Shown here: in pieces, positions 1 through 64,000 of the stretch
Position numbering within the stretch: the stretch's first letter is position 1
Layout: each line of letters starts with the position of its first letter
From: an uncultured delta proteobacterium
GTDB lineage: Bacteria; Desulfobacterota; Zymogenia; Zymogenales; Zymogenaceae
Direction of reading: 5' to 3'
Length of the DNA stretch: 64,000 bases
Assembly: GCA_963735595.1 (NCBI GenBank)
Contig: CAVTLK010000001.1
Location: forward strand, 896,001-960,000
Notes under the pieces: generated by a model
Told to the model about the DNA's origin: nothing
The model's input: the letters and a program-made list of their open reading frames with translations, nothing else
Databases searched by the model: none
Program-made: the position numbers and the translations under genes

Positions 1-26
1 TTTCACCACCCGCAATGACGGTTTTA

Positions 27-1014
27 TTATCTTACTTTCCCGTCTCCCATGATCTTTTTCAAACGCGCCAGGCCCTCCTCGGCCTCGGCGATGATGTCGG
101 CCATGATTTCCTTGATCGGCTTGACGTCCCCGATGAGGCCCATCCCCTCGCTCACCGAGATGATGCCCATGTCCACGTCGCCGCTGTTGTAGGCCTGTTT
201 GCCGAACTTGCCGGCGGCGTACGTCAGGATCTCCTCCAGCGTCGTGCCCCGCGCCTCGATCTCGCAGACGGTCTTTGCCGTGGCGTTGTCCATGACGCGC
301 ATCGGGTTCTTGATGGAGCGCATCACCACCGCCGTGTCGTTCTCGGTATGGCGAAACGATCCAGTCCTTGAAGTTCTGGTGAATCGGCGTCTCGGTAGCG
401 GCCAAAAACCGTGTCCCCATCAGGACGGCGTCGGCCCCCAGGGCCAGCGCCGCCAAGAGTCCCCTGCCGTCCACGATGCCGCCTGCGGCGATCACCGGGA
501 CCGACAGCGTGCGGGCGGCCTTGTTGATGAGCATCGTCGAGGCCACGTCGGCCATGCCCAGGTGCCCCCCGCCCTCGAACCCCACGATGACCACGGCGTC
601 CGCCCCGACGCTCTCGGCCTTTTTGGCAAAGCGGACCTGGGTGATCTTGTGGATGAGGGGGACCTTTGCGGCCTTGACCAGCGGGATGAACGGCTCGGGC
701 GAGCGGCCGGCCGTCTCGAAGGCGGCGACCTTTTCCTCGATGCCCATGCGGACGATGTCGAGGGTCTGTTCGCCGGGCGATACGTCCGGGAGCATCGAAA
801 TATTAATGCCGAACGGCCCGTCGGTCAGGTCTTTCGCGCGCCTGACTTCTTTGCGCAGCGCCTCGGTCGATTCGAACGAGGCCGACGGCAAAAAGCCCAT
901 GCCCCCGGCATCGGCCACGGCCGCGACCATCTCCGCGAACGACACCCAGTGCATCCCGCCCATGAGGATGGGGTACTTGATGTTGAGCATTTCGGTGATA
1001 CGGGTCTTTATCAT
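27..1014 (-). CDS. Nitronate monooxygenase / 2-nitropropane dioxygenase (FabK-like) family flavoprotein, one frameshift near 345
   Basis: Manual translation from ATG 1014: MIKTRITEMLNIKYPILMGGMHW...GFEGGGH...PVIAAGGIVDGRG...LALGADAVLMGTRF; C-terminus continues in ORF 27..329. Confidence 0.85.
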
Positions 1015-1091
1015 AACGCCTCCGGTGGATGATTGGGTGGACTGGGGGACGCAGTACATGGGTGTTAATTACCCCCGCCTCAATTACAAAG

Positions 1092-1146
1092 CTTAAAGTA
1101 TAACTTCATGCTTTAAGTATATAACAGGGGCGGGAGACGATGTCAA
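1092..1146 (-). promoter_or_regulatory. Putative sigma70 promoter with adjacent inverted repeat for the nitronate monooxygenase gene
   Basis: TTGACA on minus strand (1146-1141), TATATA 17 bp downstream; imperfect palindrome cttaaag..ctttaag at 1092-1117. Confidence 0.4.
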
Positions 1147-1287
1147 GCATTTTTTTGCTGCGCGGGAGAAATGGTGCGTATTTAGGCGCCCGACGGGGCG
1201 CCGGGGGGTGGTTTAAGTAAAAGCTTTACATTCGGAACTATTTATAGTATTATTTACATAATTTTGTACCTATTGGGGAGAAAAGCA

Positions 1288-1663
1288 ATGAAATCCGTTA
1301 AGCTGTTGCTCGTTTTGGCTTTTGTGGTCGTTTTCGCGGCGGCGTTCCTGGGCGGGTGCGAGAAGGCGGCCAAGATCAAGGACACGTACATCACCGAGGC
1401 CCAGACGACGATCGACGAGTATACGGGCAAGATCGACGAGCCTGATCGAGAAGGCGGCGATGCTGCCGAGCCCGGCCAAGGAAGAGGCAATCGTCAAGAT
1501 CGAGATGGCCAAGGCCAAGCTCGAAGAGGGCAAGGTCAAGCTGGAGGAGCTGAAAGGGGCCGAGGCGGCCAAGTGGACCGGGCTGATTGGCGAGCTCAAG
1601 ACCATCCTCGGCGACGCCGCCACGCTCTACAATGACGCGGTCACTGCCGTGGGTGGCATGTAG
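1288..1663 (+). CDS. Helical/coiled-coil lipoprotein, frameshift near 1440
   Basis: RBS GGGGAG; signal peptide with lipobox LGGC; frames 1264..1635 and 1322..1663 join as YTGKID/SLIEKAAMLPSPAKEEA. Confidence 0.7.
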
Positions 1664-1706
1664 ATTCGCCGCGGCCGATCGATTAAAGGTCGAAGTGCAG
1701 ACCTCA

Positions 1707-1738
1707 AAGGCGCCCCCGAAACGGGGCGTCTTTTTTTA
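1707..1738 (+). terminator. Rho-independent terminator
   Basis: ggcgcccc-cgaaac-ggggcgtc hairpin followed by T-run. Confidence 0.7.
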
Positions 1739-1815
1739 TGGGACGGGGGGCTTGACACGGGCGGCCCGTTCGGGCTATCCTCCGCTATCGTTTACCGCTA
1801 TGCGGAGACAGGCCC

Positions 1816-2205
1816 ATGAAACCTTCCAGACTGCCGATCGCTGCGGCCTGTGCCGCCCTGACCGTAATCCTCGCGGCGGCGCTGGCCTGCGGGACCGCGC
1901 GGGTCCCGGAGGCCGGCGACACCTTCATCGCCCAGTGCACGTGGACGCTTTCCGACTACGAGAAAAAGGCCGACGAGTTGGCCCTGAGGGCCGAGACGAT
2001 GCAGAGCCCGTTGCGGGAAGACGCGCAATACAAAGTATACCTGATGAACGTCAAGATCGAGGAAGGCAGGGCCAGGATCGAGGAATTCAAGACGGCACGC
2101 GGCGAACGCCGGAACGAGCTGATCGCCGAGGTCACGGCGATCATGAAGGAGGTCAAGGCGCTCTACGACGAGGCGGTGAAGGCCATGAAGGCGGTGGGGG
2201 AGTAG
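1816..2205 (+). CDS. Helical lipoprotein, distant paralog of 1288..1663
   Basis: Lipobox ALAC; shared pattern DT(Y/F)I...T..(E/D)Y..K.D.L...A....SP..E.A...K.EEG...LY..AV.A. Confidence 0.7.
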   Translation: MKPSRLPIAAACAALTVILAAALACGTARVPEAGDTFIAQCTWTLSDYEKKADELALRAETMQSPLREDAQYKVYLMNVKIEEGRARIEEFKTARGERRNELIAEVTAIMKEVKALYDEAVKAMKAVGE

Positions 2206-2322
2206 GTTACGGTGATCGAACGGCGGTCGTTACGCCGGCATAGATTACGGCCCGCCGGCATTGAGCATGGATACGGGCAGAGGTCCCGGGTATCCGCACG
2301 AAGAAACAATAGCAAGGGCCGT

Positions 2323-2343
2323 GAGGAGATGTGACCCTTTTCC
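2323..2343. repeat. REP-like element (GAGGAGAyxTGACCC family), copy 1
   Basis: gaggagatgtgacccttttcc is the reverse complement of 5205-5225 at 20/21 positions. Confidence 0.55.
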
Positions 2344-2482
2344 TTTCTTGTGAAGCAGCTATCACGGCCGGACGATTGGCGAATCGCGAATGCGGACTGT
2401 CGGATATACTGCGGCAGAATCCCGTTCTTTTTATGGAAAGAGGCGCGCATAGTCATATAGTATAAGCCCGTGGGGAAGCACT

Positions 2483-3667
2483 ATGGAACAAAGCCATAAA
2501 ACAAAGATAGGCCTTATTGGCGCGGGAAATATCTGCCGGGTGGGCCATGGCCCGGCCATCACGGCGGACGGGAGGGCTTATATCGCCGCAATCAGCGATC
2601 CCGATCCGCACAACAGGGACGTCTTCGCAAAAAAGTACCGGGTAAGCGGTGTGTATGAAGATCACCGCGCCATGCTTGAACGTGAAGACCTGGATGCCGT
2701 TGTCATATCGTCGCCCCCGTGGCTTCACGCGCGTCATGTCCAGGACGCCGCCGAAAAAGGCCTTCCTATCCTGTGCGAAAAACCGATGGCGACGACTCTT
2801 GAAGACTGCCGTACAATAATCGAGGCGGGCAAAAAACACAACGTCTATATTCTCATGGGCCACTGCAAGCGTTTTGAACCGGGGCACGAGAGAATCAGGG
2901 AATTGCTGACGAAAAACGCCCTGGGAAGGATCTTCCAGGTCAACGTCTTCTGGTACTTTTTCATTCCGGATTTTACCGCAGGCCGGCTCGGGGCTCTTGT
3001 CAGCAAGCTCAAGGAATACGGGTTCGATATTGTGCAGAAGTTCGGTTTCTGGAGGTACAGCGACCTCAGGGCCGGGGGAGGCGACTTTTTCGACCACGCG
3101 CCGCACTACATCGACATTATCCGGTTCTACGGAATGGAGATCGAACAGGTTTCGTGCGAAACCAAGCGGTGTTACCCGAACGCTCGCCCGTATGAGGACC
3201 TGGCCGTGGCCACGTTCAAGCTTTCCAACGGCGCAGTCTTTCTCTATGACAAGAACGTCATCCGCACGGGAAGCCCGTATGGTTTTGAGCGTGGATATAT
3301 ATACGGGGAAAAGGGAAAGATCGCTTTCAGGGCCCGTCACGCCTACAAGAAACGCCGGATGAAAGTAGGGATCTACCGTCTTTCCAACATACTCCATAAT
3401 TTTTATTACCCTGCCCTGCCCCCGTACGGCAGGGGAAATACGATGTTTTACCGGCAGATGAAATACTTCATCGATCAAGTCCGCAACGAGAATACGATGA
3501 AAAACGGTATCTCCGGGACGTGGGGCGCCACGCCGGAAGACTCGTACCTCACCATCGCCTGGACCCTTGCATCGTACAAGTCCGCCAGGGACGGGATAAA
3601 GATCACGCGCGAGAACCTGTTCGATGAGATAGAGACGTTTAAGACCGGTCTCCCTCATGACTGGTAA
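2483..3667 (+). CDS. Gfo/Idh/MocA family NAD(P)-dependent oxidoreductase
   Basis: IGLIGAGNI Rossmann motif, LCEKPMA, GGGDFFDHAPHYID. Confidence 0.9.
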   Translation: MEQSHKTKIGLIGAGNICRVGHGPAITADGRAYIAAISDPDPHNRDVFAKKYRVSGVYEDHRAMLEREDLDAVVISSPPWLHARHVQDAAEKGLPILCEKPMATTLEDCRTIIEAGKKHNVYILMGHCKRFEPGHERIRELLTKNALGRIFQVNVFWYFFIPDFTAGRLGALVSKLKEYGFDIVQKFGFWRYSDLRAGGGDFFDHAPHYIDIIRFYGMEIEQVSCETKRCYPNARPYEDLAVATFKLSNGAVFLYDKNVIRTGSPYGFERGYIYGEKGKIAFRARHAYKKRRMKVGIYRLSNILHNFYYPALPPYGRGNTMFYRQMKYFIDQVRNENTMKNGISGTWGATPEDSYLTIAWTLASYKSARDGIKITRENLFDEIETFKTGLPHDW

Positions 3668-3762
3668 TATCCGCCTTGCCTTGAAACAAAGAAGCCCGGT
3701 AACAGGCCTGACGTTTTGTGAAGTGACCGCGCCACGTAAAACTGCAACAAGGAGGTTGTCTG

Positions 3763-5156
3763 ATGGAAGGTAAGAAACTGTCTCTCGGCGTTAAAATCGG
3801 ATACGGCGTCTGCGATTTCGGAGGGAACCTATTTTTCACCGCTACTGCGTTCGTCCTGATGATATATATAACCGACACCATGGGGCTCAAAGCGGGCCTC
3901 GCGGGAACGGCGCTTTTCATCGGAAGGATATGGGACGCCTTTTACGACACCGTGATCGGCTATGTCTCGGACAGGACACGCACCAGGCTCGGCAGACGCA
4001 GGCCCTACATGCTGGCGGGGGCCGTGCCGCTTGGCATAGCGATGATCCTCATGTTCACGAACCCGGCGCTTTTCAAAGAAAACCTCAGCCAGGCCGAGCT
4101 CTTCATATTCACCACACTCGTCTATATATTCCTCTGCACGGCATATTCCACGGTCAACATCCCCTACTGCTCCATGACGCCTGAGCTCACCGACGACTAT
4201 CATGAAAGGACGTCGCTGACGGGATACCGGTTCGGGTTCGCCGCGATCGGCACCCTGATGGGCGCGGGCGCGGCCTGGCCGATAGTCGGCCTCCTGAAGG
4301 ACAAGAACATGGGCTTCATCCTCCTCGGGGCCGTCTACGGGGGAATAATGATGGTGACCGCCCTGACCACGGTGTTCACGACAAAAGAGCCGGTAGATCT
4401 GAAACCGGCCGGGTCCGTGGGCTTTTTCAAGACATACCTCGAGGTCTTCAAGAACAAGCCCTATCTTATCATACTGTCCACCTACATCCTCCACATCATC
4501 GCTATCACGATCGTGAGCCAGGTGGCCGCCTATTACTTCGACTACGTCCTTGCCGCGCGGAACGTCATGAACCCGAAAGACGAGATAACCAAGGCGATGC
4601 TGATACTGATCGGGACCGCCTTCCTGTTTATCCCGGTCAGCGTTTTTATGAGCAAGAAGCTCGGCAAGAAGCTCGTCTATGGGGCGGGTTTTTTCATCAT
4701 GTCGGCCGGGCTGGTGGCGCTGTTCATGTTCGGCGACAAACAACCGATCAGCTTTACGATGATCATGATGCTCATAATGGGCGTCGGGGCTCGGCCTGCT
4801 GTACGTACCGCCGTTCACGATAGTGGCCGACGCGATCGAATACGGTTATCTCCAGACGGGCGAACGGAGGGAAGGCTCGTTCTTCGGCATCTGGACATGG
4901 GGATTAAAGCTCGGCCAGGCGCTGGCGGCCCTTTCGATGGGCTGGATACTTCAGCTCATGGGTTACGTCAAAGGCGTCCTGCCGCAGGCCCCCAGCGCGG
5001 AGCTGGGCATCAGGCTGCTGCTGGGTCCGATCTCGGTTGCCGTATTCATATTGGCCGCAGTTGGTGCTTTATTTCTATCCGATAACGGAAAAACGGTATT
5101 CCGAGATACAGGGGCAGATAAAGGAGATGGAGGCGGCAAAGGCTAAAGCTAAATGA
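3763..5156 (+). CDS. MFS transporter, glycoside-pentoside-hexuronide (MelB-like) family, frameshifts near 4790 and 5080
   Basis: KIGYG..DFGGN, RIWDAF.D..IG..SDRTRTRLGRRRPY, ELTDDYHERTSL; C-terminal ADAIEYG...TGERREGSFFG in a second frame. Confidence 0.88.
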
Positions 5157-5202
5157 CGCCGCGATAGCGCGCCCTGTTGAGGAAAGGGAAAAGGCAAGGA
5201 AA

Positions 5203-5307
5203 GGGGAAAAGGGTCACGTCTCCTCGTGACTCTTTTCCCCCGTTTTCTCATGTTCGGCTATTGCCCCCGTTCAACCTGCGTGAGCTAAGAGGAGACCTGA
5301 GCCCTTA
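5203..5307. repeat. REP-like hairpin/doublet after the MFS gene
   Basis: ggggaaaagggtcacg / cgtgactcttttcccc stem (15/16) plus an inverted degenerate copy gaggagacctgagccctt at about 5290-5307. Confidence 0.5.
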
Positions 5308-5470
5308 CGACTTACGAGGAAGCGGAGGAGGCGGTGGGGAGGTAATGGAGTGGGAAAGTTGGCACGGAAACGGACTTGAGTATACGATTAGGTCATATTA
5401 GAAAAGGCATTACGGATAACCGTAAATATGGGCAAAGATGAGTCGTGTCCTCGTATACTTGTCTTTTCGA

Positions 5471-5983
5471 TTAGTCTTCTTGATGTACGAATTCCCTCGT
5501 AGCAGTCTGAATCTTTGCTAGGATTCTATTGCATATTTTTAATAAAGCATCGCCGCTATTGAGACCCATTTCTGCCAATCGCCTTTCCGGTTCGCGACGA
5601 GTACTGATTGCCTCATTAATTGAAAGGACCTCCTCCCCGAAAGCCTCAAAAGCGGTGTCAAATTCTTGAACCTCGTTCTCGAATTCCTTACCGAAAAGGC
5701 CTAAGACATATCTTAGTTGTTCCTGCGCCATATCATAATTAGGTGTTGTTTCTGGCGGGAATCCTTTAATAATCCGTATGAAATTCGTTCGAGTTGTTTG
5801 TGTGAATATCACAATTTTCCTTATTATCTGAGCCGCTTCTTCTAACTTCTCTCTTCTATAATTCTTTTTCACAGTCGTCGAAATAAAGACATCGTAGTTG
5901 ATTTTCATCCCCAAAATTGAAAGCAGGAATCCCAAGATAGTTCCAATACTAGTAAATATTAAGTTAATAGCCCATGTATTCAT
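5471..5983 (-). CDS. Hypothetical protein, N-terminal TM helix then helical domain (AT-rich island)
   Basis: 170-aa ORF with hydrophobic N-terminus LIFTSIGTILGFLLSILGM. Confidence 0.65.
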   Translation of the reverse strand: MNTWAINLIFTSIGTILGFLLSILGMKINYDVFISTTVKKNYRREKLEEAAQIIRKIVIFTQTTRTNFIRIIKGFPPETTPNYDMAQEQLRYVLGLFGKEFENEVQEFDTAFEAFGEEVLSINEAISTRREPERRLAEMGLNSGDALLKICNRILAKIQTATREFVHQED

Positions 5984-6122
5984 GTTTGATCATACCCATC
6001 TAGTATTAGAATTAATATAATGTAAATTCGTCTTAATTTCGCTCGGCAGCTCGGATAGGACTAGCAAACCGGGAAGCGCTTGGCTTTCATAAATCATTTT
6101 ATGAGCAAAGGAGGAGATGCTT

Positions 6123-7718
6123 TCACCTAAAATTTAGGAATAGAGAGCTGAAAATCTCTGGTAGGTAATTAACCTTGATTTTATCTGAAATTGTGTAGAT
6201 CTTATACTGCAATTCTTTAACTTCGAGAGTGCCATTACATTCATAATAGTCCGATAAGAGCTTGATTAGAGCATCGCCATTGAATTCGGAAATGCCTTTA
6301 GCTTTAAAGAATTCGAGTAAGAGGAATATTGAACCTGCGATCCTAGTTGCTTTCATATCCCAGTTACTGACTCCTATATCTATAATATCGTACGCTAATT
6401 CAATAGCGTTCTTCGAGAAGTTTGGATTTAGTATCGTGTTGTCTTTGTTGATCTTAATATCAAAGCAATATTTCGCGGTCTGATAGATTTTCGAATTCTC
6501 ACCTTCGTAGTATTCAAGTATACTAATCGCCTCCTTATGGCTGGTTGGAATAATTCTATGGTCACAGCACGAAGAAAAAGCAAGATCTAAACCTGCTCTT
6601 ATAAAGCTGTAGACTAATTTTAAGTCTCTAGGCAACGAAGGCTTTTCTTTTGATAGCATAATAATCTTTAAAAGAAGAACCCTCAGTCTAAAATGCCACG
6701 TATCATATCCATTTAAATCAGTAAAGTCGGCCGCAATCATCGGATAATGGGAACGGATTTCTATGCCATCTATTCTCATTGCGAGGGTCAAGAAATTTGC
6801 TAAATATATTATATCCGCATCTAGTATAGTTCTCTCTGTATAGCATCTAAATCCTATATGAGTTCTAATAATAGATGAATTCCTAAGGATTTTTAGCCTT
6901 GAAATCCAGTCAAGTATTCCTCTCTTATCTTTTTCCTTCAACGGCTCCTTAGAAATAAAGAGTAAATCATAATCGCTTAGGATTAGGGTGCTTCCATTGT
7001 ATTGTACGTAACTTAATTCATTTGTTACGGCGCTTCCCATTAGATAAGTACTTATGATATTCCCATCCAGTAATTCCCTCGCTGAATGTATGTCACCGTA
7101 AACTATATCATTAACTAATTGTGATTTGTTCATTGGAGTCCATACAACTGAAGTATCAACCATATGATCAAGAATAATCTTCATTAAACGTGACTCTTGA
7201 TCATTACTCTTCTCTATTCTTGTCTCGAAACTCTTAGAACCACGATAATAGCTAATTATGTTTGGAAAATCCACTTCATCTATTCTATCTAGTTTCTCAA
7301 ATTCGTTTTCGATCTTTAGGAATACATCATAGTCAGATACGCCGTTATAAAATTTTCCATATCTATTTAAAACCGCTTTCTCTTTTAGGCTCCTTTCGGC
7401 GTTACAGAATATAAGAATGATGGGGATATTATATTCATAACAAATCCTTCGTAGTTTCTCTCTCCATTTTCTTTTATAGAAAGACGCATCAACTACAACA
7501 TTTTCCCCGTTATCTAAATACTCTTTAAGTAAAAAGAAGAGTTCGTTATAAGTAGACTCTGTACTATGTTCGCCGAAATCAAAAGTAGTATTCTCTTCGC
7601 GAATTCTATCTGTTCCAAGGTATCTTAATCCTAAGAGATACGAGAGATTTCTGGCAAGTGTAGTTTTGCCAGTACCTATATAGCCAATAACAAGAATGCA
7701 GTATTTTTCTGTATACAT
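6123..7718 (-). CDS. Fusion of P-loop nucleotide kinase (AAA_33-like), Pol-beta-superfamily nucleotidyltransferase and C-terminal helical bundle
   Basis: Walker A GYIGTGKTT, TDRIRE, VVVDASF; NTase motif LMGSAVTNE...SDYDLLFI; helical C-terminus with PTSHKEAI. Confidence 0.75.
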   Translation of the reverse strand: MYTEKYCILVIGYIGTGKTTLARNLSYLLGLRYLGTDRIREENTTFDFGEHSTESTYNELFFLLKEYLDNGENVVVDASFYKRKWREKLRRICYEYNIPIILIFCNAERSLKEKAVLNRYGKFYNGVSDYDVFLKIENEFEKLDRIDEVDFPNIISYYRGSKSFETRIEKSNDQESRLMKIILDHMVDTSVVWTPMNKSQLVNDIVYGDIHSARELLDGNIISTYLMGSAVTNELSYVQYNGSTLILSDYDLLFISKEPLKEKDKRGILDWISRLKILRNSSIIRTHIGFRCYTERTILDADIIYLANFLTLAMRIDGIEIRSHYPMIAADFTDLNGYDTWHFRLRVLLLKIIMLSKEKPSLPRDLKLVYSFIRAGLDLAFSSCCDHRIIPTSHKEAISILEYYEGENSKIYQTAKYCFDIKINKDNTILNPNFSKNAIELAYDIIDIGVSNWDMKATRIAGSIFLLLEFFKAKGISEFNGDALIKLLSDYYECNGTLEVKELQYKIYTISDKIKVNYLPEIFSSLFLNFR

Positions 7719-7749
7719 GTCGCTATTTAGTAAAAGAACTATTTTGCTA

Positions 7750-10044
7750 TTATCTAGTCACGATGGTGCCTTTGTAAACAGTGGCTCCACGGTTCTTCCA
7801 GTTTTCGATAAGCTTGCCGGTCTTCTCGGTCTCTTTAATTCTGACCTCATCTATTATAAGCTCTTGGCCCCGTCTTCGTGAATCGAAATCCAGATATAGA
7901 TCTATTGGATAAGCGGCAAAACTTAAGTCCTTGCGTGTAAAGGGAATTAGCTTAAAGGAATTACCAATCAGTGGTGGTGTTGTTCCTGATAGAGTACCAG
8001 AAACAAGATTCATAACGTTTACCCCGGGATCGTCCTTAAATGCTTTACCAAATCCATCTTCTTCGTGTTCATGACCTGATAACACTACATAGAAACTGTT
8101 TTCTTTCAGCTCATCTGTAAACCGGTCTTTCTCTCGAAGTAACGGTCCATGAACGACCATTATTTTTAGGAAATCGGTATTCGAATATTTCTTTATGTCT
8201 TCCTCCAAGTGCGCCCATATATTTTCAACTAGCGTTTCATGTCGTGTATGCTTGTAAACCTGGTTATTCCAATCGATTGTTTGTACTGTGTTTAGAGATA
8301 CGATTAATAACTTCATTTCGGGAATTTCGTGTATCGTATACTGCTTCTTTTTGTTAAAAAGATTTAAGGACAAAATCTCGTGTTCACCATAATGGTAGAA
8401 ATCGTAAACAAACTTCTCATAAGGAGAAAACCGATACTGTGATAATTCGCCACTAATCTCATCTTCTTTAACAACGTAAACTCTTTCTGCTTCCCCTTTA
8501 CCATCAATAAAAACCCTATTCGCCTTTAGTGCCTTAGTAAGATTCTCAGCCCCTTTTCCCGATTTTAAGTCTCTGAGCTGTACTGGATCTAGATACCTGG
8601 CTTTCGAAATAGTCCAGTTCATGTCATGATTACCCGGTGAAAATATTACTCTATTAAGGCTAATGTTGAAAGATTTCGCGATATCCAGTATATGTGTTTT
8701 TACTTGATTAAATTCAACTTCACTCGCTTTAGACGAGATATCCCCACTAATTACAAGTATATTTGGCTGTATTTCATGTTTGCGCATGAAATCGAGTAGA
8801 CCTCTTTTAAAATGAGCCAATATTTGTATTTGTACTTCGTCACCGAACTGTATATCTGACAAATGAAGAATTATTGGTTCCTTTTCCCCGATGAAAGGCG
8901 ATTCCTTAACTACGCCGGTCAGAGTTCCTGGTTTCGATAGAACTAACGATAGTACTTCGCTTTCACTAGACGGATATAGGTCCTTTAACATACTGATACA
9001 AACCGCGGTCGTATAGACCTTGTTGAAAGTTGAATATTCCCCGGATGCAGGTGGGTCGGATTTTAAATGTCCATTGCCTGAAGCTACGAAATTTGACTTT
9101 TGATTAATAATGAATTCAATTGCTGTATCGCCTCCACCTAAAATAGCTTTTCTCTGCAATTCCTCCAAGATTCGTTGTAGATCAGGATTTCTCTGAATAT
9201 ATTCGCATCTTGAATAGATATTAAGAGCATAGATATTATAAATGTTAGTAACGCTACTTTGCTCGTTCCAACAGAAATTTCCGTTTGGCATGGATATATG
9301 CGAATTAATATATTGTAAGCATTCGCGAATAAAGGTATCCGTATTTATCCCGAGAGACGAAAGCAAATCCTTATATTTATCATATAAAGTAGAGCTATAT
9401 AGTAGCGTTAAACAAAGCAACGCATATGATACTCTTGTTGATAGAGTATTGCGTAAGAACGATCTAGTTGCTTTTATAAAAAGCCCTAGCAAAACCGCTA
9501 TTTCTTCTTCACTAAGACCTATAGTATTTCTTGCTCTGAGCATATTGGAAAGAATGTGATAGGGTGCTTCGTGTTCAATAGACTTTAAGAATTTCTCAGA
9601 GTTCTTTTCGTCAACTACGTTATAAGCCTTTAATGCATCACTACTGTTACGAATATAAGTGTGAATATCGGCGATAACTTTCTGATAGAACGCTTCGATT
9701 TCAGCCGAATCAGGATCTCTCTGTTTTAAATCTAGCAGTACACCGAGAATTGGAAAAGACTTCTTCCTTGGCATCTTATCATAGTTCCGGCTTAGCCATT
9801 GTATCGGATACGCTAATAATACGGAGTTTAGAGAAAAATTGAAACTCACCAAAACCTCGATAACTTTTTGCGTAGTTGTCCAAATATCCTGTTCTTCTGA
9901 TCCGTGGAGGGTCCAATCATATTCGTTGCCCGTCAGTTCAGAACCTCCCCAAAGTCCGGGGTACACGCCTCTGCAATTTTGTTTTCTTAGTACCCAAACC
10001 AGGAAATCTGACACCAATAGGAGCGTCCTTTCTTTTGTAATCAT
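7750..10044 (-). CDS. N-terminal helical (alpha/alpha-toroid-like) domain fused to a C-terminal calcineurin-like metallophosphoesterase
   Basis: MPE motifs HLSDIQFG, VISGDIS, PGNHD, VVHGP, SGHEH; start ATG 10044 with GAGGAG RBS; N-terminal QW-like motifs are inferred. Confidence 0.75.
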   Translation of the reverse strand: MITKERTLLLVSDFLVWVLRKQNCRGVYPGLWGGSELTGNEYDWTLHGSEEQDIWTTTQKVIEVLVSFNFSLNSVLLAYPIQWLSRNYDKMPRKKSFPILGVLLDLKQRDPDSAEIEAFYQKVIADIHTYIRNSSDALKAYNVVDEKNSEKFLKSIEHEAPYHILSNMLRARNTIGLSEEEIAVLLGLFIKATRSFLRNTLSTRVSYALLCLTLLYSSTLYDKYKDLLSSLGINTDTFIRECLQYINSHISMPNGNFCWNEQSSVTNIYNIYALNIYSRCEYIQRNPDLQRILEELQRKAILGGGDTAIEFIINQKSNFVASGNGHLKSDPPASGEYSTFNKVYTTAVCISMLKDLYPSSESEVLSLVLSKPGTLTGVVKESPFIGEKEPIILHLSDIQFGDEVQIQILAHFKRGLLDFMRKHEIQPNILVISGDISSKASEVEFNQVKTHILDIAKSFNISLNRVIFSPGNHDMNWTISKARYLDPVQLRDLKSGKGAENLTKALKANRVFIDGKGEAERVYVVKEDEISGELSQYRFSPYEKFVYDFYHYGEHEILSLNLFNKKKQYTIHEIPEMKLLIVSLNTVQTIDWNNQVYKHTRHETLVENIWAHLEEDIKKYSNTDFLKIMVVHGPLLREKDRFTDELKENSFYVVLSGHEHEEDGFGKAFKDDPGVNVMNLVSGTLSGTTPPLIGNSFKLIPFTRKDLSFAAYPIDLYLDFDSRRRGQELIIDEVRIKETEKTGKLIENWKNRGATVYKGTIVTR

Positions 10045-10156
10045 AAATATATTCTCCTCACTTTTACGAGCTAAATCGATTAGTAGTATTAGTGGCAAAA
10101 TACGTCGCGTCTTTTGTTGTCACCTTCTCACCCAATCCCCTCCCTCCAACCTATCC

Positions 10157-10462
10157 CTACCTAAACGTTTTCCCCGCCCGGAACCGCTTGTTCATCCGCC
10201 ATACCTCGTATATCATGACCACCGCCAGCGCGAGCAGCCCGATCTCATCGCCCCGGCCGAACCGTTCGCCGGCCAATGCTACGACGCAGCCGGCAAAGAC
10301 AATGAAGATCGCCAGCGCCACGAGCACCGCGTTGCGCGTCCGCGCTTTCACCGACCTCATCAGCAGCCGGAACAGCGCCACGGCGGCCACGATGATAATC
10401 GCGTACCGCAACACCATCCCCGCGTGCGACCCGAGCTCATACGGTGTCAAATCGTCTTCCAT
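10157..10462 (-). CDS. Small membrane protein (3 predicted TM helices)
   Basis: ORF 10157..10510, likely start MEDDLTPY; hydrophobic segments. Confidence 0.55.
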   Translation of the reverse strand: MEDDLTPYELGSHAGMVLRYAIIIVAAVALFRLLMRSVKARTRNAVLVALAIFIVFAGCVVALAGERFGRGDEIGLLALAVVMIYEVWRMNKRFRAGKTFR

Positions 10463-10730
10463 CGTAAGGCCTGCGAGGGGATAAGTCTTTCGTTGCCGCT
10501 TCCCGGACAAACCGGGACCGAAAGAGGCTTATCCTCCGATTACTGCAATTATATTTGCTGCCTGGATACTGGATCTGCACGAGCACCCTCCACCCGCGAT
10601 CCGCAAGAAAACTTTAGAGATGATATTTGTTAAATAAGCATATATGGAATATTTTGTCAAGGGATATGAATTCTGCGGAGAATTGTAGGGATTTAAAAGA
10701 TTCGGTGGCCGAAAGGGGGCCTACTCGATA

Positions 10731-10926
10731 GTCAGGGGATTGCCACGCCGCCCTTACGGGCGGCTCGCAATGACAATGATGATCGTCATTGCGAGGAGGG
10801 CGTAGCCCGACGAAGCAATCTCGTGTCCGGCAAACGGAACGGACGTACTAACCACGAACGTACAAAGACACGAAGGGGAAAAGAGAGAATGTTCTTTTCT
10901 TTGTGCCTTTGTGTCTTCGTGGTGAA
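10731..10926. repeat. Composite repeat cluster: two GTCATTGCGAG...GCAATC palindromes plus an ACCACGAA/CACAAAG inverted-repeat element
   Basis: 10731-10774 is nearly identical to 11331-11374; 10784-10825 is identical to 17729-17770; 10851-10923 resembles 17796-17869. Confidence 0.85.
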
Positions 10927-10967
10927 AAGAGCTTCCCTTCACCTTTCCCCTGCACGGGTTAAACAGA

Positions 10968-11129
10968 CTACCCCCGGCAATTACCGGCCCTTTGTTTTCC
11001 CTTACATTCTTCGCAGAGTTCCTCATCGGGCGGTTTCGTTTCCTGTTCATCGTACTTGCTTAACGGCCAGCCGGAGCAGTTTTTACACCAGTGCCAAAGG
11101 TCTTTGCCTTTTCCCCTGCGATAGGTCAT
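10968..11129 (-). CDS. 53-aa Cys-rich small protein, probably metal-binding; below ORF-track cutoff
   Basis: MTYRRGKGKDLWHWCKNCSGWPLSKYDEQETKPPDEELCEECKGKQRAGNCRG*, with HxCxxC and CxxC; GAGG upstream. Confidence 0.65.
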   Translation of the reverse strand: MTYRRGKGKDLWHWCKNCSGWPLSKYDEQETKPPDEELCEECKGKQRAGNCRG

Positions 11130-11330
11130 GACATGCCTCGTTCAGAATAGATTCGTAAAGGAGTATCCGGGAAAGGGGTTACACCTCCGCCCGGCCCGTA
11201 TCGGTTGGGGTGTAGGACGCTTCCCTTTTCCCTTGACCCGACTATATTCAAAACCGTTACGCCGGTCAACTAAATAAATATACAGGTATTTTATGGAATC
11301 GGGCCGGTAACGTATCGTCCCTTGGTGACA

Positions 11331-11374
11331 GTCAGGGGATTGCCACGCCGCCCTTTCGGGCGGCTCGCAATGAC
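11331..11374. repeat. GTCATTGCGAG-family palindromic element (reverse orientation)
   Basis: gtcaggggattgccacgccgccctttcgggcggctcgcaatgac, 1 mismatch versus 10731-10774. Confidence 0.85.
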
Positions 11375-11405
11375 GGTGGAAACGAGGTCGCAACGGCCCC
11401 CGCCC

Positions 11406-11771
11406 TTAATCCCAGTTCCCTATTTCCTCGAAGATAAGCGCCATCTTCTTGCACTTGGGGCACAGGAAATTGGTATCCGGGAGCTTAAAGAACTCGTCCT
11501 TATCGGCGATTCTCCAGACGAACAGGTAATCGTACCGTTTCTTTCCCGAAGCATCCTGGACGGAAGGGTCGTCGTAGAAGGTGACTTTCGCTTCGCATCC
11601 GGGGCAGCGGGCGGCGTCCCCGGCCATGTAGTTGCGCACGAGGAACTCGTTGCAGTGGAGGCAGATCGCCGGCGCGTTGCACGTCTCCATGAAGTTCACG
11701 AACCCGGCGCCGACGTAGATATCGCCCGTGTCAAAACCGCACTTACACAGGCCGCGCAATATGCTTCCCAT
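11406..11771 (-). CDS. Multi-Cys zinc-ribbon protein (CxC plus 3 CxxC)
   Basis: CKCG, CLHC, CPGC, CPKC; close paralog at 13837..14205. Confidence 0.75.
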   Translation of the reverse strand: MGSILRGLCKCGFDTGDIYVGAGFVNFMETCNAPAICLHCNEFLVRNYMAGDAARCPGCEAKVTFYDDPSVQDASGKKRYDYLFVWRIADKDEFFKLPDTNFLCPKCKKMALIFEEIGNWD

Positions 11772-11948
11772 ACGTACCCGTTCAAGGGGGAAAGTGAAAC
11801 GGAGGCAGTGGTCCGCCGGACCCGTTGTCTTCGCCCGCCCGGCGAAACCGCGGGGAACCGCGCCCGCTGCCGCGATGTCTTAGTATAGTGGAGATCGGCC
11901 CATTAAGCAAATACTAAAAACTTCCATACGGTTTTCGCCTGGTCTTAC

Positions 11949-12032
11949 GAATTAAGGGGACACCATACTTAATTCATTATACTCCTCGCATAAACAAAGA
12001 AACCGGAATTAAGTATGGTATCCCCTTAATTC
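11949..12032. repeat. 27-bp inverted repeat pair (MITE/REP-like)
   Basis: gaattaaggggacaccatacttaattc (11949-11975) and gaattaagtatggtatccccttaattc (12006-12032), 26/27 complementary. Confidence 0.75.
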
Positions 12033-12064
12033 CGGCAGTGACGCATTCGGGGCAGCAGTGATAC

Positions 12065-12091
12065 AAAAAAAGGGCGGCTTAAGGGCCGCCC
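12065..12091 (-). terminator. Rho-independent terminator of the enoyl-CoA hydratase gene
   Basis: Minus strand gggcggc-ccttaa-gccgccc followed by a T7 run. Confidence 0.65.
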
Positions 12092-12150
12092 CGGCGGGTT
12101 CGAACACGGACCGTCCTTACAGGCGGCAGGGGCCCGGACGCGTCCGTTGC

Positions 12151-12873
12151 TCAATCCGTCGTCATCAGGTCGAGCGTATCGACGTAGGGCTTATTCTGGG
12201 TGTCGATGACCTCGATGACCGCCCGGTTCATCCGCCGCTTCATCTCGGCAAAGATCGGCCGGTTCTTTTGGAAGGTCCGCGCAAAGGCGACGGCCTCGGC
12301 CATCAGCGTCTCCGCGTTTTCGGTGACTTTCACGAAGATGTGGTCTGCCTCGAGGTCACGCGCTGTGTAGCGCCTGCCGGTCAAAAACATCTCGTCCAGC
12401 CGGTAGAGGGGGATCGCCTTCTTGCAGATGGCCATCAGGCCCGGGAGAAGCGGGATATTGATATCCACCTCGGGGTAGAAGAAATAGCCCCGGTCCCCGC
12501 GCATGAACCGGAAGTCGCAGGCGCAGGCGAGGTTGGCGCCGTTTGCCGCCGCGTGCCCGTTGATCGCCGCGATCACCGGCATCGGGAAGGTAAGGATCCG
12601 CTTGAATACGCCGTCCATGGCGTAGAGGAAGGACCGGGCGGCGTCCTGCTCGTTTTTCGAGACCCTCTCCATCATCCAGGCGACGTCAAATCCCTGGGAC
12701 CAGTTCTTCGGGTCGCTGCTGGTAATGACGATGGCCTTGACGCCCGGGTCTTTCTCGATATCGTCGAGCACGCCGTTTATGGCGTCCACGAAGGCGGCGT
12801 TCTGCCGGTTTTCCCCGTTGTTCATGACGACGATCGCCACGCTCTCGTCTTTCTTCCATTCGATTATCGACAT
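12151..12873 (-). CDS. Enoyl-CoA hydratase/isomerase (crotonase) family
   Basis: WSQGFD, PVIAAINGHAAANG, ACDFRFM, PEVDINIP. Confidence 0.9.
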   Translation of the reverse strand: MSIIEWKKDESVAIVVMNNGENRQNAAFVDAINGVLDDIEKDPGVKAIVITSSDPKNWSQGFDVAWMMERVSKNEQDAARSFLYAMDGVFKRILTFPMPVIAAINGHAAANGANLACACDFRFMRGDRGYFFYPEVDINIPLLPGLMAICKKAIPLYRLDEMFLTGRRYTARDLEADHIFVKVTENAETLMAEAVAFARTFQKNRPIFAEMKRRMNRAVIEVIDTQNKPYVDTLDLMTTD

Positions 12874-13418
12874 GGTACGCTCCTGTATTTTGTCGTCGAT
12901 GCCTTTTTTAGCCAGGCGTATTCGCGGGACTGTTTCCCCGAAACAGGCGGAGGCCCGGGTCCCACGATTGACAGACCACAGGCCCTTCCACCGGTCGGCC
13001 CATTATTATTGCAAACGGGGCTTTTTGTCAAGCGAGAGCCGTTCCGCTGCGTCGTGTCGGGAGTCTTGAGGGGCGGTGTTTAAACGATTTGGTGAGGAAT
13101 AACTGAATAGAATTCCGCCCATTATTTTGCACCCCGCATAATAATCATCACTATACGGGTCTATTTAACCCACCATGCGGCCGCGTTCCTTGAGAGTAAC
13201 CGGGCACGGAAATCATTGAAACCAAAAAAGTACCTGTTATCAATATATTAAACGGTGGTGACGCCGCCGGTGACTACAAGAAATAATGGGCGGCGGGTTC
13301 TACTATGGCATGATTATTGCTTTATAGTAGTTCACGGAGATACTCCATTATTGCTGAAGTAAGGACAACGAATCGGTCAACAGTTAAAGATTCCGACACC
13401 CTGAAGGGGGGTAGACAT

Positions 13419-13697
13419 ATGCCAAAGACATTCTGCTACGTAGTGTATCCCGACCAGATGGACGAGAACGGGTTTATTCCCTCGGTCATATATTCCGGTC
13501 TTACGATACAGCACCCACTTATGGGAAAGGGACTGCGCGCCGCCCCCCATTATTGGGGCAAGACATGGGAAGAGGCCCAAAGGATATGCCGGGAAAGAAA
13601 TGAGGGGCTTGGGCTGACAAAGGAAGACGTCGCAGACATTATAGCGTCGTCTGAGAAAGCGCGTGAGAAGAGACCGAAATCGAAGATCGACCGCTAA
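13419..13697 (+). CDS. Hypothetical protein
   Basis: Purine-rich RBS before ATG 13419; 92 aa. Confidence 0.55.
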   Translation: MPKTFCYVVYPDQMDENGFIPSVIYSGLTIQHPLMGKGLRAAPHYWGKTWEEAQRICRERNEGLGLTKEDVADIIASSEKAREKRPKSKIDR

Positions 13698-13836
13698 CAA
13701 ACCGGGGAGTTCCATTCGCTTTGTAAGTTATTCGTTGACCATTACCCTATAGTTTATATATGCTCAGCGGCTAAATATTTCCCTCCCGACGTACCGGGAG
13801 CCGTAAAATAACCATTACTCAAGCGGGTCGGTCGTT

Positions 13837-14205
13837 ATGGGAAACATATTAAGGGGCCTCTGCCAGTGCGGTTTCGATACAACCGAAATCTTCGTCGGCG
13901 GCGGTTTTACGAATTTCATGGACACGTGTAACGCTCCGGCGATTTGCCTGCACTGTAATGAACTCCTGGTAAGGAATTACGTGGATCGGAATACCGCGCG
14001 ATGCCCCAGGTGCCGCAATACGGTAACCTTTTATGACGACCCCTCAGTCGAAGGTCCCTGGACGGAAACCGGGGAATACGACTACCTCGTTGCGTTGAGA
14101 ATCGCCGATACGGGCAAATTCTTCAAACTGGCGGACACCGAGCACCTTTGCCCGAAGTGTAAAAACATGACGCTTATATTTGAAGATAAAGGGCGCTGGG
14201 ATTAG
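13837..14205 (+). CDS. Multi-Cys zinc-ribbon protein, paralog of 11406..11771
   Basis: Same Cys pattern, shared segments CNAPAICLHCNE and VTFYDDPSV, C-terminal WD. Confidence 0.75.
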   Translation: MGNILRGLCQCGFDTTEIFVGGGFTNFMDTCNAPAICLHCNELLVRNYVDRNTARCPRCRNTVTFYDDPSVEGPWTETGEYDYLVALRIADTGKFFKLADTEHLCPKCKNMTLIFEDKGRWD

Positions 14206-14302
14206 TGAAAAGATCACGTGGGGTCGGCGGGCGCGCCCCGGGCACCACGAGACGGCGGCTCGACTCGACGGTTTGTCGAGGGCCTAAAGCGGCCGGCACA
14301 AT

Positions 14303-14331
14303 AAAACGGGGGGGAACAATCATTCCCCCCC
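14303..14331. terminator. Hairpin terminator between convergent genes
   Basis: cgggggggaa-caatca-ttccccccc stem preceded by an A-run. Confidence 0.5.
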
Positions 14332-14372
14332 GATAGGTATACGCCTCGACGCGCGGTCCCTGCCGCGTGTCC

Positions 14373-14891
14373 CTATTTCGGTATCGGCGTGAAGGTCCAG
14401 TCCATATCCTTGACCTGCGCGTGACAGGCGATACACCCCTCGCCCTTTTCCGTAAACATCGTCTTTACCGCCTCGCCTTCGAGATCGGAAACACCCATCC
14501 CGTCGTACTTCGCCCAGTACCAGTCGCCGCCCTCCGGATAGTACCCCGCAACCTTGTACATGATGGTATAGGCCCCAAGGGCCTTGTCGGGACCGTAGTT
14601 CTTCTTGACGATCAACGACCCGTCGTCAAACGTCGCGTTCTTGGCCTCGATGGATTTCATGGCGACGTCGTTGACCAGGATCGTTACAAAGGCCCCGTGC
14701 GGAGATTTTCCCGGCGTCATCTCGGTCGACCCCGGGAAGATCGCGTAGGTCGACATGCCCTCGGTCATCATGGCGTAAACGTCTGCGGCGTTGACCGTGA
14801 CCGGCGCCATTTCCTCGGCCGGTTTCTGGGAGCAGGCAAAGACGAGACCTGCAATGGCAATGGCAATTACGAGAATAGATAATCGACGCAT
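14373..14891 (-). CDS. Cytochrome P460 / c'-beta family monoheme lipoprotein
   Basis: Lipobox VFAC; FDDGSLIVK, IMYK..GY.PEGGDWYWAKY, C-terminal CIACH heme motif. Confidence 0.8.
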   Translation of the reverse strand: MRRLSILVIAIAIAGLVFACSQKPAEEMAPVTVNAADVYAMMTEGMSTYAIFPGSTEMTPGKSPHGAFVTILVNDVAMKSIEAKNATFDDGSLIVKKNYGPDKALGAYTIMYKVAGYYPEGGDWYWAKYDGMGVSDLEGEAVKTMFTEKGEGCIACHAQVKDMDWTFTPIPK

Positions 14892-15126
14892 CGCATCCTC
14901 CTTCTTAAAACCTTTTTACCATGAAAACAGGGGTCTCGGGAATGGAGCTATGACGGTCGAGAGGAGATTTCGGTGACCCGGTTGAACACCGTCATCACAA
15001 AACGCTCAAATACTATACCATATGAACGGAAAGAAGTAAACAGGAAGAACGGGCGGCTCGCGACGCGTCCCTGCAGAAAAGACGGACATCACATACGGCG
15101 TCCCGACGAATCTAATACGAATCGTC

Positions 15127-15390
15127 CTACGGCCTTCTTTTCCATTTGCGGATCCCCATGATCCCTTGCGCGATAAAGTTGGCACCGGCAAACAGGAACA
15201 GTGCGGTGCCCAGTATCGCCGGCAACAGGTCGTTGTTCTTCCAGACGAGATACGACGACGCCAACAGCGCCGCTCCGAGGCACATGAAGAAGACGGTGAG
15301 GAATTTCCTCAGCAGTCCCATAGCAAGCCGGTAGTTCCGGTTTCTACCCCGCGGCGGTTCGGGGGTCATGGCGGGAAAATCCGGCATCAT
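15127..15390 (-). CDS. Small 2-TM membrane protein
   Basis: Paralog of 15570..15833 (MTP.PP..RN..Y; SYLVW.NND). Confidence 0.65.
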   Translation of the reverse strand: MMPDFPAMTPEPPRGRNRNYRLAMGLLRKFLTVFFMCLGAALLASSYLVWKNNDLLPAILGTALFLFAGANFIAQGIMGIRKWKRRP

Positions 15391-15500
15391 CTGACTCCGT
15401 CGGCGTTAAAGAGAAAACCGGCGGCATGAATGCCGCCCCTGCGGATTCCAACACGGTACGACGCATTGACAACCCGCAGCGACCCAGGCGCGCCGTGTCC

Positions 15501-15534
15501 GAGATTGCCTCGTCGCGTTGCTCCCCGCAATGAC
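15501..15534. repeat. GTCATTGCGAG-family element (reverse orientation)
   Basis: gagattgcctcgtcgcgttgctccccgcaatgac. Confidence 0.7.
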
Positions 15535-15569
15535 GGGTTGTTATTGAGCGGTTGTCACCCGGCCGTAAC

Positions 15570-15833
15570 CTACGTCCCTCTTCTCCATTTCGTTAGCGAC
15601 TTTACACCCATGGTGATGAAGCCGGCCCCGCCGACGAGAAACAGCGCCGAGCCCGCCATCTTCTCAACCACGTCGTTATTCTCCCAGACAAGATACGATA
15701 ACAGCACCAGAGCGGTGCCGACGCAAAAGTATACGACGGCGACAGATATCCCCCATATCTTCTGAAGCAACGGATACCTTCGGTTCCGGCTCGGTGGCGG
15801 TCCGGGGGTCATATCGGGAGAGTCCTGCATCAT
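15570..15833 (-). CDS. Small 2-TM membrane protein
   Basis: Tandem paralog of 15127..15390. Confidence 0.65.
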   Translation of the reverse strand: MMQDSPDMTPGPPPSRNRRYPLLQKIWGISVAVVYFCVGTALVLLSYLVWENNDVVEKMAGSALFLVGGAGFITMGVKSLTKWRRGT

Positions 15834-15881
15834 CTGCCTCCATCGGAGCTTGAAGGAAGTTTTACCGCCGCGGCGCGTCGG

Positions 15882-16334
15882 TTAATCGCCCCATCTCGCG
15901 AAAACGATTCCGTCCAGCGCGTCCCACCGGTCGTATTCCAGGAGCCACCGCCCGCCGTCGGTTACACCGTTAAGATCGTCGAGCACGAGCGTCACGGCCT
16001 TCGTATTTCCGTCCAGGTCGGTTATCCCGGCATCCCGAAAGAATCCTCCCGGAAAGCGGCTGCCCGCCGTGCGGGACCTGCCCGAGAATTCCACGTCACG
16101 GACGTCACGAAAGGAAATCCTGTTTCCGTCTGTGTCGCAGAAAAAGGTGCCCGGCGCCGCGCCACAATATCCCCGGCCCCCGAGGGAGAAGTTATTCACA
16201 TAGAGGACGTCTCCCCCGCTCGTATGGATTTCAGCGGTATACCCCGTATCTTCCGAAAGGCACGGGAACGGCCCCGCGAGAAACGCCGTCAGAAAAAGAA
16301 TGGAGCAGAAAAACAGCGCCTTCCCGAGTTTCAT
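15882..16334 (-). CDS. Exported hypothetical protein
   Basis: GGAG RBS, MKLGKALFF signal peptide. Confidence 0.55.
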   Translation of the reverse strand: MKLGKALFFCSILFLTAFLAGPFPCLSEDTGYTAEIHTSGGDVLYVNNFSLGGRGYCGAAPGTFFCDTDGNRISFRDVRDVEFSGRSRTAGSRFPGGFFRDAGITDLDGNTKAVTLVLDDLNGVTDGGRWLLEYDRWDALDGIVFARWGD

Positions 16335-16432
16335 CGTGTTTTCTCCGTCCTTCGCAAAGCGGTCCGCCCCCGCCGGTTCAAACACGAAACGGGTTTATGG
16401 TACATGGAGAGAACGCCTGCCGCGTCCGGACC

Positions 16433-17545
16433 TCACCCCTTTTCCCTGACCATCTCCAGGAACGCGGTCCAGTTCTTCAAGGGCACGTCGGGGGGGACAA
16501 CATGGTCGATGGCCGGGATAAAGCCGCCCCGCACAAGCATCGGGGGGACGAAGGCGTCCACCATCCGCTGGACGTCGGATACTTCCTTGGCAAGCTCGCG
16601 CTTGTCCAGCCCGCCCCAGATGATCAGGCCGGGATGTGCTTCCCTCACCGCGCGGATATCCATGCCCGCCTGCACCTCGAAGGGCAGGAACATATTGACC
16701 CCCGCCTCCCAGAAGAGAGGGATAAGGATATCGAGGTTGCCGTCCGAATCCACCGCGAATACCCGAATGTCCGTATCGGCCTTGACCGAGTCGATCAGCC
16801 GCCGGTAATAGGGCGTCATGAACTCCCGGAAGGCCCCCGGCGAGATCATTGGGCCGTTCTTATAGGACATATCCTCCCAGAAGTATATATAGTCCACGGG
16901 GGAGCGCTGCCTGATCTTCTTGATAAGCGCCTCGTGCATGACCACCCAGTTCTCCGCGATCGCCTTCAAGAGCTCCGGGTCCCGCCTGAGCGCCACCGAC
17001 AGCCCCACCAGCCCCATCAGGTGGCGGTACGTCCCGAACAACCCGCAGAGGACAGCAGACGTGAAGGTATCGTCCCCGGGGGCAACGGCCATCCCGATCA
17101 TGATATCCAGCACGTCGGTAAAACGGCCGGGGCTCTCGGGGTCAAGCCGGCCCTTGATATCCAGAAAGTCGCGCATGGTCTTTACCGGGTGGTCAAGCTC
17201 CTGGGGAATGGTGGAGCGGCCGTCGGCCATTACCCGTATGGTCTTTCCCGCGGAGTCCGTCTTGATGATGTACTGCTCATCCCGGCTCAGGACCTTCTCC
17301 TCGAAATTGGGGTAGAACCCCGGGTTGTTGGAGCCGTCCGCCGCGATCGGCAGCCAGCTCATCGAGTCAAAGCCGAAATGGGGCGGGCCGGTGAAGACAT
17401 CGTCGACGACCGACTCCGGGAGGCCCTCGGTGTGCCAGCGGGTGAGCGTCTCGGAGAAGTAACCGATCGTCTCCCGACGGATCGGCCGGTCGGGCCGCTC
17501 GAAGCCGCAGGTCGCATGGAACCGCTCTCTGGTTTTCATAGGCAT
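16433..17545 (-). CDS. Uroporphyrinogen decarboxylase (URO-D/MtaA-like) superfamily protein
   Basis: WEDMSYKNGPMISP..FREF..PYY, DSDGN, PFEVQAG.D, GGLDK, GGFIP.IDH.VPPDV. Confidence 0.85.
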   Translation of the reverse strand: MPMKTRERFHATCGFERPDRPIRRETIGYFSETLTRWHTEGLPESVVDDVFTGPPHFGFDSMSWLPIAADGSNNPGFYPNFEEKVLSRDEQYIIKTDSAGKTIRVMADGRSTIPQELDHPVKTMRDFLDIKGRLDPESPGRFTDVLDIMIGMAVAPGDDTFTSAVLCGLFGTYRHLMGLVGLSVALRRDPELLKAIAENWVVMHEALIKKIRQRSPVDYIYFWEDMSYKNGPMISPGAFREFMTPYYRRLIDSVKADTDIRVFAVDSDGNLDILIPLFWEAGVNMFLPFEVQAGMDIRAVREAHPGLIIWGGLDKRELAKEVSDVQRMVDAFVPPMLVRGGFIPAIDHVVPPDVPLKNWTAFLEMVREKG

Positions 17546-17728
17546 CTCCCCTGTCTTGGCCCTCTTCGTAAATATGACCTGACAGTACGGGCCCATTGTA
17601 TGCCACCCGGTCAATTTTTTCAAGACAAGAGTTGCCGGCGGTCCGTCCTACGGATACTCGTAGGAATCGCCCTTACGCCCCGTCGGGGCACGATTTTTAA
17701 CAATGTCGCCTTTGGCGACGATTATTAT

Positions 17729-17869
17729 CGTCATTGCGAGGAGGGCGTAGCCCGACGAAGCAATCTCGTGCCCGGCGATCGGGGGTAAGGAATTAACCAC
17801 GAAGGCACGAAGACACAAAGGGAGAGAAAGAAAAAGCAGCCTTTCTTTGTGCCTTTGTGCCTTTGTGGT
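17729..17869. repeat. Second copy of the composite GTCATTGCGAG plus ACCACGAAG element
   Basis: 42-nt identity to 10784-10825, then accacgaaggcacgaagacacaaag / ctttgtgcctttgtgcctttgtggt inverted repeat. Confidence 0.85.
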
Positions 17870-17892
17870 AAAATAGTGCCGTTTAAGAAGAC

Positions 17893-17915
17893 GGGGCGGT
17901 ATATATGCCGCCCCT
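17893..17915. repeat. GGGGCGGyATATATGCCGCCCC palindrome (REP-like), copy 1
   Basis: Near-identical copy at 19177-19204. Confidence 0.7.
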
Positions 17916-17977
17916 CTTGATGATTACCAGCAGGAGCACCGGGCCGGTCCGTTCTACCTCACCGGTCCGAAAAACGC

Positions 17978-18880
17978 CTACGCCGCGGCCTCCCCGTCGT
18001 AGGCCCGCTTCAGCGCGGCGATATCGAGCTTCGTCATTCCGAGCATCGCCTTCATGACGCGCGCGGTCTTGCCTGCATCCTTGTCGCGCATCAGCTCCAA
18101 AAGAACCGTGGGAACGACCTGCCACGATACGCCGTATTTATCCGTAAGCCATCCGCACTGTTCCGTCTGCCCGCCCGCCGAGAGCCGCTTCCAGAACTCG
18201 TCCACTTCTTCTTGCGTTCGGCAGTTGATGAGAAACGACACGGCCGGCGTGAACGTGTAGTCCGCCGGGATGTGGCTGTCAAACGCGACGATCTCATACC
18301 CGTCGAGCATGAACCGGGCGTGAGCCACCGCCCCCTCGGGGCCGTCCATGGTCTTGTCGTAGAGCGCCTTGAAGGCGATACCCGAATTCTTGAAAAGCGA
18401 CGCGTAGTAGTTCATCGCCTCTTCCGCCTTCCCCTGGTTCTTATCGACGAACATCAGGGCAGGGGCGATCTTCTGCTTTCGCTCCTCCAAGTAAAACTGC
18501 CACGAGACGCCGTACTTATCGACCAGCCACCCGTACTTCTCGCCGAAGGAATACGCGCCCAGCTCCATGACGGCCCTGCCGCCGTCCATGAGCCGTGCCC
18601 ACATGCGGTCTATCTCGGCTGCCGAGTTATTACTGACGAAAAACGAGACCGCCGGGGTGAATTTGAACTCCGGCCCGCCGTTGAGTGCAGCGAACTGTTG
18701 GCCCTCGAGTTCGAACTCCACCACCATGACCGACCCCTCCGGCTGCCCGGAGGCCCTGGCCGCCTCCTTGTCGAAGCGGGATATGTCCGTCAACCGGGAA
18801 TTCTTGAAAATCGAAACGTAAAACTTCACCACCTCTTCTGCCTGCGTGTCGAACCACAGGTACGGGACTATCTTGTTCAT
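17978..18880 (-). CDS. VOC family / 3-demethylubiquinone-9 3-methyltransferase (PhnB-like), tandem domains
   Basis: KIVPYLWFD.QAEE, ALNGGP.FKFTPAVSF, QCGWLTDKYGVSWQ, domain repeated twice. Confidence 0.9.
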   Translation of the reverse strand: MNKIVPYLWFDTQAEEVVKFYVSIFKNSRLTDISRFDKEAARASGQPEGSVMVVEFELEGQQFAALNGGPEFKFTPAVSFFVSNNSAAEIDRMWARLMDGGRAVMELGAYSFGEKYGWLVDKYGVSWQFYLEERKQKIAPALMFVDKNQGKAEEAMNYYASLFKNSGIAFKALYDKTMDGPEGAVAHARFMLDGYEIVAFDSHIPADYTFTPAVSFLINCRTQEEVDEFWKRLSAGGQTEQCGWLTDKYGVSWQVVPTVLLELMRDKDAGKTARVMKAMLGMTKLDIAALKRAYDGEAAA

Positions 18881-19176
18881 ATCCACCTCCATGGCTGACG
18901 ATCGTTGCTCCACGTGAGTCGTCGTACACTAAGGTCCGGCGGCCATGGCGGCCGATTACCGCCGGCGCCGCCGACCGCGGCTTTTAAAATACTTGAATAT
19001 CGCCCGTACCCGGATACGCTGCTATTTCGCCGGGCGAGCGGCGTCCACCTATCACTACTAATATGATAGCATATATAGACCCGTTTGTCGAGGGGCGTTG
19101 ACAGGAGACCCGGCCGGGACGCATGTCGATTGCTGCCCCATGATTGCAGGCTTTTCCGGGAGCACCAATAATAAAA

Positions 19177-19204
19177 GCAGGGGCGGCATATATGCCGCCC
19201 CTGC
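19177..19204. repeat. Perfect palindrome GCAGGGGCGGCATATATGCCGCCCCTGC (REP-like; possible terminator of the kinase gene)
   Basis: 28-bp palindrome preceded by an A-run. Confidence 0.7.
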
Positions 19205-19257
19205 ACGTTTAAACAAGATGCGCCTTTACGAAGCGTAGGGAAACGGGGCCGTCCGTG

Positions 19258-21993
19258 TCACCCGGCGCCGTCGAGTATCGTACGGATCTTTTCCGAAAAC
19301 TCCTTGAGGGTGGCCGGCTTCTGGACGAACCCCTCCACACGGCTCATGTCCAGTTCGCCCGCCTTTCCGTTGAGCGCGTACCCGGAGGTGATCAGCACCC
19401 TCACGGCCGGCGCGACCTCCCTGATCGCCGCCAGCGTTTCCTTCCCCCCCATCTTCGGCATGATCACATCCAGGATTACCAGGTCGATTGTATCCCGATG
19501 TTCCTTGAAAAGAGCTACCCCCTGCTCGCCGTTCTCCGCTAAAAGCACGCGGTAACCTTTTCGTAGCAGGTATTCCATCCATACGGTCCTCACCACCGGT
19601 TCATCGTCGATAATGAGTATGGTTTCATGCCCTCCCTTATGGTCTTTCCCGCCCGCTTCCCGCTCCTCCTTAACCGCCCCCCTGCTTACCGGGAAATAGA
19701 GGTTAAACGTCGTCCCATGCCCGGGTTCGCTGTAGACGGTGATGAACCCACCGTGCTTTTTCATCGTTCCGTATACCGTAGAAAGCCCCATCCCCGTACC
19801 GCCCGCCTCCAACTTTGTCGTGAAGAAGGGCTCAAACAGGTGATCCTTCACATCCTGCGTCATCCCGGTTCCCGTATCGCTCACCCCTAACACCAGGTGT
19901 TCGCCCTCCCGGCTGCCGATGTGCGTCCGCACGAAACCGCCGTCCAGGTATTTTCGATACGTTTCTATAGCCAAGGTCCCTCCATCGGGCATGGCGTCCC
20001 GGGCGTTGATGCAGAGGTTCAGCAGGCACTGCTGCATATACGCCGCGTCCACCTCAAAGCTCGGCAGACCGTCGGCAAGGACGGTCTTGATCTCGATAGA
20101 CTTGTCAAAGGCCCCCCCTATCAGCGGGAGGATGTTTTCGACGATTGCATTGAGGTTGCCGCCTACCAGGCGGTACTCGCCGGCGCGGGTTACGTTGAGC
20201 AGTTCACGAGTCAATTGCGAAGCTTTAAGCGTCCCCTCAAAAATGGTCTTCAGGGCCTTATATTCAGGATGGTCCTCACTCTTGTCGTGCAGGAGGAATT
20301 CGGAGTACCCCATAATGCCTACGAGGATATTGTTAAAATTGTGGGCGATCCCTCCTGCCATGGCCCCGATCGCGTCCATCTTCTGTGTTTGCAGGAACTG
20401 CTCCTCAAGCTTCTTGCGTTCCGTGACTTCCCGTGCAAAAACCATTATGCCCGGCTTACCATCCCATACAATGGAAACAGCGATGGCTTCGTACCACCCG
20501 ATATCACCGGACTTCTTGACATACCGGTATTCGGAAGAATAGGTTACGGAATCCCCTCCGAGCTTTCGGCGGAATTCCCGGGCAGCCGGTTCGTTGTCTT
20601 CGGGAAGCGTGATATCCTGCAGAACCTTACCCCTCAGCTCCTCGATCGGATAGCCGGTTATCTGCTCCGTCATCGGGTTGGCGTATACGACGGCGCCGTC
20701 CACGAAGACAACGATGGCCTCCTGGGCGTTTTCGACGACCTGCCGATATCTCACCTCCGACTCTCTCAGCGCCTCCTCGGCAAGCCTTCGGTCGGTTACG
20801 TCGTGGACGATTGAGTGAAGGAGAGCCTTACCCCGCGCCTCGATCCTGCTGCTGAATACCTCTACGTCCCGGACGGAACCGTCGGCCCTTTTGTGGCGAA
20901 ATTCGAAATGAACGGCCTCTTTTGATTTGACCTTTTCTATTGCCTCGCCCACCTCATGGGGCGGCAGCGTGTTGACGTCGTGGATCTTCATCTTTTTGAG
21001 CCGTTCGATCGGCCAACCGTAGAAACGAACCGCCGCTTCATTGGCATCCACAATACGCCCGGTATCGGGATCGACGATTAGCTTAACGGCGGAGTGGCGA
21101 TGGAACAGATTTCTGAAAAGCTCTTCGCTTCGCTGCAGTTCCTCCTCGGCCTTCTTATGTTCGGTGACGTCCCGAAGCGCTCCCAGGAATCCGGCAAAGT
21201 CGCCGTCCTTGTAGAGTATGTTTGCCGATATGACGGCGGACCTCTTTGTTCCATCCTTCCTGATGAGGGTAAAGCCAAGATCCCTGATGGGTTCGCCCGA
21301 TTGACGCAGCTGCCGATAAAAGGCAGTGATCCTTTTGGCGTCCTCGTCGTTCATCCCTTTCCGGAAGTTTGTACCGATAGCCTCTTCCCTCGGGTATCCC
21401 GTGAGCTTCACGAAGACGTCGTTTACCTCGGCGAAGCACCCCTTCCGGTCGAGGGTGAAAAGCGCCTCGATCGAATCATTAAAGAGGCTCCGGTACTGAT
21501 CGGCGGTGCGCGTGAGTTCCTGGTTTGCTTCTATGAGCTCGTTCGTCCGTTCTTCCACCTGCAGCTTCAGGGTTTCCTGCGTCCTCCGGAGCGACTCCTC
21601 GAGGTGTTTGTGGTGCATCGCGTATCGTATGGAGCGGGTAAGGATTGCCGAGTCGAAATGGCCCTTCAGGAGGTAGTCATGTGCCCCCTTGTCCAGCGCT
21701 TCCATGGCGGCGGCCTCGTCGTCGATGCCGGATATGACGATCAATGGCAGAGAGCTGTTAATACCTACTATCTCTTCAAGGGTGTTGGTTCTCTGGCTGT
21801 CGGGAAGATTCAAGTCCAGGAGGATCAGGTCGTAGTTACCGGTATCGAGTAGCTCCTTGCCTTGGGCAAGCGTAGAAGCGATATCCAGGGTATAGCGCGC
21901 CGTTTCCTGCTGTGAGAGCATATCCGCAATGAGACGTTGATCCAGCGGGTTGTCTTCGATATGGATAACCCTAACAGTTCTTTTTCGTGCCAT
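19258..21993 (-). CDS. Hybrid sensor histidine kinase: REC-PAS-PAS-PAS-HisKA-HATPase-REC
   Basis: LLDLNLPD, three PAS/PAC repeats, AGGIAHNFNN, NLCINARDAM, DTGTGM, FEPFFTTK, GTGMGL, ILDVIMPKMGG. Confidence 0.95.
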   Translation of the reverse strand: MARKRTVRVIHIEDNPLDQRLIADMLSQQETARYTLDIASTLAQGKELLDTGNYDLILLDLNLPDSQRTNTLEEIVGINSSLPLIVISGIDDEAAAMEALDKGAHDYLLKGHFDSAILTRSIRYAMHHKHLEESLRRTQETLKLQVEERTNELIEANQELTRTADQYRSLFNDSIEALFTLDRKGCFAEVNDVFVKLTGYPREEAIGTNFRKGMNDEDAKRITAFYRQLRQSGEPIRDLGFTLIRKDGTKRSAVISANILYKDGDFAGFLGALRDVTEHKKAEEELQRSEELFRNLFHRHSAVKLIVDPDTGRIVDANEAAVRFYGWPIERLKKMKIHDVNTLPPHEVGEAIEKVKSKEAVHFEFRHKRADGSVRDVEVFSSRIEARGKALLHSIVHDVTDRRLAEEALRESEVRYRQVVENAQEAIVVFVDGAVVYANPMTEQITGYPIEELRGKVLQDITLPEDNEPAAREFRRKLGGDSVTYSSEYRYVKKSGDIGWYEAIAVSIVWDGKPGIMVFAREVTERKKLEEQFLQTQKMDAIGAMAGGIAHNFNNILVGIMGYSEFLLHDKSEDHPEYKALKTIFEGTLKASQLTRELLNVTRAGEYRLVGGNLNAIVENILPLIGGAFDKSIEIKTVLADGLPSFEVDAAYMQQCLLNLCINARDAMPDGGTLAIETYRKYLDGGFVRTHIGSREGEHLVLGVSDTGTGMTQDVKDHLFEPFFTTKLEAGGTGMGLSTVYGTMKKHGGFITVYSEPGHGTTFNLYFPVSRGAVKEEREAGGKDHKGGHETILIIDDEPVVRTVWMEYLLRKGYRVLLAENGEQGVALFKEHRDTIDLVILDVIMPKMGGKETLAAIREVAPAVRVLITSGYALNGKAGELDMSRVEGFVQKPATLKEFSEKIRTILDGAG

Positions 21994-22175
21994 TAAACTG
22001 CCCTGCTCGTATTAAAAAAATATCGTTATCGTTTATCACCAGGAAACGTGACCGTAAAATCCTTTTCCCTTTCATTTTATGGATTTAATTATATTCAATA
22101 TTATAACATTTATCAAATAGTAAGTTTTATTTAACTATTGAACATGCTATTTTTCTAACGTCGTAATTTGGATCA

Positions 22176-22212
22176 GGGATTGCCGCGCCGTCGGCTGGGT
22201 ATTCGAAATGAC
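22176..22212. repeat. Degenerate GTCATTGCGAG-family element
   Basis: gggattgccgcgccg...ttcgaaatgac. Confidence 0.5.
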
Positions 22213-22370
22213 GGATTGTTGTTCTCCGGTGACGGCCGGGGATAACCATCATTCCACGGGCGACCGGGCGTATCCGCACCGTCCCGCGGTTGCCCGCGGT
22301 GCGTGGGCGTGCTATAATTATATATAGATATTCTACCCGATTAACCCGGGAGAAAAAAAGGAGGCATATC

Positions 22371-22757
22371 ATGAACGACTCTCAGATCTTTCAACTCATC
22401 GGCCTGGCCTATACCGCGATGGGACTGGGGGGCGTGATCAATAAGGACTCGTACAAACACCTCGCCGAGGGGTTTGCCGGCTCCCCCGCCCTCCTCTTTG
22501 TGACCGGCCTGCTCACGCTCGTGACCGGCTTTGTGATCGTCAGCTTTCACAACGTGTGGGCTATGGGCTGGACGGTCCTCATCACGATCATCGGCTGGAT
22601 CGCCCTGATCAAGGGAATTATGATCTTCGTGTTCCCCGGATTCTATATGTATATCAGCAAGAAGATGGAAGTGAACCTACGGTTCATGCGGGTATACGCC
22701 GGTATTGTGCTCACCATGGGCATCTTCTTCCTGCTGTTGGGATTCGGGGTGCTGTAG
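22371..22757 (+). CDS. 4-TM membrane protein
   Basis: AGGAGG RBS; HNVW..GW.VLITIIGW.ALIKG motif. Confidence 0.75.
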   Translation: MNDSQIFQLIGLAYTAMGLGGVINKDSYKHLAEGFAGSPALLFVTGLLTLVTGFVIVSFHNVWAMGWTVLITIIGWIALIKGIMIFVFPGFYMYISKKMEVNLRFMRVYAGIVLTMGIFFLLLGFGVL

Positions 22758-22840
22758 GGTTTACGGTCGCCGTCCCGAACGCGCTTAAACCCGTAGGAGC
22801 CGCAATGCGTAACAATGCCGCTCCAGCGGCGATTATTATT

Positions 22841-23051
22841 GTCATTGCGAGCTGCCATCCACCACTTCGTCGTCATTGCGAGGCCCCCTTAGGGGCCGCG
22901 GCAACCCCCTCACTGTCATCGTAGACCCATCCCGTCGTTGCGAGGAACCGAAGGTGACGAAGCAATCTCCTCGCCGTCGGAGACATTAACGACTTAATCG
23001 CCTTTGGCAACGAGGAGATTGCCACGGTCGCTGACGCTCCCTCGCAATGAC
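22841..23051. repeat. Cluster of four GTCATTGCGAG-family elements
   Basis: Copies starting at 22841, 22872 and 22934, and an inverted copy at 23015-23051. Confidence 0.8.
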
Positions 23052-23285
23052 GAGTGACGTATGAGCCGGATTTGATCGGTTCCTTTCTGTAAATTAGCGT
23101 CAAGTGGAGATTTGAACCGTTTACTCTCATAATTATCGCACTTCCGCTACGTGGATAAGAGTTTAGCGGAGATTTGACCTTTTTTTTATAGTTAAATTTA
23201 GTATTGACACATTCACCTAAGAGTACTATACAAAAGTGTAGGTAAAATTTCACTTTTAGCTCAAATATCTTAACAGAGTATAGTC

Positions 23286-23798
23286 GTGGAGCGTTCATTA
23301 ATACTCGGTGTAATTTCATTAGTCTCTGGATTTATTTCAATTGCGATATCGTATGTCGCGTGGCGTTTAGCTAAAAAGACAGATACTTTAGGTAGAAAAA
23401 CAGATGATTTAGCTCGAGAGACAGATAAGGTTATCCGTGCGATTGCGAACTTGAAATATGATGAAAAACTAGCGGTTATGGCCATACATCTAGCAGACGC
23501 GTTACGAATTCCGGAAACGGATCTAACGGATGGGGATAAAAAACAATTGATACTATTAATCGAAAGCGTCGAATATGATCTTAGCGCAGTTACTAGCCTA
23601 ATAAGCTATGGTTCGTCTTTAAAAAAGACGAAATTGATAAGCGAGTTTATTAAACCAATTGTCGATAAGTTCCTCTCAATTAACTTAGAGTTTGGTGCGG
23701 CTAACGCGGTAGGACGAATCATTGAAATGGCACTCAGTTATAAAATAGATGCTGACGAGTTTAAAGATTTTCAACGAAGGCTTAGACGAGTCGAGTAG
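23286..23798 (+). CDS. Hypothetical protein, N-terminal TM plus heptad repeats (AT-rich island)
   Basis: Hydrophobic N-terminus then KKTDTLG-RKTDDLA-RETDKVI; TTGACA-17-TATACA at 23204-23232. Confidence 0.6.
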   Translation: MERSLILGVISLVSGFISIAISYVAWRLAKKTDTLGRKTDDLARETDKVIRAIANLKYDEKLAVMAIHLADALRIPETDLTDGDKKQLILLIESVEYDLSAVTSLISYGSSLKKTKLISEFIKPIVDKFLSINLEFGAANAVGRIIEMALSYKIDADEFKDFQRRLRRVE

Positions 23799-23998
23799 CT
23801 CTTAACAGAGAAGGAACGGGAATTTAATCTCTTTTTGGTCTACTATCTACAACAATTCTAAATAGACAGTACGTTAAGGCAATAACCTTACTATCTCGGT
23901 TAGGAATATTTGCAGATTGTGGAAGTCGGCAAGAGTATAAGAGCGAATAATACAAGCCTTAAAAGAATGAATCTGACTACGTTGTTTTGGTACTAACA

Positions 23999-26673
23999 AT
24001 GGATATATTTGACGAAATATATGGATGGATCAGTGCGCAGCCTAATTGGCTACGGGAACGCGGCTCGCCGTCTTGCTTCCAAAGAGAGCCTTTCCGATGC
24101 CGATTATCAAGAGATACTTTTAATGCTTGAGTCAGACAATGATGTGCCGATTGAACCAGATAAGGTAGTACCGACTCCAGTACCAATCAAAAGAGATGAT
24201 TTTGTCATCCCGAAGTCGGGAGGTCCTAAAGTTGTACTAGATAGGCTTTACAATGTGAGAAATGTGAATGCTCTAGTTCCGGATCAGACTATCCATTTTG
24301 CGTTGGAAGGTATAACTATTATTTACGGAGAACACGCGATCCGGGAAATCTGGATACTCCCGGGTACTAAAGAGAGCTTGTCAGTCAAAGGATGGGTCAC
24401 GAAAAGATACTTCCTGATGTCTATAAAAAAGATGAGAAAAAGGAACGTGCGACGGCAGCTTTTGATTTTGAGGTAGACGGTGAAAAAAGAACCGAGGAAT
24501 TGATAGATGAGGTGCGCTATCCCGAGAGTCTTAAGGAGATTGCCGTTTTTGACTCGAAGTGTGCACGTCTGTTTGTCGATAAAAATAATAGGATAAGTTA
24601 TATACCATATGGATTAGACATATTTCAGCGTCTGGCAAACGTTTGCGATGAAGTGAAGAAACGCATTGAAGGGAAAAAGGGAGTCTGTCGAGGAAATACC
24701 GGACGCGTTTTCTACTACTTACCGAGAAACTAGAGTGGGACACTTTATTTCAAGCCTCGATTGGAGGACGGAGACTAAAGATATCATAGAACTAGCATTG
24801 CTTAATCAGACAGAATTAACAAGGTTAAGTAAACTATTAGAGGTCAAAAGGTCTGAGAATCCGAGTATTGTATCGGATAACCTGGGTCGATTGGGAAGCA
24901 GAATCGAACGATTGATGGCATTGATTGATCTGGCGGACAATACGCTGTCTGAAGAATCGACCGCTTTATTAAAAGAAAAACAGACTAAGGCGCAAGTTGC
25001 TAGGAGCGTTGTAGAAACAGCTTCAAAAGAAGTTCTTAAAAGAGAAATCTTTGCCAGGCGTTGGGACTGACCCTTGGAAACAGATGTTTTATGCAGCCCA
25101 GAGGTTTTCTCAACATGTGGCGTACCCGGGGAAAGAGTTCCCTTTTACAGAGGGTGATAGCCGTTGCGTTCTATGCCAACAGACCTTAGATGTTGATGCT
25201 AAGGTTCGTTTAGAAAGGTTCTGGGATTTTATTATTAGTGACGTTCAAAAGCAATCTGAGGAAAGCACGGCTGAGTTCGAGGCCAAGCGCAATACACTGA
25301 ATAATGTACCTTTAAGACCGGAATCTGGCGATCCAGAGATCCTCGATGAAATAGGGATCATAGATCCGGGACTTAAAAAGCTAACTCTCACCTATATCCA
25401 AAGCATAGAACCTAGGGTTAAGGGAATCAAGAAAGCCTGCGATACAGGTGAATGGATCAACTTGCCGACCCTGCCAGAATCCCCTACCGTTGCGCTGAAA
25501 TCCGCTTCGGAAGTACTTAAAGAACAGATTAAAGAACTCTTGACGTTCATTAATCAAAGAATTGCAGTTGAAGCAGAGTTACTCGATTTGGAGGCGAGGC
25601 AGTATTTATCTAAAGAGAAAACTACTGTATTAAGAATACTAAAGCAAATGAAAATTAAACATTATTGTGAGGAATGTACGAAGTGCCTAAATACTAGAAG
25701 TTTAACAGATACCCAGAACCACCTAATGGCAAAGGCAGTTACCAGTAAATTAAGGGAAAAATTATCAAAAGAGCTTAAGAAGCTCAACGTGGACTATTTA
25801 GGACTAGATGTAGCAAATAAAGGCGAAAAGGGAAGCACATTAATTGGACTACAAATGTCGGAGGGCAATCCGAAGAGCGTATATCTCTCTGATATACTTA
25901 GCGAAGGAGAGCAGAGAGCGGTAGCTATAGCTTCTTTTTTAGCTGAGATCGAGGCGACCGGTTTCCAGAGTGGAATTGTCTTTGATGACCCAGTTTCATC
26001 GCTTGATCACAGGTTTAGAGAACGCGTTGCAAAAAGGCTTGTGGAGGAGGCAAAAAAGAGGCAAGTAATAGTGTTTACTCACGACATAGTTTTTTTGCTT
26101 GAGATTGTGGAGTGCGCGAATAGGGAGAGGGTGCCAATAATGCCCAGACGATCGAGCGTAGTATTGTTACTATAGGCAGATGTATCGACGATATACTTGG
26201 AAAGTAAGAAAACAACGGCTAGGATAACGGATTTGCACTCCCTACTAAGAAACGCACGCGACGCTTCAAATTTGGGCCTTTCTGAGCGGTATTCGGAAAT
26301 TGTTAAAACCTTTTACGATAGACTGAGGACGACGTGGGAAAGGCTTGTCGAAGAAAATCTGTTTCGCAAGACGATTCTGAGATTTAGAGACAGCGTTGAT
26401 ATAAAAAATCTTGACGGAGTTGAAGTGAACGACGACGACTTTAGAACAATTTACTGGGGATGGGATAATAGCTCAAAAAAGATAGCTAGCCATGATAAGG
26501 CGGCGGGGGCCAAACCAGACTTGCCTCCGATCAGCGATCTGGAGAATGATCTTCAGGACATCGAGAAATATTTCGATGATCTAAAGAAAAAAATAAACGA
26601 AGTGGAACGAAGGGAAAAATGCGTAAGCCCGATAATCGCGGAACACAAAAAAGGTAGGGGGCCAAGTCTTTAA
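23999..26673 (+). CDS. RloC-like Rad50/SMC ABC-ATPase with zinc hook and putative HEPN-like C-terminus; about 5-6 frameshifts (errors or pseudogene)
   Basis: Reconstructed MDIFDEIYGW..QPNWLR.AARRL; Walker A IIYGE../SGKSGY; CVLCQQ hook; LSEGEQRA signature; VFDDPVSSLD; VFTHD; tail YDRLRTTWERLVEE...ASHD. Confidence 0.75.
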
Positions 26674-26789
26674 CAGCCGGCCTTTCCCTCGCCTCCACTC
26701 TATACCCCAAGCTAAGTTTACCAAGTTTCATATTTTACAAACATAGTCAAACCTATATAAATCGGACGCGACTTCCACCCCTCAATGAC

Positions 26790-26827
26790 GAGTTTGCTTC
26801 GTCGGGCAAAGCCCTCCTCGCAATGAC
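26790..26827. repeat. GTCATTGCGAG-family element at the right edge of the AT-rich island
   Basis: Reverse complement gtcattgcgaggagggctttgcccgacgaagcaaactc, close to 10785-10822. Confidence 0.8.
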
Positions 26828-26993
26828 GGTGAAGTGCCATCGCCCCCCCCTCTCCCCCTCCCTACGAAAAATCACCCCCCCTCTTCTCATTACGCTTGCA
26901 TTTTTCCGCGGCAAGCGTCTATTATCGTCCTACCTACCGTTTTGCACAGTAAACCGACCCAATTGTTCAGCTGAATTATTCATTGAAAGGGAT

Positions 26994-27677
26994 ATGATGG
27001 CGAACTTTGAAATCTCTCAATTCAACGAAAGAAACTCCCAGAAAAAGAGCCACCCCCCCGGCAGGATCAAGATCACCGAAAGCCTCCGCGTACTCTTGCG
27101 CGAAAAGGACTTCAATGCCATCACCACCGCCGAGATCGCCAAGAACGCCGGGGTTACCGAGGCCCTTATCTATAAGTATTTCAAGGATAAGCGCGACCTC
27201 CTCTACCAGGTGTTGGCCGAGTACATGGAGCGCTACATCGTGCAGGCCCACCACGAGCTCAACGGCATCAAGGGCGCCTTCAACAAGCTCCGCAAGACCA
27301 TCTGGACGCACATCAACGTCTACGCCACCGACCGGGTCTTCGCCAAGATCCTGATGCTCGAGGTCAGGAGCTTTTCGGACTACTACACCAGCGAGCCTTA
27401 CCGGCTCGTCAAGGAATACAGCGTGCTGCTTTCTGATATCATCGAGGAGGGCATCGCGAACGGGGAGATCAGGGACGACATCCCCCCCCCGCTCATGTGC
27501 CAGGTGATCCTCGGGGGTATCGAGCACGTCTGCCTGACCCGCGTGATCTTCAGCCGGGAGATCCAGCCCGATACGATGACCGACGACCTGACCAGGATCA
27601 TCTTCAGGGGGATCGAAAACCGGAAACACGAGGGCGAAAAAAAGGGGGAAAAGGCAGATATTTTTCTTGACAAATAG
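26994..27677 (+). CDS. TetR/AcrR family transcriptional regulator (FadR/YsiA-like)
   Basis: HTH ITTAEIAKNAGVTEALIYKYFKDKRDL. Confidence 0.9.
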   Translation: MMANFEISQFNERNSQKKSHPPGRIKITESLRVLLREKDFNAITTAEIAKNAGVTEALIYKYFKDKRDLLYQVLAEYMERYIVQAHHELNGIKGAFNKLRKTIWTHINVYATDRVFAKILMLEVRSFSDYYTSEPYRLVKEYSVLLSDIIEEGIANGEIRDDIPPPLMCQVILGGIEHVCLTRVIFSREIQPDTMTDDLTRIIFRGIENRKHEGEKKGEKADIFLDK

Positions 27678-27694
27678 CGGTAAGTTAGTATCAT
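27667..27694 (+). promoter_or_regulatory. Sigma70 promoter of the acyl-CoA operon
   Basis: TTGACA (27667-27672), 16 bp, TATCAT (27689-27694). Confidence 0.55.
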
Positions 27695-27797
27695 TCACCC
27701 ACCGGGTGTTGTGTTCGGATATTGGATAATATCCTATAATTCCGAATAGTTATAACATATTAGTTTTATTTACTAACACACGGTACGGAGTCATGAC

Positions 27798-29498
27798 ATG
27801 AAACGAGAACGCTTTTGGACCAAATCCTACGGCCAGGTAATCAAGGACGTCGACCCCAAGCTCTTCGAAACCAGCACTATCGACCTTTATCGGGAAACCA
27901 TCAAAAAAAACGCGAAAGTCCCCGCCTATATCTTCATGGGCGTCCCGTTCACCTTTGCCGAGTTTGACCGCCTGTCCAACCAGTTTGCCAACATGCTGAT
28001 CAAAAACGGCCTGAAAAAGGGAGACGTGGTGGGGATAAACCTGCCCAATATCCCGGTCTGCCCCATCGCCTGGCTGGGCACGCTCAAGGCCGGCTGCGTC
28101 GTCACCGGCGTCTCGCCGCTGCTCTCGACCGACGAGATGGAGCATCAGCTGCGCGATTCCGAGGCCAAGTGCCTGGTGACCCTGGACGCGCTCTACGCCT
28201 ACCGGGCGATCAACATCGCGCCCAAGCTCCCGAACCTCAAGGTCATCGTCGCCGGCAGCGTCGTCGACTTTCTGCCCAAGATCAAGCAGTTCCTCGCCAA
28301 GAAGCTCAAGAAGATCCCCACCGGGCCCGTCACGCCGCTCGCGGGCAAGACCGTATACACCGTCATGGACGTCCTCAAGAAGGGCGCGTTTGCCGACGGC
28401 GATCCCGGCGTGAAGGTCGGCCCGGACGACACCGCACTCCTCATGTATACCGGCGGCACCACGGGCGTTCCCAAGGGCGCGATCCTCACCCACCGCAATA
28501 ACGTCGCCGAGATCCTCATCTCGACCGCATACATGCAGTGGTACAAGTTTCAGGAGAACGCGCTGTCCGCCTTCCCGATGTTCCACATCGCCGGCATGGC
28601 ATTCAACGAGATATCCTTCTACAACGGCTGGACGCAGATCATGCTGCCCGATCCCCGCAATACCGAGTATATCTGCGATATGCTGAAAAAGTACAAGCCG
28701 TTCCTCATCGCCAACGTTCCCTCCCTCTACCACATGCTCATGGCAAACCCGCGGTTCAAAACCCTTGATCACAGCAACCTCCAGCAGTGCGTATCGGCGG
28801 CGGCCCCGTTCCCGGTGGAGTCCCAGAAGGAGCTTGAGTCGGTCATCGGCAAGAACAAGCTCATCGAGCTCTACGGCATGACCGAGACCACCGCGATCTG
28901 CGTCATGAATCCCCTCAAGGGAGACCGCAAGCTGGGCACGATTGGGCTCCCGCTTCCCAATACCGATATCAAGCTCGTGGAGCCCGGAACCGGCAAGGAC
29001 GTGACCGCCGGCCAGCCCGGCGAATTCTGCATCAAGTGCCCCAACCTGATGCAGGGCTATTATAAGAAGCCGGAAGAGACCAGGCTCGTCTTTGACAGCG
29101 AGGGATACTTCCATACCGGCGACGTGATGGTCCAGGACAAGGGGGGCTACCTGACGATCGTCGACCGCACCAAGGATATGATCATCGTCTCCGGCTTCAA
29201 GGTCTTCTCCAAGAAGGTCGAAGACATCCTGGCCAAGCACCCCGCCGTCGAGATGATAGCCACCATCGGCCTGCCCGACCCGAAAAGGCCGGGCTCGGAA
29301 CTGGTCAGGGCCTACATGACGGTAGTGCCCGGATACGACTACGGCGGCGACGAAGACAAGCTCAAGGCCGACGTACTGGCCATGGCCAAAGAAAAGCTCG
29401 CCCCCTACGAGGTGCCCAAGGAGATCGTGATCAGGAAAGAGCTGCCGTTGACCAGCGTCGGCAAGCTGGATAAAAAGCAGCTTAGGAAAAACCCGTAA
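27798..29498 (+). CDS. Long-chain acyl-CoA ligase (AMP-binding)
   Basis: YTGGTTGVPKG, ELYGMTE, FHTGD, DRTKDMIIVSG, LPLTSVGK. Confidence 0.92.
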   Translation: MKRERFWTKSYGQVIKDVDPKLFETSTIDLYRETIKKNAKVPAYIFMGVPFTFAEFDRLSNQFANMLIKNGLKKGDVVGINLPNIPVCPIAWLGTLKAGCVVTGVSPLLSTDEMEHQLRDSEAKCLVTLDALYAYRAINIAPKLPNLKVIVAGSVVDFLPKIKQFLAKKLKKIPTGPVTPLAGKTVYTVMDVLKKGAFADGDPGVKVGPDDTALLMYTGGTTGVPKGAILTHRNNVAEILISTAYMQWYKFQENALSAFPMFHIAGMAFNEISFYNGWTQIMLPDPRNTEYICDMLKKYKPFLIANVPSLYHMLMANPRFKTLDHSNLQQCVSAAAPFPVESQKELESVIGKNKLIELYGMTETTAICVMNPLKGDRKLGTIGLPLPNTDIKLVEPGTGKDVTAGQPGEFCIKCPNLMQGYYKKPEETRLVFDSEGYFHTGDVMVQDKGGYLTIVDRTKDMIIVSGFKVFSKKVEDILAKHPAVEMIATIGLPDPKRPGSELVRAYMTVVPGYDYGGDEDKLKADVLAMAKEKLAPYEVPKEIVIRKELPLTSVGKLDKKQLRKNP

Positions 29499-29661
29499 CA
29501 TGAGGGACCCGGCGCCGGCCGGCCTATTTGCCGCCCGCAGCGCCGTCGATCGTATATTTTATATGAGTACGCCGTCGGGAGAATGATCTCCCGCACCGGG
29601 CCGTGTCGGTTCTTGCCGTTTACCGCCCGGTAACGCGATTTATATTTTCATGGAGGTTCAT

Positions 29662-30633
29662 ATGAAACCGGAAGAGTATATCTGGGATTATCGTAATCCC
29701 TATCTCTGGATGGACCGGGTGATTCGCAGCGCCTTTCCGCCGATGATGATTACCTGCGCCATCACCGGCGGTGTCCAGGGAAAGGAGTCAAACGAATTCC
29801 TGCCCGAGTCCGCCGAAGAACAGGCCGACGCCGTCTTCGAGGCCTATAAGGCCGGCGCGGTCTCCGTGCACCTGCACGCCCGTGATCCGAACAACCTGGC
29901 CCTGACCACCAAGAATCCCGAGGACTATTCGAAGATCAACAAGCTCATCCGGGAGCGCTGCCCCGACATCATCATCAACAACACCACCGGCGGCGGACCC
30001 TGGCTCTCGACCGAGGAGCGCATGTGCTGCCTGTTTGCCGACCCAAGCCCGGACATGGCCAGCCTCAACCTCGGCCCCTTCGTCCTCAAGGTCCCCCTCA
30101 AGGACCGCAAGGAGCCGCTGAAGAACCCGCGCGCCGGGTTCATGTTTGACGCCTGTATCCCGGCCAGCTACGCGGACGTCAACCTCTACGCCAAGACGAT
30201 GAAGGAAAAGGGCATCAAGCCCGAGGTGGAGCTCTACCATCCCGGTCAGTACCACGTGCTCCAGGACCTCATCCGGGAAGGCAACATCGAGGGCCCCTAC
30301 ATGATTCAGTACGTCATGGGGTTCCAGACTTCGTCCTACCCGACGCCGGCCAACGTGCTGGGCCTGATCAACGAGCTTCCGCCCAACTCAATGTTCGCGC
30401 TCATCGGCGTCGGGCCGTTCCAGATCCCGATGAACGTCTTTTCGATCTTGCTGGGCGGCCACGTCCGCGTGGGTATGGAAGACAACCTCTACTACCGGAA
30501 GGGCGAAAAACTCAAGAAGAACGCTCAGCTTGTCGAGCGGGTCATTCGTATCGCAAAAGAGATGAACCGGGAAGTGGCCACCGTCGCCCAGGCCCGGGAG
30601 ATGCTGGGGCTCCCCCAGAAACCCAAGAAATAG
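29662..30633 (+). CDS. 3-keto-5-aminohexanoate cleavage enzyme family (BKACE, DUF849)
   Basis: ITCAITG, VHLHARD, NTTGG, PDMASLN, GGHVRVGMEDN. Confidence 0.9.
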   Translation: MKPEEYIWDYRNPYLWMDRVIRSAFPPMMITCAITGGVQGKESNEFLPESAEEQADAVFEAYKAGAVSVHLHARDPNNLALTTKNPEDYSKINKLIRERCPDIIINNTTGGGPWLSTEERMCCLFADPSPDMASLNLGPFVLKVPLKDRKEPLKNPRAGFMFDACIPASYADVNLYAKTMKEKGIKPEVELYHPGQYHVLQDLIREGNIEGPYMIQYVMGFQTSSYPTPANVLGLINELPPNSMFALIGVGPFQIPMNVFSILLGGHVRVGMEDNLYYRKGEKLKKNAQLVERVIRIAKEMNREVATVAQAREMLGLPQKPKK

Positions 30634-30708
30634 CGCATACATCCGGCACCGGAGCCCGGCGTATCGTGCCGGGCTCCGCCGCCGTTCCATCCCTTTCTGG
30701 AGGTTTAC

Positions 30709-31167
30709 ATGGGCGATTGGAAGAGCGAAGTAAAAAACATTATCTACGAAGGGCAGATCAAGGTTCCCTACAAGTGGAACGTGGGGGAAACCGGCAGCCG
30801 CTTCCTGATCGGGCTGAGGGACCAACAGGAGATCTGGGGCGTTCAGTGTCCCCAGTGCAAGAAGGTCTACGTCCCGCCTGTCAAGAACTGCGGCGTCTGC
30901 TTTGTTCCCACCGACCAGTGGGTGAAGGTCGCTAACACCGGAACCGTTGAATCCTTCACCGTGGTCAGTTATTCGCACAGCATGCAGCCGGCAAAGCCGC
31001 CCCTGGTCTACGGGCTCATCAAGCTTGACGGGGCCGACGGATCGCTTCTCCACCTGATCGGCGGCGTCGATCCCGCCAAGGTGGCGATGGGCATGAAGGT
31101 AAAGGCGGTCTTCGCCGACAAGCGGGAAGGCACCATCCTTGACATCAAGCATTTTGCCCCCGTTTGA
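30709..31167 (+). CDS. DUF35 Zn-ribbon/OB-fold protein
   Basis: CPQC..VYVPP..NCGVC; GTVESFTVV; IKLDGAD. Confidence 0.9.
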   Translation: MGDWKSEVKNIIYEGQIKVPYKWNVGETGSRFLIGLRDQQEIWGVQCPQCKKVYVPPVKNCGVCFVPTDQWVKVANTGTVESFTVVSYSHSMQPAKPPLVYGLIKLDGADGSLLHLIGGVDPAKVAMGMKVKAVFADKREGTILDIKHFAPV

Positions 31168-31214
31168 TTTTACCGTGCCGTAATTGGAACGAAAATTCAC
31201 TGAGGTATATTGCC

Positions 31215-32351
31215 ATGGAAAAAATAGGAATCGTCGGGGTCGGCCAGACCACCTATGAACGATCCAAAGAAGCCCCCTATGACGAGCTCGTCTTTGAGGC
31301 GGCGAGCGCGGCGTTAAAGGACGCCGGCGGTGAGATGGGCCATATCGACAACATCATCACCGTCTCCAACGACTTCTGGGACGGCCGCACCATCTCATCG
31401 ATGGGCGTCATGGACGCCGCGGGAAGCTGGGGAAAGGACATCTCCACCGTAGAAGGCGACGGCACCTTCGGAGCCCTCTACGGCATGATGCGTATCCTAT
31501 CCGGGTCCTTCGATACGACGCTCGTCGTCAGTCACATGAAGGGATCGGAAGGAATAATGAACCTGATCACCAACGCGATGTTTGACCCGATTTACCAGAG
31601 AAATCTCGGTATCGACGCCACGTCTTCGGCCGCATTGCAGGCGCGTATTTACATGAAAAAGAGCGGGGCCACCGAGGAGGATTTTGCCCGGGTCTCCGTA
31701 AAAAATCATAAAAACGCCAAGAACAACCCATACGCACAGCTTCCGATGGACATTACCGTCCAGGACGTTCTGAAATCAAAGAAGATAGCCGAACCGCTGA
31801 AACTGCTTGACTGCTCCCCCATTAGCGACGGGGCCGCGGCGGTGGTACTCGCCAACGAAAAGGGCGCCAAGCGCTTCAAGAAATCCCCGGTATGGGTCAA
31901 GGGTACCGCGCACTGCTCGGACGCCTATACCCTTGGATACCGGGACCTCGGCAACGCCCCGGCGCTCGCAGCCGCTTCCGGACGCGCCTATAAGGCGGCC
32001 GGCATCAAAAACCCCCTCAAGGACCTTGACGTGGCCGAGATCTACGACGCCTACTCCTACATGGAGCCGATGTGGTACGAGGGACTCGGCTTGGCCAAAG
32101 AAGGCAACGGAAAAGACCTTATCCGCTCCGGCGCCACGGAAATGGGCGGGGAGCTCCCGGTCAACCCATCGGGCGGCGTCCTTTCCGCGCATCCGGTCCT
32201 CGTGGCCGGCATGGCCCGTCTTATAGAGGCGGTGCTGCAGGTCAGGGGAGAAGCACAGAAGAGACAGGTTAAGGGGGCCAAGGTAGCCCTCGCTCACGGA
32301 ATCAACGGCCCCTGCGGTCAGGCCCATTGTGTCTTCATCGTCGGGTCATAA
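31215..32351 (+). CDS. SCP-x/Ltp4-like thiolase-fold protein
   Basis: CSPISDGAAA, VAEIYD, LPVNPSGG; canonical nucleophilic Cys absent (VEGDG). Confidence 0.85.
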   Translation: MEKIGIVGVGQTTYERSKEAPYDELVFEAASAALKDAGGEMGHIDNIITVSNDFWDGRTISSMGVMDAAGSWGKDISTVEGDGTFGALYGMMRILSGSFDTTLVVSHMKGSEGIMNLITNAMFDPIYQRNLGIDATSSAALQARIYMKKSGATEEDFARVSVKNHKNAKNNPYAQLPMDITVQDVLKSKKIAEPLKLLDCSPISDGAAAVVLANEKGAKRFKKSPVWVKGTAHCSDAYTLGYRDLGNAPALAAASGRAYKAAGIKNPLKDLDVAEIYDAYSYMEPMWYEGLGLAKEGNGKDLIRSGATEMGGELPVNPSGGVLSAHPVLVAGMARLIEAVLQVRGEAQKRQVKGAKVALAHGINGPCGQAHCVFIVGS

Positions 32352-32366
32352 GGAAGGGAGGAAACC

Positions 32367-33560
32367 ATGGGAAAGAAAGTAGCCATCGTCGGTTTCGGCC
32401 AGACGTACCAGCGGAGCTCCCGGAGGGATGTCAACGGCGTGGAGCTCATTAACGAGGCCGTAACCGCCGCCCTTACCGACGCCGGTATCACGATAAAGGA
32501 TATCGACGCCGTAGTGATCGGAAATATGGATCACTTCGAGGGCATCAATTACGTGGACATGTGGAGCGTTGAAGGCGCCGGCGCGGTCATGAAGCCGATC
32601 ATCAAGGTCACCACCGGCGGCACCACCGGCACCACCGTGGCGATGTGCGCATACTACCACGTCGCGTCTGGCATGTTCGATAAGGTCCTTGCCATCGGCT
32701 GGGAGAAAAACTCCGAGTCCGACACGACCGGGGCCATCATCACCGCCTTTCATCCGGTCTGGGAGCGCCCGAACCTGGGCGGCGCGATCGCGGGGCTGGC
32801 GGTGGAAGCCAGTAAGTATATGGAGAATTACGGCGTCACCGAAAGGGATGGGGCGCGCGTCGCGGTTCGCGAGCGGCTCCATGCCCTCAACAACCCCTAT
32901 GCCCATCTCCACCAGGAATGGATGAAGGGGATGGACGTCGATAAAGTCGTCGACCTCCTGGTGACCTCGGAGCAGAACCAGATGCTGGCCTATCCCCTCA
33001 GAATGAGCGATATGTGCCCCCGCACCGACGGCGCGGCGGCCTGCGTATTCGCCTCGGAGGATACGGCCGGGAAACTCGCGCCGATCCCGGCGTGGGTAGC
33101 CGCCACCGCCAACCGTCACGACTTCGTCTACCTGGGCGACCTGAACTGGGATTTCAACACGCCCCTGATAGACGCCAGCAAAAAGGTCTTCGCCAAGGCG
33201 GGTATCAAAGAGCCCCTCAAGGAAATCGACCTCTGCGAGCTCTACATACCCTACTCCTACGGCGGGCTCAAATGGATGGAGAACATGGGCTTTGCCAAGC
33301 CCGGCGAGGGCCCCAGGCTCCTCTGGGACAAGATAACCGATATGGACGGCGAGCTTCCGGTGAATCCTTCCGGCGGCGTCATGAGCTCAAACCCCATCGG
33401 GGCCACCGGCCTTCTCCGCGTTGGGGAAGCCGCCTGGCAGATTATGCGCAAGGCAGGTCCCCGGCAGGTGCAAAAGAACGTGAATTACGCCCTGACCACA
33501 GGCTTCGGAGGCTGCAGCTGGGCAGACGTTATGCTCCTCTCGAGCAAAAAGCCGGCCTAA
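32367..33560 (+). CDS. SCP-x/Ltp3-like thiolase-fold protein
   Basis: D.FEG, KP..KV.TGG..G, WEKNSES, LPVNPSGGVMSSNPIGATG. Confidence 0.85.
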   Translation: MGKKVAIVGFGQTYQRSSRRDVNGVELINEAVTAALTDAGITIKDIDAVVIGNMDHFEGINYVDMWSVEGAGAVMKPIIKVTTGGTTGTTVAMCAYYHVASGMFDKVLAIGWEKNSESDTTGAIITAFHPVWERPNLGGAIAGLAVEASKYMENYGVTERDGARVAVRERLHALNNPYAHLHQEWMKGMDVDKVVDLLVTSEQNQMLAYPLRMSDMCPRTDGAAACVFASEDTAGKLAPIPAWVAATANRHDFVYLGDLNWDFNTPLIDASKKVFAKAGIKEPLKEIDLCELYIPYSYGGLKWMENMGFAKPGEGPRLLWDKITDMDGELPVNPSGGVMSSNPIGATGLLRVGEAAWQIMRKAGPRQVQKNVNYALTTGFGGCSWADVMLLSSKKPA

Positions 33561-33680
33561 GACCGAACGGCAGTCAGGGCCTCGTGCCGTTTCATCCCGA
33601 CGCCCGTTCTCGGGGCGCGGGATCGGCACAGGATGCAAAAGTCGTGATTGTTCTTTGGCGAACATATAAGGAAACCAGAC

Positions 33681-34154
33681 ATGACCGAACAAACGCAAGA
33701 AAAGGAGCTTCTGGCCATATCGTCAGGTGACGCCGCCCAGCCGTTTCGGTGGAGCGTCGGTAAGCACGGGTCGAAATTCCTGGCCGAGCTCAGGGATAAC
33801 AAGAAGCTATTCGGAGTGAAATGCCCGAAGTGCGGACGGGTCTACGCCCCGCCGCGGCTGGTCTGCGGCAGGTGCTGGGTAGCCATGGACGAGATGGTCC
33901 CCTTAAAAGACGAGGGAGAGATCGTCGTGTGCACTATCATCCAGTTCTCCTTTGTCGATCCCAACACCGGCATACAGCGTCCGGTACCCTACGGCTACGC
34001 CTTCATCAAGCTCGACGGTGCGGACACGGCCATCCCCCACTTCCTGGACAGCACCGACCCGGACAAGGTAAAGGTCGGCGCGAGGGTCAAGGCGGTGTTC
34101 GAAGACAAGCGCACCGGAACCCTTATGGACATCAAGCATTTCACCGTGCTGTAG
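33681..34154 (+). CDS. DUF35 Zn-ribbon/OB-fold protein
   Basis: CPKC..VYAPP..VCGRC; IKLDGAD. Confidence 0.9.
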   Translation: MTEQTQEKELLAISSGDAAQPFRWSVGKHGSKFLAELRDNKKLFGVKCPKCGRVYAPPRLVCGRCWVAMDEMVPLKDEGEIVVCTIIQFSFVDPNTGIQRPVPYGYAFIKLDGADTAIPHFLDSTDPDKVKVGARVKAVFEDKRTGTLMDIKHFTVL

Positions 34155-34361
34155 ATCGATTGTGTATCGGCGTCGGTCGGCAACGATCGACGCGGCAGCC
34201 ATCACGGGGGCAGCGAAACGCCGTCAACATGAGACACGTTCCGTTGCCCCCGAAATCCTTTGCCCGGTGTACGGTCGATCCTCCCCGGGCCTATCGGCCG
34301 ATTATCGTCAATTTTTCAATGTCGCTGCAATCATTAACTATTATATTACAGGGGCGGCTCC

Positions 34362-36035
34362 ATGGAAGAACGTATATGGCATCGTTCGTATGTCCCCGGC
34401 ATCCCGAAAGAGATCAACCTGGAAGATATCACCATCCCTGAAATCCTTTCCCGTACCGCGCAGAAATTCCCCAATCGGGTCGCCCTCATATTCCTCGGCA
34501 AGAAGATCACCTATAAGGAGCTCGACCGGCTCGCAAACCGGTTTGCCCACGCGTTGGCGTCGCTGGGGCTTACCGGGGGAGACCGGGTCGCGTTGCTGCT
34601 TCCCAATATACCCCAGGTGGTCATCGCGTACTTCGGGGCATGGCGTGCAGGGCTCGTTCCCGTCCCCATCAATCCGCTCTATACCGATCGGGAGATCGAG
34701 CACCAGCTTACCACGTCGGGGGCAACCGCGATAGTGAGCCTCGACCTGCTGGTGCCCCGGATGCTGGCCCTCAGGGATAAAACCGCCGTAAAGACCGTCA
34801 TTACGGCCCACATCAAGGACTACCTCCCGTTTCCGGCAAAGCAGCTCTTCCCCTTCGTCAAAAAGGGGATGACCGTCGAATATGTGCCGGCCCCGGATTA
34901 TTATGACTTTCCGGACCTGATGAAGGGGCACCCCGACACCCCCGCCGGCCCCCCGCCGAGGCTCGACGATCTTGCCCTCATCCCCTACTCCGGCGGCACC
35001 ACGGGTCTGGCCAAAGGGGTGGCCATCACCCACCGGAACGTCTCGGCCATCACCCAGATCGCCCAGGCGTGGTTTTTCGACATCAAGGAACAACCCGAGA
35101 GCGAGCTTGCGATCTTCCCCTTCTTCCACATGGCCGGTTTTACCGCGGTCATGAACCTCTGCGTCATCAACGGGTGGACCGCCGTCCTCATCCCGCGGCC
35201 CGAGCCCAAGACGATCGTCGACATGCTCCTGAAATACCGATCGACGATCTTCTTGGCCGTTCCGACGATCTACGTGGGCGTGCTGGCCCTGCCCGAATTC
35301 AGCAAGGCCGATCTTACCTTCATCAAGGGATTCTTTTCCGGGGCCGCCCCGCTGCCCATCGATACCATCAACGCGCTGAAGGAGGCCACCGGCGGCGCCG
35401 TCATCGTCGAGGGGTACGGCATGACCGAATCGACAACCTTTATCTCCGTGACCCCCTGGCGCGGCGTGCTCAAGCCCGGCAGCGTCGGCGTTCCGCTTCC
35501 CAACGTCGAAGTCAAGATTGTTGACATCCCGACCGGGACGACGGAGCTTCCGACCGGCCGGGAGGGGGAGATTGTCTTCCGCGGCCCCAACATGTGCCGG
35601 GGATACTACAACATGCCCGAGGAAACAGCCAAGAGTATCAGGGACGGCTGGTTTTATACCGGTGATATCGGCCGGTTCGACGAAGACGGATACCTCTACA
35701 TCGTCGACCGCACAAAAGACATGATCATCGCCGGCGGGTATAACATCTTCCCACGCGAGATTGATGAAGTCCTGTTCGAGCACCCGAAGGTGCTGGAGGC
35801 CTGCACTATCGGTGTTCCCCACGAGTACCGCGGTGAGACGGTTAAATCATACATCGTGACGAAACCCGGCCAGGTACTAACCACGGAAGAACTGGACGCC
35901 TACTGTCGCGACCGCCTCTCCCCCTACAAGGTGCCGCGTATCTACGAATTTGTGGAATCCCTGCCGAAATCGGCCGTTGGAAAGATCCTCAAGCGGGAGC
36001 TCAGAGACATGGAGAAGAATAAGAATCAAAAATAA
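34362..36035 (+). CDS. Long-chain acyl-CoA ligase
   Basis: YSGGTTGLAKG, EGYGMTE, FYTGD, LPKSAVGK. Confidence 0.92.
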   Translation: MEERIWHRSYVPGIPKEINLEDITIPEILSRTAQKFPNRVALIFLGKKITYKELDRLANRFAHALASLGLTGGDRVALLLPNIPQVVIAYFGAWRAGLVPVPINPLYTDREIEHQLTTSGATAIVSLDLLVPRMLALRDKTAVKTVITAHIKDYLPFPAKQLFPFVKKGMTVEYVPAPDYYDFPDLMKGHPDTPAGPPPRLDDLALIPYSGGTTGLAKGVAITHRNVSAITQIAQAWFFDIKEQPESELAIFPFFHMAGFTAVMNLCVINGWTAVLIPRPEPKTIVDMLLKYRSTIFLAVPTIYVGVLALPEFSKADLTFIKGFFSGAAPLPIDTINALKEATGGAVIVEGYGMTESTTFISVTPWRGVLKPGSVGVPLPNVEVKIVDIPTGTTELPTGREGEIVFRGPNMCRGYYNMPEETAKSIRDGWFYTGDIGRFDEDGYLYIVDRTKDMIIAGGYNIFPREIDEVLFEHPKVLEACTIGVPHEYRGETVKSYIVTKPGQVLTTEELDAYCRDRLSPYKVPRIYEFVESLPKSAVGKILKRELRDMEKNKNQK

Positions 36036-36069
36036 ACGCTTTTTATCCACTCTCAATAAGGAACGAGCC

Positions 36070-36522
36070 ATGGAAAAGGTTTTCTTCGAAGACTACCAGG
36101 TCGGCGAGCTTCTCGTCTCGCCGGGGCGCACCATCACCGAGACCGACATTATCCTCTTTGCCGGGCTCACCGGTGATTGGCACCCGATCCACACCAATGT
36201 CGAATATGCAAAAAAGACGATGTTTGGGGAGCGGATCGCCCACGGCATGTTGGGCCTTTCGGTAGGGTCGGCCCTCATCTTCCGGCTGGGGCCCTACGTC
36301 TTCACGCCCAAGAAATTCATCGCATTCTACGGGATAGACAAGATCCGCTTTGTCGGCCCCATAAAGATCGGGGACACGATCCGCTGCGAGGCAAAGGTCG
36401 CGGAGATGAAGGAACGCGACGAAAATATGGGCACGATTGCCTATGAAGCTGCCATAAAAAATCACCGCGATGAAGACTGCATCGTGTTTTCGCCCAAAAT
36501 CCTCGTCGGACGCAAAAAATAG
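36070..36522 (+). CDS. MaoC-like (R)-hydratase
   Basis: FAGLTGDWHPIH....A....FGERIAHG. Confidence 0.9.
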   Translation: MEKVFFEDYQVGELLVSPGRTITETDIILFAGLTGDWHPIHTNVEYAKKTMFGERIAHGMLGLSVGSALIFRLGPYVFTPKKFIAFYGIDKIRFVGPIKIGDTIRCEAKVAEMKERDENMGTIAYEAAIKNHRDEDCIVFSPKILVGRKK

Positions 36523-36531
36523 GAGTTACTC

Positions 36532-37689
36532 ATGGATTTTGAACTGACCTCAGAACAGGTAATGCTCAAGGAGACCGTATCCAAATTCGTGGATCGGGAA
36601 GTTATCCCCAAGGCCCCAGAGATAGATCAGGACGGCACCTTCCCCAAGGAGAATTTTGCCGCGATGGCCGAGTTGGGCCTCTTCGGTATCTCCATTCCCG
36701 CCGAATACGGCGGCATCGGGGCCGACCTCATGTCGAGCCTCCTGGTCATGGAGCAGCTCTCCCGCGGGTGCGCCTCGACCGCCAACACCTACGGGTCCCA
36801 TGCGATCCTGTGCACCGAGAACATCTTCCGCAACGGGAACGAGGCCCAGAGAAAGAAATACCTGCCCGACCTGATCGCCGGCAAAAAGATCGGCTTTATC
36901 GCCATCACCGAGCCGGAGGCCGGCTCCGACGCCATCTCGATGCGCACCCGCGCCGTCAAGAAGGGCGATAAATACATCCTCAACGGCACGAAGATGTTCA
37001 TCACCAACGGCCCGGTTGCCGACGTCGGCGTCGTCTATGCCAAGACCAACCCCGACGCCGGCCCCAAGGGGATATCCGCTTTCATCGTTGAGAAGGACTT
37101 TCCCGGCTTCGCGCGGGGCAAGAGCCTGAAGAAGATGGGAGTTCGCGGCTCGCCAACCGGCGAGCTTGTCTTCGAGGACATGGAGGTCCCTGCGGAAAAC
37201 CTCCTCGGCGAGGAGAACAACGGCATCCGGGTCCTCATGAACGGCCTGGACCGGGAGCGCATCGTCTATTCCATCACGCCCGTGGGCGTCGCACAGGGGG
37301 CGTTTGACGTCGCCTTTAAGTACGCGTCGGAGCGCGTCCAGTTCGGTACGGCCATCATCAACTTCCAGATGATTCAGGAGATGATCGCGGAAATGGCCAC
37401 GGACCTCAACGCTGGCCGCATCGTCTCGTATTGGGCCGCGACCCTGGCCGATCAGGGCAAACGGGTACGTCTGGAGGCCTCCTATGCGAAGCTTCTCGGA
37501 TCACAGGTGGGCATGCGGGTAGTGGATAAGGCCGTTCAGATACTCGGGGGCTACGGCTTCATCAGTGAGTTCCCTGTCGAGCGGATGTATCGGGATATGA
37601 AGGGGATCGAGTTCGGGGCCGGAACGACCCAGATCCAAAAACTCATTATCGTCCGCGAGCTTATGAAGAGCATGGGTTCCGGCGCCTAA
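36532..37689 (+). CDS. Acyl-CoA dehydrogenase (isovaleryl-CoA dehydrogenase-like)
   Basis: ITEPEAGSD, GTKMFITNG, KMGVRGSPT.EL.F, LMNGLDRER, QILGGYG, GAGT. Confidence 0.92.
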   Translation: MDFELTSEQVMLKETVSKFVDREVIPKAPEIDQDGTFPKENFAAMAELGLFGISIPAEYGGIGADLMSSLLVMEQLSRGCASTANTYGSHAILCTENIFRNGNEAQRKKYLPDLIAGKKIGFIAITEPEAGSDAISMRTRAVKKGDKYILNGTKMFITNGPVADVGVVYAKTNPDAGPKGISAFIVEKDFPGFARGKSLKKMGVRGSPTGELVFEDMEVPAENLLGEENNGIRVLMNGLDRERIVYSITPVGVAQGAFDVAFKYASERVQFGTAIINFQMIQEMIAEMATDLNAGRIVSYWAATLADQGKRVRLEASYAKLLGSQVGMRVVDKAVQILGGYGFISEFPVERMYRDMKGIEFGAGTTQIQKLIIVRELMKSMGSGA

Positions 37690-37710
37690 CGACAGACGAG
37701 GTATCTTTCC

Positions 37711-37739
37711 GGGGGGGGACGTATGTCCCCCCCCTTTTT
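37711..37739 (+). terminator. Rho-independent terminator of the acyl-CoA operon
   Basis: gggggggac-gtat-gtccccccc followed by a T-run. Confidence 0.7.
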
Positions 37740-37971
37740 CCGCAGCTTTCCGATAACATCGTACCTCATATCGGACCATTCGTCGGATGCGACGCGCCTC
37801 CCAACGCACCGGTTTTTGTCGTTTGACTTTCCCCATGTGCCCGTGATATAAAAAACCGTCGGTTTGCTCTCTGCCGCGCCGTGTTCTTCGGGACGCGGCA
37901 CGTTTCAGGTATGCGAACGTCCGACCGCGCGCCGGGATCGATTCCCGGGGCCGACCGTGAGGGATAATCGT

Positions 37972-38500
37972 ATGGGCTATCTCTATTTAGCCGGTGGCGT
38001 CGTCCTCTTTATCCTCGGGGTAGTCGGCGTCCTCAAGACCGGGGACTTCAAACCGTCCTTTTATATATACGCATTTCTCGGTCTCTCCCTGACGGTCTGG
38101 GGAATCACAACCCTCAGGAAGGCCCGCCGCAAAGAAATCAAGGATCAGACACGCACCAGAGTCAATCGAATGGCGACTTCGCGCGCCGTCTCCACGAAGA
38201 AATGCCCGTCCTGCGGGGGAGATATTGAGGCAGCCCTGAAACGCTGCCCCCATCTGCGACCACCGGTTTCCGGTGATTTGTACTCTGACCGTCTTTACCC
38301 CCTTCGACGTGGCCAAACGCGAGGCACTGATTAAGTACCTGATGACCCGGATGAATCGGCCCTACGAGGAGATATCGATCCAGCTGGAAAAGGGCATGGT
38401 CTTCAGGTATTCCAGCAAGGAAGACTCCGTTAAGAACAAGGCAAGCTTCGAAACCCTCGGATGCCGGGTTAAGGAGGGGGAAATCCTCTCCAACACATAG
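37972..38500 (+). CDS. Membrane protein with zinc ribbon, frameshift near 38250
   Basis: Two TM helices, CPSC...CPH(C), continuation in ORF 38273..38500. Confidence 0.6.
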
Positions 38501-38626
38501 CCCTTCGGTCCGGCCGTAGCGAGCCTGTTAACCCCGCTCTCACGGCCGGGTGGAGGCGCCGGTTGTTCCCGCGCAAGGCAGCCCGGTCGATCCGGCGCGT
38601 ACGGTCAATTCTGAGAGGAGATCTAC

Positions 38627-39568
38627 ATGAAAGCCGGTAGCGTAAAAAAGGCGCTGGTCGTCGGCGCCGGCGTTATGGGTCATTCCATCGCCCAGGTCTT
38701 TGCGACGGCCGGCATCGAGGTAAACCTCGTCGACCTGGCCGAAACGAGCCTCGATCGGGCGATGAGGCTGGTTGCCAATAATCTCAGGACGCTCGGGGAT
38801 TACGGCCGTATCGATCCCTCCTCGATTCCGGCGATACGCGCCCGCATCCATCCCTCAACGGATTTGCCCGGCTCCGCCCGAAACGTTGATTTTGCCATCG
38901 AGGCGGTATTTGAGGCACCCGAAGCCAAAAAGAAGGTCTTCGCGGACATGGAGAGATTTACTCCGCCGCACACGGTCCTTGCCAGCAATACGTCGGGCCT
39001 TGAGATTTTTGATATTATCGAGCCCGCGGACCCATCCCGGATCGTGGTCGCCCACTGGTGTTCTCCCGCCCACATCATCCCCCTGGTTGAGGTCGTCCCG
39101 GGACCCCGCACGGCCCCCGAGGTCGTCACGTTTACCGCCGCACTTATGGAGCGGCTCGGCAAGCGGCCCGTGGTGATGCGCCAATTCGTTCGATCGTTTA
39201 TTCTCAATCGAATCCAGGGTTACATCTTCATGGGCGCCATGGAAATGCTCGATAAGGGATGGGCAACACCCGACGAGATCGACTACGCTATCAAGATGAG
39301 CCTCGGGGTGCGCCTGCCGATCCAGGGGATCGTCCAGACCTACGACTTCACGGGACTCGATATCGTTAATGATATGATCAAGAGCTACGGGATGAACTAT
39401 CCGATGATAGGCGACAGGGCCGCCGCCGGTGACCTCGGCGTCAAAACCGGAAGGGGCCTCTTTGACTATCAGGGGCGAAGCGAGGAAGAGATACTCCGAA
39501 AACGGGACGAGCTCTGCCTGAAGATGTGTGACTTCGTGGAAGGCCTCAACGGGTTCAAACCGGTATAG
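38627..39568 (+). CDS. 3-hydroxyacyl-CoA dehydrogenase family, copy 1
   Basis: GAGVMG, EAVFE...K, LASNTS, HW..P.HIIPLVE. Confidence 0.9.
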   Translation: MKAGSVKKALVVGAGVMGHSIAQVFATAGIEVNLVDLAETSLDRAMRLVANNLRTLGDYGRIDPSSIPAIRARIHPSTDLPGSARNVDFAIEAVFEAPEAKKKVFADMERFTPPHTVLASNTSGLEIFDIIEPADPSRIVVAHWCSPAHIIPLVEVVPGPRTAPEVVTFTAALMERLGKRPVVMRQFVRSFILNRIQGYIFMGAMEMLDKGWATPDEIDYAIKMSLGVRLPIQGIVQTYDFTGLDIVNDMIKSYGMNYPMIGDRAAAGDLGVKTGRGLFDYQGRSEEEILRKRDELCLKMCDFVEGLNGFKPV

Positions 39569-39700
39569 GCCGCCGAGCACAGCGTCGCGACATGCTCCGA
39601 ATAACTTCACCGGACTTCGCCGGCCCTCGGCGCTTGCGACGCCCCCCCGAGAAGGCCGCGCTACAGATCGCATACACCCCTCTCTGAGAAAGGAGAAATC

Positions 39701-40642
39701 ATGGAAGCCAAGGATGTGAAAAAGGTTGTCATCGTTGGGGCCGGTGTGATGGGCCATTCCATCGCCCAGGTATTTGCCGCAAACGACATCGATGTAACCC
39801 TCGTCGATCTCAACCGGGAGTCCCTCGATCACGCTATGACCATGATCGGGCATAATCTCAAGACGCTTGCCGAGTACGGCCGTATCGACGCCGCGGCAAT
39901 CCCTGCCGTCATCGGCCGCATTCATCCAACCACCGACATCCGGGAGGCGGCCGACGGCGTCGATTTCGCCCTCGAGGCCGTAGCCGAGGTCCCCGACGTA
40001 AAGAAGAAGGTATTTGCGGACCTGGAACAATTCGCCCCGCCGCAGGCGGTGCTCGCCAGCAACACCTCGGGTCTTGATCTGTTTACCTTCCTTGAGCCGA
40101 AGGACCCCACCCGCTTTGTCATCACCCACTGGTTCGCCCCGCCCCATATCATTCCGCTGGTCGAGGTCGCACCCGGGCCCAAAACGGATCAGGCGATCGT
40201 GGATTTTACCGTTTCACTGATGGAGCGTATCGGTAAGCGTCCGGTGGTCATGCGCCAGTTCGTGCGGTCATTTATCGTCAACCGTATCCAGAGCTACATC
40301 TTCATGGCGGTCATGGAGATCCTCAACAACGGCTGGGCGACTCCCGAGGAAATCGACTATGCCGTCAAGATGAGCCTCGGTGTACGGCTTCCGGTCGTGG
40401 GGGTGGTTCAGAGCAATGACTTTACGGGACTCGACCTCGTCCTTGACGTTATTAAGAGCCACGGCGCGAGCTACCCGATTATCGAGGATAAGGTTAATAA
40501 GAACCATCTCGGGGCCAAGACAGGAAAGGGCTTTTTCGATTACGGGGGAAGGTCCGAGAACGAGATCATGAAGAAACGGGACGGGCTCTATCTGAAAATG
40601 GCGGATTTTCTGGAGAGCCTCAACGAATTCAAGCCGGTATAG
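39701..40642 (+). CDS. 3-hydroxyacyl-CoA dehydrogenase family, copy 2
   Basis: Same length (313 aa) and motifs as copy 1. Confidence 0.9.
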   Translation: MEAKDVKKVVIVGAGVMGHSIAQVFAANDIDVTLVDLNRESLDHAMTMIGHNLKTLAEYGRIDAAAIPAVIGRIHPTTDIREAADGVDFALEAVAEVPDVKKKVFADLEQFAPPQAVLASNTSGLDLFTFLEPKDPTRFVITHWFAPPHIIPLVEVAPGPKTDQAIVDFTVSLMERIGKRPVVMRQFVRSFIVNRIQSYIFMAVMEILNNGWATPEEIDYAVKMSLGVRLPVVGVVQSNDFTGLDLVLDVIKSHGASYPIIEDKVNKNHLGAKTGKGFFDYGGRSENEIMKKRDGLYLKMADFLESLNEFKPV

Positions 40643-40693
40643 ACCGCACCTCGTGAAACGAAGTCCTTTACGGCTTTTACGTCTAAAATACAA

Positions 40694-40722
40694 AGACCCC
40701 GCTCAGTTTGAGCGGGGTCTTC
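40694..40722. terminator. Hairpin between convergent genes
   Basis: aagaccccgctca-gtt-tgagcggggtctt. Confidence 0.6.
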
Positions 40723-40808
40723 CAATATACACGGTATAGAGTATCCGCCCCTTTAGATAGGAGGCGGTCCTCCGCGGGTCTTTTTTTATTCTTCGGGAAA
40801 ATACTGTT

Positions 40809-41714
40809 TTAGTTGAGGATGTAATTGCATGGATCAACCGGGATCCGGTTGATCCTGACCTCGTAGTGGAGGTGAGAGCCAACAGAACGGCCCGTGCTCC
40901 CCATGAGCCCGATCTTCTGCCCCCGGGTGACGCGGTCTCCCAGATGGACGAGAATGGCCGACAGGTGTGCATAGTTTGTCGTGATGCCGTAGCCGTGATC
41001 GACGGTTATCATGTTGCCGTAACCGGACTCTATTCCGGCAAAGATCACGACGCCGTCGGCGGTGGCATGAATCGGCGTTCCGATCTTGTTGGCGATATCA
41101 TAGCCCTCGTGCATCTTGATTGTCCGGTTGATGGGATCCCGCCGAAAGCCGAAGCATGAGCACAGGAAGCCCTTGGTCGGCCAGATCGAAGGGGTTGAAT
41201 CGAGGAGCTTACCCTGGTCTTCGAAGAATAAGAGGAGTTCCTGAAGACTCTGTTCCTGGAGTTTGGATTTCTCCCCGAGCTGGGCAATGTCGGCCATAAG
41301 CCCCGCGGCGACAATATCGTCGCCGTTGTTATGTGAATTCAGCTCATTGTCGCCGTTTGGCGTTCCACCGATCCCGAAAAGACTGGAGCTTCCCCCCACC
41401 GTCTCAATATTGAGCATCGCGCAAATCATCGTGTTGGTTTCGGTCATCTGCTCGAGGCTGGAGCTCAGTTCCTTGAATTGCTTCTCGAAAATATCTATCT
41501 GATCGCGCTGCATGCGGTTTTCTTCTTTATAGTACGAAAGCTCCAGCATCTCAAGACGTATGGTGAGGTAGTTGTAGAGCATAAATACGGAGGTTAGTAG
41601 AATCACCAGCGCGGAAAAACCGGCGACCGATAGTGCGACGCTCGAAATTTTATACCGGGATAGTTTATCGGCCCTGTCATGTATGATAAGAATAGAATAG
41701 TATGTCTTTTTCAT
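40809..41714 (-). CDS. M23 family peptidoglycan endopeptidase with coiled coil
   Basis: PSIWPT.G, HEGYDIA, YAHLS, STGRSVGSHLHYEV. Confidence 0.92.
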   Translation of the reverse strand: MKKTYYSILIIHDRADKLSRYKISSVALSVAGFSALVILLTSVFMLYNYLTIRLEMLELSYYKEENRMQRDQIDIFEKQFKELSSSLEQMTETNTMICAMLNIETVGGSSSLFGIGGTPNGDNELNSHNNGDDIVAAGLMADIAQLGEKSKLQEQSLQELLLFFEDQGKLLDSTPSIWPTKGFLCSCFGFRRDPINRTIKMHEGYDIANKIGTPIHATADGVVIFAGIESGYGNMITVDHGYGITTNYAHLSAILVHLGDRVTRGQKIGLMGSTGRSVGSHLHYEVRINRIPVDPCNYILN

Positions 41715-42069
41715 TGCGAATGAATGCGAGCGTTACGTAACGAATTATATCAAAAAAATACGTTCTCGCACCACAGACGTCCCCCCGCCGCCCCCGTTTG
41801 CGGCCTTCCTCGCCCAGACCCATCAGGATGACCTACACAGCTTGAGATTTATATCACAAATAACGCAATATTGTCAAATATTTTTACATTCCGGGCCCTT
41901 TTCCGGCACCTAAATGCCGCTATTTGGCAAAAAAACCGGTCGAAGTTCTCTCCGGGAATAGACGACGCCCCAAAATATCGCGGATGGAGGTACGGCCCAT
42001 CGCGTTATCGCAAGGCGGACAATTCGCACACGGCCGCCCGCTTATCACCCCAACCAAGAGCCAATGCCG

Positions 42070-42672
42070 CTATTCGAGTCCATGAAGTAGTATTTCGTAC
42101 CGGCATTCATCTGCTCCCGTGGCCTTGCAGGCGACCTCCTCGCACCGGGCGTTTTCGAATCCCGCGATATAGCGGGCTATCCCTTCGAGCATCCCGCTTA
42201 CATACGTACAGAATTGCTTCTTGGTCTTGACGCCGTTGCATAGCGTACAACCGGGATTATGAAAGACGGTTTTGTTCTCAAGAAAGTCGAAAAGGGGGGG
42301 ACGGTTGATATTGGCGGTATAGAGGTTCAGAATGATCTTCAGTTTCTCCATCTGCGGGATATCTTTACTCTCAGCGATCTGCCGGACCGGTTCGCTTTTC
42401 TCAACGAGATGTTTAATCGTGCCTCTTCCCGCCCGCACCACAATCGCCTTGGTGCCCGACTCTCCGAGAACATCAACCGACGCCCTGATAATCCGATCGG
42501 CGAACGCCTGAGGGTATTTCACGTCTTCCGAATAGCCCGGCTGGTTGTCGATCAATTCCTGAAGCCCGGAGTAGTTGAGAATAGAGTTCTTGCCTCCCTT
42601 GCCGATAATCTCTTCATAGGCATCGATTACAACCCTGAGCGCCATCGAGCTGATATCGTCTTTTGCATCCAT
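42070..42672 (-). CDS. V4R (4-vinyl reductase) domain protein
   Basis: C..C, FC.YVSG.LEG, EVACKATGADECRY. Confidence 0.75.
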   Translation of the reverse strand: MDAKDDISSMALRVVIDAYEEIIGKGGKNSILNYSGLQELIDNQPGYSEDVKYPQAFADRIIRASVDVLGESGTKAIVVRAGRGTIKHLVEKSEPVRQIAESKDIPQMEKLKIILNLYTANINRPPLFDFLENKTVFHNPGCTLCNGVKTKKQFCTYVSGMLEGIARYIAGFENARCEEVACKATGADECRYEILLHGLE

Positions 42673-42918
42673 GCTTCCTCCGGCGTTGAGTTATAAAATA
42701 CCTAAAAGGATAGGATTCCGATAGTTTATCAAAAAATCTAACCAATTATATCGTATCAGGAATTCGAGGATCGTTCAAGAAAACAATGGGTATATGTAAA
42801 TTTTTGTATTAATTGCCGAACACGGCTGAAGTCGGAGATCTCGTGAAAGCCGGTCGCCCACCGTGCCCGCCGGTTAACAAATCCGGCGCTTCCGCAATGG
42901 GACGGGTGCCCCTTGCGT

Positions 42919-44361
42919 CTATCCTTTGATAACCCCTAACGGCCTGGTCTTGGCGACCTTCTTAGAAAGACCCGCTCCGTGCACCACTTCTACCACCCGG
43001 TCCACGTCCTTATAGGCATCCGGCATCTCCTCTGCCAGAGAGTCCCTGCCCCCCGCCATGACGAAGATCCCATGCCCCAGGAGCTCCCCCCGTATCGACC
43101 GACCCCTGGCCGCCTTAACGGCCGCCGTTCGCGAGAGTACCCTCCCCGCCCCGTGGCACGTGCTGCCGAACGTCTCCCTGAGCGCCCCCTCCGTCCCCAC
43201 CAGCACGTAGGAATTGGTGCCCATGTCCCCCGGTATCAGGATCGGCTGGCCCACCGATCGATATACCTCCCCGACAAGCGGGTGACCTGCGGGCAGCGAG
43301 CGGGTCGCCCCCTTGCGGTGGACGCAGACCTCTTTCATTGCACCGTCCACCTCGTGCCTCTCTATCTTGGCGATATTATGGCAGACGTCGTAGACGAGGT
43401 TCATCTTGAGGGCAGCCGGGGACGCCTCGAATACCTGCATCAAAACCTCCCGCGCCCAGTGCATCATGATCTGCCGGTTGGCCCAGGCATAGTTGGCGGC
43501 GCACGCCATGCCCGCCAGATAGTTACGCCCCTCCCGTGACGTGAGGGGCGCGCAGGCCAGCTGACGATCGGGGAGATCTATCCCCTCCCGCGCCGATACC
43601 CTTCCGAGGGTCTTGAGAAAATCGTCGCAGACCTGATACCCGAGCCCCCGGGAACCGGAGTGGATCAAAACAACGACTCCGCCGACAAAGAGCCCGAACG
43701 CCCGTGCCGCCGTCTCGTCATATATCTCCTCGGTCACCGCCACCTCAATGAAGTGGTTGCCGCTGCCCAGAGTGCCGAGCTGGTCCCTGCCCCTCTCCAG
43801 CGCCCGCTCCGAGATAACCTCCGGGTCGGCCCCATCCATCCGTCCGTCGTCCTCGGTACGCATCAGGTCCTCTTCGGTGCCCATAGACCGCTCGACCGCC
43901 CACCGCGCGCCGGAAACGAGGACCGCCTTTTGTTCCTTACGGTTGAGCCTGATTTTGCCGGTGGAACCAACCCCTGAGGGAATAGTCCGAAAGAGCGCCG
44001 TCGTGAGCTCTTCGATTTTCGGTTCGACCTCGCGGGCCGTCAATTCGGTGCGCATCAGGCGGCAGCCGCAGTTTATATCGTAGCCCACGCCCCCGGGCGA
44101 GACAACTCCCTGATCCATATCGAAGGCGGCCACCCCGCCGATCGGGAAACCGTAGCCCCAATGCATATCGGGCATCGCCAGACTATGCCCGATAATCCCC
44201 GGCAGCGTCGCCACGTTTGCCACCTGAACCGTTCCCTGGTCCCGCTGAATGTCTTCGAGCATTACCTCATCCGTGTAGATAAGCCCGGGCACGCGCATTT
44301 TGCCCGATCGGGGCACTTCCCACCGGTATTGATCAAGCCGCTTCAGTTCTGTTGCCATCAC
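42919..44361 (-). CDS. rtcB: RNA-splicing/repair ligase RtcB (archease-associated type)
   Basis: MPDMHWGYGFPIGG, GYDINCG, GTLGSGNHF, HSGSRG, HRKGATR, STCHGAGR, EEMPDAYK. Confidence 0.95.
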   Translation of the reverse strand: MMATELKRLDQYRWEVPRSGKMRVPGLIYTDEVMLEDIQRDQGTVQVANVATLPGIIGHSLAMPDMHWGYGFPIGGVAAFDMDQGVVSPGGVGYDINCGCRLMRTELTAREVEPKIEELTTALFRTIPSGVGSTGKIRLNRKEQKAVLVSGARWAVERSMGTEEDLMRTEDDGRMDGADPEVISERALERGRDQLGTLGSGNHFIEVAVTEEIYDETAARAFGLFVGGVVVLIHSGSRGLGYQVCDDFLKTLGRVSAREGIDLPDRQLACAPLTSREGRNYLAGMACAANYAWANRQIMMHWAREVLMQVFEASPAALKMNLVYDVCHNIAKIERHEVDGAMKEVCVHRKGATRSLPAGHPLVGEVYRSVGQPILIPGDMGTNSYVLVGTEGALRETFGSTCHGAGRVLSRTAAVKAARGRSIRGELLGHGIFVMAGGRDSLAEEMPDAYKDVDRVVEVVHGAGLSKKVAKTRPLGVIKG

Positions 44362-44367
44362 CGTTGC

Positions 44368-44784
44368 CTATATATCAAATATCACGGAAACACTGAATTT
44401 CTCGTCGCGCCTGACTATCTCAAGGCCGTGATAGGTGACGGCCTTGATTTCACACCTGGCCTCATGACGCCCTTTGACAAACGGCTCGCCCCCGCATCGG
44501 GCGGTAATCCCGGTCTCGGAAAAGTCCGTGATCTCGAACCGGGAAAAGAGCATCCCCTCTCCCGAGAGGCGGTACAACAGTTCTCTGATCCAGTCGACGA
44601 GAAGCTCACGCGCATCGTCACCCGACGCCCGCACCTGCCTGAATTCCCGTACGTCGATTGTCCCTACGCCCACCGTGATGTCAAAGAGGGCCGCGGCCGC
44701 CTCTACGAAGAGCCCCTCCATGCTGTCGGCCGTCACCTCTATCCGCAGGTCGGCTGTATGATCCAGAAACCGATAGGGCCCCAT
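44368..44784 (-). CDS. Archease
   Basis: Y.FLDHTAD, EIKAVTYH.L, terminal FDI; ATG overlaps the rodA TAA. Confidence 0.92.
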   Translation of the reverse strand: MGPYRFLDHTADLRIEVTADSMEGLFVEAAAALFDITVGVGTIDVREFRQVRASGDDARELLVDWIRELLYRLSGEGMLFSRFEITDFSETGITARCGGEPFVKGRHEARCEIKAVTYHGLEIVRRDEKFSVSVIFDI

Positions 44785-45890
44785 TAGAATATCTTTCGCT
44801 TCCGATGAATGTTGAGAAGAAGACCGACCGCACACAGGCTGGCGACCAATGACGACCCCCCGTACGAAAGGAAGGGAAGCGGAATGCCGACCACCGGGAA
44901 GATTCCCGTGGCCATCCCGACATTGATGAAGAACTGCCAGATAAAAAACGAGGCGATACCCGTGGCAACCGCTCCCCCAAAAAAGTCCTTGGCCTCCCGG
45001 GCGATAGCAAGTCCCCTGATGATCAGCAGGAAGAAGAGGCCCACGACTATCACTGCGCCGATAAATCCCCATTCCTCGGCAAGGACCGAGAATATGAAGT
45101 CGGTATGCTGCTCCGGCAGGAATTTCAACAGCCCCTGCGTCCCGTTCATGAACCCTTTGCCGAACAAACCGCCGCTGCCGACGGCGATCTTGGATTGAAT
45201 GATGTGATAACCCGATCCGAGCGGATCGAGATTCGGATCAATAAAGGTCAGTATCCGCTGTCTCTGGTACGGCTTGAGGAACTTCCAACCGAAGTAGATG
45301 ATCGGCGGCGCCGATACGACGCCCGTCAGAACCAGTGACAACAAGGTCTTCGGGCGCATTTTTATCGCAAAGACCATCGTCAGGAAGACGAGAACCAAGA
45401 GACCCGCCGAACCCAGGTCAGGCTCCTTGAGGACAAGCGCCGCGGGAACGGCAATCATGAACGCCGGTATAATCAGGTTCGTCAGCCGCAGCCCGTCTTC
45501 GGTCATCACGCCGGAGAAATACTTGGACAGGGCAAATATCAGGGATAGTTTCATATATTCGGATGGCTGGAACGAGACCGGCCCGATCGTATACCACCGG
45601 ACGGTCCCGGACGCCCGATCACCCAGGAAGAAGAGCCCGACAAGAAGCAGGATATTGGCGGCATAGATCCAGTATCCCCAGCGTTCAAAGAAATGGTAGT
45701 CTATGAGCGCCACACATACCATAACGATGACGCCCAATCCGAGCCAGTATAGCTGCTTGAGATAAACGGGCAGCGACGATGCGGGCTCAAGGCGCGTGGC
45801 CGAATAGAGATTAGCGATCCCGATTCCCACGAGCGCCGCGGTCAATAAGATGAGGGAGAGATCCAGCTTCTTTATCATCGAAAAGGTCAT
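44784..45890 (-). CDS. rodA: Rod shape-determining SEDS glycosyltransferase RodA
   Basis: FQPSE.MK, EPDLG, GYHIIQSKIAVGSGG, FLPEQHTDFIF, PLPFLSYGGSS. Confidence 0.95.
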   Translation of the reverse strand: MTFSMIKKLDLSLILLTAALVGIGIANLYSATRLEPASSLPVYLKQLYWLGLGVIVMVCVALIDYHFFERWGYWIYAANILLLVGLFFLGDRASGTVRWYTIGPVSFQPSEYMKLSLIFALSKYFSGVMTEDGLRLTNLIIPAFMIAVPAALVLKEPDLGSAGLLVLVFLTMVFAIKMRPKTLLSLVLTGVVSAPPIIYFGWKFLKPYQRQRILTFIDPNLDPLGSGYHIIQSKIAVGSGGLFGKGFMNGTQGLLKFLPEQHTDFIFSVLAEEWGFIGAVIVVGLFFLLIIRGLAIAREAKDFFGGAVATGIASFFIWQFFINVGMATGIFPVVGIPLPFLSYGGSSLVASLCAVGLLLNIHRKRKIF

Positions 45891-47763
45891 CGCCGCGATC
45901 GTCCCTTGAGCGTAAAATATTTATTCAGGATTGCTCCTGCCAGCGGGGACGCGGTGGACCCGCCGAATCCGCCGTGCTCGACCAACACCACGACGGCGAC
46001 CTCCGGATCGTTGAAGGGCGCGAAACAGACGAACCATGCATGATCGCGCAGCTCGTAGGGGAGATACTTGCTTATATAGCTGCCCGACATGACCTGCGCC
46101 GTACCGGTCTTTCCGCACACGTCTTTCCCCTCCACCCTCGCCTGCCAGCCGGTCCCCCCCGGCTCGTTTACCGCGCCGAAGAACCCCTCCTTGATGATCC
46201 GGATCGTCTCGGGAGAAACCGGGACGGTTCCCGTCTTCTTGCTCTCGTAGACCTCGATAGTGTCCCCGTCCGGGGTTAAAAGCTCCCTGGCGACCCTGGG
46301 CTCATAGAGGGTCCCGTTATTGGCCAGGGCGCAGAACGCGGATAGCAGCTGGAGCGGCGTCACGAGGTTATATCCCTGGCCGATGGCGCACGATATTGTC
46401 TCTCCCGGAAACCAGGGAATTCCGAAGTAGTTTTTCTTCCATTCAGTGGAAGGACAAATCCCCGGCTTCTCTCCGGCGATCGGTATGCCCGTCAGCCTCC
46501 CGAGCCCGTACCCGCTTCCGTAGACGGCAAGCTTGTCGATGCCGACCTTGTCCCCGAGTTTATAGAAGAAGACGTCGCACGATTCCACGATCGCCCGGTG
46601 AACCGAGATACGGCCGTGCCCTCCCGCCTTATAACAGTTAAAGATCGCTCCGCCGTAGGGAAAGGAGCCCGGACAATAGAGCACCGTCTTCTCGTCGATA
46701 ATTCCCTCTTCGAGGGCCGCGCTGGCCGTGATCAGCTTATACGTTGAGCCGGGTGCATATTGGCCCGATATACACTTGTCCTCGAGGGGATGCCTCTTGT
46801 CGGTAATCAGTTCCTTCCATTCGTCCGGCGCTATTCCACGGGCAAAAAGCGCGGGGTCAAACCCTGGTTCCGACACCATCGCCAGAATCTCGAAAGTTTT
46901 CGGATTCATGACGATGATTGCACCCGCGTACTCCTTGTCTTCCATCAGGCGCCGTGCGTACTCCTGGAGGTCCCAGTCAAGCGTCAGGACAAGGTTGTTG
47001 CCGGCAACCGCCTTCAGCTCCCCGAGGACTTTCGATTCCCTCCCGGTAGAATCCACCTCCACCTGGACACCGCCGTCGGTCCCTCTCAGTTCCTCGTCCC
47101 AGGTCTCTTCCACACCGCCCCTGCCGATGATGTCGCCCAGCCGATATCCGGAGAACTCCTCCTTCCCAAGTTCCGCCTCGCCTATCTCGCTCATATGTCC
47201 GAAAAGGTGCGGCGCCAGCGGTCCGTGTACGTAGTCTCTTATCGGCCGCACCACCAGGGCCGTTCCTGACATTCGATAGAGGTGGGTAATGAGAGGGGCC
47301 GCCTGTTCGAGGGGGATATCGCGGACGACCGTCAGGGGATGGAATTTCTGATACTTCTTCCGCTCTTTAATGAGATTGGCGGTAATCGTCGTTTCCGGTA
47401 CGCCCGTGAGCCGGGAAATGGTCTTGATGGTCTCATCCATGTCTGTGATGAAATCCTCCGAGACCGTGACGTTGAAAGAGGGGCGGTTGGTGACGATTAC
47501 CCGTTTGTACGATCAAGGATCATCCCCCGCGGGGCGGGCAGCTCAACGAGCCGAACCCTGTTTTCCTCGCTCATGAGACGAAACTCATCATTCATATAGA
47601 GCTGGAGATATGCCAGGCGCGCCACGAGCAACGAGGGAGACGACCGCCGCAAGGGTAATCGGCAGGTACGTTCTCAACGTCCGTGACGGGTCAATTCTTT
47701 GAAGAGCTGAACGCATTGGTAATCCGGTTCGGGGGCCGCCTCTACACGAGCGGCTCGCCCCAT
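45887..47763 (-). CDS. mrdA: Penicillin-binding protein 2, frameshifts in the 5' part
   Basis: N-terminal RLAYLQ, NRVR...PAPRG.I.DR; PGSTYK (SxxK), SCD, GKTGTAQ. Confidence 0.9.
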
Positions 47764-48316
47764 TCCTCCCGCATGAAACGGGTTAGATAGTATCCGCCCC
47801 GTTCCGGGATCGAAATACTTTAACACCGGCAGAAGCAGAACGCCCGCAAGCGCGGTCAGGAGGGCGGAAAGACATGACGTGACGATAAATGACCCGAACG
47901 TCCCAACCGTCTTACCCCACAAGAGCGTGATTACGGCCAACACGCCGTACAGAGAGAACATCGTCGCTAATATCGCCGGAAACATCAGGGTGAGGCGATC
48001 GACGTAGATCATGCGGGAAATAAGACGGGCGTACCCCATAACGAAAAACACGCAAAAGAGCCCTTCACCGAGAACCGCACCCGAATAGAGGTCAAGCAAC
48101 AGCCCCAGGATAAGACTGATGAGGACTCCGGTACCCGGCGACTTGTACACCCCGATGTATACGATGACCAGGAGCAGCCACTCTATCCTGATTCCCCGTA
48201 CGTCCGCCGCGATCCCCTGAACGATCAGGGCCGCGGCTCCCGAGCAGCACAAACAGGAAAAATCCGAGGTATTTGCGGGTCCTGCTCTGCCTGATGACGT
48301 TCTTTTTGTCACTCAT
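47742..48316 (-). CDS. mreD: Rod shape-determining protein MreD, frameshifted
   Basis: Multi-TM protein with GLLLDLYSG..LG; synteny between mreC and mrdA. Confidence 0.75.
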
Positions 48317-48474
48317 TGTGTATACGGTCGAGACAAAATGCGGCAGACCGACTGCCTCTGATTCTCACCCGCCGGCCGTGATCGTCCCGATTACGGACAA
48401 CAGGCGCCCGGTTGTATCTTGTATCGTCGGGCGGTGCCCGATGTCCCCCCACCGAATGATCGGAGAACCCGGGC

Positions 48475-49302
48475 CTATCTAACGATCAGCAGCACCTCCT
48501 CGATATTTCCGAGATCGGTCTTTGGGTCGACCATGATAATCTGAAACAGATCGGAGACCGGCTTTTCGATCTCAATCACGTCACCCACTGGCAGCCCCTT
48601 TGGGAAGCTGTCGCCCACTCCCGCGGTAACTATCGAATCCCCAACCCTGACCGTAGCCTCGCTGTCTATATACGAAAGCCTGATGCTTCCATCGGTAGAC
48701 CCTTCAAGAATTCCTATCTCGCGGTTCTCCTGAACCAGAACATCGATGCGGCTGTTCTTGTCGTTGATGAGCATGATTCGCGACGAGTCTCGCGAAACCG
48801 TCAGAACCAACCCCACGATCCCGTTAGGGGAGATAACCGGCATATTAAGCGTTACACCGTCCGCGGAATCCCTTGTCGATGACAATGGTGCTTGAAAGTA
48901 TCGAGGGGTCGCGGCCGACGACCCGCGCCGGCATGAGCGTATACGGCGCCTTCTCGGAAAATCCGAGGATTTCCTCCAGCCGCTTGTTTTTCTTTTCGGT
49001 CTCAATATAAAGGGTCTTGAGATTGTCGTACTTTGTCGATATCTCGCCGACCAGCCGCCTCAGGTCCTCGTTTTCTTCTTTCGTGTCCCTGAGAAGGATG
49101 TAATGATCACAGACATCCCTGACTGTATCGACCGCGGAAGAGACGATCGCCCTGAATCGGGGAAAAGACGCCCAGCAGGGCCGTGCCTGCCCCGTTCGGA
49201 AAGCGAACCGTCGAGCGTCGGGTAGCCGATCAACAGAATCGAGGAGATAAAGATTATCGTACCGGCGAGAGTTCCCTTATGGCGGCGTAAAAAAGACAAC
49301 AT
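48475..49302 (-). CDS. mreC: Rod shape-determining protein MreC, frameshifted
   Basis: DGV..NMPVI...GIVG.V, GD.IVTAG.G..FPKGLPVG.V, IEEVLLI. Confidence 0.88.
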
Positions 49303-49478
49303 TGATGGTTTTTTCGTTTAGAAATAAATCCGTGATACGAGAGCCCTGCACACAGTGCTCGTCCGGGGATGCCCGGATAGGCTCTTACCCTCATTCGGAG
49401 GCGACCTCCGGCCCACATCTCGACGATGAGATACTCCCGGCGGCCCTTCACGGCCTTTTCGGAAGAACCGCGGGCCGC

Positions 49479-50530
<1,052 letters not shown>

Positions 50531-50889
50531 CTAATAACCCGAAACCGTAAAACTTTTCCTAACTCGAGATATTATATCTATGTCACGGAGATTTCAAGGA
50601 AATTCGTACTTCCACCCGATCGATTGGGCGGCACGCGGTGGAAGGTATCGGCGAAAAACGCCGGCCGGGCACACCGTCGCGGAGATAACCGGGCGGGGGC
50701 GTAAGCGCGCCGGGCCGAAGCCCCCTCTTCGCCGGACCGCTGCCTCGTGTCGGAGATGCCCGCCCTCCCCCGGCGAAACGTCGTCCGTCGTATCAGCGAT
50801 GGATCATCGGCCGTTTTCAGGCTAAAAAGTATTGCTTTTTTCCTCCCGGTCTGGTAATAATTGTATGTCTTTTCGATGTGGAGGAACGT

Positions 50890-51622
50890 GTGCTTGATAT
50901 AATGCGAAAACATGCCGGTTCGTGGTGGATCAAGGCGATACTGATCGCCGTCGCCCTGAGCTTTCGTCATCGGGTTCGGTATCCTGAACAGGGTCAGTAA
51001 CGACAGACCCGAATCGATACGTCGTGCGGGTGGGAGACTACATGGTTACTCCCGACGAGTTCAGTGACCTTATGACGACAAGGGCAGAGGGATTACTTTG
51101 ATAAGTACGGGACCGAGATGACCGACGACGACATCCTCAACGCCCAGGACACGATCATCAGTGAGCGTATCGACCAGATCCTCGAAACAAAGGAAGCAAA
51201 ACGTCTCGGGCTCGTCGTTACCGACGGTGAGGTCGCCGATTATATCTCGGGGATTCCATGTTTCAAAAGGACGGTGAGTTTGACTACGAAACCTACAAGG
51301 ACTTCCTTGACAATTATCTGGGGTATTCCGAAGCGGACGTACGAGAGGCATGGTCAGACAGGGCCTCCTGACACAGAAGATCAGGGACATCGTCACCGAT
51401 TCCGTGAAGGTCACCGACGATAATGTCATGGAAATGGCAAAATCACAGGGGAAGGAGATCACGGCCATCGATGAGTTGAGCCCGGATGAGCGGGAATACT
51501 ACTCCAACCTGGCCCTGGCCGTTAAGAAGTTTTCGACCTATCGCGAATTCCTCGACTACGTCAAGTCCGGCGAGACGATCAAGATCAACCAGGACTATCT
51601 GTATTCCAGGAAGGGCAGCTGA
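50890..51622 (+). CDS. SurA/PpiD N-terminal-domain chaperone-like protein, several frameshifts
   Basis: GTG start MLDIMRKHAGSWWIKAILIAVALSF; EAKRLGLVVTD.EV...I; VKVTD. Confidence 0.65.
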
Positions 51623-51713
51623 TACGCCCGGCGACGTAGCGCGTACTCGGGGGGGGCATTCCCCCCGTTCTTTTGGGGCCGTCGGAGGCCGGATCAACCG
51701 TTTCGGGGGGCCT

Positions 51714-52250
51714 ATGTCCGTTTACGTGTTTGAAGACAGGATTCCCGTTATTTCAGATCAGGCATACGTATCCCCCGAGGCCACCGTCGTGGGCGACGTG
51801 ACCATCGGGCCGGGGTGTTTTATCGGACCCGGGGCCCGCATCAAGGGAGACTACGGCACCATCGTTATCGGGAGAGAAACCTCGATCCAGGAAAACTGCG
51901 TCGTTCACGCCCGCCCGGGTGAGCGCTGTGAGATCGGCGGGCGCGTTAATGTCGGTCACGGGGCGATCATTCACGGGGGGTGTGTCGGCGATGGGGCCGT
52001 TATCGGAATGGGTGCAATCGTCAGCGATTTCGCCGAGGTAGGGGCCGGTGCGATCGTGGCCGAGGGATGCGTCGTTATTTCCAGGCAGAAGATACCCGAA
52101 CGATCCATCGCGGTGGGAGTCCCGGCCAAAATCGCCGGGGAGGTCGCCGAAGATGTACGATTGGCCTATGAGGGGTTCAAAGATATCTACGTCGGTCTCT
52201 CGAAGAGATATAAAGAAGGTCTGAAACCCGTCGAGAAAAAGACATACTGA
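51714..52250 (+). CDS. Gamma-carbonic anhydrase family (hexapeptide repeat, PaaY/CaiE-like)
   Basis: VVGDVTIG, IQENCVVH, VGHGAIIHG, IGMGAIV, GVPAK. Confidence 0.9.
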   Translation: MSVYVFEDRIPVISDQAYVSPEATVVGDVTIGPGCFIGPGARIKGDYGTIVIGRETSIQENCVVHARPGERCEIGGRVNVGHGAIIHGGCVGDGAVIGMGAIVSDFAEVGAGAIVAEGCVVISRQKIPERSIAVGVPAKIAGEVAEDVRLAYEGFKDIYVGLSKRYKEGLKPVEKKTY

Positions 52251-52253
52251 ACC

Positions 52254-52608
52254 ATGACTGCCAGACCCAGACGCACTCTGAGGCAAGCGGGTGCGATTCG
52301 CGGCCGGAATCGCACTGGTGTTGGCTCTCCTCGCGGAGCTCATGAGCCTGTTCATGGAGCACAGCGAGGGGCTTGACGGAGGGGCGCATCTCCTTTTTGC
52401 CGTTGTAGCCGCCGCGGGGGCTGTGATGTTCTTTTTTAGGGTTGCCTACTGCGCATACGTTGTGCTTCCACTGGCCATCGGGATTTTCTTTTATGAGGTC
52501 TACCGCACGGTTTCGGCGACGATTTCCGTGTATACTGTTATATCGGGCGTCTCCTTCTTCGTTGCGGCTCTGCTGTCCTTTATGTTGATTCGAGCGCATA
52601 AGACGTGA
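52254..52608 (+). CDS. Small membrane protein, 5' end probably frameshifted
   Basis: Hydrophobic ORF 52291..52608; upstream ATG 52254 in another frame. Confidence 0.5.
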
Positions 52609-52648
52609 TTGGCCTGATCGGCTTGATTGGCCCGATTGCCCCGATTGC
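52607..52648. repeat. Degenerate 9-bp tandem repeat
   Basis: gattggcct gatcggctt gattggccc gattgcccc gattg. Confidence 0.6.
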
Positions 52649-52714
52649 ATGTTGACATTCCGGCGCCAGTCTGATATTTTTACCTCCTCATACATCTATT
52701 CGAATCAATAGAAA

Positions 52715-52921
52715 ATGAAACTCGTCGGCGACCCCCAGGGTATTGAAGAACTGAAGTTCTTCAAAGAAAACGAAGACAAAAAAGAATACCTCAAATTGAT
52801 TCTCAATGAGGCGAAGACCAATACCGATTTCAAGACGCGTTTTAAGGATAGGGGAAGGCAAGAATTATTATATCCTCACCTACGACCCGGCCACGGGTGA
52901 TTTTAGCGTCAGAAGGAATGA
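52715..52921 (+). CDS. Small hypothetical protein, frameshifted; end uncertain
   Basis: MKLVGDPQGIEELKFF...KDR/EGKNYYILTYDP; TTGACA-17-TATTTT at 52652-52680. Confidence 0.45.
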
Positions 52922-53094
52922 GGCCAGCGACGCGGCAGGATTTTTCCAGATCCGGCGTCCGTGGAGGATAGACGAAGACGATATATACAGGAGCCGCGAA
53001 TGGCTCTTTTTTATTGGAGCTAACGTAAACCCATGTCCCGGTTACCCGACGTCCACGACGATGATCGTGATACGGCCGGCGGCGATCCCGACAC

Positions 53095-53755
53095 GTGCCC
53101 GACCGGCTCATGGAGATATACGACCGCCTCCTGATTGCGTTTCGGCCCCCAGCACTGGTGGCCGGCCGATACCCCCTTCGAGGTGGCGGTGGGGGCAATA
53201 CTCACCCAGAACACCAACTGGAAAAACGTCGAGCGGGCCGTGAAAACCTCAAGCGAGCAGGACATCCTTACGGTCGAGGGCATTGACGGTCTTGCCGAGG
53301 CGGAGCTTGCCGCGTTGATCCGGCCTTCCGGCTACTTTACCGTCAAGGCGCGCCGCCTGAAGAATTATATCGGACTATATCGCGGCGAATTACGGGGGAG
53401 ACTTCGCCGACTCGCTTCGACGGAGACGGCACCGAAAAGCGGCGTTGAGCTTCTCTCGGTATCCGGCATCGGCCCGGAGACCGCCGACAGCATACTGCTG
53501 TATGCCGGCGGCCACCCGACGTTCGTCGTCGATGCCTATACGAGGCGGGTCATGGCACAGGCACGGCTTGCCCCGGCGGACGCCCCGTACGAAGAGTTGC
53601 GCCGCCTGTTTATGGACAATCTCGCCCCCGACGTATCCCTCTTTAACGAGTATCACGCGCTGCTTGTCGCCGTGGGAAAGAACTTCTGCCGGCCGAAAGA
53701 ACCCCGGTGTGCGGGATGCCCGCTTGCAGACGACCGAAACGCTTCGGAAATATGA
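53095..53755 (+). CDS. Endonuclease III-related HhH-GPD glycosylase, frameshifted
   Basis: GPQHWWP..TPFEV.VGAILTQNTNW, GIGPETADSILLYA, FVVDAYT.R, EYHALLV, C-terminal Cys cluster. Confidence 0.88.
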
Positions 53756-54646
53756 CGGACAGAAAACCATCCGCCATACAAAACGGCCCGTTACCGGGCC
53801 TCGCCCCGGATCTCGAGGCCGGCGATATCGCCCGCTTTCGCGACACCGTCCTATCTCACTACCGCACCCACGGCCGGGACCTCCCCTGGCGCAGGACCCG
53901 CGACCCCTACCAGATTCTCGTCTCGGAGGTGATGCTCCAGCAGACGCAGGTGGGCCGCGTCCTCGAAAAATTCGAGCCGTTCGTCGAGCGTTTCGATGGT
54001 TTTTCGGCCCTTGCCGCCGCACCCCTGATCGAGGTCCTCTCCCATTGGAAGGGACTGGGCTACAACCGGCGGGCGCTCTACCTTGAAGGAGACGGCCCGT
54101 ATCGTTGTCGACCGCTACGCGGCGGCCGCTTGCGCCGATCTGCCGGACGAGCTCGTTAAACTCCCCGGCATAGGCGGCAACACCGCCGGGGCGATCGCCG
54201 CGTTTGCCTTCAACAGGCCCACCGTCTTCATCGAGACCAACATCCGCTCGGTCTTTATACATCATTTCTTCCCGGATACGGCCGATGTCAGGGACTCCCG
54301 GATTCTCCCCCTCGTCGACGCGACGCTCGACCGGGATAACCCGCGTGTCTGGTACTGGGCGCTCATGGACTACGGGACGATGCTGAAGGAAACGACCGCC
54401 AACCCGGGCCGCAGGAGTGCACACCATTCGAGACAATCGCCTTTCAAAGGCTCCGACCGGGAGATTCGGGGTGCGATCCTGAAGCAGTTGATAGGCGCGG
54501 GCGGGCCCGGGGCCTGCGGCGCGATGACCGAAACCGAGATCATCGCCGCACTGGCTATGGACCCGGAACGTATACGTAAGGTGCTTGCCCAGCTGATCGG
54601 CGAGGGGTTCATCATCAGGGAGCACGGACGCTGCCGGATCGCCTGA
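53752..54646 (+). CDS. mutY: A/G-specific adenine glycosylase, short MutY form, frameshift near 54083
   Basis: RDLPWR.T.DPY.ILVSEVMLQQTQV, W.GLGYN.RA, LPGIG..TA.AI, ETNIR, ALMDYG. Confidence 0.85.
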
Positions 54647-54761
54647 GCCCCGTTACGAGAGGCCGGGGACATACGTAAATCACGAAAGCTCACGTTTCGG
54701 TTGCCAAAAAAGTTGGTCCGTGCTACTATCGGGCAATCCATCCCATTATGCAGGTGTGACC

Positions 54762-55916
54762 ATGGCCCGGAAATACATCGTAAAAGCCGTTAAAATCATT
54801 GTGGTGTTTCTCGTCGTCGCACTTCTGATCCCGGCAGGCTTCGTCGTGGTCTCGGTCGTACGGCCGAACCGTTCGGTCGTCGCCGAAGGGCTCGGCATCG
54901 AGGTATGGCCGGCCGTTGCCGACGGCAGACACAACTCCAACACTGACCTCGTCTTTTTTAAGGATGCGTTCTGGCTCATTCACGCATCGGCCCCGTGGCA
55001 TTTCGCTTCTGAAACGACACGGCTCGTCTTATGGAAGTCGCCGGACGCCAGGACCTGGGAAAGGGTTGCCGAGTTCAGCAACCCCGGCCAGGATATCCGC
55101 GATCCGAAGCTCGTGGCTATCGGGGGCCGCCTCATCCTCTATGCCCTCAAGAATATCTCGTTCGAGGCAGAGCCCTACCTGACGGCGGCCGCCACAAGTG
55201 AGGACGGCGTTACGTGGACCGAATTTGTCGACATGGAACCGGGGGGCTGGCTCTTCTGGAGGCCCGAGACGCCCGACGGCGGCAAGACCTGGTACATGCC
55301 TGCGTATTGGCACGAACACGGCAAGTCGGTGCTCCTGATGTCCACGGACGGCCTTGCGTGGGGAATCAACTCCATCATCTATTCGGGAGACGTAAACGAC
55401 GAGACCGCGGTCATTTTCCTGCCGGACGGAATGATGCTTGCCACGGCGAGGCTGGAAGTGTCCGGGTATTACTTCGGCGATAACCGGGGCAACACGCTGA
55501 TTGCGACGGCGGAGCCCCCCTTTATGACATGGAGCTACCACCACAGCGATGTTACGAGGCTGGACGGCCCGGCGCTTTTTGCCTACAACGGCCGCGTCTA
55601 CGCCGTCGGGCGTTACCAGCCCGGCTGCAAATCCACCCCCTTTGAGACCGGCAGCATCCTGGCAAAGAAGAGGACCTCCCTCTTCCTGGTGGAGGAGGAC
55701 CGTCTCGTGTGGCTCTCCGACCTGCCGAGCGACGGCGACACGTCGTACGCCGGGGTCGTGGTTCGAGGGGACGAGGCCTACGTTTCATATTACACGAGCG
55801 GCATAAAGCGCGACTATCCCTGGATCATCGGGATGCTCCTGGAATCCGATATCATGATGGCGAAGATAGACCTCAAGAAGCTCGAGGCGCTGGCGGTGGA
55901 GCGTCTCGCACAATAG
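54762..55916 (+). CDS. Membrane-anchored Asp-box (BNR) beta-propeller, sialidase-like, copy 1
   Basis: N-terminal TM; SPDARTW, SEDGVTW, STDGLAW; DIRDPK; GDTSYAG. Confidence 0.8.
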   Translation: MARKYIVKAVKIIVVFLVVALLIPAGFVVVSVVRPNRSVVAEGLGIEVWPAVADGRHNSNTDLVFFKDAFWLIHASAPWHFASETTRLVLWKSPDARTWERVAEFSNPGQDIRDPKLVAIGGRLILYALKNISFEAEPYLTAAATSEDGVTWTEFVDMEPGGWLFWRPETPDGGKTWYMPAYWHEHGKSVLLMSTDGLAWGINSIIYSGDVNDETAVIFLPDGMMLATARLEVSGYYFGDNRGNTLIATAEPPFMTWSYHHSDVTRLDGPALFAYNGRVYAVGRYQPGCKSTPFETGSILAKKRTSLFLVEEDRLVWLSDLPSDGDTSYAGVVVRGDEAYVSYYTSGIKRDYPWIIGMLLESDIMMAKIDLKKLEALAVERLAQ

Positions 55917-55994
55917 CTGATCTTTCAATGAGTGCCACTTGTCAATCGTAGAAGAACGCTAATTGAGTATAACTACTACGCGAGGTATTGTACA

Positions 55995-57149
55995 ATGGGA
56001 CGATATATCGGAAAACTGGCGAAATGGCTGGGGACCGCAGTCCTGGTCGTTGTGTTGGCTATAGGTCTCATCGTTCTCTATTTCTATCTCAGGCCGAACA
56101 AATCCGTCATATCCGAGCAACTGGGCGTCGAGACGTGGCCCGCCGTGGCCGACGGGAGACATAATTCAAACACCGACATGATCTACTGGAAAGACGCCTT
56201 CTGGCTGATCCACGCGTCGGCCCCGTGGCATTTCGCTTCTGAAACGACACGGCTCGTCCTATGGAAGTCGGCGGACGCCAGGACCTGGGAAAAGGTCGCC
56301 GAGTTCCAAAATCCGGGGGAGGATATTCGCGACCCAAAATTCGCGGTGATCGACGGCATCCTCTTCATGTACTCCCTCAAGAACAAGAATTTCCCCGAAG
56401 CCGAGCCTTACTTCACCCTCGTAACATCGAGCCTCGACGGGATTGCCTGGGAGCCGACGGTGAGCGTCAATCAGGACGGCTGGCTCTTCTGGCGGCCGAA
56501 ATCACCCGACGGGGGTAAGACCTGGTACGTTGCCGCTTACTGGCACGAGCACGGTAAATCCATCCTGCTGAAATCGGCGGACGGGCTGACATGGGAAAAG
56601 GTCTCCGATATCTATACCGGAGACTTTAACGACGAGACGGACATAGAATTCCTTGCCGACGGAAGGCTGCTGGCCACGGCACGCCTCGAGGTGGCGGGCT
56701 ATTATTTCGGCGATAACCGGGGCAACACCCTTATCGCGGTGTCGCCCCCGCCCTACACGGAGTGGACCGAAAACCACAGCACCGTTACAAGGCTGGACGG
56801 TCCATACCTTTTTACTTACAACAACCGGGTCTATGCCGTCGGACGTTTTCAACCCGGCTGCAAATCCACCCCCTTTGAGACCGGCAGCATCCTGGCAAAG
56901 AAGCGGACCTCTCTCTTCCTCGTGGAGGAGGACCGTCTCGTGTGGCTCTCCGACCTGCCGAGCGACGGCGACACGTCGTACGCCGGGGTGGTCGTAAGGG
57001 GAGATGAGGCGTATGTGTCGTACTACACGAGCAATATAAAGCACGACTATCCCTGGATCATCGGGATGCTCTCGGAATCCGACATCATGATGGCAAAGAT
57101 AGATCTCAAGAAGCTCGAGGCCCTGGCGGTCGATATGGCGGCACGTTAG
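55995..57149 (+). CDS. Membrane-anchored Asp-box beta-propeller, copy 2
   Basis: Tandem paralog with long identical DNA blocks. Confidence 0.8.
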   Translation: MGRYIGKLAKWLGTAVLVVVLAIGLIVLYFYLRPNKSVISEQLGVETWPAVADGRHNSNTDMIYWKDAFWLIHASAPWHFASETTRLVLWKSADARTWEKVAEFQNPGEDIRDPKFAVIDGILFMYSLKNKNFPEAEPYFTLVTSSLDGIAWEPTVSVNQDGWLFWRPKSPDGGKTWYVAAYWHEHGKSILLKSADGLTWEKVSDIYTGDFNDETDIEFLADGRLLATARLEVAGYYFGDNRGNTLIAVSPPPYTEWTENHSTVTRLDGPYLFTYNNRVYAVGRFQPGCKSTPFETGSILAKKRTSLFLVEEDRLVWLSDLPSDGDTSYAGVVVRGDEAYVSYYTSNIKHDYPWIIGMLSESDIMMAKIDLKKLEALAVDMAAR

Positions 57150-57159
57150 AAAACGATAT

Positions 57160-57189
57160 GGGGCGCCCGACCGGGCGCCCCGTTTTTTT
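57160..57189 (+). terminator. Rho-independent terminator
   Basis: ggggcgcccg-ac-cgggcgcccc followed by a T7 run. Confidence 0.75.
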
Positions 57190-57237
57190 CGTCGCTCTGC
57201 TCCCTTCCGGCGGCCCAAACCCGGCCGTACGGTCCTT

Positions 57238-58662
57238 TCATTCCGACAGCGTTTCGGCAATCCCGTCCAGGTGCGCGATTGTTTCCCGTATATCCTGTTC
57301 GGTCGTATTCGGGTTGATCGCGCACATCCGAAGCACCGTCCTGCCCGAGAGCGTCGTCGAGCTCAGGAAGGCAAAACCGTCTTCGATGAGACACCCAACC
57401 ACAGACCGGTGCAGCCGGTCAACCTCGGCGGCCGTCCTGCCCTTCGCCGCCGCCCTAAAGGTCACGATACCCAGCTGGGCGGGCGTCACGACCTCCCAGT
57501 TGGGGGACCCCGTAATGATCCGCTCGGCGGTCTCGGCATTCTCAATGCCGACGGAGACCGCCTCCCGAACGGCGTTCAACCCGAATATCTTAAGGGTCAT
57601 CCACAACTTCAGCGCCCGAAATCCCCGGGTCAGCTGGATGCCGTAGTCACAGAAATTGAACGGCTCCGCGATCATCTCAGTATCCTTGAGATACTCCGGC
57701 AAAATGTGGAACGTATCTTTGAGGAACGCACCGTCCCGTACGATGACGCACCCGATCTCAAACGGGCAGAAGAGCCATTTATGGGGATCGACGGCAAGGG
57801 AATCGCAGTCCGAGAGCCCCGCCAGCAGCGCCTTTCCCCGTTCGGAAAGGATCGCCGCCGCCCCGTAGGCCCCGTCCACGTGAAGCCACATCCCTTCGTT
57901 CCTGGCAATCGCCGACAGCTCCCCCAGGGGGTCCACCGCGCCGGTATTGGTGGTCCCGGCATTGGCAACCACACAGAACGGCCTCTTCCCGTTTCCCCGG
58001 TCACGCGCGATCTCGGCCGAAAGGCGCGTGGGGTCGATTCGGAAATGCTCATCGGCACCGACTATTTTGATTTGGTCGGGGGCAAATCCCAGGACGCGAA
58101 GCGCCCGTATCACCGAGGAATGGGTTTGGTCGGAGAAATAGACGGTGCCGTCGCTGAAGTCGTCTCCGAGCAGACTAGTGCGCGCAGCCGCCAGCGCCGT
58201 CAGGTTGGCCGCCGAGCCGCCGCTGACAAAAAGCCCGCCCGCCTCCCGGGGCATCCCGAAGATCTCGCGTAGCCAGTCGATAGTGACGAGCTCTATCTCA
58301 GCGGCGGCGGGCCCCTCCAGCCACGTGCTTGCAAAGACGTTGAATCCGGAGGCCAGGGCGTCAGCCATCGCCCCGACAAAACCGCCGGGACCGGGGACAA
58401 AGGCAAAGAAGCGCGGATGATCCAGGTGCATGATTCCGGTGAGTATCTTCTCTTCAACGAATCTCAGGACCTCGTTCGGATCGGCTCCCGACTCCGGAAG
58501 CGGTTCCCTGAAGACACTATCGAGCTCGGACCTCGTCGCGCCTCCCGAAACGGGTTTTTGTCTGAGGTTCGTCAGGTGCTCGACGATGATATCCACGGCA
58601 CGATAACCGAGGCTTTTCATCTGTTCGGGGGTAAGAGAGAGACGCGGCTTATCGTCGGTCAT
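57238..58662 (-). CDS. Group II PLP-dependent (aromatic amino acid-type) decarboxylase
   Basis: HPRFFAFVP, SGGSAAN, HSSV, AGTTNTGAVD, WLHVDGAYG, DPHKW, RALKLW. Confidence 0.92.
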   Translation of the reverse strand: MTDDKPRLSLTPEQMKSLGYRAVDIIVEHLTNLRQKPVSGGATRSELDSVFREPLPESGADPNEVLRFVEEKILTGIMHLDHPRFFAFVPGPGGFVGAMADALASGFNVFASTWLEGPAAAEIELVTIDWLREIFGMPREAGGLFVSGGSAANLTALAAARTSLLGDDFSDGTVYFSDQTHSSVIRALRVLGFAPDQIKIVGADEHFRIDPTRLSAEIARDRGNGKRPFCVVANAGTTNTGAVDPLGELSAIARNEGMWLHVDGAYGAAAILSERGKALLAGLSDCDSLAVDPHKWLFCPFEIGCVIVRDGAFLKDTFHILPEYLKDTEMIAEPFNFCDYGIQLTRGFRALKLWMTLKIFGLNAVREAVSVGIENAETAERIITGSPNWEVVTPAQLGIVTFRAAAKGRTAAEVDRLHRSVVGCLIEDGFAFLSSTTLSGRTVLRMCAINPNTTEQDIRETIAHLDGIAETLSE

Positions 58663-58806
58663 GGTATGCCTCCCCGCGTGGATTTACATAGGAACACGAT
58701 CCGGCCAAGACCCGGGATTCTCGGCCATACGCGCTCGCGCGTATAGAAGGGTACGCGAAAGACAGGACGATTATCAGACACTTCCGGCGCTTTGTCAACA
58801 GATGCG

Positions 58807-58838
58807 AGACGCCGTCAGGGACTTCCCTGACGGCGTCT
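58807..58838. terminator. 14-bp-stem hairpin downstream of the hydrolase gene
   Basis: agacgccgtcaggg-actt-ccctgacggcgtct. Confidence 0.55.
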
Positions 58839-58916
58839 GATGCACAATCATCTAACGGTATAACCGATTGTCAGAACCGCTTTCTGTTCCGTTCGCAGTG
58901 GGTAAGCAGGGACGCG

Positions 58917-60096
58917 TCACGGGCGGTATTGCTTGTTGTTGTTCATCTCGTCCATCCAGGAGACGACGAACGAAAGGGCCAGCTCAATGTTCCCGACCTG
59001 GCAGTGGTTCTGGGCGGATTCGGCCTCTGTGAAGAGCCGGCAGGTCAGCGACCGCACGTTCGTGAGGGCCCGCGCCTGTTTGAAAAACATCTCGGTTGGT
59101 ATGAAGTGATCGTGAGTACCGCCCAGCAGGAGAAAATCCTGGGTAATGTGCCGTGATACGTCCCGCGTTGTGTATTTCATCGCTTCTTTGAAGTAAAGAT
59201 AGGGAGTCTTTACTCCAAAGACGTGCATCCCCTGATTGACCCCCCACGAGACAAACGGGTCACGCTTCATTCGCGCTCGCACGATCGCATTGATGAGGGG
59301 GGCGGCACGCAGAGCCACCAGTATCCTGATAACTGCCTCAAACGCCGGTCCCCGTACTGAGGCGATGCACCCGAGAAAGTCGTAGATCACGTCATAGGCG
59401 ACCACCCGTTTTATCCGCTTGTCGAAAGCGGCCGCCCGCGGCGCCAGGTAGCCGCCGAGGGAAATGCCCATGAGTGTTACATCGCTTAAACCATAGTGAT
59501 CAAGGATGACGCCCACCGGTCTTTCCCATTCGGGGGTCATGACAAGCCCGTAGTTCCTCAAACACGCCCCCTGGCCCGGCCCCTCGAATGCAATCACCTC
59601 ATAGCCGTGTTCACGAAAGTAGTCCATCAGGGGGTAGAGCTCTTCAATAAATGAGTCGAATCCGCCATGGGCGACGAGAACTCCCTTCTTTTTTCCGTTA
59701 ATCACCGGAAGCCTCATCACCGGGAGGTATCCGCTTTGATACCGCACTTTCTCCTGGATAATCTCGCCCCGGGAATATTCGGATGCGAGATTTTTGTGAA
59801 AGAGATCAATGAACTTCTCGTAGGCCTTCTGTTTGTCGGTATCCCCAATGGGCATGAAAAACTCCGCGAGTCGAAGGTAGACCGCCGCGTCGCCCCCTCT
59901 TCCGTCACGCTCGGCCGTCTCGGCAAGCGAAAGAAATTCACGTTTCCAATCGGAGAGGCTCCTCGATCCGATTGGCGGCCGATCTGATTTCGTCGATCCT
60001 TCCCCCACCGAAAGAAAGGGGCCGGTTGAGCTGAAAATTCATGTTAACTTCGTCGTGGAAGTGATAATACCCCATTTGAGCTTTAAACTGACTCAT
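58917..60096 (-). CDS. Alpha/beta hydrolase (FrsA / 2,6-dihydroxypseudooxynicotine hydrolase-like), frameshift near 60010
   Basis: Start MSQFKAQMGYYHFH..NMNFQLNR with GAGG RBS; GGFDS..EE, FEGPGQG, GISLGG, HDH, HCQ.GN. Confidence 0.85.
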
Positions 60097-60186
60097 AATT
60101 CCCTCCTCTGTACCGGTAGATCAACTCTCCGGTATCCGTACTGATTTTCGTACCATCACGCGGCGACAGCGTAGAAGGCCCAATAC

Positions 60187-60259
60187 ATGAACATTGTTCA
60201 TATACCATCTTGTACATCCACACCACCTGCTTGTCAAGAATATAATGAACCTTGTTCAT
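60187..60259. promoter_or_regulatory. Two palindromic operators ATGAAC-N3-GTTCAT
   Basis: atgaacattgttcat (60187-60201) and atgaaccttgttcat (60245-60259) between divergent hydrolase and TetR genes. Confidence 0.7.
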
Positions 60260-60329
60260 ATTTATTCTTGTCTCAGGTCGATTTCCATCGTATAATCTGG
60301 GTTACAGTCTATTGAAGGATTCCGTTCAG

Positions 60330-60971
60330 ATGGATGAAAACGCCCCGCGTGAAAGGAACAAGCCCGGAGCCAGGACCCCCGTTCAGCCGAGGGCTCAGGA
60401 GAAGCGGGACAGGGTTCTCAGCGCCGCTTTTGATCTCTTTTCCAGGCTCGGTTATGATGCGGTGGGGATGAGGGATATTGCCGCGGCGGCCGGCGTCTCA
60501 ATCGGGACCGTATATGCCTATTTTGTCGACAAGAAGAAGACGTTCGTTGAGGTATGCGCGCTCTATTCTGCGGAGCTCGAGCACAGTTTTTTCAACCACA
60601 TTGACGAAGATCTGCCCGACCATCCCGGTGTCGAGGAATTCGTATATGGTGTCATCCGGCGATTTTTTGACATCTTCCGTACCCATATCAATATACACCG
60701 GGACTGTGTGATCATGTCCCTTACGGACGATCAGGTACGGTCGGTCTATACCGCGCTGGAACGGCGCGGTGAAGAAACGGTCGTGGGCGCCTTTACCGAA
60801 CGTTTCGGGGATCGGATCGAGGTGAGGGATGCCGAAGCGGCACGGCTTGTCATCCATAAGACAATCGACGAGATCATCCAGTACCTACTATTCTATGAGG
60901 TTCCGGTAGATCGCGATCGCGTCTTTCGGGAGACGGCGCGTATGATCGCACGCTATCTGGAGAAACGGTGA
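60330..60971 (+). CDS. TetR/AcrR family regulator
   Basis: PVQ.RA..KR..VL.AA..LF...GY....MRDIAAAAGVSIGTVYAYF.DK. Confidence 0.92.
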   Translation: MDENAPRERNKPGARTPVQPRAQEKRDRVLSAAFDLFSRLGYDAVGMRDIAAAAGVSIGTVYAYFVDKKKTFVEVCALYSAELEHSFFNHIDEDLPDHPGVEEFVYGVIRRFFDIFRTHINIHRDCVIMSLTDDQVRSVYTALERRGEETVVGAFTERFGDRIEVRDAEAARLVIHKTIDEIIQYLLFYEVPVDRDRVFRETARMIARYLEKR

Positions 60972-61063
60972 GACACCGGTGAGGGGATTAGGCGGGCTGA
61001 GCAAAAACCGCATCCGCTCCCGGACGTTTCCGGGAGAGCTATACGGGTTGGACGCGTCCCCCA

Positions 61064-61507
61064 TCAAGCAAGCCTGCTGACCAGCAGGACCGCGGAGTTT
61101 GGTCAGAGTCCACAGAATTCGCTCGTCTGCCGTATCGGCAGCGGTGCGCGGTCCCTCGGGATCCGCTCAAACCCGAGCCCCTCGAAAAAAGCCGCCGCAG
61201 TCATGGTCAGGAGATAGAGCTCCCGGACACCCGCCTGCCGCGCGTGGTGGATAAGCCCCCGTACGACGGCCTGGCCGTATCCCCTGTTTCGCTCCCCCTG
61301 CGTCACCGCCAGCGACCGTAAGAGCCCGTATTCCCCGAGAATTTCCACCCCGCCTGCCCCGACGACCGATCCGTCGGCGCGGGCCAGAAAAAGAGAACCC
61401 CGCTTTTCGGGAATATCGGATGAGGGAAGCCCGTTCTCCTCGAGCAGGGCCATGATAAACGGGACATCTCGCTCAGTGGCCGGGGCCAAAACTATTCCAC
61501 GCCTCAC
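61064..61507 (-). CDS. ArsN2-like GNAT N-acetyltransferase, probable selenoprotein (UGA at 61103-61105 read as Sec; 147 aa)
   Basis: LL...GLP..D, GLLRSLAV....R.RGYG, LYLLT.TA..FF...GF, EFCGL-[TGA]-PNSAVLLVSRLA*. Confidence 0.8.
61068..61093 (-). promoter_or_regulatory. Putative bacterial SECIS element
   Basis: GCGG-U(bulge)-CCUGCU-GGUC-AGCAGG-CUUGC; apical loop starts 21 nt after the UGA. Confidence 0.7.
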
Positions 61508-61622
61508 GTTTTCCCCCTCTCATCGCCGTCTGGTGTCTTTTGTTCGGCTACCGGCGCAGTATAGCACACCCGTCACGGAGGCGCCATTAAAACAAAATCC
61601 CTCATCGGGCAAATATCTCGTA

Positions 61623-61651
61623 TTGACAATTCAGCGGGACTGCGCTATAGT
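61623..61651 (+). promoter_or_regulatory. Sigma70 promoter of the HAD phosphatase gene
   Basis: TTGACA-17 bp-TATAGT. Confidence 0.6.
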
Positions 61652-61727
61652 TCGAAAACTTTCGCGTATATCGGCCGGGCCGGGTAAACGGCCTAAAGAA
61701 CTCATTCATTCACGACAAAAGGCGCCA

Positions 61728-62381
61728 ATGGAAAAGAAAAACCATAGAAAAGAAGTTGATCTGTTTCTCTTTGACCTGGATGGAACCCTGTCCGATTCCA
61801 AGAAAGACCTCGTGACGGCGATAAATAAAACCCTGGTTACCATGGGCTTTCCGGAGCTTCCCGAGGAAACCATCATCACGCTTGTCGGCAAGGGGGTGTC
61901 AAAGCTCCTTTCGAACTTTTCCGGCGACCCCTCAACGAAATTCGAAACCTACCGCGTCTACATGGAACAGCTCGATAAACACCTTCTGGACACCACCAAG
62001 CCGTTTCCCGGTGTTTTGGAGACGCTTTCGTCTATCACCAAGAAAAAGGCGGTAGTGACCAATAAGCTCTCGGCAATGGCCGAACGGGTTGTCGTCGGCC
62101 TGGGTATCGCCGATGAGATCGACTTCATCGTCGGGGCCGATACCGCCCAGAGTATGAAGCCGAATCCCGAACCGATTATCTTTGCCCTCAAGCAGTTCGG
62201 GGTTGAGCCGTCCCGCACCGTCATGGTGGGCGACACCATTGATGACATCACGGCCGCAAAGGCGGCGGGTGTTATTCCGTGCGGCGTCACGTACGGGTTT
62301 GGCACCAGACAGGACCTCGCGGACGCCGGGGCCGAGATCATCATCGAGGATATTTCCGAACTGCCCGCCCACTTTCAATAA
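61728..62381 (+). CDS. HAD-IA phosphatase (phosphoglycolate phosphatase-like)
   Basis: FDLDGTL.DS, VVTNK, KPNP, MVGD..DD..AAKAAG, GVTYGFG. Confidence 0.9.
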   Translation: MEKKNHRKEVDLFLFDLDGTLSDSKKDLVTAINKTLVTMGFPELPEETIITLVGKGVSKLLSNFSGDPSTKFETYRVYMEQLDKHLLDTTKPFPGVLETLSSITKKKAVVTNKLSAMAERVVVGLGIADEIDFIVGADTAQSMKPNPEPIIFALKQFGVEPSRTVMVGDTIDDITAAKAAGVIPCGVTYGFGTRQDLADAGAEIIIEDISELPAHFQ

Positions 62382-62419
62382 CTCTTGATTTGTTCGGGCG
62401 CCCACGTTATACTGCTCAC

Positions 62420-63727
62420 ATGATACGTAGTATCCAGCGCGTGGCCGTGACCGGCGCCGCCCTATCGGCGGCCGTCCTCTTGGCGCTCCTGTCCCTCTCA
62501 GGCTGCGCGCCGAAAACGGCCGTACTCCCTGCACACCACGAATTTGTATCGACCAGAGACCTCGCTCCGCCCTACGACGCGGTTGCGCCTGTAAGCACGC
62601 CCGTCCCCGGGCCGGCCTCCGACAAACGCATCATGGGTTTCCAGGTCCTGCTTTTCTCGTCAAAGACCGAAAGCGGCCTTGCCGACGAGATGAAGCGGAT
62701 CGCCGCGACCGGCGCCGATACCGTCATCGTTCGTGTCTTTCATAACAAGACGGATCGGTTCTATCCCTTCGTCACACCCCGGACGGACTCCGGCGTGTAT
62801 TTCGAAACCGACCGCGCGCCCGTCGTCGCCGACGCGCTGACCCCGATGATCCGCGCGGCCCGCTTGAACGGCCTTGACATCTGGGCATGGATGACCACCA
62901 AATACGCCGCCTGGGGACAGGACCGCTACCGGCTTTTTGCCTATGACTTCTCTAAGAAGACGATCATTCCCGCTTTCGGCCGGGACCTCTTTGACGACCG
63001 GGAGGTCGCGGATCTCGTCGCGCTCTATCAGGACCTGGCCGCCTACGATATCGACGGAATCCTCTTCCAGGACGACCTGGTCCTACACCACAACGAAGGG
63101 ATGGGCGAGAGCGCCGAGCGCCTCTACGGCACACCGATCCGGCCGGGCACCTTCTATATCGAACCGTACCGCAGTTCTGACGGGAAGAAGTACTATACCC
63201 GGGGATATACCGACGCCTTCTGGGAGTGGTCCCGCTTTAAGGCCTCCCGGCTTGCCGCGGTGGAACAGGCAATCATCGAGGGGACGCGCCGGGCACGCCC
63301 CGATCTTAAATTTGCCGTAAACCTCTCGTATGAATCGGTAACCCGTCCCGATATGGCGCTGGCGTGGCTTTCTCAGGATATCGAGAAGTTCCTGAAAAAC
63401 GGGACCGACTACGTGTTCATCATGGCCTACCATCGCCAGATCATGAAGGAGAAGGGCCTGTCCGATCCGGACGAGGCCGGCGGCCTGATGAGAGAGATAG
63501 TCTCGCGGGCGATCCCGGCAGCGGGAGAACCGTCGCGTGTCGGCATAAAGCTGCAGGTCATGGACTGGGAAACCCGCAGGCCCATCGCCGCTGATGAGTT
63601 GCGTCTGACGGCCTCCCGCCTCGGGCGGATCGATACGATCAGCCTTATCTTTGTTCCGTACGTCCAGGACGCGCCCTTCACGGAGATACAGGGGATCTTC
63701 CGGACGGCGTTGGGGAAAAAGCAATAG
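62420..63727 (+). CDS. Lipoprotein with PgaB C-terminal-like glycoside hydrolase (GHL13/GH153-like) domain
   Basis: Lipobox LSGC; GVYF.T...PVV.D, WAWMT, LYQDLA...IDGILFQDD, W..FK, W.SQ, MAY. Confidence 0.7.
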   Translation: MIRSIQRVAVTGAALSAAVLLALLSLSGCAPKTAVLPAHHEFVSTRDLAPPYDAVAPVSTPVPGPASDKRIMGFQVLLFSSKTESGLADEMKRIAATGADTVIVRVFHNKTDRFYPFVTPRTDSGVYFETDRAPVVADALTPMIRAARLNGLDIWAWMTTKYAAWGQDRYRLFAYDFSKKTIIPAFGRDLFDDREVADLVALYQDLAAYDIDGILFQDDLVLHHNEGMGESAERLYGTPIRPGTFYIEPYRSSDGKKYYTRGYTDAFWEWSRFKASRLAAVEQAIIEGTRRARPDLKFAVNLSYESVTRPDMALAWLSQDIEKFLKNGTDYVFIMAYHRQIMKEKGLSDPDEAGGLMREIVSRAIPAAGEPSRVGIKLQVMDWETRRPIAADELRLTASRLGRIDTISLIFVPYVQDAPFTEIQGIFRTALGKKQ

Positions 63728-63737
63728 GTGGTATACG

Positions 63738-63953
63738 ATGGGCAGCCTTATTATGACCAGGATCGTCCCGATCTTTTTTTTGGGCCTGGGTGTGGCGATC
63801 GCCATGCTCTTTGGCTTCTACGTCTACTACTACATCCAGCTCCAGAAGAAAAAAGACGTCGCGCGTAAATACCGGATCATCGCAAACCTGATAATCGGCC
63901 TGTCCCTTATCTGGTTTATCGTTCTGCTGATCGGCATCCTGATAAAAGAATAG
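63738..63953 (+). CDS. Small 2-TM membrane protein
   Basis: AGGTGG RBS; two hydrophobic segments. Confidence 0.55.
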   Translation: MGSLIMTRIVPIFFLGLGVAIAMLFGFYVYYYIQLQKKKDVARKYRIIANLIIGLSLIWFIVLLIGILIKE

Positions 63954-64000
63954 CGGGAGATCGGACCCTCATGAAAACACTCGTGATACTGTGCCTCTTC

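Follow-up and report, generated by a model that had tools for sequence, protein, structure and literature searches.

Metis type I (MisA-MisB), also described as PUA-Cal-HAD and DS-9, is among the described systems closest to the locus studied here. According to the reports, its first gene encodes an N-terminal domain and a C-terminal calcineurin-like phosphoesterase, the second encodes a HAD phosphatase, and the reactions reported for the Metis/PUA-Cal enzyme are NAD+ to NMN and AMP, or dNDP to dNMP; MisA defends without its partner MisB (10.1101/2025.11.05.686725; 10.64898/2026.01.15.699771; PMC13092281). The publications on Clover (CloA-CloB, PMC12265719) and Hailong (HalA-HalB, PMC13434031) describe two-gene systems in which a nucleotidyltransferase (NTase) restrains an effector, and MisA/MisB, CloA/CloB and HalA/HalB are precedents for an effector followed by a regulator.

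In the 64,000-nucleotide stretch of DNA analysed here (the window), gene A (P0002; 7750-10044, minus strand; 764 aa) encodes a helical N-terminal domain and a calcineurin-like metallophosphoesterase and is a candidate sensor-effector, while gene B (P0001; 6123-7718, minus strand; 531 aa) encodes a P-loop kinase and an AadA/ANT-fold NTase with a remodelled active site and is a candidate regulator. The ORF coordinates confirmed two intact, co-oriented genes 31 bp apart, as stated in the original prediction, and searches with PADLOC, Pfam and NCBIfam likewise agreed with it in finding no match to a named system (PADLOC 2.0 predates Hailong). Gene A starts at an ATG with a Shine-Dalgarno-like GAGGAG, read from the sequence, upstream (approximately 10053..10058, minus strand), and an alternative upstream TTG would give 782 aa. 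It is adjoined by gene B and by a gene for a 117-aa membrane protein. Our preferred reading, held tentatively and at somewhat less than even confidence, is that genes A and B form a horizontally acquired two-gene conflict module, probably anti-phage, in which a gated, nucleotide-destroying effector is paired with a restraining enzyme; the module would be Metis/Clover-like in logic, belonging to neither.

The phosphoesterase domain of gene A (residues ~386-720; 7885..8889, minus strand; PF00149, E 1.8e-8) carries all five metal motifs, D397-x-Q399, G434-D435, G471-N-H-D474, H632 and G657-H-E-H660, with Gln at the motif-I His position, and the calcineurin-like phosphoesterase first recognised from these motifs is thus confirmed. 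The sole NCBIfam match of gene A was the DS-9 anti-phage phosphoesterase model NF053862 (DS9_1, E 1.7e-11), which scored 43.7 bits where the cut-off is 420 and lay inside the phosphoesterase only (residues 386-482), and in PADLOC gene A matched the effector PDLC00736 (E 1.4e-7). Plasmid relatives of the domain were 23-28% identical, and all four distinct ones that were opened had a conflict-type architecture, namely WD40-Roc-MPE-NACHT with a MoxR gene nearby, MPE-SAVED flanked by MoxR and cGAS/DncV-like NTase genes, MPE with an HSP90-like ATPase adjoining an ABC three-component system, and TPR-MPE. A profile of these four relatives, in a partly circular comparison, gave gene A 98 bits, while none of 20 other phosphoesterases of the host exceeded 37; in the tree, also partly circular, gene A grouped with the four at support 96/96, and two host proteins fell in the group too. 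The architectures of the nearest relatives found and the DS-9 match support the proposed affinity of this domain to conflict-type effectors. A Calcineurin-CE clade of conflict effectors was reportedly defined by Nicastro et al. 2023; our literature search found no description of the A-B pair, and the paper defining that clade may already list a toroid fusion.

Compared with Metis type I, gene A has a helical domain in place of PUA and gene B is a kinase-NTase, whereas the Metis partner is a HAD phosphatase; both partners are small-molecule phospho-enzymes. The DS-9 motif-I His is Gln in gene A. With neither a PUA-like Trp-rich sensor nor an adjacent HAD gene, membership in Metis type I, PUA-Cal-HAD or DS-9 was rejected. 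Clover was rejected as well, since its effector is an HD-family dGTPase and the effector domain of gene A is PF00149.

The N-terminal ~385 aa of gene A (8890..10044, minus strand) are all-helical, and a lead points to an alpha/alpha toroid of the prenyltransferase/squalene-cyclase type. Against the Atlas the domain scored 0.87 (165/256 features), the matches listed all being toroid families. Our own repeat HMM gave 5.1 bits on gene A, a value reached by none of 1000 shuffles, with the whole protein ranking 20th of 3097 genome ORFs, and hhalign of residues 236-311 gave E 0.0015 and a score of 31.8 against 22.8 for the best of 60 shuffles. Pfam had no match in this domain. The single-sequence structure model of gene A was poor (pLDDT 38), with a helical N-terminal domain, and fold searches with it, uninformative given the model, gave matches of a generic helical kind only, with none of the rows listed being a toroid. 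Of the helical toroid domain originally predicted, the helical character therefore stands, on a poor model, and the toroid identity is a lead that the repeat HMM and hhalign weakly support. APE is a predicted conflict system with an alpha/alpha toroid, and HINPO, another such system, joins a P-loop protein to an inactive Pol-beta NTase (10.64898/2026.10.19.760177). Unlike those systems, the present locus lacks ParA and ORC/CDC6 as well as a separate HEPN gene, and its candidate toroid is fused to the effector.

The kinase domain of gene B (residues 4-186; 7161..7709, minus strand) was matched by AAA_33 (E 1.6e-14) and carries GYIGTGKT at 12-19 (Walker A K18), VVVDASF at 74-80 and D37-x-x-R40, in accordance with the P-loop small-molecule kinase that GYIGTGKTT and VVVDASF had suggested. 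A second SDYD of gene B, at 128-131, sits in the kinase and not in the transferase. The DxxR motif has a role in Pnk. In structure comparison (VIA) the kinase resembled PFKFB2 (Z 19.1), Clostridium Pnk 4gp6 (Z 15.1) and PSTK (Z 14.2), so its fold is PFK-2/polynucleotide-kinase/PSTK-like. The Pnk and PSTK likenesses, the DxxR motif and a weak TIGR04075 match covering the kinase only would suit an RNA/DNA end-processing function, in which a polynucleotide-kinase-like domain, phosphoesterase and transferase heal or mark broken ends, cf. bacterial Pnkp. We regard this as improbable: the block has no ligase-type adenylyltransferase or Hen1 gene, the transferase is of the ANT fold with a damaged site, and the phosphoesterase groups with nucleotide-pool effectors. 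Pnkp-Hen1 membership was rejected. Only three kinase-fused proteins are known from our searches, and because the P-loop has decayed in one of them (P0005), kinase activity is not constant among them.

The transferase part of gene B (6348..7127, minus strand) was defined by structure and profiles as a Pol-beta NTase domain (residues 198-325) followed by a HEPN-like helical domain (335-457). Pfam Pol-beta models gave only E 0.03-0.2, and the predicted fold was instead established through structure (VIA Z 14.1 to AadA 5luh, 13.9 to ANT-3,9 7uy4 and 11.2 to HalB 9dbh; Z 11.9 between the helical domain and HEPN 2hsb), together with a profile match to ANT(9) 6sxj (E 1.9e-5). The GS at 228-229 and D249-Y-D251 are present, and R374, D378 and K422 are also kept, while T232 occupies the family's Arg column and G289 its Asp/Glu column. 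AadA/ANT(3'')(9) and ANT(9) (PMC6065190) share with gene B the two-domain NTase and helical fold, GS and DxD, and an Arg and a Lys that are conserved within the helical domain; they differ in that the catalytic Glu87/86 column is Gly289 here, in the N-terminal kinase and in an identity of only 12-17%. Canonical ANT(3'')/ANT(9) membership was rejected on this lost carboxylate and on the ANT_9 NCBIfam score of 16 bits against a cut-off of 340. CBASS was rejected in the absence of a CD-NTase model match (PADLOC, Pfam, NCBIfam), the best folds being ANT enzymes, and MNT-HEPN because there is no separate HEPN gene, the HEPN-like bundle being the fused helical domain of gene B, as in ANT enzymes. 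In comparison with HalB, the gene B transferase is fused to a kinase, is missing the third carboxylate and has a fold nearer AadA/ANT(9), and gene A, unlike HalA, is not a channel (transmembrane effector).

By sequence homology the transferase belongs to an unnamed NTase family (motifs GSxxxxE[LF]S, SDY[DE], RL, R..LD and K) whose stand-alone members lie in polysaccharide loci. We compared 18 such loci, equal to about 15 independent ones because several are near-duplicates (L036/L043; L034/L038/L047); 4 of 20 metagenome pattern matches had been left out as non-members (L029, L031, L033, L035). An alkaline-phosphatase-family (NPP/AlkP) phosphodiesterase lies directly downstream in 14/18, 7/18 have a nucleoside kinase of the uridine kinase or PfkB type close by, and our literature search found no description of this glycan-locus kinase-NTase-phosphodiesterase trio. 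The same set of activities recurs at the A-B locus, and genes A and B may be a rebuilt version of the trio, a small-molecule pathway in which kinase, transferase and phosphoesterase would one after another modify a nucleoside, a sugar or a compound resembling an antibiotic, so as to activate, salvage or inactivate it. The closest solved folds, aminoglycoside adenylyltransferases and the PFK-2 sugar kinase domain, suit such a pathway, as do the adjoining genes for a sugar-type MFS transporter and an oxidoreductase, but the G+C of the transporter block resembles that of the host, and the block lies on the opposite strand. No GT4 gene lies within about 139 kb of the locus, and neither PF01663 nor GT4 matched near C1:902-906 kb, glycan genes and the NPP/AlkP partner both being missing nearby; the gene B kinase matched none of the partner kinases, and the phosphoesterase is of conflict type, not of the partner family. 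Conversely, none of the 18 loci carries a conflict-type phosphoesterase or a toroid, which speaks against the conflict module. The kinase-fused proteins (n=3) form a separate, long-branched clade (support 100/100) that retains the two aspartates and has lost the GSxxR arginine and the third carboxylate, the latter column being Gly in 3/3 and D/E in 18/19 other family members. According to PMC6065190, this carboxylate is essential for adenylation in AadA. We consider a small-molecule pathway unlikely for these reasons, and the NMP-writer role originally proposed for gene B is made doubtful by the same two losses.

The A-B block is of foreign origin. Genes A and B have a G+C of 0.367, whereas the genome averages 0.571 (sd 0.046), and block 5471-10100 (0.369) is the lowest, none of 7217 sliding 4.5-kb genome windows being as low, which confirmed the predicted AT-richness. 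G+C3 is 0.34-0.36 in genes A and B and 0.69-0.87 in three flanking genes. The syntenic site in the congener G003 has neither gene, and with the composition this supports horizontal acquisition; gene A was not found in 60 relatives' genomes, nor gene B in 9 same-family genomes. Terminal repeats at the block edges were absent among the repeats listed, no tRNA was found in the window and no Rfam match in its positions 1-30000, and a promoter scan was at chance level (15 found, 14.1 expected). A third co-oriented ORF of similarly low G+C, absent from the original prediction, lies 139 bp downstream of gene B (5471-5983, minus strand; 170 aa, one N-terminal TM helix). Its homologue in G007 (28% identical) occurs without A or B, hence also without the NTase that a comparison with Hailong would call for; it was rejected as a core component and is probably a passenger outside the A-B module. 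The locus is no defence island: the enrichment check found one other defence candidate among the 61 window ORFs scanned, a broken PDC-S06 gene 14 kb off.

The region is a mosaic in which the 170-aa ORF travels alone, and the G003 site carries 2 kb of other DNA, with the left flank (2457-5141) on a different contig. Such a hypervariable patch of small cassettes could have brought together by chance a stand-alone, one-gene conflict effector (A) and an unrelated orphan (B), given that the catalytic-domain relatives differ in habitat, conflict loci for A and glycan loci for B, and that MisA defends alone. The 31-bp AT-rich spacer, the matching G+C3 and the weak ribosome-binding signal before gene B nevertheless fit one transcript and, with the lack of a REP-like repeat in the spacer and the recurrence of the stand-alone family's activity set, make chance neighbours rather unlikely. 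A-B coupling is unproven because neither a second locus carrying both genes nor a full-length gene A relative turned up in the searches made: full-length gene A retrieved only itself among the top 8000 candidates scored (420-1337 aa) and had no full-length relative in plasmids, phages or viral contigs; residues 170-531 of gene B had no match in the 5.8-billion set; alignment A1 had 55 pattern matches in viral contigs, 171 in metagenome contigs and 79 in genome contigs, none of which was confirmed; and the plasmid search found nothing for the NTase part, toroid part or 170-aa ORF.

Under the preferred reading of a conflict module, gene A would be the effector, a two-metal phosphoesterase cleaving an essential nucleotide at a pyrophosphate-type bond, possibly by one of the two Metis/PUA-Cal reactions, and its toroid would gate it in place of the PUA, SAVED, TPR or NACHT gates of related domains. 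Gene B would be the restraint. Its kinase may act on a small molecule that resembles a nucleoside or sugar, phosphorylating a hydroxyl group; the AadA-fold domain may bind NTP and then join NMP to the new phosphate, for which a general base is unneeded, or only bind the nucleotide. In this way the trigger would be cleared, or an inhibitory ligand provided, until the balance is disturbed by infection. We counted in favour of the module the phosphoesterase relatives, low G+C, absence in relatives, lack of a nearby GT4 gene, effector-then-regulator precedent and toroids of APE, and against it the single locus, polysaccharide habitat of the transferase relatives, lack of a defence island, mosaic region, P0005 P-loop decay and weak toroid identity. 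A bolder and improbable version is that an NTase of polysaccharide loci took on a role in immunity, gaining a kinase by fusion and being remodelled with loss of the general base and the GSxxR arginine; it would attach NMP to a small molecule that has just been phosphorylated. The product, with its pyrophosphate linkage, would be a new nucleotide signal; bound to the terpene-cyclase-like toroid, this signal would keep the phosphoesterase, a destroyer of NAD+/dNTP, locked until it is removed during phage infection.

The impact of the finding is limited by rarity, as it comprises three fused proteins and a single complete locus. If A and B are coupled, the toroid would be a new gate for the recently characterised calcineurin-type nucleotide-depleting defences, and the kinase with the remodelled ANT-fold enzyme would be a new kind of regulator. 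Apart from defence, the locus draws attention to an uncharacterised family of NTases in polysaccharide loci, and the kinase-fused clade with its changed active site is a compact case of enzyme repurposing.

Gene B (P0001, kinase-nucleotidyltransferase, 531 aa, 6123-7718) and gene A (P0002, helical domain plus metallophosphoesterase, 764 aa, 7750-10044) are both encoded by the minus strand with 31 bp between them, and the co-orientation, the AT-rich setting and all motifs listed in the original prediction were found. On sequence inspection, GAGGAG lies upstream of the gene A ATG, and no clear ribosome-binding site was seen before that of gene B. The G+C content of the two genes was 0.367 versus a genome average of 0.571, the surrounding block (5471-10100) was lower than any of 7217 sliding 4.5-kb windows of the whole genome, and third-position G+C was 0.34 and 0.36 in the two genes versus 0.69-0.87 in three flanking genes. 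Thirty-two contig pieces were listed from four public runs of two studies, one of which runs may be the window's own source; the eight inside the block (1726 bases) were all identical to the window, and the 24 flank pieces carried 4-48 differences each. The pieces of genes A and B came from one study only and none of the 32 spans both genes; the identical pieces support the sequence of the block, not the coupling of the genes. A chance juxtaposition of A and B is unlikely, at a level that still deserves weight.

The block, which sits in a mosaic region, was acquired recently and is restricted to this lineage, and we count its foreign origin as established. In the congener genome G003, window positions 1-2187 and 10109-10464 are on one contig, 2.05 kb apart, the DNA between them being unrelated to the window's and of lower G+C, and positions 2457-5141 are on another contig. 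Gene A was not found in 60 relatives searched; the profile of the gene B transferase family matched none of nine same-family genomes and one of 300 phylum genomes, there a stand-alone member. The third ORF of the block (5471-5983) was treated as a passenger because its 28%-identical homologue in the related genome G007 sits between housekeeping genes without gene A or B. The locus is not a defence island: a scan of 61 window ORFs showed just one further clear candidate for defence, a PDC-S06 gene broken into five pieces (24009-26673). This PADLOC candidate, a large ABC-type ATPase, occupies five consecutive plus-strand ORFs in a second AT-rich patch. Ahead of it lies a 170-aa ORF whose N-terminus is hydrophobic (23286-23798) and which has no sequence kinship to the ORF at 5471-5983. 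A sugar-type MFS transporter gene (3763-5146, +) is frameshifted near 4790-4820 and intact in G003 (460 aa); together with an oxidoreductase gene (2483-3667) it is placed elsewhere in G003, and in the window the two are flanked by an 83% inverted repeat (2314-2343 and 5205-5234). REP-like palindromic repeats occur at 10727-10889, 11327-11378 and 17717-17873, the stretch 10785-10822 matching many unrelated contigs of public runs. Two multi-zinc-ribbon genes (121-122 aa, about 75% alike) are inverted at 11406-11771 (-) and 13837-14205 (+), and two 87-aa membrane-protein genes stand in tandem at 15127-15390 and 15570-15833 (-).

The C-terminal domain of gene A has five of five metal motifs, with Gln399 replacing His, and its proposed kinship to conflict-type phosphoesterases held. 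The sole NCBIfam match of this domain was the DS-9 anti-phage phosphoesterase (43.7 bits versus a cut-off of 420), the PADLOC 'Effector' model matched gene A (E 1.4e-7), and plasmid tblastn gave seven records with 23-28% identity in the phosphoesterase domain only. The four relatives examined for architecture were WD40-Roc-MPE-NACHT (MPE, metallophosphoesterase), MPE-SAVED with MoxR on one side and a cGAS/DncV-like NTase on the other, MPE paired with an HSP90-like ATPase and adjoining an ABC three-component system, and TPR-MPE. Gene A clustered with these four (96/96), as did two of 20 host phosphoesterases, a grouping that is partly circular because the four were picked by similarity to gene A. 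The phosphoesterase-SAVED fusion among them, on a Nostoc punctiforme plasmid (L027:5174-10297), combines with its MoxR ATPase and cGAS/DncV-like NTase neighbours a MoxR-type system with CBASS-type signalling, and the TPR-phosphoesterase gene at L026:4750-7100 is apparently split into two ORFs, the break falling within the catalytic domain. The related enzyme of Metis (10.1101/2025.11.05.686725; 10.64898/2026.01.15.699771; PMC13092281) is reported to cleave NAD+ to NMN and AMP, and another study of this system reported dNDP to dNMP. The toroid assignment of the N-terminal domain is a lead: its 385 residues resemble squalene-cyclase/prenyltransferase toroids in Atlas (0.87, a lead on the tool's scale), by hhalign (E 0.0015) and on a home-made repeat profile, where none of 1000 shuffles scored as high, yet gene A ranks 20 of 3097 in the genome on that profile and Pfam gave no match in this region. 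The predicted-structure model of gene A was too poor for use, and no full-length relative was found among the top 8000 candidates scored from the protein set (420-1337 aa) or in the plasmids, phages and viral contigs searched.

The kinase-NTase fusion of gene B was confirmed by domain matches of a structure model (mean pLDDT 70, built from a four-sequence alignment), with a predicted kinase at residues 4-186, a Pol-beta domain at 198-325 and a helical bundle at 335-457. The kinase fold matched PFK-2 (Z 19.1), Clostridium Pnk (15.1) and PSTK (14.2), and the rest matched AadA (14.1 over 224 residues), ANT-3,9 (13.9), HEPN domains (11.9) and HalB (11.2). A role of genes A and B in nucleic-acid end processing appears improbable. 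When the C-terminal 357 residues were searched against all 1.84 billion representatives, three proteins matched, the kinase-fused P0004 (34% identity) and P0005 (30%, decayed P-loop) and the stand-alone P0006, and further searches recovered additional stand-alone members. In P0005 both Walker A and DxxR are decayed and the NTase aspartates retained. In a tree of 22 sequences a long branch (100/100) separated the three fused proteins from the others. In the alignment of these three and 19 stand-alone members, the GSxxR Arg was present in 19/19 stand-alone members and replaced by Thr/Ala in the fused proteins, and the third-strand Asp/Glu was present in 18/19 and Gly in 3/3 fused proteins, both columns having been left out of the pattern used for finding members. 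The fused proteins retain G228, S229, E234, D249, D251, R374, D378 and K422 (gene B numbering). The family profile aligned the third-acid column to the Glu of 'YIEL' in ANT(9) 6sxj (E 1.9e-5), counted as residue 86. In AadA, as described in PMC6065190, Asp47, Asp49 and Glu87 bind two Mg ions and Glu87 is the catalytic base, E87Q keeping ATP binding and losing adenylation. Read against E87Q, the retained residues and the lost third acid mean that gene B probably binds NTP, but they cast doubt on standard O-nucleotidylation at a hydroxyl group, and so on the predicted NMP-adding writer. Gene B may instead transfer NMP onto a kinase-made phosphate, which requires no base, or may be a nucleotide-binding pseudo-enzyme. 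Fusion of a P-loop protein to an inactive Pol-beta domain is also predicted for HINPO (10.64898/2026.10.19.760177).

The stand-alone transferases belong to polysaccharide loci. Sixteen of 20 metagenome pattern matches were true family members, none of them kinase-fused, and with L023 and L049 they gave 18 loci. Glycosyltransferase, flippase or Wzy-type genes were present where the flank sufficed, an alkaline-phosphatase-family phosphodiesterase lay directly downstream in 14/18 (in three of the other four the sequence breaks off no more than 250 bp further on), and 7/18 had a uridine or PfkB kinase close by. No gene-A homologue, conflict-type phosphoesterase or toroid was found in the 18. A conserved trio of an unnamed ANT-fold NTase, a directly downstream NPP/AlkP phosphodiesterase and a uridine or PfkB kinase was noted at L023, L028, L030, L032, L036-L041, L043-L046 and L049, and our literature search found no published account of it. 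A small-molecule pathway resembling this trio is a rather unlikely role for genes A and B, the nearest GT4 gene being about 139 kb from the locus.

The pair matched no named system, as predicted. Its working logic may be like that of Metis and Clover, but the PUA and HAD of Metis and the dGTPase of Clover are missing here; CBASS and MNT-HEPN were rejected as identities of the pair, and a canonical ANT as that of gene B. Literature searches found no published description of the pair, and the paper defining Calcineurin-CE may list the fusion. The pair is real, undescribed as far as searched and known from a single locus. The reading that we favour, tentatively and at somewhat less than an even chance, is that genes A and B form an effector-plus-restraint module. 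By analogy with MisB, CloB and HalB, which are reported to act in this way on their effectors, gene B would clear the trigger or provide an inhibitor of gene A, and gene A, once its helical domain is triggered or released, would destroy an essential nucleotide in what may be a defence response.

Follow-up and report, generated by a model that had tools for sequence, protein, structure and literature searches.

The arsN2-family GNAT acetyltransferase gene at 61064..61507 on the minus strand of the window, the whole stretch of 64,000 nucleotides analyzed here, very probably contains an in-frame UGA that is recoded as selenocysteine, and it would then represent a new, lineage-restricted selenoprotein family. 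Comparison of its sequence with relatives also supports, with good confidence, the reading that best explains the gene, namely that it is the selenoprotein form of ArsN2. The open reading frame begins with GTG at 61507 and runs for 134 codons to a TGA at 61103-61105, giving a 134-residue product that ends in EFCGL. This TGA (61103..61105, minus strand) is the codon of the predicted selenocysteine 135, assigned from the conserved Cys column and the TGA-bearing orthologs described below. Beyond it the frame runs on as PNSAVLLVSRLA, 12 read-through codons at 61067..61102 (minus strand) that bear the last GNAT beta-strand in an AlphaFold model, to a second TGA at 61064..61066 (minus strand), which comparison with orthologs identifies as the true stop codon; the protein made by read-through is 147 aa long. 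A purine-rich stretch resembling a ribosome-binding site, recognized by eye from the sequence, lies 5 nt ahead of the GTG at 61513..61521 (minus strand). A terminator-like hairpin with a T run at 61011..61026 (minus strand), placed by a consensus scan between arsN2 and a convergent TetR-like gene, is a weak candidate because the scan found 2 such elements against 1.3 expected in shuffled sequences.

Assignment to ArsN2, as proposed in the earlier note, is borne out by the NCBIfam profile NF040501 (arsenic resistance N-acetyltransferase ArsN2; curated cut-off 125 bits), on which the 147-aa read-through protein scores 146 bits over residues 16-143 with C substituted for U, and 137.9 bits when the score is taken directly from the genome. 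The protein reaches no other family cut-off in the family profile search. N-acetylglutamate synthase (ArgA / S-NAGS) was rejected with scores below the respective cut-offs (PRK07757, 49 against 154 bits; PRK07922, 42 against 180; TIGR01890, 28 against 203), as was ArsN1 / phosphinothricin acetyltransferase, whose profiles NF040503, NF040504 and NF040502 give no match at E <=0.01. The family is large, with 2848 representatives at E <=1e-30. Like its members, the window protein keeps the GLP, GVE, GLLRS, LYLLT and EFxxL-C-P-x-S motifs and has equal length; unlike them, it would carry Sec in place of the conserved Cys and has C-terminal residues that appear to be driven by the SECIS (LLVSRL versus xMxKxL), and a second Cys six residues further on, found in 95 of 178 Cys forms, is Leu. 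It also departs from ArsN2 as defined in lying outside an ars operon: in the text of PMC6465285 bearing on arsN, arsN2 genes are originally defined by their location in ars operons, and ArsN2 (clade 2 arsN) is the arsN clade nearer to glutamate N-acetyltransferases, only ArsN1 being studied there. The relevant part of a 2025 review describes arsN function as only partly understood (PMC12607644), metagenome surveys count ArsN2 among arsenic-resistance genes, and no ArsN2 substrate was found in the accessible portions of the published literature outside subscription journals.

The case for recoding starts from the column occupied by the TGA. Homologs were collected (251), of which 201 were aligned after a motif filter, one of the 50 dropped being a truncated protein; the 178 aligned proteins outside the close truncated group are taken as full-length homologs. 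The column is Cys in 176 of these 178, confirming the supposition that the TGA stands opposite a conserved Cys. The 25 closest proteins (60-93% identity) comprise 24 that end exactly one residue ahead of this column and one, P0011, that has Cys; a profile search added three further truncated clusters (P0260-P0262), for a total of 27. Five other candidates for truncation (P0128, P0129, P0158, P0207 and P0316) were rejected as pattern artefacts and are actually full-length Cys forms. The stop codon was read as DNA in seven genes, most of the 27 truncated clusters being known by protein end, and it is TGA in all seven: those of the genome holding the window (G000), of G001, G002 and G003 from the same genus, of G005 from the same family, and of the metagenome contigs L041 and L042 (L009 and L010 duplicate two of the seven and are counted once). 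In every one of them the frame and the family motif run on for 11-12 codons past the TGA to a final stop, TAG in four and TGA in three. The codon is identical in three contigs from two other, unrelated studies (2/4 sequencing runs). Public protein sets carry the TGA-form genes short, which agrees with the expectation that standard gene callers would truncate them, and the public record of the window gene itself is a 116-aa fragment (P0259).

Five of the family's 10 genomes carry the TGA form; G007, of the same family, has TGC at the column and lies outside the TGA clade, and the other four genomes yield only weak matches to other GNATs. Outside the family, the TGA form is absent among 18 matches in a 401-genome sample of the phylum (12 with Cys and 3 more with the Cys motif; 3 weak matches and 1 contig-end match fall short of the column) and in class-level searches of 17, 7, 96, 68 and 83 genomes, which overlap the phylum sample. 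In the genomes sampled the Sec form thus far appears confined to a portion of this one family of uncultured sediment bacteria. A quick maximum-likelihood tree (106 rows), built from an alignment that was cut ahead of the Cys column and has few columns, unites G000 with the 27 truncated clusters in a single clade (SH-aLRT 94), and the Cys proteins P0011 and P0255 are nested in that clade. In both, the Cys is followed by PNSAV-L/P-L-VGRL, a tail of the SECIS type. Because Cys proteins that retain such a tail are nested in the clade, the simplest reading is a single gain of Sec from Cys and one reversion: Cys would have been replaced by Sec once in a clade of the family, the SECIS would have reshaped the residues at the C-terminus, and Cys would have been regained in at least one lineage. 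The proteins of the revertant cluster (P0011, P0254 and P0255) differ from one another solely in residues under the former SECIS, where the hairpin may have decayed or, alternatively, the assemblies may be in error.

The gene gives every indication of being maintained. Over 130 codons, dN/dS is 0.10-0.32 (10 pairs from 5 intact orthologs), and dS between TGA orthologs reaches 1.7. Single-base insertions occur 5' of the TGA in G001 (one) and G005 (two), in or beside homopolymer runs; given these sites, and since selA of G005 is broken too, they are likely assembly errors. From these comparisons and the modeled fold, the TGA gene appears to be alive and to need read-through.

The putative SECIS hairpin lies within the last codons, at 61068..61093 on the minus strand, and is identified by its fold, its conservation and its likeness to that of E. 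coli fdhF. Its core, CCUGCU-GGUC-AGCAGG at 61088-61073, was located as claimed in the earlier note, with loop nucleotides +21 to +24 after the UGA; it consists of a 6-bp upper stem (61088-61083 with 61078-61073), the GGUC loop (61082-61079) and an unpaired U at 61089, above a lower stem. The fold of nucleotides +9 to +38 has an energy of -13.2 kcal/mol (z -2.23), equalled by 3 of 200 shuffles, and the whole 61-nt stretch is no more stable than shuffles (z 0.37). The bulged U with a lower stem that had also been described holds in part: a single unpaired base is present in all six aligned sequences (U in five, A in one), but only one G-C pair beneath it is common to all six, and the best fold in G000 sets the U inside a 1x1 U/C loop, beneath which is a lower stem of 4 bp. 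The bSECIS model, as laid out in section 5 of PMC13188914, has a loop of 3-9 nt with G in its opening two positions, a stem of 4-16 bp, a spacing of 16-37 nt and an MFE <=-7.5; with a GGUC loop, 6 bp, 20 nt and -13.2 kcal/mol (an energy that varies with the stretch folded), the hairpin agrees with that section of the model. The predicted likeness to the E. coli fdhF SECIS is likewise real, both having an 11-nt spacer, GG followed by an unpaired U at +14, a UGC-like stem end and a GGUC loop. It differs from fdhF in its upper stem (6 bp versus 4), in the start of its loop (+21 versus +19), in the presence of only 12 codons beyond the UGA, and in belonging to a transferase instead of an oxidoreductase. 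Hairpins of this kind are common enough that the structure alone is weak evidence, since 511 of 8000 random genomic TGAs pass a rough SECIS model, 23 of them with a GGT loop; the script is crude, folding the E. coli fdhF stretch at -6.2 in the same window. An Rfam scan returned no SECIS match at the hairpin and three chance matches, and the SECIS pattern was absent from the viral contigs searched. What goes beyond chance is the TGA on a 99%-conserved Cys column together with conservation across genomes, rather than the hairpin alone.

That conservation was followed codon by codon in six gap-free related sequences (88 codons), G005 being excluded for its frameshifts. Third positions are invariant in all six hairpin codons (+5 to +10) versus 17 of 75 upstream, and a single triplet is used at 4 of the 28 upstream codons that are invariant and highly degenerate. 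The longest invariant run among the 88 codons, 13 nt, covers the loop and the 3' arm, and conservation is higher in the DNA 3' of the TGA than in the coding sequence 5' of it. All 42 cells of the stem are paired in the six sequences, with one change, C-G to U-G, and no compensatory double change. Within the hairpin the encoded residues differ from those usual in the family: Leu 142 stands where 160 of 178 proteins have Met, and Ser 144 where 134 of 178 have Lys/Arg, which would be expected if the codons were set by RNA. From the pattern of substitution, selection appears to act on the hairpin as RNA. Orthologs that have both the TGA and a conserved hairpin, which the recoding proposal would predict, are seen in the five genomes as well as in L041 and L042.

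The genome also holds the selenocysteine machinery on which the proposal depends: selB (319 bits), selD (355 bits; it too has a TGA in frame), tRNA-Sec (75.9 bits on RF01852; the only TCA-anticodon tRNA among 47) and selA, which is split between two frames by a frameshift at G000:C4:329754-331101. SelA is intact in 8 of 9 relatives and broken in G005, and the split in G000 is probably an assembly indel; tRNA-Sec is present in all five TGA genomes. Motif scans for further selenoproteins in G000 gave mostly noise, the credible cases being two fdhA genes, selD and a glutaredoxin-like gene. The fdhA genes at C1:658593 and C1:684632 (minus strand) and selD at C3:6076 (plus strand) have Sec codons with SECIS-like hairpins, one fdhA showing a GGUCU loop at +19 and selD a GGGUC-type loop, and a second selD-like gene lies at G000 C3:24665-25476. 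The in-frame TGA of the glutaredoxin-like gene (C1:781467) falls in a U-P-Y-C motif; the gene, in the region G000:C1:779939-782153 (minus strand), sits just 3' of the only LMW-phosphatase/ArsC-like match in G000 and 5' of a glutaredoxin-thioredoxin reductase-like fusion, a cluster for which selenium-dependent arsenate reduction is possible.

Other accounts of the TGA fare poorly. It might be a genuine stop, leaving a 134-aa protein or a decaying gene, as could be read from the short calls of all TGA-form genes in public sets, from the frameshifts in 2 of 5 genomes, and from the ordinary use of TGA as a stop in this genome, where it ends 195 of 522 frames of at least 500 codons. This is very improbable, however, given that all 7 genes keep the frame and the family motif going beyond the TGA, that the DNA past it is better conserved than the coding sequence leading up to it, that dN/dS is low (0.10-0.32) and that a core strand would be lost; moreover, homopolymer runs lie at or next to the insertions in G001 and G005, and the G005 assembly has a broken selA as well. 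The same use of TGA as a normal stop in long frames rejects an alternative genetic code. SECIS-dependent insertion of Cys occurs in some deltaproteobacteria, and decoding of the UGA as Cys or Trp by a variant tRNA would suit the Cys of the family column and the split selA of G000; against this the sole tRNA with a TCA anticodon is called SeC at 75.9 bits on RF01852 and selA is intact in nearly all relatives, so that such recoding has a slighter chance still than a genuine stop. A misread TGC or TGT in the G000 assembly, which does contain indel errors (selA), has a negligible probability and is refuted by independent genomes, with an identical TGA in six other genes at dS up to 1.7 and in contigs of two unrelated studies. 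A different kind of selenoprotein, a thiol oxidoreductase acting through a CxxU motif, was also considered and rejected. The C-G-L-U noted earlier is present in the window sequence, but the motif is not conserved: of the truncated close homologs, 7 of 24 have a Cys three residues before Sec, as do 3 of the 7 TGA genes checked as DNA, Ser being commonest at this site, and <10% of the 178 Cys forms have one, the residues there being mostly Ala, Ser, Arg, Thr or Lys. The resolving Cys is thus unconserved, and the model is GNAT throughout, without a redox fold. The CxxU appears to be incidental, a recent change in the subclade around G000.

Selenocysteine insertion, the preferred reading, would proceed by binding of SelB-GTP-Sec-tRNA to the GGUC hairpin 20 nt past the UGA, incorporation of selenocysteine at residue 135, and translation of 12 more codons that complete the GNAT fold. 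The AlphaFold model, computed with Cys in place of Sec, reaches a pLDDT of 94.4, and in it the last beta-strand spans residues 140-145, beyond the UGA, so stopping at the TGA would remove a core strand. In structure it best matches the GNAT domain of the N-acetylglutamate synthase from N. gonorrhoeae (ngNAGS; 2r8v, Foldseek E 6.6e-13; Z 19.9, rmsd 2.0, 144 aligned, model 1-147 on chain 283-435), and M. tuberculosis Rv2747 (5yge) gives Z 18.9. N-acetylglutamate synthase shares with the model both the fold and the acetyl-CoA motif R/Q-x-x-G-x-G, here RNRGYG, whereas identity is only ~24% and a Cys/Sec sits in the loop preceding the last strand. In ngNAGS, according to the mechanistic account in PMC4490483, Arg316, Arg425 and Ser427 bind the glutamate carboxyls, Glu353 has been proposed as the base, and catalysis proceeds by direct attack. 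Arg316 and Glu353 have no counterpart in sequence alignments, Glu353 aligning with invariant Leu62, and Arg425 appears unconserved, in a register taken from end-to-end ranges. A gap-free C-terminal alignment based on those ranges would put Sec135 on Asn423, two residues before Arg425, and we infer from the model that Sec135 may adjoin the acceptor-binding loop of N-acetylglutamate synthase. An invariant ArsN2 residue, Arg64, resembles an Arg in the enzyme from M. tuberculosis. Leu62-Ser65 were required by the motif filter, but they are invariant in the unfiltered alignment too. With Arg316 and Glu353 unmatched and Cys/Sec so placed, the ArsN2 pocket would lack the glutamate-specific arginines and gain a thiol or selenol.

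A link between ArsN2 and arsenic that is independent of the family name comes from fusions of Cys-form proteins to Ars proteins: among 33 longer homologs scanned there are two fused to ArsM, one to ArsN1 (over cut-off), one to an ArsR-type protein and one to an ArsC-like protein. Fusion of the Cys-form domain to a cupin, to a response regulator, to an FAD-binding domain and to an ECF sigma factor also occurs, the proteins concerned being P0180, P0196, P0234 and P0236. At neutral pH a selenolate would bind As(III) more readily than a thiolate. The fusions to Ars proteins, with a pocket that would contain a thiol or selenol, favor Cys/Sec as a ligand of As(III), and we tentatively propose, at somewhat less than even confidence, that this residue binds the As(III) of an organoarsenical whose amine is acetylated. 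In such a mechanism the acetyl group would move from acetyl-CoA to the amino group as in N-acetylglutamate synthase, the Cys/Sec, in a loop corresponding to the Arg425/Ser427 loop, would be the single soft ligand for trivalent arsenic, and the substrate would be an organoarsenical such as a reduced arsenic-bearing analogue of glutamate, with Arg64 holding the carboxylate.

The genomic setting of the gene is conserved and offers no such link. A HAD phosphatase gene and a PgaB-like gene lie on one side, and a TetR-like gene, a hydrolase and a PLP decarboxylase on the other; at orthologous loci arsN2 stands alone, flanked by the HAD phosphatase, which is divergent, and by either a convergent TetR-like gene or a PLP decarboxylase. 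No ars genes occur among the neighbors of arsN2 in the window or in L009, L010, L013, L017, L041 and L042, and arsM and acr3 of G000 are on another contig, C5, the former at G000:C5:698518 without an internal stop and the latter closing a cluster of a permease, a small Cys-rich protein and a thioredoxin-like protein (G000:C5:770647-775394). Elsewhere in the window, a sigma-70 promoter with 11/12 consensus positions precedes the HAD phosphatase at 61623-61651 (plus strand), divergent from arsN2; tandem, highly alike genes at 54720-55916 and 55932-57149 (plus strand) encode N-terminally anchored proteins of ~400 aa; and at 53135-54646 (plus strand) two genes lie side by side that we take, from their motifs, to be endonuclease III-like and MutY-like, the latter apparently split across two frames near 54083-54159.

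Two other functions for the same selenoprotein were weighed. It may be a stand-alone N-acetyltransferase of amino acids or small amines unrelated to arsenic, with Cys/Sec serving as a substrate ligand, general base or redox switch; the conserved neighborhood lacking ars genes, the proximity of ArsN2 to glutamate N-acetyltransferases in the arsN passages of PMC6465285 and the non-arsenic roles suggested in the pertinent text of PMC13163355 speak for this, while the fusion partners of Cys forms, which include four different Ars proteins, the definition of arsN2 genes within ars operons in the same passages of PMC6465285, and the lack of matches in alignments to the glutamate-binding Arg316 and base Glu353 of ngNAGS speak against it and leave it unlikely. 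Alternatively, Sec could be a nucleophile in a ping-pong relay through an acetyl-selenoester, the acceptor being perhaps an oxygen or sulfur on arsenic and not an amine. Sec generally takes the place of a catalytic Cys, and some other activation may be needed where Glu353 aligns with an invariant Leu62, yet the nearest solved enzyme works by direct attack without an acyl-enzyme, in the mechanistic account of PMC4490483, and the relay is more doubtful than a non-arsenic role. The arsenical-ligand mechanism, extended to the whole family as a Sec-using acyltransferase that captures and acetylates trivalent organoarsenicals in its acceptor pocket, with the C-terminal Cys as the working residue throughout ArsN2, is put forward with greater reserve than the mechanism itself.

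The earlier note had known of no GNATs as a characterized selenoprotein class, and the selenoprotein catalogue examined agrees: neither an acetyltransferase nor any GNAT is among the 119 prokaryotic selenoprotein families in Table 1 of PMC13188914. Additions to the list of selenoprotein families are published regularly. No report joining a selenoprotein with ArsN2, GNAT or acetyltransferase was found in literature outside subscription journals, and term searches gave nothing on a Sec acetyltransferase in deep-Sep (text and four supplements of PMC12013277) or in the main text of BSepDB (PMC13326102), and only irrelevant matches in SelCysML (PMC13745706). Arsenic-linked selenoproteins already catalogued are ArsM, arsenate reductase and ArsM fusions (PMC13188914, Table 1); the protein described here is like them in placing Sec where an arsenic-handling Cys would stand, in anaerobes, and unlike ArsM and arsenate reductase in fold and reaction. 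It would add a transferase to the known kinds of selenoprotein and extend the catalogue (the 119-family table, 2026) to the GNAT fold. The gene is also a case in which gene callers clip the product 12 residues short of its C-terminus, too near the end for the protein to seem broken.

Pairs of Sec and Cys proteins are a long-standing way of spotting working cysteines, and the natural Sec form marks residue 135 as probably the important one in ArsN2, a family that now offers a three-way comparison of Sec, Cys and Ser together with a natural revertant. If Sec does capture arsenicals, the enzyme would belong to a class of selenoenzymes beyond redox chemistry and methyl transfer, and there would be direct evolutionary evidence for the C-terminal Cys as a working residue across the uncharacterized ArsN2 family.
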